A stretch of DNA of 14,502 nt from positions 1 through 14,502 of the IMG/VR virus record IMGVR_UViG_2667527959_000001, one strand, 5' to 3'. This document shows positions 1 to 14,502 of the stretch, one piece after another. The notes beneath the pieces were generated by a model that saw only the letters and a program-made list of their open reading frames with translations, searched no databases and had not been told where the DNA came from. Numbering within the stretch: position 1 is the first letter of the stretch; each line of letters opens with the position of its first letter. Source of the stretch: a virus. Its lineage: Duplodnaviria > Heunggongvirae > Uroviricota > Caudoviricetes. Made by a program: the position numbers and the translations under genes.

Positions 1-8227: not shown

Positions 8228-9292
8228 ATGTCTCTTAACTGGATGCGCCATTTTGAGCTGCAACTGTTGGACCAGAACGGGCAGGGCGTTTCCCTGTCTG
8301 ACTTTAAGGTCACGTTCCAGATCGAGTGGGCAGACACACGCTGGCCGCGCGTGGCGAACGTGAAAATTTACAACCTTTCGACCGATACCACGAACAAGAT
8401 ACTTGGGCAGGAGTTTGCCAAAATTCGCATCATTGCCGGGTATGACGGTATAGCGCCGGATGTTGATGCGAGCCAGGTTGGTGTGTCCCGGGAGATTTCA
8501 CCAGACCAGATAGGGCAGGTGAACGGTCAGAACTACGGCCTGATTTTTGACGGTGATATTCGCTTCACCGTCACCGGGAAGGACAACATTACGGATTCCT
8601 GGGTGCTGATTCAGGCCATCAGTAACCACGAAGCGTTCCTCTACGCGACTACCATCACCACGCTTGCCGCTGGTTATACCGTTGCGGACCTGCACCGGGC
8701 GACTATGCAGGATTTCAACGCGTTCGGCGTGACGCAGGGCATTACCGGTGACTTTCCTGATACCGTGTTTCCTCGTGGCCGTGCGATTTATTCATCCACC
8801 CGTAACGTGATGGATAATATTGCTGCGCAGTGCAAAGCGACATGGCAACTGGTGGATGGTCAGGTCCAGATGGTGCCGGAGGATAAATATATTCACGAAG
8901 CCATTGTGTTGAATGCTGATACTGGCCTGATCGGTATGCCGCAACAGACTATGGGCGGCGGCGTAAACGTGCGGTGCCTGATAAACCCCAACATTCGCAT
9001 CAATGGTCTTATCCAGCTCGATCAGGCTTCGGTGTACCGCGCCACGCTCGGCAATAGCGAAATAGCACAGTCGCCCGGGCGTATCACCGAAACAGAAGAG
9101 AACGGCAACCGTGTGCTGACCGGCACGACGTCACAGGCTGCCAGCATTGCGACGGATGGCGTTTATATCGTCAAAGCTATCGACTATACTGGCGACACAA
9201 GAGGTCAGGCGTGGTACATGGATTTGATGTGTTTTGCGCGTGGCAGTCGTGATTTAGTTAATGCTGGTGCTATGCAAAAAACAAACTACTGA
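8228..9292 (+). CDS. Probable baseplate hub protein (gpD/gp27-like, tentative)
   Basis: 354 aa, preceded by AGGAG (8216-8220). Sits between TMP-proximal genes and the spike. The N-terminal F-x-L-x-L-x-x-x-x-G pattern is reminiscent of gpD-type tail proteins; from memory only. Confidence 0.5.
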   Translation: MSLNWMRHFELQLLDQNGQGVSLSDFKVTFQIEWADTRWPRVANVKIYNLSTDTTNKILGQEFAKIRIIAGYDGIAPDVDASQVGVSREISPDQIGQVNGQNYGLIFDGDIRFTVTGKDNITDSWVLIQAISNHEAFLYATTITTLAAGYTVADLHRATMQDFNAFGVTQGITGDFPDTVFPRGRAIYSSTRNVMDNIAAQCKATWQLVDGQVQMVPEDKYIHEAIVLNADTGLIGMPQQTMGGGVNVRCLINPNIRINGLIQLDQASVYRATLGNSEIAQSPGRITETEENGNRVLTGTTSQAASIATDGVYIVKAIDYTGDTRGQAWYMDLMCFARGSRDLVNAGAMQKTNY

Positions 9293-9302
9293 GGTACGGG
9301 AC

Positions 9303-9641
9303 GTGAAACTAGTAATTTTTACCATTGCAGCATTATTTTCTTTCCAGGCTATTGCTGATTCTCAGTGTGGTGATTTCAACATCCATTGGGCTGATGATGG
9401 TTTCGCTCGCGTAAACGGAGCTAAACCTGAATCGCAAAAAGTGACATTTCTTAAAAATGACGGTGATTATAACAACGTCAAAATTGAATGGCGCTTAGCG
9501 ACCAATCAACCAGGGCGATGGGTAGGAATGGAGTTTATTGGCCGTAATGGTAAAGCAATCCTGAATGCTCAGTGGCTGCAAGCAAATATGGATGCACCAC
9601 GTCAGTATGCAACTTATGACTGTGTAAAAATAAAAGGATAA
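9303..9641 (+). CDS. Small secreted protein of unknown function (cassette gene 1): cleavable signal peptide, ~94-aa mature Cys-containing protein
   Basis: GTG at 9303 is preceded by GAGGT (9291-9295) with 7-nt spacing. The N-terminus MKLVIFTIAALFSFQAIA / DSQC is a textbook Sec signal with an A-x-A cleavage site. The mature part has Cys near both ends. Local GC is about 40% versus about 52-55% in flanks (hand counts). The track's ATG 9261 start would overlap the hub gene and put 14 polar residues before the hydrophobic core. Confidence 0.7.
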   Translation: MKLVIFTIAALFSFQAIADSQCGDFNIHWADDGFARVNGAKPESQKVTFLKNDGDYNNVKIEWRLATNQPGRWVGMEFIGRNGKAILNAQWLQANMDAPRQYATYDCVKIKG

Positions 9642-9646
9642 AATTA

Positions 9647-9967
9647 ATGAAAGGATTTGTATCTCTTCTTTTTCTGCTATCCACCTCCGTTTGCGCTGGA
9701 ACGTTAAGTGATTTTTTTGTAAAACATCCAGATTTGGATAATAACCTTGCTATACACACCGCGATTTCTAAAGCTTCTGGCATGGAGGCTGCTGGATTTG
9801 CACGCAGAGAGGGTGGCAGCGAAAAAGAGCTGATGAGTAGTAAAGGTGATCAATTCGCAGTGCTCGGGTTTCGTCGAGTGAAAATGTATTGTAGCTATCC
9901 TGAATCAGCCCAAATGACTGGTCTAAGCGCTGAAGATTGTAAGCTTGTGCTTAGTAAGAACCTATAG
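9647..9967 (+). CDS. Small secreted protein of unknown function (cassette gene 2): signal peptide, ~89-aa mature protein
   Basis: ATG at 9647 is preceded by AAAGGA (9633-9638). N-terminus MKGFVSLLFLLSTSVCA / GTLSD: hydrophobic core with V-C-A cleavage site, non-canonical for a lipobox. Two Cys in the mature part. Low GC, about 38-40%. Followed 21 nt later by an intrinsic terminator. Confidence 0.7.
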   Translation: MKGFVSLLFLLSTSVCAGTLSDFFVKHPDLDNNLAIHTAISKASGMEAAGFARREGGSEKELMSSKGDQFAVLGFRRVKMYCSYPESAQMTGLSAEDCKLVLSKNL

Positions 9968-9988
9968 TTTCATTTCAAGTATGAATTT

Positions 9989-10014
9989 AACCCGCCACCG
10001 AGCGGGTTTTTTTA
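9989..10014 (+). terminator. Rho-independent terminator closing the cassette: stem ACCCGC / GCGGGT, 6-nt loop, then T7
   Basis: Sequence AACCCGCCACCGAGCGGGTTTTTTT read directly. GC-rich 5-6 bp stem plus a 7-T run, lying between cassette gene 2 and the spike gene start at 10025. Confidence 0.8.
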
Positions 10015-10024
10015 TGGGGTTTTT

Positions 10025-10765
10025 ATGCCAATTCCAACTCAATCACAGATCGGCGGTGAGCAGCAGACCGCGCAGGCCATTGCCGATTCGGTGTCTACCC
10101 AGATGCGCGTAGCGATGCCCGGCATCATTCAGTCGTTCGATCCTGAGACTGTTACCTGCACAGTAGAGGTGGCGCTACGCGGTATTGTTGGCGATGGATC
10201 CACCGAATTAAAACCGCTGGTGGATGTGCCGGTCATCTTCCCGCGCGGCGGCGGTTGCACGCTGACCTTTCCGGTAAAAGAAGGCGACGAGTGCCTCCTG
10301 ATTTTTGCTGACCGTTGCATCGATTTTTGGTGGCAGAGCGGCGGCGTTCAGGAGACCGTCGACCCGCGCCAGCATGACTTGTCTGATGCGTTCGCCATCG
10401 TTGGCCCGCAGTCGCAAGCACAGAAAATCAGCGGTATCAGTACCAGCGCCGCGCAGCTGCGAACCGATGATGGTGCGGCGTTCGTAGAAGTCGCCGCAGG
10501 ACATAACATCACCATTAAAACACCGGGCCAGCTTACAGCTACGGCTGAAGGTGGAACGACAATCACATCCCCGACTATCACGCTGAACGGCAACGTAACG
10601 ATTAACGGTAACCTGTCTCAGGGAATGGGAGAAAGCGGCGGTACTGCGACGATGCTTGGGCCGGTGACGGTAACGAATGACGTAACAGCTTCTGGTATCA
10701 GTGTCGCCACGCATAAACATGGCGGAGTACAGACTGGCGGGGGAACTACCGGAGGGCCGCAATAA
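10025..10765 (+). CDS. Baseplate central spike protein (gpV / Mu gp45-like)
   Basis: 246 aa. C-terminal half is Gly/Thr-rich with repeated beta-strand-like segments (ITIKTPGQLTATAEGGTTITSPTITLNGNVTINGNL) and a near-terminal H-K-H motif (10712-10720), as in the metal-binding tips of spike beta-helices. Located immediately upstream of the small baseplate protein and J-like gene. Confidence 0.7.
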   Translation: MPIPTQSQIGGEQQTAQAIADSVSTQMRVAMPGIIQSFDPETVTCTVEVALRGIVGDGSTELKPLVDVPVIFPRGGGCTLTFPVKEGDECLLIFADRCIDFWWQSGGVQETVDPRQHDLSDAFAIVGPQSQAQKISGISTSAAQLRTDDGAAFVEVAAGHNITIKTPGQLTATAEGGTTITSPTITLNGNVTINGNLSQGMGESGGTATMLGPVTVTNDVTASGISVATHKHGGVQTGGGTTGGPQ

Positions 10766-11118
10766 TGCGATACCGTCGCGAAGATACTGAAGGCGATTAC
10801 ACTTTCGGCCAGGGTGACGATACTTTCCTTATCGACAGTCCGGAATGTGTCGCCCAGGCCGTAAAAACCCGTTTCGAGCTGTGGCGCGGTCAGTGGTTTC
10901 TCGATCTGACGGAAGGCACGCCGTATGTTCAGTCAGTGCTTGGGAAGCAGCGATCAGATGTCTACATCCTGGCTATACGCGAACGCATACAGGATACACC
11001 GGGCGTTCTGTCGATTCTTTCCTTCGATACCAATTATGACGGCACCAGCCGTCGCGTCACCTTCACTTCCTCCATTGACACAATCTACGGCCAGACGACT
11101 GTAACAAGCGAGGCATAA
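10765..11118 (+). CDS. Small baseplate protein (gpW/gp25-like or DUF2634-like, tentative)
   Basis: 117 aa, start overlaps the spike stop (TAATG). Size and position between spike and J-like gene match gpW/gp25-type baseplate wedge subunits. Confidence 0.55.
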   Translation: MRYRREDTEGDYTFGQGDDTFLIDSPECVAQAVKTRFELWRGQWFLDLTEGTPYVQSVLGKQRSDVYILAIRERIQDTPGVLSILSFDTNYDGTSRRVTFTSSIDTIYGQTTVTSEA

Positions 11119-12318
11119 ATGGCTTTGAACCTCGACACGCTGGGGCTATCGGCAACGGTAACCGCCCAGGGGATTAGTGCGCCTGATTACCAGACAATCC
11201 TTGATACACTGACCAGCTATTTCAGGCAGATTTACGGTAGTGATGCCTACCTCGAACCAGACAGCAAAGATGGGCAAATGGTCGCGCTGGTGGCTCTGGC
11301 TGTGCATGATGCTAACAATACCGCTATCGAGATCTACAACTCGTTTTCACCGACGACAGCGCAGGCCGCAGCGCTTAGCAACAATGTGAAAATTAACGGG
11401 ATCACGCGAAAAGTAGCGACAAACTCTACTGCTGACCTTCTGTTAACCGGTACGGCAGGCACGACTATCACGAATGGCTCCGCACGGGATAAAAACGGCA
11501 TTATCTGGAATTTTCCAGCGAGTGTGGCGATCGGCGTTGATGGTACTGTGCTGGTGACGGCCACATGTGCGAATAGCGGTTCGGTTGCGGCGCTGGCCGG
11601 GACTATTACCACTATCAACACCCCGACCCGAGGTTGGGTGTCGGTAACCAATCCAGTTGCGGCTACTGTCGGTTCACCAGCCGAAACCGACGCAGAGCTG
11701 CGCATTCGGCAGGGGCAAAGCGTCGCGCTACCATCGATCACACCGTTTGAAGGTGTCGACGGTGCTATCGCTAATGTTGCTGGCGTGACACGTCACAAAC
11801 TATATGAGAACGACACTGGGGCAACCGACAGCAACGGGCTGCCGCCACACTCTATTTCCGCCATCGTCGATGGAGGGGATGTTACTGAGATAGCCCAGAC
11901 CATCAGGGGGAATAAAGGGCAGGGAACCGCAACTTACGGTAAAACTTCTGTCACAGTGCCGGATACTTACGGTAATCCTCACGTCATCAGTTTTTCACGC
12001 TCTACCGATGTGCCAATTTTCGTAGCCATTACCCTGAAAGTTTTTACCGGGTATACATCTCAAATCGGCGAGCAGATCAAACAGGCTGTTGCCGACTATA
12101 TTAATGGCCTGACAATTGGCGACGACGTTCTGCTGAGCCGTATTTATTCCCCGGCAAACCTCGGCGTTGTGAGCGGCGGGAATGCCCGCTATTACGATAT
12201 TACCGACCTGCTGATCGGTAAGTCGTCTGGCAGCGTATCGGCATCAAACATTGATATTGCCTATGATGCTTCAGCGTCCTGTAGCACCGCGAATATCAGT
12301 ATCACGGTGACCTCATGA
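11119..12318 (+). CDS. Baseplate J-like protein (gpJ / T4 gp6-like wedge)
   Basis: 399 aa, located between the gpW-like and gpI-like genes. Size and order are as in P2/Mu/PBSX-type baseplates. The stop overlaps the next start (ATGA at 12315-12318). Confidence 0.6.
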   Translation: MALNLDTLGLSATVTAQGISAPDYQTILDTLTSYFRQIYGSDAYLEPDSKDGQMVALVALAVHDANNTAIEIYNSFSPTTAQAAALSNNVKINGITRKVATNSTADLLLTGTAGTTITNGSARDKNGIIWNFPASVAIGVDGTVLVTATCANSGSVAALAGTITTINTPTRGWVSVTNPVAATVGSPAETDAELRIRQGQSVALPSITPFEGVDGAIANVAGVTRHKLYENDTGATDSNGLPPHSISAIVDGGDVTEIAQTIRGNKGQGTATYGKTSVTVPDTYGNPHVISFSRSTDVPIFVAITLKVFTGYTSQIGEQIKQAVADYINGLTIGDDVLLSRIYSPANLGVVSGGNARYYDITDLLIGKSSGSVSASNIDIAYDASASCSTANISITVTS

Positions 12319-12995
12319 GCAAATACACCGAACTGATCACTAACTACCACGCTACCAAGCCACTCTTTTTTGACCATATAGATCTGAGCACCCGCCCGCT
12401 GATTGATGTGTCCAGCACTATGTCAGGGCTTGTAACAGCCTTCGATATCGATACGGCGGTTGGCGTGCAACTCGATATCCTCGGCCTGTGGATTGGGCGT
12501 AGTCGTATAGTCAGCCAGCCAATTAGCGGCGTTTATTTCAGCTGGGACACTGACGGGCTCGGATATGACCAGGGCATCTGGCAAGGGCCATATGATCCTG
12601 ATTCTGGCTATACGACGCTAAGCGATGAGACGTACCGCATCATTCTGAAAGCGAAAATCGCTATCAACAACTGGGACGGTCGGAACGACTCTCTGCCTCC
12701 CATCCTTGACGCTGCTACCGCAGGCTCAGGCCTGAGGATGCAGATCGTCGACAACCAGGACATGACGATTTCGGTCTGGGTTTTCCCTGAAACTGATATT
12801 TCTGATGTGTCTCTCGAACTGATCGCCGCTATCAAACAGGGCTATCTCACCGTTAAATCAGCTGGCGTATGGGCCGGTGATGTTGAAACGCCTTCGGTAG
12901 AAACACCGTCAGAAGGCTCTAAATTCTTTGGGTTTGATATGGATAACGAATACATCGGCGGGTTCGATGTTGGAGCATGGGGGACAATACTCTAA
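12315..12995 (+). CDS. Baseplate / tail-fibre attachment protein (gpI / Mu gp48-like, tentative)
   Basis: 226 aa, coupled to the J-like gene upstream and the tail fibre gene downstream (TAATG at 12993-12997). Contains a short tandem peptide repeat VETPS-VETPS. Confidence 0.5.
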   Translation: MSKYTELITNYHATKPLFFDHIDLSTRPLIDVSSTMSGLVTAFDIDTAVGVQLDILGLWIGRSRIVSQPISGVYFSWDTDGLGYDQGIWQGPYDPDSGYTTLSDETYRIILKAKIAINNWDGRNDSLPPILDAATAGSGLRMQIVDNQDMTISVWVFPETDISDVSLELIAAIKQGYLTVKSAGVWAGDVETPSVETPSEGSKFFGFDMDNEYIGGFDVGAWGTIL

Positions 12996-13999
12996 TGGCA
13001 ATAAACAACTTTAAACCTTTCGCGCTTGATCCGAACGCTAACGTCACCTCACAAGCTGACTGGGAAGCACTTCCGGCTCTGCTTTCAGGGTTTACGGCAG
13101 GTAAAGCATCCAGCGCACAGGTCAACAAAGCTATTCGGCAAGCCAGCTTTATCGCGGCAGCGTTGGCGCAGTATACCGCAAACAAAAGTGGGCTGGATGT
13201 GCTTGATGATGGAGACCTGAACAGGTTTATATCCAAAATGGGGACCGCTTTCGGGAAAGATTTCCAGGCGCTTGATGCCACGCTGACGGCATTGGCAAGG
13301 CTCGCAACTGGTGCAAATAAACTCCCGTATTTCACTGGAACTGATACAGCTGCGCTGACTAATTTAACTTCTGTTGGTCGCGACATTATTGGGAAAAATA
13401 CTATTGCTGACATTCTCACATACCTTGGATTAACAGGCGCTTTGATTGGTGATGAATGTAACATTGCTGGATTTGACAGTAGTAACGTCAATGCCCCGTA
13501 TATGCGATTCTCCAGAACAAATACAGTAGTTCCTCTGGCAACAAAAGACTATGCGCAACCAAAAGACCAGACACTGACAGATTTAAGCGGTAAGGATAAG
13601 GCAGCACTAAGAACTTATCTTGAACTGAAAAGTGCGGCGCAAAGGGATGTTGGCTCAGGGGCAAATCAGATTCCGGATATGAATAACTTCACATCCAGCC
13701 TGACCACCCCTGGCTGGCAAAAATTACCGTCAGGTCTGATTATTCAGTGGGGGACAGCCAATCCATCATCAACTGGAGAGGTCTTTATTACGTTTCCTGT
13801 CGCGTTCTCTGCATACCCGATGTATGTGGGATTTGGTCCTCAGCAGGTATCGCTTCCTAACGTAGTTCAGTCGCCAGTAATTTCAGCGCCAACGATAACT
13901 AATTTAGGATGCGGCGTCCGAAATCTGATGATTCCAACAGCGGGCGGAGTACCAGTAGCCAGCATGAGTTCATTTTTCTGGATTGCGGTAGGGAAATAA
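12995..13999 (+). CDS. Side tail fibre protein (receptor-binding), start at ATG 12995
   Basis: Contains TLTALARLATGANKLPYFTGTDTAALTNLTSVGRDIIGKNTIADILTYLGL. This closely matches the conserved segment I recall in P2 gpH and other side tail fibres (...LAGLATAADRFPYFTG...LTKVGRDIL...YLGL). The C-terminal ~190 aa are lower in GC (about 40-45%). ATG 12995 overlaps the upstream stop; the track's ATG 12977 would overlap further. Confidence 0.8.
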   Translation: MAINNFKPFALDPNANVTSQADWEALPALLSGFTAGKASSAQVNKAIRQASFIAAALAQYTANKSGLDVLDDGDLNRFISKMGTAFGKDFQALDATLTALARLATGANKLPYFTGTDTAALTNLTSVGRDIIGKNTIADILTYLGLTGALIGDECNIAGFDSSNVNAPYMRFSRTNTVVPLATKDYAQPKDQTLTDLSGKDKAALRTYLELKSAAQRDVGSGANQIPDMNNFTSSLTTPGWQKLPSGLIIQWGTANPSSTGEVFITFPVAFSAYPMYVGFGPQQVSLPNVVQSPVISAPTITNLGCGVRNLMIPTAGGVPVASMSSFFWIAVGK

Positions 14000-14000
14000 T

Positions 14001-14432
14001 ATGTACAAATACAGTGCTAAAAAAAATGCGTTTTATCTGGCTGGTAATGAGGCCGTATACCGCGATTCCGGCACATGGCCTGATGATGCAAAAGATATTG
14101 AAACCCGACGTGCCGAGTCGTTTATGGCGACACCTCCGCAGGGTAAGCGACGTATTGCAGGTGCAGACGGAATGCCTGCGTGGGCAGATATTCCTTCACC
14201 CACGCATGAAGAACTTATTGAAATTTCTGAGTCAAAAAGACAGCTATTAATTAATCAGGCCAACGAATACATGAACAGTAAACAATGGCCCGGTAAAGCC
14301 GCTATTGGTCGTCTGAAAGGCGAGGAACTGGCGCAATATAATTCGTGGCTGGATTATCTGGACGCACTGGAGCTGGTCGATACTTCCAGTGCACCAGATA
14401 TTGAATGGCCGGAAGAACCAGACACAATGTAA
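14001..14432 (+). CDS. Tail fibre assembly protein (Tfa family chaperone)
   Basis: 143 aa immediately after the fibre gene. The C-terminal ...LELVDTSSAPDIEWPEEP is very similar to the C-terminal motif I recall for lambda/e14-type Tfa proteins (...VDTSTAPDIEWP...). Confidence 0.8.
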   Translation: MYKYSAKKNAFYLAGNEAVYRDSGTWPDDAKDIETRRAESFMATPPQGKRRIAGADGMPAWADIPSPTHEELIEISESKRQLLINQANEYMNSKQWPGKAAIGRLKGEELAQYNSWLDYLDALELVDTSSAPDIEWPEEPDTM

Positions 14433-14502
14433 GCGAAAAAGAAAAACCGCAGCCACGTCGTATGCAAGAACGCGCTGCGGTTGGCTGGTGAACTTTCGAT
14501 AG

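What the first reader, a model, noticed from the sequence alone, without database searches (positions are those of the whole stretch)
9303..10014. Low-GC two-gene cassette encoding two small secreted proteins, inserted between baseplate hub and spike genes
Two adjacent ORFs (112 and 106 aa precursors) each have an N-terminal Sec-type signal peptide with an A-x-A-type cleavage site, their own Shine-Dalgarno, and two Cys in the mature part. GC is about 40% against about 52-55% in the flanking tail genes (hand counts on 60-nt blocks), and the pair is closed by a strong intrinsic terminator. Structural baseplate proteins are assembled in the cytoplasm and do not carry signal peptides, so these are cargo, not virion parts. 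I recognise no family for either protein. Speculative roles: periplasmic superinfection exclusion (by analogy with T4 Sp, a small periplasmic inhibitor of the incoming spike lysozyme), a periplasmic effector/immunity pair, or a lysogenic-conversion factor. Gene 1 looks beta-rich, gene 2 alpha-helical.
Basis: partly seen in the sequence, partly recalled or inferred. Interest (0 to 1): 0.85.

Follow-up and report, generated by a model that had tools for sequence, protein, structure and literature searches.

The report
Exported-protein genes in phage baseplate operon
Two small AT-rich genes for exported proteins sit between the baseplate hub and spike genes of an enterobacterial prophage. The first fills a slot that holds an exported protein in almost every relative, and the second is one of dozens of interchangeable cargo genes, so this looks like an envelope-level phage-exclusion locus next to an accessory-gene hotspot rather than virion parts.

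Summary
Gene 1 (9303-9641, 112 aa) and gene 2 (9647-9967, 106 aa) have GC 0.41 and 0.43, against 0.53-0.57 in the flanks. Both have Sec-type leaders and two conserved Cys in the mature part. An intrinsic terminator lies at 9989-10013, between the baseplate hub and spike genes.

The two genes are not one cassette. I surveyed 89 hub-spike junctions.
- **Slot 1 (gene 1, PHROG 3443).** This family follows the hub within -4 to +12 nt of its stop in most loci and is present in 82 of 89. The other 7 carry an unrelated lipoprotein there, so slot 1 always encodes an exported protein. Gene 1 alleles are saturated at synonymous sites while the flanks have dS 0.02-0.27.
- **Slot 2 (gene 2, PHROG 13007).** Gene 2 fills this slot in 13 of 89 loci. 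Elsewhere it holds DUF4236, Phd/Doc, EACC1, HEPN-like and about 30 other ORF clusters.
- **Terminator.** It is conserved before the spike gene in 86 of 89 loci, with compensatory stem changes.

AlphaFold2 gives an 8-stranded beta-barrel for gene 1 and an all-helical protein for gene 2. Neither has a specific structural match.

Best reading (inferred, about 0.4): gene 1 is a periplasmic exclusion or self-protection factor acting on tail-tip penetration, and gene 2 is independent cargo.

The parts
8228..9292 (+). Baseplate hub gene, the left boundary of the junction
   Evidence: phrog_196 baseplate hub, E 1.5e-83; Pfam E217_GP41 only sub-threshold (E 7.7e-06, 25.7 bits against a 27-bit cut-off). 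Conserved at 75-99% identity in the 80 IMG/VR loci.
9162..9190 (+). Candidate sigma-70 promoter (TTTATA-17-TATACT) inside the 3' end of the hub gene. This is an unverified lead for prophage-state expression of the slot genes.
   Evidence: It matches 9 of 12 positions, which is no better than chance for the region. However, the -10 codon pair TAT-ACT is kept in 76 of 78 loci while neighbouring synonymous sites vary, and ACT is only 19% of Thr codons. The samples are not independent.
9291..9294 (+). Shine-Dalgarno GAGG for gene 1, 8 nt before the GTG
   Evidence: Read from the sequence.
9303..9641 (+). Gene 1: 112-aa precursor of a small periplasmic beta-barrel protein (PHROG 3443). Slot 1.
   Evidence: Translation. 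phrog_3443, E 3.5e-44. 112 homologue clusters. Present in 82 of 89 junctions. AlphaFold2 pLDDT 89, 8 strands.
9303..9356 (+). Predicted Sec signal peptide of gene 1 (cleavage AIA|DS is inferred)
   Evidence: Heuristic: h-region at residues 3-18, KD 2.24, n-region charge +1. 99 of 99 homologues are positive.
9357..9638 (+). Mature gene 1 protein (94 aa), with an invariant Cys4/Cys89 pair, a variable N-terminal hairpin region and a conserved C-terminal two-thirds
   Evidence: Alignment A1 invariant columns. dN/dS by segment.
9634..9638 (+). Shine-Dalgarno AAGGA for gene 2, lying inside the end of gene 1
   Evidence: Read from the sequence.
9647..9967 (+). Gene 2: 106-aa precursor of a small secreted all-helical protein (PHROG 13007). 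This is the slot 2 cargo in this window.
   Evidence: Translation. phrog_13007, E 1.7e-18. 8 homologue clusters. Present in 13 of 89 junctions. AlphaFold2 pLDDT 93.
9647..9697 (+). Predicted Sec signal peptide of gene 2 (cleavage VCA|G is inferred). The Cys at residue 16 is not conserved and there is no lipobox.
9989..10013 (+). Intrinsic terminator (stem AACCCGC/GCGGGTT, then T7), immediately upstream of the spike RBS
   Evidence: Scan. A hairpin plus T-run is kept in 86 of 89 loci, with compensatory stems CCCGC/GCGGG, CCAGC/GCTGG, GCCGC/GCGGC, CCCAC/GTGGG and CCTCGC/GCGAGG.
10025..10765 (+). Baseplate spike gene (gpV-like, with Apex motif), the right boundary of the junction
   Evidence: Pfam spike N-terminal domain, E 9e-42, and Apex, E 3.5e-08.

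Best explanation
**Shown.** The hub-spike junction of this SEN34/Brunovirus-type myovirus tail module contains two separate accessory slots, followed by a conserved intrinsic terminator.
- Slot 1 starts within a few nucleotides of the hub stop codon and always encodes an exported envelope protein. Usually this is the gene 1 family, a roughly 94-aa disulfide-bonded periplasmic beta-barrel. Sometimes the same domain is tethered to a lipoprotein, and sometimes an unrelated lipoprotein takes its place.
- Gene 1 alleles are ancient and are swapped by recombination between nearly identical tail modules. The N-terminal hairpin region diversifies and the C-terminal two-thirds is under purifying selection.
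- Slot 2 is a hypervariable cargo site. In this window it holds gene 2, a secreted 89-aa helical protein.

**Inferred.** Gene 1 is exported by Sec, oxidised by DsbA, and acts in the periplasm against tail-tip-mediated envelope penetration by phages of this tail type. This could be superinfection or kin exclusion in the lysogen. It could also be protection of the late-infected cell, in the manner of T4 Sp, T5 Llp, Cor or HK97 gp15. The molecular target is unknown. Candidates are the SLT domain of the tape-measure protein, the spike or hub, or a host envelope factor.

Gene 2 is an independent envelope-located accessory factor, not a partner of gene 1.
For: **Architecture**
- 89 junctions were surveyed. 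The gap is 421-3406 bp and is never empty.
- The gene 1 domain is present in 82 of 89 loci. The other 7 have lipoproteins with lipoboxes ISGC, LTSC, LTGC, LSSC or LSGC.
- Fusion forms occur, such as P0122, which is also placed directly after the hub.
- The distance from the hub stop to the gene 1 start is -4 to +12 nt in most loci.

**Export**
- Leaders are present in 99 of 99 gene 1 homologues and 8 of 8 gene 2 homologues.
- The Cys pairs are invariant.

**Moron-like unit**
- GC is low here and in the homologues.
- In a distant branch the homologue sits between plug and hub. It is again AT-rich and again followed by its own terminator.
- The family has chromosomal, non-prophage homologues, as HK97 gp15 does with YebO (PMC3594210).

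**Arms-race signature**
- Gene 1 dS is saturated, while hub and spike dS is 0.02-0.27 in the same locus pairs.
- There are at least 8 N-terminal allele classes among 51 loci whose hubs are 94% or more identical.

**Precedent**
- Morons in tail operons that encode envelope proteins and block entry of the same tail type (PMC3594210).

**Gene 2 is independent**
- About 40 ORF clusters occupy slot 2, including Phd/Doc, DUF4236, EACC1 and HEPN-like.
- Slot 2 is empty in L070.
Against: - No functional test was possible.
- There is no sequence or fold similarity to any known exclusion protein or lysozyme/transglycosylase inhibitor.
- Gene 1 alleles do not co-vary with tape-measure or spike types, so a lock-and-key interaction with those proteins is not indicated.
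- Tight coupling to the hub gene and the lack of a convincing own promoter suggest late, lytic expression. That fits classical prophage-expressed exclusion less well.
- A calycin/avidin-like barrel is also a typical small-ligand binder.
Confidence: 0.4

Rival explanations
1. Lysogenic-conversion or fitness factor unrelated to phage entry. Gene 1 would be a periplasmic ligand-binding barrel (calycin/avidin-like) that sequesters or shuttles a small molecule. Gene 2 would be another host-benefit factor.
- There is weak sequence similarity to avidin strands beta6-beta7.
- Chromosomal homologues lie next to LysR regulators, outside prophages.
Against: - Pfam Avidin is not hit by any of 58 members.
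- Profile-profile probability is only 49.5% over 28 columns.
- The residue equivalent to avidin's biotin-contacting W97 (from memory, not tool-checked) varies within the family (W, L, M or A).
- A generic host-benefit gene would not be expected to stay glued to the tail-tip genes across genera, or to be replaced in place by other exported proteins.
Confidence: 0.2
2. Lytic-cycle helper. The protein would be made with the tail proteins late in infection and exported. There it would protect the still-maturing cell from lysis-from-without by secondary adsorption, or mask receptors or debris so that progeny are not wasted.
For: - Translational or operon coupling to the hub gene (-4 to +12 nt).
- No convincing independent promoter.
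- The tape-measure protein carries an SLT/transglycosylase domain that a periplasmic inhibitor could neutralise (Pfam SLT in relatives).
- From my own knowledge: T4 Sp acts during lytic infection.
Against: - The conserved terminator and AT-rich composition fit a prophage-expressed moron.
- The codon-level conservation of a -10-like TATACT hints at an embedded promoter.
- The timing of expression is untested.
Confidence: 0.2
3. Gene 1 is a structural or assembly component of the baseplate, and its hydrophobic N-terminus is a membrane-insertion element rather than a cleaved leader.
For: Near-universal presence beside the hub, tight coupling to the hub gene, and association with this baseplate module even in marine relatives.
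Against: - Leaders vary freely in sequence, with A-x-A-type sites before a conserved mature N-terminus.
- An invariant disulfide-type Cys pair.
- Unrelated lipoproteins replace it in nearly identical tail modules.
- The position differs between lineages.
- Alleles are swapped independently of the hub and spike.
- Non-phage chromosomal homologues exist.
Confidence: 0.05
4. Gene 1 and gene 2 form a periplasmic effector/immunity or toxin/antidote pair.
For: They are adjacent, co-oriented and 5 nt apart, and both are exported. In the close E. coli cluster, gene 2 is always linked to one gene 1 allele.
Against: - Gene 1 occurs without gene 2 in 69 of the 82 loci that have it, and next to more than 30 other cargo types.
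- In L070 gene 1 stands alone.
- In Serratia, Rahnella and locus L082, gene 2 sits beside other gene 1 alleles.
Confidence: 0.03

Closest known systems
HK97 gp15 moron (superinfection exclusion; Cumby et al. 2012, summarised in PMC3594210)
   Same: A small envelope-targeted protein encoded by an AT-deviant unit inside the tail operon, next to tail-tip or tape-measure genes, with its own terminator. It has bacterial chromosomal homologues (YebO there; LysR-adjacent homologues here). Its exclusion activity depends on the tail of the incoming phage.
   Different: [quoted passage not shown] Gene 1 and gene 2 are predicted to be cleaved, soluble periplasmic proteins. There is no sequence relationship. 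An own promoter and prophage expression are shown for gp15 but not here.
T4 Spackle (Sp), periplasmic inhibitor of the gp5 tail lysozyme (from my own knowledge)
   Same: A small Sec-exported periplasmic protein with a disulfide, encoded by the phage, that would meet the incoming tail tip. The tape-measure protein here carries an SLT domain as a possible target.
T5 Llp and lambdoid Cor (outer-membrane lipoproteins that block FhuA; from my own knowledge and PMC3594210)
   Same: Exported exclusion proteins encoded beside tail or receptor-binding genes. The alternative occupants of slot 1 (7 of 89 loci, plus about 11 fusions) are lipoproteins.
   Different: The window's two proteins have no lipobox. 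There is no homology. Gene 1 alleles are not tied to particular fibre lengths or spike types.
Avidin/streptavidin and other calycin-type 8-stranded barrels
   Different: Pfam Avidin is not hit. Profile-profile probability is 49.5%. The residues at avidin's biotin-contact positions are not conserved. Gene 1 is about 30 residues shorter.
Accessory or defence-gene hotspots in prophage late operons (for example the P2 old/tin/fun(Z) sites, and lambda lom/bor; from my own knowledge)
   Same: A fixed junction flanked by conserved genes that carries alternative AT-rich cargo, including TA modules and conflict-system proteins.
   Different: The site (hub-spike junction of SEN34-type tails), the paired 'constant exported slot plus variable slot' layout, and the conserved terminator have not, to my knowledge, been described.

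Membership tests
Moron (Juhala/Hendrix definition; PMC3594210) | Extra DNA between genes that are adjacent in related phages | tested here: met
   Gene 2: slot 2 is empty in L070 (a 421-bp gap holding gene 1 plus the terminator) and carries other cargo in 76 of 89 loci. Gene 1: in the L096/L098 lineage the hub abuts the spike, and the homologue sits between plug and hub.
Moron (Juhala/Hendrix definition; PMC3594210) | [quoted passage not shown] | tested here: met
   GC 0.407 and 0.430 (GC3 0.31 and 0.35) against 0.53-0.57 (GC3 about 0.6). The homologues are also lower.
Moron (Juhala/Hendrix definition; PMC3594210) | Own terminator | tested here: met
   Terminator at 9989-10013. Conserved with compensatory changes in 86 of 89 loci. 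Also present after the homologue in L096 and L098.
Moron (Juhala/Hendrix definition; PMC3594210) | Own promoter, with expression from the repressed prophage | tested here: inconclusive
   Only a 9-of-12 promoter-like site inside the hub gene. The codon-level conservation of TATACT is suggestive. Expression cannot be tested here.
Sec/SPase I secreted protein | A positive n-region, a hydrophobic h-region of about 10-16 residues, and small residues at -3 and -1 | tested here: met
   My heuristic is positive for both proteins and for 99 of 99 and 8 of 8 homologues. SignalP was not available and export was not tested.
Bacterial lipoprotein (SPase II) | Lipobox [LVI][ASTVI][GAS]C at the end of the leader | tested here: not met
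   Gene 1 has AIA|DSQC. Gene 2 has TSVC, with V at -1, and that Cys is not conserved in homologues. The alternative slot 1 occupants do have lipoboxes.
Avidin/streptavidin family (PF01382) | Match to the family profile | tested here: not met
   None of 58 members hit Pfam Avidin, even at E up to 10. hhalign against a 22-sequence avidin profile gives probability 49.5% over 28 columns.
Avidin/streptavidin family (PF01382) | 8-stranded up-and-down beta-barrel | tested here: met
Avidin/streptavidin family (PF01382) | Conserved biotin-contact residues (N12, S16, Y33, W70, W97, N118 of avidin; residue list from my own knowledge) | tested here: not met
   Only the W70 equivalent (W45) is nearly invariant. 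The W97 equivalent (W73) is W, L, M or A across the family. The Y33 position aligns to F. Only the beta5-beta7 part of this alignment comes from hhalign; the N-terminal correspondences (N12, S16, Y33) are aligned by eye. No structural superposition was available.
T4 Spackle-like periplasmic inhibitor of tail lysozyme | Sequence or fold similarity to Sp | tested here: not met
T4 Spackle-like periplasmic inhibitor of tail lysozyme | Binds and inhibits the muralytic domain of the incoming tail | not testable with these tools
   Needs co-folding or biochemistry with the SLT domain of the tape-measure protein (window 5313-7316).
MliC/PliC lysozyme inhibitors | Match to the family by sequence or structure | tested here: not met
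Two-gene effector/immunity or toxin/antitoxin pair | Obligate co-occurrence of the two genes | tested here: not met
   Gene 1 is in 82 of 89 loci and gene 2 in 13 of 89. Gene 1 has more than 30 alternative neighbours.
Known anti-phage defence systems (PADLOC-DB) | Match to a defence-protein model | tested here: not met
   No hit for gene 1 or gene 2.

The most novel reading that the evidence does not exclude
The baseplate operon of this widespread enterobacterial phage lineage keeps a dedicated 'exported-protein slot'. Its product is a new periplasmic beta-barrel family with anciently diverged, recombining alleles. It would intercept the tail tip of incoming phages of the same tail type, whether the hub, the spike or the tape-measure SLT domain. 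That would make it a kin-exclusion system whose specificity evolves through the variable N-terminal hairpin. The unrelated lipoproteins in the same slot would be analogous replacements. This would be a new protein class and a new target for superinfection exclusion in Gram-negative myoviruses.
Probability: 0.3. Interest if true: 0.7.

Novelty: new variant of a known kind. Interest (0 to 1): 0.5.

Why it matters
If the exclusion reading holds, this locus would add a new family of periplasmic exclusion proteins that is easy to recognise. It would also add a predictable genomic address, directly after the hub gene of SEN34/Brunovirus-type tails in E. coli, Salmonella, Klebsiella, Serratia, Yersinia and Citrobacter prophages. 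That matters for predicting cross-resistance among temperate phages and phage-therapy candidates that share this tail.

The function does not need to be settled for the adjacent slot 2 to be useful. It is a compact hotspot bounded by conserved sequence, with the 3' part of gene 1 on one side and the terminator and spike start on the other. It already holds Phd/Doc, EACC1, DUF4236 and HEPN-like genes, plus many unknowns. It can be mined for new defence or conversion genes in the way the P2 and P4 hotspots have been.

Gene 2 and gene 1 both give confident AlphaFold2 models with no informative structural neighbour, so they are candidate new folds or families for structural work.

Tried and rejected
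- **Pfam, NCBIfam, PADLOC.** No family was found for gene 1 or gene 2.
- **Rfam on 8800-10400.** Only sub-threshold hits, all caused by the terminator hairpin.
- **Foldseek against BFVD.** The best E-value is 0.29.
- **AFDB50.** The library was unavailable.
- **Avidin lead.** I followed this in four ways: a PDB profile search (E 0.006 for one chain, about 1 for the rest), hhalign against 2 sequences, hhalign against 22 avidin-family sequences (49.5%), and a Pfam scan of 58 members. It is rejected as family membership and kept only as fold-class resemblance.
- **Large multi-repeat 'hits' in the 1.84-billion-protein profile search.** These are MucBP, Flg_new and SH3 repeat proteins, so they are compositional artefacts.
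- **Co-variation of gene 1 with tape-measure, Dit, plug, hub, spike, W and J proteins.** The correlations only reflect overall phylogeny and adjacency, and no specific partner stands out. Within the close cluster the alleles are independent of tape-measure and spike type.
- **Effector/immunity reading.** Rejected on co-occurrence.
- **Structural-protein reading.** Rejected on replacement by lipoproteins and on the change of position between lineages.
- **Literature searches** for this locus or family found nothing specific.
Full report
**Context**

The window is the late structural operon of an enterobacterial temperate myovirus. The gene order is:
- major capsid, neck, sheath (DUF3383), tube and tail assembly chaperone;
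- a 667-aa tape-measure protein with a C-terminal transglycosylase region;
- a Dit-like protein, the plug (Pam3_gp18) and the hub (phrog_196; a sub-threshold Pfam E217_GP41 match);
- two small ORFs;
- the spike (N-terminal domain plus Apex), the sheath initiator, baseplate J, DUF2612 and the fibre.

The same DNA, at 99.6-99.9% identity, lies in E. coli prophages. One of these is a remnant at the lambda attachment site between ybhC and bioA.

**Checking the observation**

- **Coordinates.** Gene 1 is GTG 9303..9641 (112 aa). Gene 2 is ATG 9647..9967 (106 aa). Each has a Shine-Dalgarno 8 nt upstream.
- **Composition.** GC falls to 0.407 and 0.430 (GC3 0.31 and 0.35), against 0.53-0.57 (GC3 about 0.6) in the hub, spike and other tail genes.
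- **Leaders.** Both proteins start with MK, a hydrophobic run and an A-x-A-type site. A simple n/h/c heuristic is positive for both, for 99 of 99 full-length gene 1 homologues and for 8 of 8 gene 2 homologues. It finds no comparable leader in the 14 structural proteins of the window; the closest partial hit is Dit.
- **Lipobox.** Neither protein has one. The Cys inside the gene 2 leader is not conserved.
- **Cysteines.** Each mature protein has two invariant Cys.
- **Terminator.** An intrinsic terminator lies at 9989-10013.
- **Structure.** AlphaFold2 with family alignments gives an 8-stranded all-beta protein for gene 1 (pLDDT 89) and an all-helical protein for gene 2 (pLDDT 93).
- **Selection.** Purifying selection on the plus-strand frame confirms real genes. 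The gene 1 C-terminal part has dN 0.10-0.15 with saturated dS.
- **RNA.** Rfam finds no RNA family in the region.

**The two genes are not one cassette**

Both proteins belong to PHROG families of unknown function, 3443 and 13007.

Gene 1 has 112 homologue clusters, all in Enterobacterales. A profile search of 1.84 billion representative proteins finds only 71 clusters. Gene 2 has 8 clusters.

In annotated E. coli genomes and phages, a gene 1 homologue always follows the hub while the next gene differs. The phages include SEN34, Mulock, Klebsiella prophages and vB_EcoM-683R1.

I then collected 80 more loci from IMG/VR using a hub profile and analysed 89 hub-spike junctions with scripts.

*Slot 1.*
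- The gap between hub and spike is 421-3406 bp and is never empty.
- The gene 1 domain is present in 82 of 89 loci. In most it starts -4 to +12 nt from the hub stop codon.
- In about 11 of these it is the C-terminal domain of a longer lipoprotein. One example is P0122 (lipobox LSGC), which is also encoded directly after the hub.
- The other 7 loci carry, in the same position, a 240-379-aa lipoprotein with an unrelated C-terminal domain. One of them (L045) appears frameshifted: no intact lipoprotein ORF was called, and its assignment rests on a gap length matching L050. Some of these lipoproteins share their N-terminal domain with the fusion proteins (blastp 1e-9).
- Slot 1 therefore always encodes an exported envelope protein.

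*Slot 2.*
- It lies between slot 1 and the terminator and holds about 40 ORF clusters (a greedy ORF call that includes some probably spurious short ORFs).
- These include DUF4236 on the minus strand (16 loci), the gene 2 family (13 loci), a HEPN-like protein with partners (11), EACC1 (7), a membrane-anchored MuF-C-like protein (7), Phd/Doc (7) and an HExxH protein.
- It is empty in L070.
- Gene 2 homologues in Serratia and Rahnella (55-75% identity) occupy the same slot, next to different gene 1 alleles.

**The terminator belongs to the junction**

A GC hairpin followed by T6-8 lies directly upstream of the spike ribosome-binding site in 86 of 89 loci, and the other 3 have imperfect hairpins. 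Stem changes are compensatory: CCCGC/GCGGG, CCAGC/GCTGG, GCCGC/GCGGC, CCCAC/GTGGG and CCTCGC/GCGAGG. The loops vary.

The terminator is therefore a conserved part of the junction and does not belong to this particular cargo. Late transcription has to read through it. I infer that it stops transcripts that are not antiterminated, as in classical morons.

**Evolutionary behaviour of gene 1**

I compared the window with loci whose hub proteins are 96-97% identical.
- Gene 1 synonymous sites are saturated (dS about 0.9 to undefined). The adjacent hub and spike segments have dS 0.02-0.27.
- The leader is almost free to vary.
- The first 26 or so mature residues (strands beta1-beta2) have dN 0.15-0.5.
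- The C-terminal 68 residues have dN 0.10-0.15.
- Among 51 loci with hubs 94% or more identical there are at least 8 N-terminal allele classes, plus fusion and lipoprotein alternatives. These are not tied to tape-measure or spike type.
- Distance correlations with seven tail proteins show only general phylogeny and linkage.

**More distant relatives**

In a branch with 40%-identical hubs, which includes TARA marine contigs, the gene 1 homologue sits between plug and hub. It is again AT-rich (0.40-0.44 against 0.54-0.61) and again followed by its own hairpin-plus-T terminator. In that branch the hub abuts the spike.

Two further homologues are chromosomal, next to LysR regulators, with no phage genes nearby.

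The unit therefore behaves as a mobile moron-like element that has a strong affinity for the tail-tip region.

**What the proteins resemble**

*Gene 1.*
- BFVD gives nothing.
- There is a local similarity to avidin strands beta6-beta7: FIGRNGKAILNAQWL in gene 1 against FIDRNGKEVLKTMWL in avidin. It produced a PDB profile hit at E 0.006 and hhalign probabilities of 45-68%.
- With a 22-sequence avidin/streptavidin profile the probability is 49.5% over 28 columns.
- Pfam Avidin is not hit by any of 58 members.
- The equivalent of the biotin-contacting W97 varies within the family.
- I therefore treat gene 1 as an avidin/calycin-like fold and not as an avidin.

**Mechanism**

*Shown:* exported proteins, the two-slot architecture, the conserved terminator, and ancient recombining alleles under purifying selection with a variable hairpin.

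*Inferred:* the slot 1 product works in the periplasm against envelope penetration by tails of this type.

The reasoning has four parts.
1. The slot stays beside the hub, spike and tape-measure genes across genera.
2. It is refilled by non-homologous exported proteins when gene 1 is absent.
3. It shows an allelic pattern typical of conflict loci.
4. There are precedents: HK97 gp15 is a tail-operon moron whose exclusion activity depends on the incoming tail and which has chromosomal homologues (PMC3594210). From my own knowledge, T4 Sp, T5 Llp and Cor are further examples.

Three points count against a simple prophage-expressed exclusion factor.
- Gene 1 is tightly coupled to the hub gene.
- I found no convincing own promoter. 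There is only a 9-of-12 site inside the hub gene. Its -10 codon pair TAT-ACT is kept in 76 of 78 loci even though ACT is a minority Thr codon. The samples are not independent.
- Gene 1 alleles do not co-vary with tape-measure or spike types.

A lytic-phase protective role and a ligand-binding conversion factor therefore remain serious rivals.

Gene 2 is best seen as independent secreted cargo of unknown function.

**Verdict**

'Cargo, not virion parts' and 'hotspot' are right. 'One cassette' and 'effector/immunity pair' are not.
- This is a new variant of a known kind, namely tail-operon morons and accessory hotspots that encode envelope proteins. Both protein families have no characterised member.
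- Interest is moderate (0.5). The architecture is clear and widely distributed, and the functional hypothesis is directly testable, but no function has been shown.

Noticed in passing
window 9984-10024, and the 48 nt upstream of the spike ATG in L001-L095: The intrinsic terminator just before the spike RBS is conserved across the whole lineage, with compensatory stem changes and varied loops. This puts a terminator inside the late operon, between the hub and spike genes, in every relative. Read-through or antitermination must therefore be built into late expression.
   Followed up: yes
window 9185-9190 (inside the hub gene): The -10-like TATACT is kept as codons TAT-ACT in 76 of 78 relatives while neighbouring synonymous sites vary. 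It may be a promoter embedded in the hub 3' end that drives the slot genes.
   Followed up: partly
L007:2355-3470, L050, L077, L078, L092, L095 (slot 1): A family of 240-379-aa lipoproteins replaces gene 1 directly after the hub. It has a conserved C-terminal domain (FVTRYP...YIDFEHAARLA...GYVEMVT) and no Pfam or PADLOC match. The N-terminal domain in L007 and L095 is shared with lipoproteins that carry the gene 1 domain (P0122, P0139).
   Followed up: partly
Slot 2 of L002-L095 (between the gene 1 homologue and the terminator): The cargo includes Phd/Doc, DUF4236 (minus strand), EACC1 (minus strand), a HEPN-like protein with 263-273-aa partners, an HExxH protein, a membrane-anchored protein with a MuF/SPP1-gp7-like Cys-rich C-terminus, and an IS (ISL3) insertion in L006. 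This is a defence and accessory hotspot worth mining.
   Followed up: partly
L096:4001-4330; L098:371-709; L099:234-572: In marine (TARA) and other distant relatives, the gene 1 homologue lies between plug and hub rather than between hub and spike. It is again AT-rich and has its own terminator.
   Followed up: partly
L097:4001-4339; L100:4001-4369: These are chromosomal homologues of gene 1 outside prophages, next to LysR-type regulators (a subfamily with the motif VRTS.SQIRI.G.YDC). The host organisms were not identified.
   Followed up: no
window 5313-7316: The tape-measure protein carries a C-terminal transglycosylase/endolysin-like region (residues about 476-655 hit phrog_873 and phrog_7182; relatives are annotated as SLT). 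It is a plausible target for a periplasmic inhibitor.
   Followed up: no
window 3095-4255: The sheath protein is 386 aa, against 496 aa in the near-identical E. coli strain 81 prophage. Its best Pfam stretch (residues 91-384) aligns to DUF3383 positions 195-493, with a second shorter stretch whose coordinates were not shown. About 100 profile positions therefore appear to be missing, suggesting a sheath variant that lacks an internal domain.
   Followed up: no
window 5135-5313: [quoted passage not shown] It may be the usual chaperone frameshift product region.
   Followed up: no
window 13200-14432: GC drops again (0.42-0.49) over the C-terminal part of the fibre gene and the tail-fibre assembly gene. 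This is the usual mosaic host-range module.
   Followed up: no
L001:4467-4691: In E. coli strain 81 the prophage is a remnant. The lambda-like early genes (int, xis, kil, cIII) are joined directly to a truncated head-tail adaptor gene, so the head genes present in the window are deleted there.
   Followed up: no

Follow-up and report, generated by a model that had tools for sequence, protein, structure and literature searches.

Why would a strong intrinsic terminator stand directly in front of the central spike gene of a contractile tail, inside an operon whose downstream genes are essential for the virion? The question is raised by the 14,502-nt stretch of caudoviral DNA analysed here, referred to as the window. 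Its tail module encodes, all in the same direction, a tape measure protein with an SLT domain, a Dit-like protein, a plug, the hub, the spike, a wedge, baseplate J, a DUF2612 protein and a fibre. The initial annotation had offered three answers, namely that late transcription is antiterminated by a Q-like mechanism, that the terminator is leaky and tunes the dosage of the genes that follow, or that it mainly serves transcripts of a cassette inserted upstream.

Anatomy of the terminator and of the spike translation start

The element is read on the coding strand in the order TATGAATTT, AACCCGC-CACCGA-GCGGGTT, TTTTT and ATGGGGTTTTT, after which the spike ATG follows (Table 1). The arms of the stem occupy positions 9989-9995 and 10002-10008, with the loop at 9996-10001, and the hairpin alone is predicted to fold with -10.6 kcal/mol. 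As ATGGGGTTTTT covers 10014-10024, the end of the T-run lies 11 nt before the ATG at 10025.

Table 1. Features of the hub-spike region, in positions of the window
Feature	Position	Strand	Description
Baseplate hub gene	8228..9292	+	phrog_196 baseplate hub, E 1.5e-83; left flank of the slot
ORF1	9303..9641	+	112 aa, secreted-looking, phrog_3443; probable GTG start at 9303
Variable cargo segment	9636..9987	+	Delimited by homology breaks against close relatives; holds ORF2
ORF2	9647..9967	+	106-aa cargo protein, phrog_13007; signal-peptide-like N-terminus MKGFVSLLFLLSTSVCA
Terminator hairpin	9989..10008	+	7-bp stem AACCCGC/GCGGGTT (5 G-C and 2 A-U pairs), 6-nt loop CACCGA
T-run (U-tract)	10007..10013	+	7 T, the first two able to pair with A9989/A9990
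GGGG, probable Shine-Dalgarno of the spike gene	10016..10019	+	5 nt before the ATG; putative function
Central spike gene	10025..10765	+	246 aa; Gp138-type N-terminal domain and GpV apex motif

The site is also listed by a consensus scan of the window. A loose terminator scan of the whole window yields 18 sites versus 14.5 expected by chance, which is no enrichment, and strict criteria were therefore applied, requiring 6 bp or more in the stem, no fewer than 4 G-C pairs and 6 or more residues in the T-run. Under these criteria, the site at 9989-10013 is the sole terminator on either strand of the 14.5-kb window, versus a mean of 0.04 strict sites per window in 300 dinucleotide shuffles. The stem-loop and T7 described upstream of the spike gene in the initial annotation are thus confirmed. 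The hairpin starts 21 nt past the stop codon of ORF2 (9967), on the same strand and in intergenic DNA, so that a terminating ribosome should not block its folding. The element combines a G+C-rich stem, a short loop, an adjoining T-run, an intergenic position on the coding strand and, among relatives, compensatory changes. Judged by these features, it is a real, functional-looking intrinsic (Rho-independent) terminator, at which transcription would be expected to end.

A bidirectional terminator was considered and rejected, as the minus-strand tail, TTAAATTC, is not a U-tract and the site lacks convergent genes on that strand. Known RNA families were also sought with Rfam over positions 9100-10200, and the four matches (Trp leader, RyhB and others) were set aside, all being below threshold, ending at the terminator and driven by the hairpin. 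Elsewhere in the window, a hairpin without a T-run follows a capsid-like gene at 800-815.

The spike protein is recognized by its N-terminal domain (PF18352, E 9e-42) and its apex motif (PF18946, E 3.5e-8) in Pfam. The GGGG quartet had been proposed to double as the Shine-Dalgarno sequence of this gene, and this proposal fits the alignment of the junctions of 70 relatives, in which GGRG or GGAG is near-invariant at the same position. An additional ATG at 10014, out of frame with the spike, is not conserved among relatives.

The hub-spike interval as a slot for accessory genes

The stop codon of the hub gene and the ATG of the spike gene are 732 nt apart in the window. The interval forms an AT-rich island, with 37-45% GC over about 9200-10000 versus 51-60% GC in the flanks. 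It is tightly packed, ORF1 starting 10 nt past the hub stop and ORF2 5 nt past ORF1. The probable GTG start of ORF1 has GAGG 8 nt upstream, and the N-terminus that follows, MKLVIFTIAALFSFQAIA, resembles a signal peptide. In PHROGs, both proteins match families of unknown function only, whereas searches of Pfam, NCBIfam, PADLOC and PDB sequences returned no match for either of them.

The two genes differ in their distribution. ORF1 is kept directly after the hub gene in about 65 related loci and, by this gene order, is a semi-backbone gene rather than variable cargo. Homology between the window and close relatives stops at 9628-9635, that is, at the end of ORF1. Given this break and the conservation of ORF1, the comparison identifies the segment holding ORF2 as the only variable cargo of the window.

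Several features of morons are thus found here, as the genes stand between otherwise adjacent genes, their base composition deviates and a terminator follows them, this terminator being owned by the site and common to other cargos. A promoter belonging to the cargo was not found above chance in the window, where 13 promoter-like sites were counted versus 11.5 expected. The matches near the slot, at 9162-9190, 9441-9470 and 9616-9644, reach 9 of 12 consensus positions only and fall within chance expectation. With so little space between them and the hub gene, ORF1 and ORF2 could also just be transcribed with the late genes.

Conservation of the terminator at the hub-spike junction

Of 5,426 complete E. 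coli genomes searched by megablast, 54 contain the hub-spike region, which also turned up in a few phages. What stands between hub and spike varies among the annotated relatives and includes a reversed DUF4236 gene, a 54-aa ORF, a 181-aa ORF, or an STY1065-family gene accompanied by two others. In more distant relatives, the slot holds a set with a YafO toxin or, in one locus (L012), an Arc/Arc/P22AR-antirepressor set, and small secreted proteins are also among the cargo. In all the annotated relatives compared, a hairpin and a T-run are found at the same place before the ribosome-binding site of the spike gene, the stems varying as ACCCGCC[A/G]CCGAGCGGGT, AACCAGCTTCGGCTGGTT, GACCCGCTTCGGCGGGT and AACCCGTCACCCGACGGGTT. 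In some relatives, the last cargo gene is reversed, with a minus-strand terminator of its own, and even there the spike gene keeps the plus-strand terminator in front of it. Homology to the window resumes either at the base of the hairpin (9988/9989) or at its 3' arm (10001/10002), and upstream of 9988 the relatives sharing the hairpin show no sequence conservation. Since one hairpin is shared by loci with unrelated cargos and marks the point from which sequences are homologous again, the terminator, as judged from these comparisons, is a resident of the junction and the right-hand boundary of the mosaic unit, and is not carried by one cassette.

The comparison was extended to 97 related loci across Enterobacterales. 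This sample includes 80 loci collected with a profile of the spike protein, using one genome per species of the Enterobacterales, with spike identities of 48-94%. The hub stop and the spike start were placed by tblastn, and the 70 nt preceding the spike ATG were scanned with a finder anchored on the T-run, which also catches hairpins whose purine-rich 5' flank extends the pairing into the T-run. Where hub and spike are separated by cargo of at least 600 nt, 63 of 65 loci carry a strict terminator. The two exceptions have variant hairpins, with an interrupted T-run in the antirepressor-bearing locus mentioned above and a long or bulged loop in the other (L094). Where the distance is about 360-417 nt, which accommodates ORF1 only, a strict terminator is present in two of six loci. 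Empty gaps of 30-90 nt are found in 14 loci, eight of them with a strict terminator. Another of these gaps (L059) also has a terminator, with a single C between the stem and the T-run. In five of the 14 empty gaps the hairpin is decayed or absent, decayed hairpins being found in L060 and L070. Finally, none of the eight loci in which the hub stop overlaps the spike start has a strict terminator. The difference between loci with cargo (63/65) and with an empty gap (8/14) is significant by Fisher's test (p = 2.5e-4), a value that is overstated as the loci are phylogenetically non-independent. The distance from the end of the T-run to the spike ATG is 9-19 nt throughout, in all families.

The initial annotation had also linked the terminator to transcripts of the cassette. 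This third answer is supported by the near-perfect association with cargo, in a refined form in which the terminator is resident at the junction, only ORF2 is variable and no cassette promoter stands out above chance in the window.

Covariation was assessed after aligning 70 distinct junction sequences with MAFFT. In the 7-bp helix, 96.5% of the cells are paired, and double-sided changes affect four of the seven pairs (18 cells). The observed values were not attained in any of 500 shuffles, and slid-partner controls are 34-63% paired, although the relatedness of the sequences means that this significance is overstated. The core stem occurs as CCCGC/GCGGG in 47 sequences, and also as CCTGC/GCAGG, CCAGC/GCTGG, GCCGC/GCGGC, CCCAC/GTGGG and CCCGT/ACGGG, whereas the columns of the T-run are invariant or nearly so. 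With compensatory changes in the stem and a near-invariant T-run, the alignment indicates that the hairpin and the U-tract are under selection as a structure, as a working terminator predicts.

Late regulation in full-length relatives

The late regulatory region lies outside the window, and full-length relatives were therefore examined, namely the prophage of NZ_CP107720.1 (L019; E. coli 2021CK-01361) and Citrobacter phage Omnitron. Strain 81, whose copy is 99% identical, was discarded as a genomic context because what it carries at the lambda attachment site is a truncated remnant of a prophage, devoid of a late regulator.

The prophage of NZ_CP107720.1 covers 86% of the window at 96.8% identity and has a lambdoid organization, including an integrase, exo/bet/gam, a LexA-family repressor, replication genes, NinB/E/G and an 'antiterminator Q family protein' (PF06530, E 1.5e-21; phrog_943). 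From the Q gene onwards, holin-lysozyme-lysis genes, Rha, terminase, head and tail genes follow in one direction. The late strand carries four strict terminators. Two of them stand within about 190 nt after Q, in the position of tR' and between Q and the holin gene (25951-25928 and 25845-25829), and one lies past the lysis genes. The remaining one, AACCCGCCACCGAGCGGGTT-T7, precedes the spike gene and is identical to that of the window.

Omnitron matches 88% of the window with 95.8% identity. A tblastn search for the Q protein of the E. coli prophage found no homologue in this phage. Its Q position, between RusA and the holin gene, is occupied by a 241-aa ORF matching phrog_753 'anti-termination protein Q-like' (E 1.4e-57). 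Thus, the two relatives have two types of Q, phrog_943/PF06530 versus phrog_753. In lambdoid phages, the late operon is turned on through antitermination by Q, of which several unrelated types are known (PMC2629481, PMC8022706).

The wider search for an antiterminator gene that the initial annotation had called for was thus positive in both of the closest full-length relatives. Together with their co-directional late operons, the Q genes lend support to the first of its three answers, as far as gene content can do so. The window itself holds neither a Q gene nor a late promoter, and a Q gene is predicted for the genome from which it comes on the strength of relatives that are 96-97% identical over the window. 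The simplest reading is that polymerase modified by a Q protein would read through the spike-proximal terminator, whereas unmodified polymerase would stop there.

Proposed function and alternative explanations

The explanation retained here, with a probability of about three in four, is that the junction carries a functional terminator that would insulate the spike, baseplate and fibre genes from transcription by polymerase not modified by Q, and that would be transparent to the late transcription complex. The setting would be that of lambdoid, contractile-tailed prophages of Enterobacterales, in which morons appear to be gained, lost and swapped immediately upstream of the terminator. In the lysogen, or with unmodified polymerase, transcripts arising from the slot or running into it, be it from cargo promoters or from spurious starts, would end at 10009-10013, and the spike, baseplate and fibre genes would thereby stay silent. 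Upon induction, a Q-type antiterminator would render polymerase from the late promoter resistant to terminators, and the modified enzyme would pass the spike-proximal site in the same way as the tR'-like terminators next to Q. The spike would then be translated from the Shine-Dalgarno sequence directly following the U-tract.

In favour of this insulating role, the terminator is almost perfectly associated with slots that bear cargo, and the cargo of some relatives, such as the YafO toxin and the Arc/Arc/antirepressor set, is of a kind that is usually self-transcribed. Eight to nine cargo-free loci keep an intact terminator in a gap of 38-86 nt, so that insulation from cargo promoters would not be the whole story there. 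The terminators of empty slots may be scars or relics of cargo loss, a view with which the two decayed hairpins are consistent under relaxed selection, or they may have a role of their own.

An alternative that starts from such a role is that the terminator attenuates dosage, either by stopping part of the polymerases even when these are modified by Q, or in a late operon that would not be antiterminated. The messages for spike, baseplate and fibre would then be less abundant than those for head, sheath and tube. This alternative is judged quite unlikely. In contractile-tail baseplates, hub and spike are low-copy trimers, the hub being required in fewer copies than the wedge and fibre proteins. 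A reduction placed at this junction would thus separate two low-copy trimers and precede the genes of the higher-copy wedge and fibre proteins, which would mismatch the stoichiometry. Such a reduction also appears dispensable, given the eight hub-spike overlaps without a terminator and the five of 14 empty gaps with a decayed hairpin or none. Moreover, the Q gene and the tR'-like terminators of the relatives argue for processive antitermination. The cargo-free loci with an intact terminator do hint at a role independent of cargo. Partial termination is indeed among the roles proposed for intra-operon terminators (PMC8022706), and according to PMC2629481, citing Adams, Brown and Casjens 1985, the P22 ant moron may affect the level of tailspike through the frequency at which polymerase from PLate reads through it.

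The hairpin may also be imagined as an RNA element that does not terminate. It would serve stability or processing, at the 3' end of the upstream message or the 5' end of a processed spike message, or it would keep the U-rich and Shine-Dalgarno region unstructured. The tight and conserved spacing between hairpin and Shine-Dalgarno sequence, with the T-run ending at a short distance from the ATG in every family, is compatible with this idea, and the T-run-less hairpin at 800-815 suggests that stabilizing hairpins may serve in the same operon. A stabilizing hairpin, however, needs no T-run, whereas here the T-run, the defining part of a terminator, is invariant or nearly so. Nor would such an element predict the link to cargo. 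The spacing itself is explicable by common descent of a unit made of terminator, ribosome-binding site and spike gene, with recombination boundaries upstream. This second alternative is therefore considered highly improbable. Finally, a regulated attenuator or riboswitch-like leader, in which an alternative upstream antiterminator structure would control the hairpin, is barely credible. The Trp leader match in Rfam (9913-10015; E 0.011) would speak for it, but its 25.6 bits stay below the gathering score of 41. In addition, no pairing that competes for the 5' arm appears in the predicted fold, and the relatives sharing the hairpin do not share the sequence upstream of 9988.

Relation to known systems

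Among known systems, the nearest is the 'ant moron' of P22 and P22-like phages (immI: mnt, arc, ant, sar, sieA), which is flanked by genes 16 and 9 (Villafane et al. 2008, PMC2629481; phage L genome paper, PMC8022706). As in P22, a variable accessory region that evolves independently stands immediately 5' of the tail-spike gene, in a late operon antiterminated by a Q-type protein (gp23 in P22). Its content varies among syntenic relatives, and read-through into the spike gene would depend on the late polymerase, the Q of the window being deduced from its relatives. A slot filled with Arc, Arc and a P22AR-type antirepressor occurs in one relative only. In contrast with the podovirus P22 and its gp9 tailspike, the spike is here a Gp138/GpV-type central spike within an unrelated contractile-tail module, and the cargo of the window is a small secreted-looking protein instead of an immunity region. 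The arrangement is thus the classical layout of a moron and not a new mechanism. The window is a positional analogue of the P22 ant moron rather than a member of it, because its cargo is one 106-aa protein and not the mnt/arc/ant immunity region. In the literature searched, no account was found for P22 of a terminator that keeps its place 9-19 nt ahead of the spike ATG in different genera, empty slots included. The literature on the present group of phages (SEN34, yong1, Omnitron) yielded nothing relevant to the slot.

Lambdoid morons, as presented in PMC2629481 (Juhala et al. 2000 for HK97/HK022; Hendrix et al. 2000), are alike in their extra genes, their composition, the factor-independent terminator downstream and the late-operon setting. 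They differ in that the window shows no convincing promoter and in that the terminator, common to many unrelated cargos, belongs to the insertion site and so does not travel with each moron. The close relatives resemble the lambda Q and pR'-tR' system in having a gene of the Q family with terminators right behind it, and in the layout of their lysis, head and tail genes as one co-directional operon that contains internal terminators. The two relatives differ from each other in their type of Q, and the comparison is made here from sequence alone. Intra-operon terminators are known in lambdoid late operons, where their roles are stated to be unknown, and the proposals include the stopping of spurious transcription that is not antiterminated (PMC8022706). 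A conceptual parallel is offered by a terminator of Tn916, described in PMC11658703 as an insulator that blocks unscheduled expression of the element's genes and is overcome by antitermination upon activation. The parallel is conceptual only, as the element, the host range and the antitermination system are different.

Significance for lambdoid contractile-tailed prophages

The strong stop before essential virion genes may thus be explained by textbook Q antitermination combined with the insulation of morons. What is modestly new is that a fixed junction of terminator, ribosome-binding site and spike gene marks a cargo hotspot across Enterobacterales, in widespread lambdoid contractile-tailed prophages. 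With a toxin, antirepressor sets and small secreted proteins among its cargo, this hotspot mirrors the P22 'ant moron' in an unrelated type of tail.

A more speculative extension, held to be unlikely but not far-fetched, is that the terminator came first, and that an old resident insulator made this site of the tail operon permissive for the capture of foreign genes. If so, any gene landing upstream would automatically be kept from driving the late genes in the lysogen, and the hairpin and T-run would be the recombination boundary for the exchange of cargo across genera. On this view, cargo-free loci with an intact terminator would be vacant landing pads rather than scars, and resident intra-operon terminators could predict where cargo hotspots lie in other phages. 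The junction may be used as an anchor for mining accessory genes of prophages, and it offers a simple natural test case for the read-through of a terminator by different types of Q.

Variable cargo between the hub and spike genes

The slot between the baseplate-hub and central-spike genes carries strongly differing cargo among the relatives L011, L012, L002 and L010, four of the 97 related hub-spike loci found across Enterobacterales. In one of them, the set formed by two Arc-family genes and a P22AR-type antirepressor resembles immI. Some cargo-free slots hold a form of the spike-proximal terminator hairpin lacking the T-run or part of the stem, as in L060 and L070, and this loss is consistent with relaxed selection where cargo is absent.

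A motif of about 19 nt, CCTGAYATTTGATCAGTAA, which includes a GATC site, lies immediately 5' of the spike-proximal hairpin in some relatives. The loci carrying it belong to several genera and have differing cargo, and it partly occurs in empty slots too. This motif is not present in the window.

At the other end of the slot, the small gene ORF1 is kept immediately 3' of the hub gene in about two-thirds of the related loci (~65/97). Its start is probably the GTG at 9303; the mechanical ORF list instead places it at the ATG at 9261. The predicted product is a secreted-looking protein, encoded at a fixed place within the tail operon.

Features of the window and of related loci (L handles; coordinates within each locus)
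Feature	Locus	Position	Remarks
Hairpin	Window	800-815	Between DUF2184 capsid-like gene stop (789) and following ATG (831)
DUF3383 gene	Window	3095-4255	
DUF3383 gene	L018 (E. coli strain 81)	15276-16766	
ORF1	Window	9303-9641	phrog_3443; signal-peptide-like N-terminus
Cargo	L011	2262-3252	YafO-family toxin and partner gene
Cargo	L012	1683-3234	Two Arc-family genes, P22AR-type antirepressor
Cargo	L002	1963-2253	DUF4236 gene in reverse orientation, followed by a minus-strand terminator of its own
Cargo	L010	1595-2729	STY1065/STY2022-family gene and two further genes
GATC motif	L003	about 2495-2515	
GATC motif	L008, L013, L016, L031, L035, L050, L066, L085		
GATC motif, partial	L037, L039, L056		
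Altered hairpin, cargo-free slot	L060	2971-3000	CTGCCCCAGCGGGCTCTGGAG
Altered hairpin, cargo-free slot	L070	2961-3000	GATCCCCGACGGATCGTTGGGAG
Post-spike gap	L005	3187-3414	
Post-spike gap	L006	3282-3509	
Related locus	L014		OM284015.1, 'Elizabethkingia phage EKP1'
Related locus	L095		CACSKA010000001.1, 'Chryseobacterium sp. 18061' contig

Other features of the head and tail genes

Downstream of the capsid-like gene, the window contains a perfect G+C hairpin, GGCCCCGAAAGGGGCC, without a T-run on the coding strand. Rather than a terminator, it may be an mRNA-stabilising element 3' of a highly expressed head gene. The DUF3383 gene probably encodes the tail sheath, its product being 386 aa long in the window and in NZ_CP107720.1 (E. 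coli 2021CK-01361), whereas the version of E. coli strain 81 has 496 aa. The prophage copy of strain 81 is a remnant located at the lambda attachment site, where it breaks off within the head-tail adaptor gene and is joined to cIII/kil/xis/int.

This enterobacterial-type tail module is also found under the labels Elizabethkingia phage EKP1 and Chryseobacterium sp. 18061. EKP1 shares an identical terminator hairpin with the window and ~76% nucleotide identity over the spike region, and the host or organism labels of both records look doubtful.

In L005 and L006, both from E. coli, a gap of ~228 nt separates the spike gene from the next baseplate gene; at the same place in the window, the spike stop overlaps the start of the next baseplate gene (10765). 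This post-spike gap may represent another small site of insertion, in addition to the hub-spike slot.

Follow-up and report, generated by a model that had tools for sequence, protein, structure and literature searches.

Our analysis indicates that the window, a 14,502-bp stretch of DNA that constitutes the complete short-read draft contig LLYQ01000103.1 of GCA_001484455.1, very probably stems from a prophage of a temperate myovirus with an Omnitron-like backbone, whose fibre tip and chaperone form a cassette derived from an invertible segment, joined to the fibre at the relic of a crossover site and now locked. Comparisons at the DNA and protein levels show a mosaic fibre, with its junction at the motif YLGL, and support the view that the tip moved horizontally together with the gene for the Tfa chaperone. 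The fixed fibre-Tfa cassette present in the window would thus correspond to one arm of a former switch.

Organization of the fibre and Tfa genes

The window encodes a contractile-tail module (sheath, tube, chaperone, tape measure, baseplate hub, spike, sheath initiator, baseplate J, and a DUF2612 wedge protein), and its final two genes are those for the tail fibre and, behind it, Tfa. The fibre gene (plus strand, 12995-13999) encodes a protein of 334 aa and is supported by RefSeq relatives, by the public gene call, and by its matches to PHROG tail fibre families. The longest open reading frame (340 aa) begins at an alternative start at position 12977; the start at 12995, which overlaps the upstream wedge gene as TAATG, is the probable one, with the 334-aa protein ending at 13999. 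The translated reading frame includes GANKLPYFTGTDTAALTNLTSVGRDIIGKNTIADILTYLGLTGA in the region of the junction motif.

The fibre is built from at least four modules, all encoded on the plus strand, and is followed by the Tfa chaperone. Residues 1-74 (12995-13216) represent a backbone-specific N-terminal part that presumably serves for attachment to the baseplate; they are 99-100% identical to the fibres of L001-L003, three Escherichia coli prophages with the same baseplate genes, and only about 30% identical to the P2-like H proteins of BL21 and L004 (a P2-like prophage of strain PSS-08-1). Residues 75-146 (13217-13432) form a conserved junction block (DATLTALA...LPYFTG...VGRDI...YLGL) that is common to S of phages P1 and P7 (at the end of Sc), H of P2, and Stf of lambda (orf-314); here, the identity amounts to 90-92% with L001-L003 and to 29-39% with the two P2-like H proteins. 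For the remainder of the protein, the relationship is reversed. Residues 147-213 (13433-13633), a linker of P2-like-H origin, and residues 214-334 (13634-13999), the receptor-binding knob, have no real match in L001-L003, but are 92-99% and 95-97% identical, respectively, to the H proteins of BL21 and L004. The knob belongs to the Pfam family Gp53-like_C (PF21882; E 1e-12; 48.8 bits versus a cut-off of 24.9), the match covering residues 249-339 of the 340-aa reading frame, i.e., its extreme C-terminus. Within the linker lies a degenerate second copy of the junction motif (TDLSGKDKAALRTYLELKSAA). The linker (13432-13633 in this comparison) is missing in the variants L012, L013, and L015, in which an intact crossover site is fused straight to the knob.

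Translation places LPYFTG at 13322-13339, VGRDI at 13370-13384, and YLGL at 13421-13432 (with the start at 12995), and 188 codons follow YLGL; both the presence of this motif in the fibre and a C-terminal part of about 190 codons had been recognized in the initial annotation. In blastp searches, residues 91-145 matched lambda orf-314 (64% identity, E 5e-18), residues 2-146 matched S of P7 (43%, E 3e-21), and residues 27-146 matched H of P2 (43%, E 8e-12), and all three alignments stop at YLG(L). A tblastn search of 50,697 phage records again recovered P1 and P7 (E about 1e-9). Within the block itself, the identity to S of P7/P1, H of P2, and lambda orf-314 is 62-70%; the LPYFTG...VGRDI...YLGL block is homologous and no chance match. 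The block had been thought to be shared by P2 H, Mu S, P1 S, and lambda Stf. While this view holds for P2, P1/P7, and lambda, we rejected Mu S as a carrier; it has just NLGL and the gix site in common with the window.

The Tfa gene (plus strand, 14001-14432; 143 aa) begins 1 nt past the stop codon of the fibre gene, and its product was assigned to the Pfam family Caudo_TAP (PF02413; E 2e-30; 105.9 bits versus a cut-off of 22.1) and to phrog_188. Its position directly 3' of the fibre gene corresponds to the Caudo_TAP-type gene order. A scan of positions 12800-14502 for promoters and terminators yielded nothing convincing, and a canonical terminator was not found after Tfa. The Tfa protein is itself a composite. 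Its first approximately 55 residues (14001-14165) co-vary with the knob (89-100% identity in BL21, L004, and L018; 33-45% elsewhere), and its C-terminal 88 residues (14166-14432) reach 86-96% identity in L003, Omnitron, and BL21 and 40% in L004 and L018. The latter part is a widely shared module that is exchanged separately. A published model of Tfa describes a variable, fibre-binding N domain and a conserved, trimerizing C domain (PMC9608196). The two-domain behavior of the protein encoded in the window agrees with this model, and chaperone activity can be predicted for it. A search of the PDB with the Tfa sequence gave no match.

We infer from these assignments that a trimeric fibre would be anchored to the baseplate by its N-terminus and that the knob would bind a receptor on the cell surface, with the variable N domain of Tfa binding the tip and its conserved C domain driving trimerization. 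Searching the PDB with the fibre sequence produced borderline matches only (9zd7 and the R1 pyocin fibre 6CXB; E about 1e-3). No characterized close homologue of the tip was found; identity to its nearest counterparts in sequenced phages does not exceed 61% and extends over parts of the tip. In view of the weak match to 6CXB and of the biology of P2 and the R-type pyocins, lipopolysaccharide (LPS) is probably the receptor, but this is a guess.

Parental types and breakpoints of the exchange

When the N- and C-terminal halves of the fibre were compared separately, they proved to have different nearest relatives: the N-terminal 146 residues are 90-100% identical to L001-L003, and the last 188 residues are 92-99% identical to the H proteins of BL21 and PSS-08-1. 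Instead of being uniform along the fibre and Tfa, the affinities split at the junction. The same picture emerges at the DNA level. Positions 12300-13431 are 94-97% identical to L001-L003, while positions 13413-14410 are 97.2% identical to the H tip and Tfa of L005 (a P2-like prophage of E. coli B/BL21) and 96.8% identical to L006, and positions 13440-14000 are 98.6% identical to L004. Among the matches listed in a megablast search with the whole region, there were only matches to the N-terminal part and to Tfa; the relatives of the tip emerged when 13440-14000 was used alone as the query.

Fine mapping locates the left breakpoint. To the left of position 13413, the window equals L002 at 96 of 104 positions and L004 at 69 of these 104. 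From 13429 onward, it equals L004 at 20 of 21 and then at 99 of 101 positions, compared with 13 of 21 and 62 of 101 for L002. The intervening positions 13413-13428 are identical in all sequences compared, except for one mismatch each in L005 and L018. L018 represents a third backbone and has the same boundary, with 75% identity to its left and 97% to its right. Hence, the comparison with L002, L004, and L018 defines a left exchange interval of 16 nt (plus strand, 13413-13428), which coincides with the outer half-site and cleavage dinucleotide of a crossover site and also encodes the peptide ...ILTYLG. Sixteen nucleotides are few for RecA-dependent recombination, and the exchange may therefore have been of either kind, homologous or site-specific.

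The right exchange interval (plus strand, 14376-14410) lies in the conserved 3' end of Tfa, where homology of the BL21 type ends at 14410 and homology to L001 and phage mEp460 begins at 14376. Position 14410 is also the exact start of the convergent tfa' coding sequence in L002, L003, and L005. These boundaries bear on the proposal that the receptor-binding module and its chaperone were exchanged as a unit. The linker, the knob, and the first approximately 55 residues of Tfa do co-vary, but the C-terminal 88 residues of Tfa and the sequence 3' of 14410 have histories of their own.

Base composition agrees with this picture only in part. Positions 13290-14432 have a GC content of 46.1%, compared with 53.2% for positions 1-13289, and just 2.2% of all windows of 1143 bp have a lower value, so that a shift is present in computed windows. 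The values are 46.5% for the C-terminal part of the fibre gene (linker 41.6%, knob 49.2%) and 47.0% for Tfa, with GC3 values of 40.2% and 39.6%, respectively, versus 55-70% in the other tail genes. The proposed fall to 40-45% is therefore real as a fall, but it reaches about 46-47%, is gradual, and begins upstream of the junction, the N-terminal part of the fibre gene already being low (GC 48.5%, GC3 45.5%). One region elsewhere in the window (9261-9967; 41.7%) has an even lower value. The position of the junction cannot be deduced from composition alone.

A probable crossover-site relic and the missing parts of the switch

Positions 13413-13438 (plus strand) constitute the putative relic of a 26-bp crossover site of the Din family (Cin/Pin/Gin type), TTCTCACATACC-TT-GGATTAACAGGC, which spans the codons for ILTYLGL and has its central dinucleotide TT at 13425-13426. 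It aligns column by column with the annotated cixR site of P7/P1 and with the inverted-repeat sites of L002, L003, L005, and L019; the crossover annotated for P7 cixR (5940-5941 in L017) corresponds to positions 13425-13426 of the window. In comparison with a consensus drawn from the sites of the relatives and of P1/P7 (published examples are given in Table 3 of PMC4134206), the outer half and the central TT match fully, and all four mismatches fall into the inner half. They affect T3, G8, A11, and A12, which are invariant or nearly invariant in the sites seen. The view that the locus has no recognizable crossover site thus had to be given up, as just the inner half of the site is degenerate.

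The changes in the inner half are clustered. Of the 28 mismatches that separate the window from BL21 over 998 nt, eight lie in positions 13429-13449, a stretch of just 21 nt (corrected p about 5e-6), and this recoding relative to the BL21 allele is largely synonymous. The diverged allele is common to the window, L004, and L018, and codon 148 reads ACA, ACC, or ACT (all Thr) across these three, a variation that fits a constraint on the peptide only and not on the DNA site. The inner half is degenerate in the most diverged carrier of the cassette, L018 (about 90% identity), and intact in BL21 (97%). Either the degenerate or the intact allele may be ancestral.

In a survey of 23 related loci, the inner half was at most two mismatches away from the consensus in 6 of 6 loci with an invertase and in 5 of 17 loci without one (Fisher p = 0.005, a crude test, as the loci are not independent). 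The 25 genome loci surveyed are heterogeneous, and many of them have no junction block, so that the "site" picked there is arbitrary and the support from the survey weak. Intact inner half-sites are also found in relatives without an invertase (L006, L013, and L047); degeneracy is thus no necessary mark of locking. A 66-nt probe for the degenerate-site allele, too short and strict for estimating prevalence, matched one E. coli genome.

In the relatives L002, L003, BL21, and Omnitron, the invertible layout consists of the fibre gene, Tfa, a convergent Tfa', an inverted tip, and then a gene with the Resolvase and HTH_7 domains, and inverted repeats such as TTCTCACATACC-TT-GGTTTGGGAGAA flank the invertible segment. 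Both sites, the convergent Tfa', Sv', and the Resolvase+HTH_7 gene are present in L003 and Omnitron; in BL21, the order of elements is the same and the invertase gene is truncated. We found no second crossover site within three mismatches and no inverted repeat in the whole window, and no second site downstream in the near-identical contig L011. A Tfa C-domain match occurs once each in the window and in L011, while the invertible relatives have two convergent ones. For a serine invertase (Resolvase + HTH_7), there was no tblastn match in either the window or L011, and the absence of such a gene from the window, noted at the outset, is therefore borne out. Of the four features that define an invertible segment, the locus accordingly is without three: the second site, the inverted tip and chaperone, and the invertase. 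From its sequence relationships, it appears to be a fixed mosaic fibre-Tfa cassette derived from one arm of such a segment.

The sequence to the right of Tfa provides further information. As the initial annotation had stated, the window ends 70 bp past Tfa (end at 14432). From 14376 it follows L001 and mEp460, and from 14444 it follows HK97: the last 59 nt (plus strand, 14444-14502) are 98% identical to HK97 20943-21001, a segment with tfa on one side and the annotated sib site and att core on the other, and represent the start of an HK97/lambda-type region between tfa and sib-attP. The contigs L011 and L014, which are 98.4% identical to positions 12377-14502, extend further: 306 nt with 98.4% identity to the tfa-sib-att region of HK97, which include the core GCTTTTTTATACTAA, are followed by ybhB-bioA-bioB, and the distance from Tfa to ybhB is about 400 bp in L011. 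The sib site, the P arm, and the core GCTTTTTTATACTAA beside ybhB are seen in L011, L001, and L006, while the window itself holds the first 59 nt of this arrangement. Neither an invertase nor a second tip could consequently be accommodated in this lineage, and a possible second tip or invertase beyond position 14502 was thus addressed indirectly, through contigs that are 98.4% identical and reach sib, the att core, and ybhB. What lies beyond 14502 in the genome of the window is inferred from these near-identical contigs of other samples, a counterpoint to the reading of a locked copy. In this prophage lineage, and by extension in the genome of the window, the fibre and Tfa genes would be the last ones before attR at the lambda attachment site.

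Routes of exchange and relation to known systems

We consider the following course of events very probable. The tip (linker and Gp53-like knob) together with Tfa would be the same cassette that the P2-like prophage of E. coli B has as one arm of its invertible segment; it would have been joined to a different fibre N-terminus within positions 13413-13428, and its right-hand end would lie within the conserved 3' end of Tfa (14376-14410), followed by L001/mEp460-like and then HK97-like sequence. The cassette may have been swapped, in either direction of transfer, by recombination in these two short stretches of conserved sequence. The likeliest route would be homologous recombination, with co-resident prophages, or a prophage and an infecting phage, as partners; it is the simpler reading because the right-hand junction is without a crossover site. 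This copy would be locked, with a single tip expressed constitutively from the late tail operon, because the inner half-site is degenerate, the partner site is absent, and near-identical prophages have neither a second tip nor an invertase.

Other explanations have to be weighed against this course of events. A site-specific exchange without homologous recombination, in which a trans-acting Din-family invertase of a co-resident prophage recombined two crossover sites, or a site and a quasi-site, on two phage genomes at the central TT, would account for several observations: the interval 13413-13428 includes the cleavage dinucleotide (13425-13426), the module boundary falls into this same interval on three different backbones, and, in L004, the cassette ends on its right exactly at the outer half of the right-hand site (…AGG/AA/CGTTTAAGAAAA). 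Serine invertases, however, are normally limited to intramolecular inverted sites plus an enhancer. The 16 nt in question are the sole stretch identical in both parental types and encode a conserved peptide, so that any homology-dependent mechanism would map there too, and the right-hand junction (14376-14410) is a conserved coding stretch without a crossover site. Inversion in trans and the use of quasi-sites have been documented (Iida and Hiestand-Nauer, 1986, 1987, cited in PMC4134206); on the other hand, Rad52-like phage recombinases have been reported to let temperate phages recombine with defective prophages by relaxed homologous recombination (PMC3945230). Overall, we regard a purely site-specific exchange as unlikely. 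An extension of this idea appears quite doubtful to us: the conserved 16 nt (ILTYLG) might act as a portable recombination hotspot at which Din-family invertases move tips in trans among P2-like, Omnitron-like, and L018-like backbones, the inner half being recoded under selection to lock a favorable tip.

It is also conceivable that the switch is still active and that Tfa', Sv', and the invertase lie just past the end of the contig, as such a layout is present in Omnitron, the closest phage, and in L002 and L003, and as short-read assemblies often break at invertible segments. We hold this to be very improbable, since the BL21-type homology already ends at 14410 and gives way to the tfa-sib-att arrangement, ybhB lies about 400 bp past Tfa in L011 and L014, and the four mismatches in the inner half-site affect otherwise nearly invariant positions. 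An assembly chimera of a P2-like and an Omnitron-like prophage in one draft genome would likewise produce a junction in a sequence common to both parental types, and the window is a short-read draft contig. The shared stretch of 16-19 nt, however, is below the k-mers usually employed for assembly, and the same left junction recurs in other samples, with at least four assemblies made independently (L008, L010, L011, and L014; 97.4-98.5% identical across it). Because of this recurrence, we take the junction to be genuine and attach next to no probability to a chimera.

The C segment of P1/P7 (S = Sc + Sv, U, U', Sv', cix, Cin) resembles the locus in several respects: the end of the constant part of the fibre is homologous to the end of Sc (43-47% identity over up to 145 residues), the alignment ends at the crossover site, the site sequences can be aligned, and a Tfa-family chaperone follows the tip. 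In contrast to P1/P7, G/Gin of Mu, and P/Pin of e14, whose invertible layout has been described (PMC4272514), the window has one site-like sequence, no inverted tip or chaperone, and no invertase; without a partner site, second tip, and invertase, it cannot switch in the way P1 and P7 do. The pairs H-G of P2 and Stf-Tfa of lambda, like the locus, consist of a fixed fibre and its chaperone and contain the same block (62-64% identity). H of P2 has a gix-like 26-mer at YLGL (TTATCGAATATC TC GGTTTACAGGAA) and no invertase; in lambda orf-314, as in the window, the outer half of the site is intact and the inner half degenerate (TTCTTGAATACC TT GGGGCCGGTGAG). P2 H and lambda Stf are thus earlier examples of invertase-less fibres in which a fossil site persists at YLGL. 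They differ from the window in their tips (a Gp53-like knob in the window), N-termini, and virion backbones, and its Tfa is 28-36% identical to G of P2 and Tfa of lambda in the C domain only.

The closest counterparts of the cassette are H-Tfa of the cryptic P2-like prophage of BL21(DE3) (NC_012971.2, 888448-890509) and that of PSS-08-1, with 97-99% DNA identity over positions 13413-14410. In both, the cassette follows a P2-type H N-terminus of 352 aa, and in BL21 it is part of an invertible segment whose site is intact (GGTTTGGGAGAT) and which has a convergent tfaE, Sv', and the truncated invertase gene. For the backbone, the closest sequenced phage is Citrobacter phage Omnitron (CP115737.1), which is 96% identical over 96% of positions 1-12999 and has the same tail and baseplate genes and a Tfa C domain with 92% identity. 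Its fibre is different: it comprises 219 aa, has no LPYFTG block, is 66% identical over residues 1-74, where homology stops at 13216, has a tip that is 35-47% identical to that of the window, and is associated with a complete inversion switch.

The same kind of fibre mosaicism has been described for P2, P1, Mu, lambda, and p15B (Sandmeier, 1994, cited in PMC4134206). At this locus, the breakpoints of a host-range cassette exchange between a P2-like phage and an unrelated temperate myovirus can be traced to the base level. Descriptions of mosaic fibres and of inversion systems date back to the 1990s, and the locus therefore leaves current understanding unchanged and represents an ordinary case of host-range module exchange in phages. 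If the doubtful hotspot proposal were true, invertase sites would drive the exchange of host range between genomes as well as intramolecular switching. Apart from that proposal, the locus shows the junction motif to double as the coding imprint of a DNA-invertase site and illustrates the probable decay of an invertible host-range switch to a fixed fibre; it is of use for annotating fibre genes and fossil crossover sites, for choosing fusion points in engineered fibres and tailocins, and for reading the host range of prophages.

Attachment-site end of the prophage

An HK97/lambda-type sib-attP arm terminates the myovirus-type prophage; the window contains the start of this region (14444-14502), and it is also seen in L011 (2068-2373), a contig 98.4% identical to window 12377-14502. 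To judge from L011, from the E. coli prophage L001, and from L006, a locus 96.8% identical to window 13413-14410, the prophage is located at the lambda attachment site, where it adjoins ybhB. Since this arm is a repeat common to lambdoid prophages, it is probably the reason why the window contig breaks off at position 14502.

Small genes among the tail and baseplate genes

An ORF of 42 amino acids (5195-5323), represented in Pfam as DUF6889, follows the tail assembly chaperone gene of the window (4710-5135) and precedes its tape-measure gene (5313-7316). In tailed phages, this place is usually held by a frameshift extension of the tail assembly chaperone.

The lowest-GC islet of the window (9261-9967; 41.7% GC, GC3 33-35%) is flanked by baseplate genes and comprises two small ORFs of 126 and 106 amino acids, neither of which has a match in Pfam; they match the PHROGs families phrog_3443 and phrog_13007, both of unknown function. 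Different genes occur at this position in relatives: the E. coli prophages L002 and L003 have a DUF4236 gene there on the opposite strand, and in L006 a YafO toxin is found near it. The islet looks like an accessory-gene slot.

Cassette variants and copies in related prophages

In the P2-like prophage of PSS-08-1 (L004; NZ_AP027676.1, 5940-6060), the stop codon of the cassette Tfa is directly adjoined by the right-hand crossover site, represented by its outer half (…AGG|AA|CGTTTAAGAAAA), and an intact recombinase gene (188 aa) follows. The second arm is entirely absent, exactly as far as the core dinucleotide of the crossover site. Three metagenome contigs (L012, L013, and L015) encode a fibre that lacks the 67-codon linker (window 13432-13633); their knob is fused straight onto an intact crossover site, and their Tfa is identical. 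L012 further contains a fragment of ybhB, after which baseplate genes occur a second time, in inverted orientation; this arrangement could reflect tandem prophages or a misassembly.

E. coli GZ2408P possesses not only L006 but also a second, different prophage near pphA (L018; NZ_CM172482.1, 3452576-3453995) with a copy of the window's tip that is about 90% identical and likewise has the degenerate half-site allele. Hence, two copies of the cassette are present on different backbones in one genome.

An apparent tfa' remnant in HK97

Directly 3' of tfa, HK97 (AF069529.1) contains an inverted fragment of 53 nucleotides (20812-20864 of the record; 2370-2422 of our locus L025) with 96% identity to the 3' end of the window's Tfa gene (14358-14410). 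This fragment looks like a remnant of a convergent tfa', and hence like a fossil left by an invertible segment in this lambdoid siphovirus.
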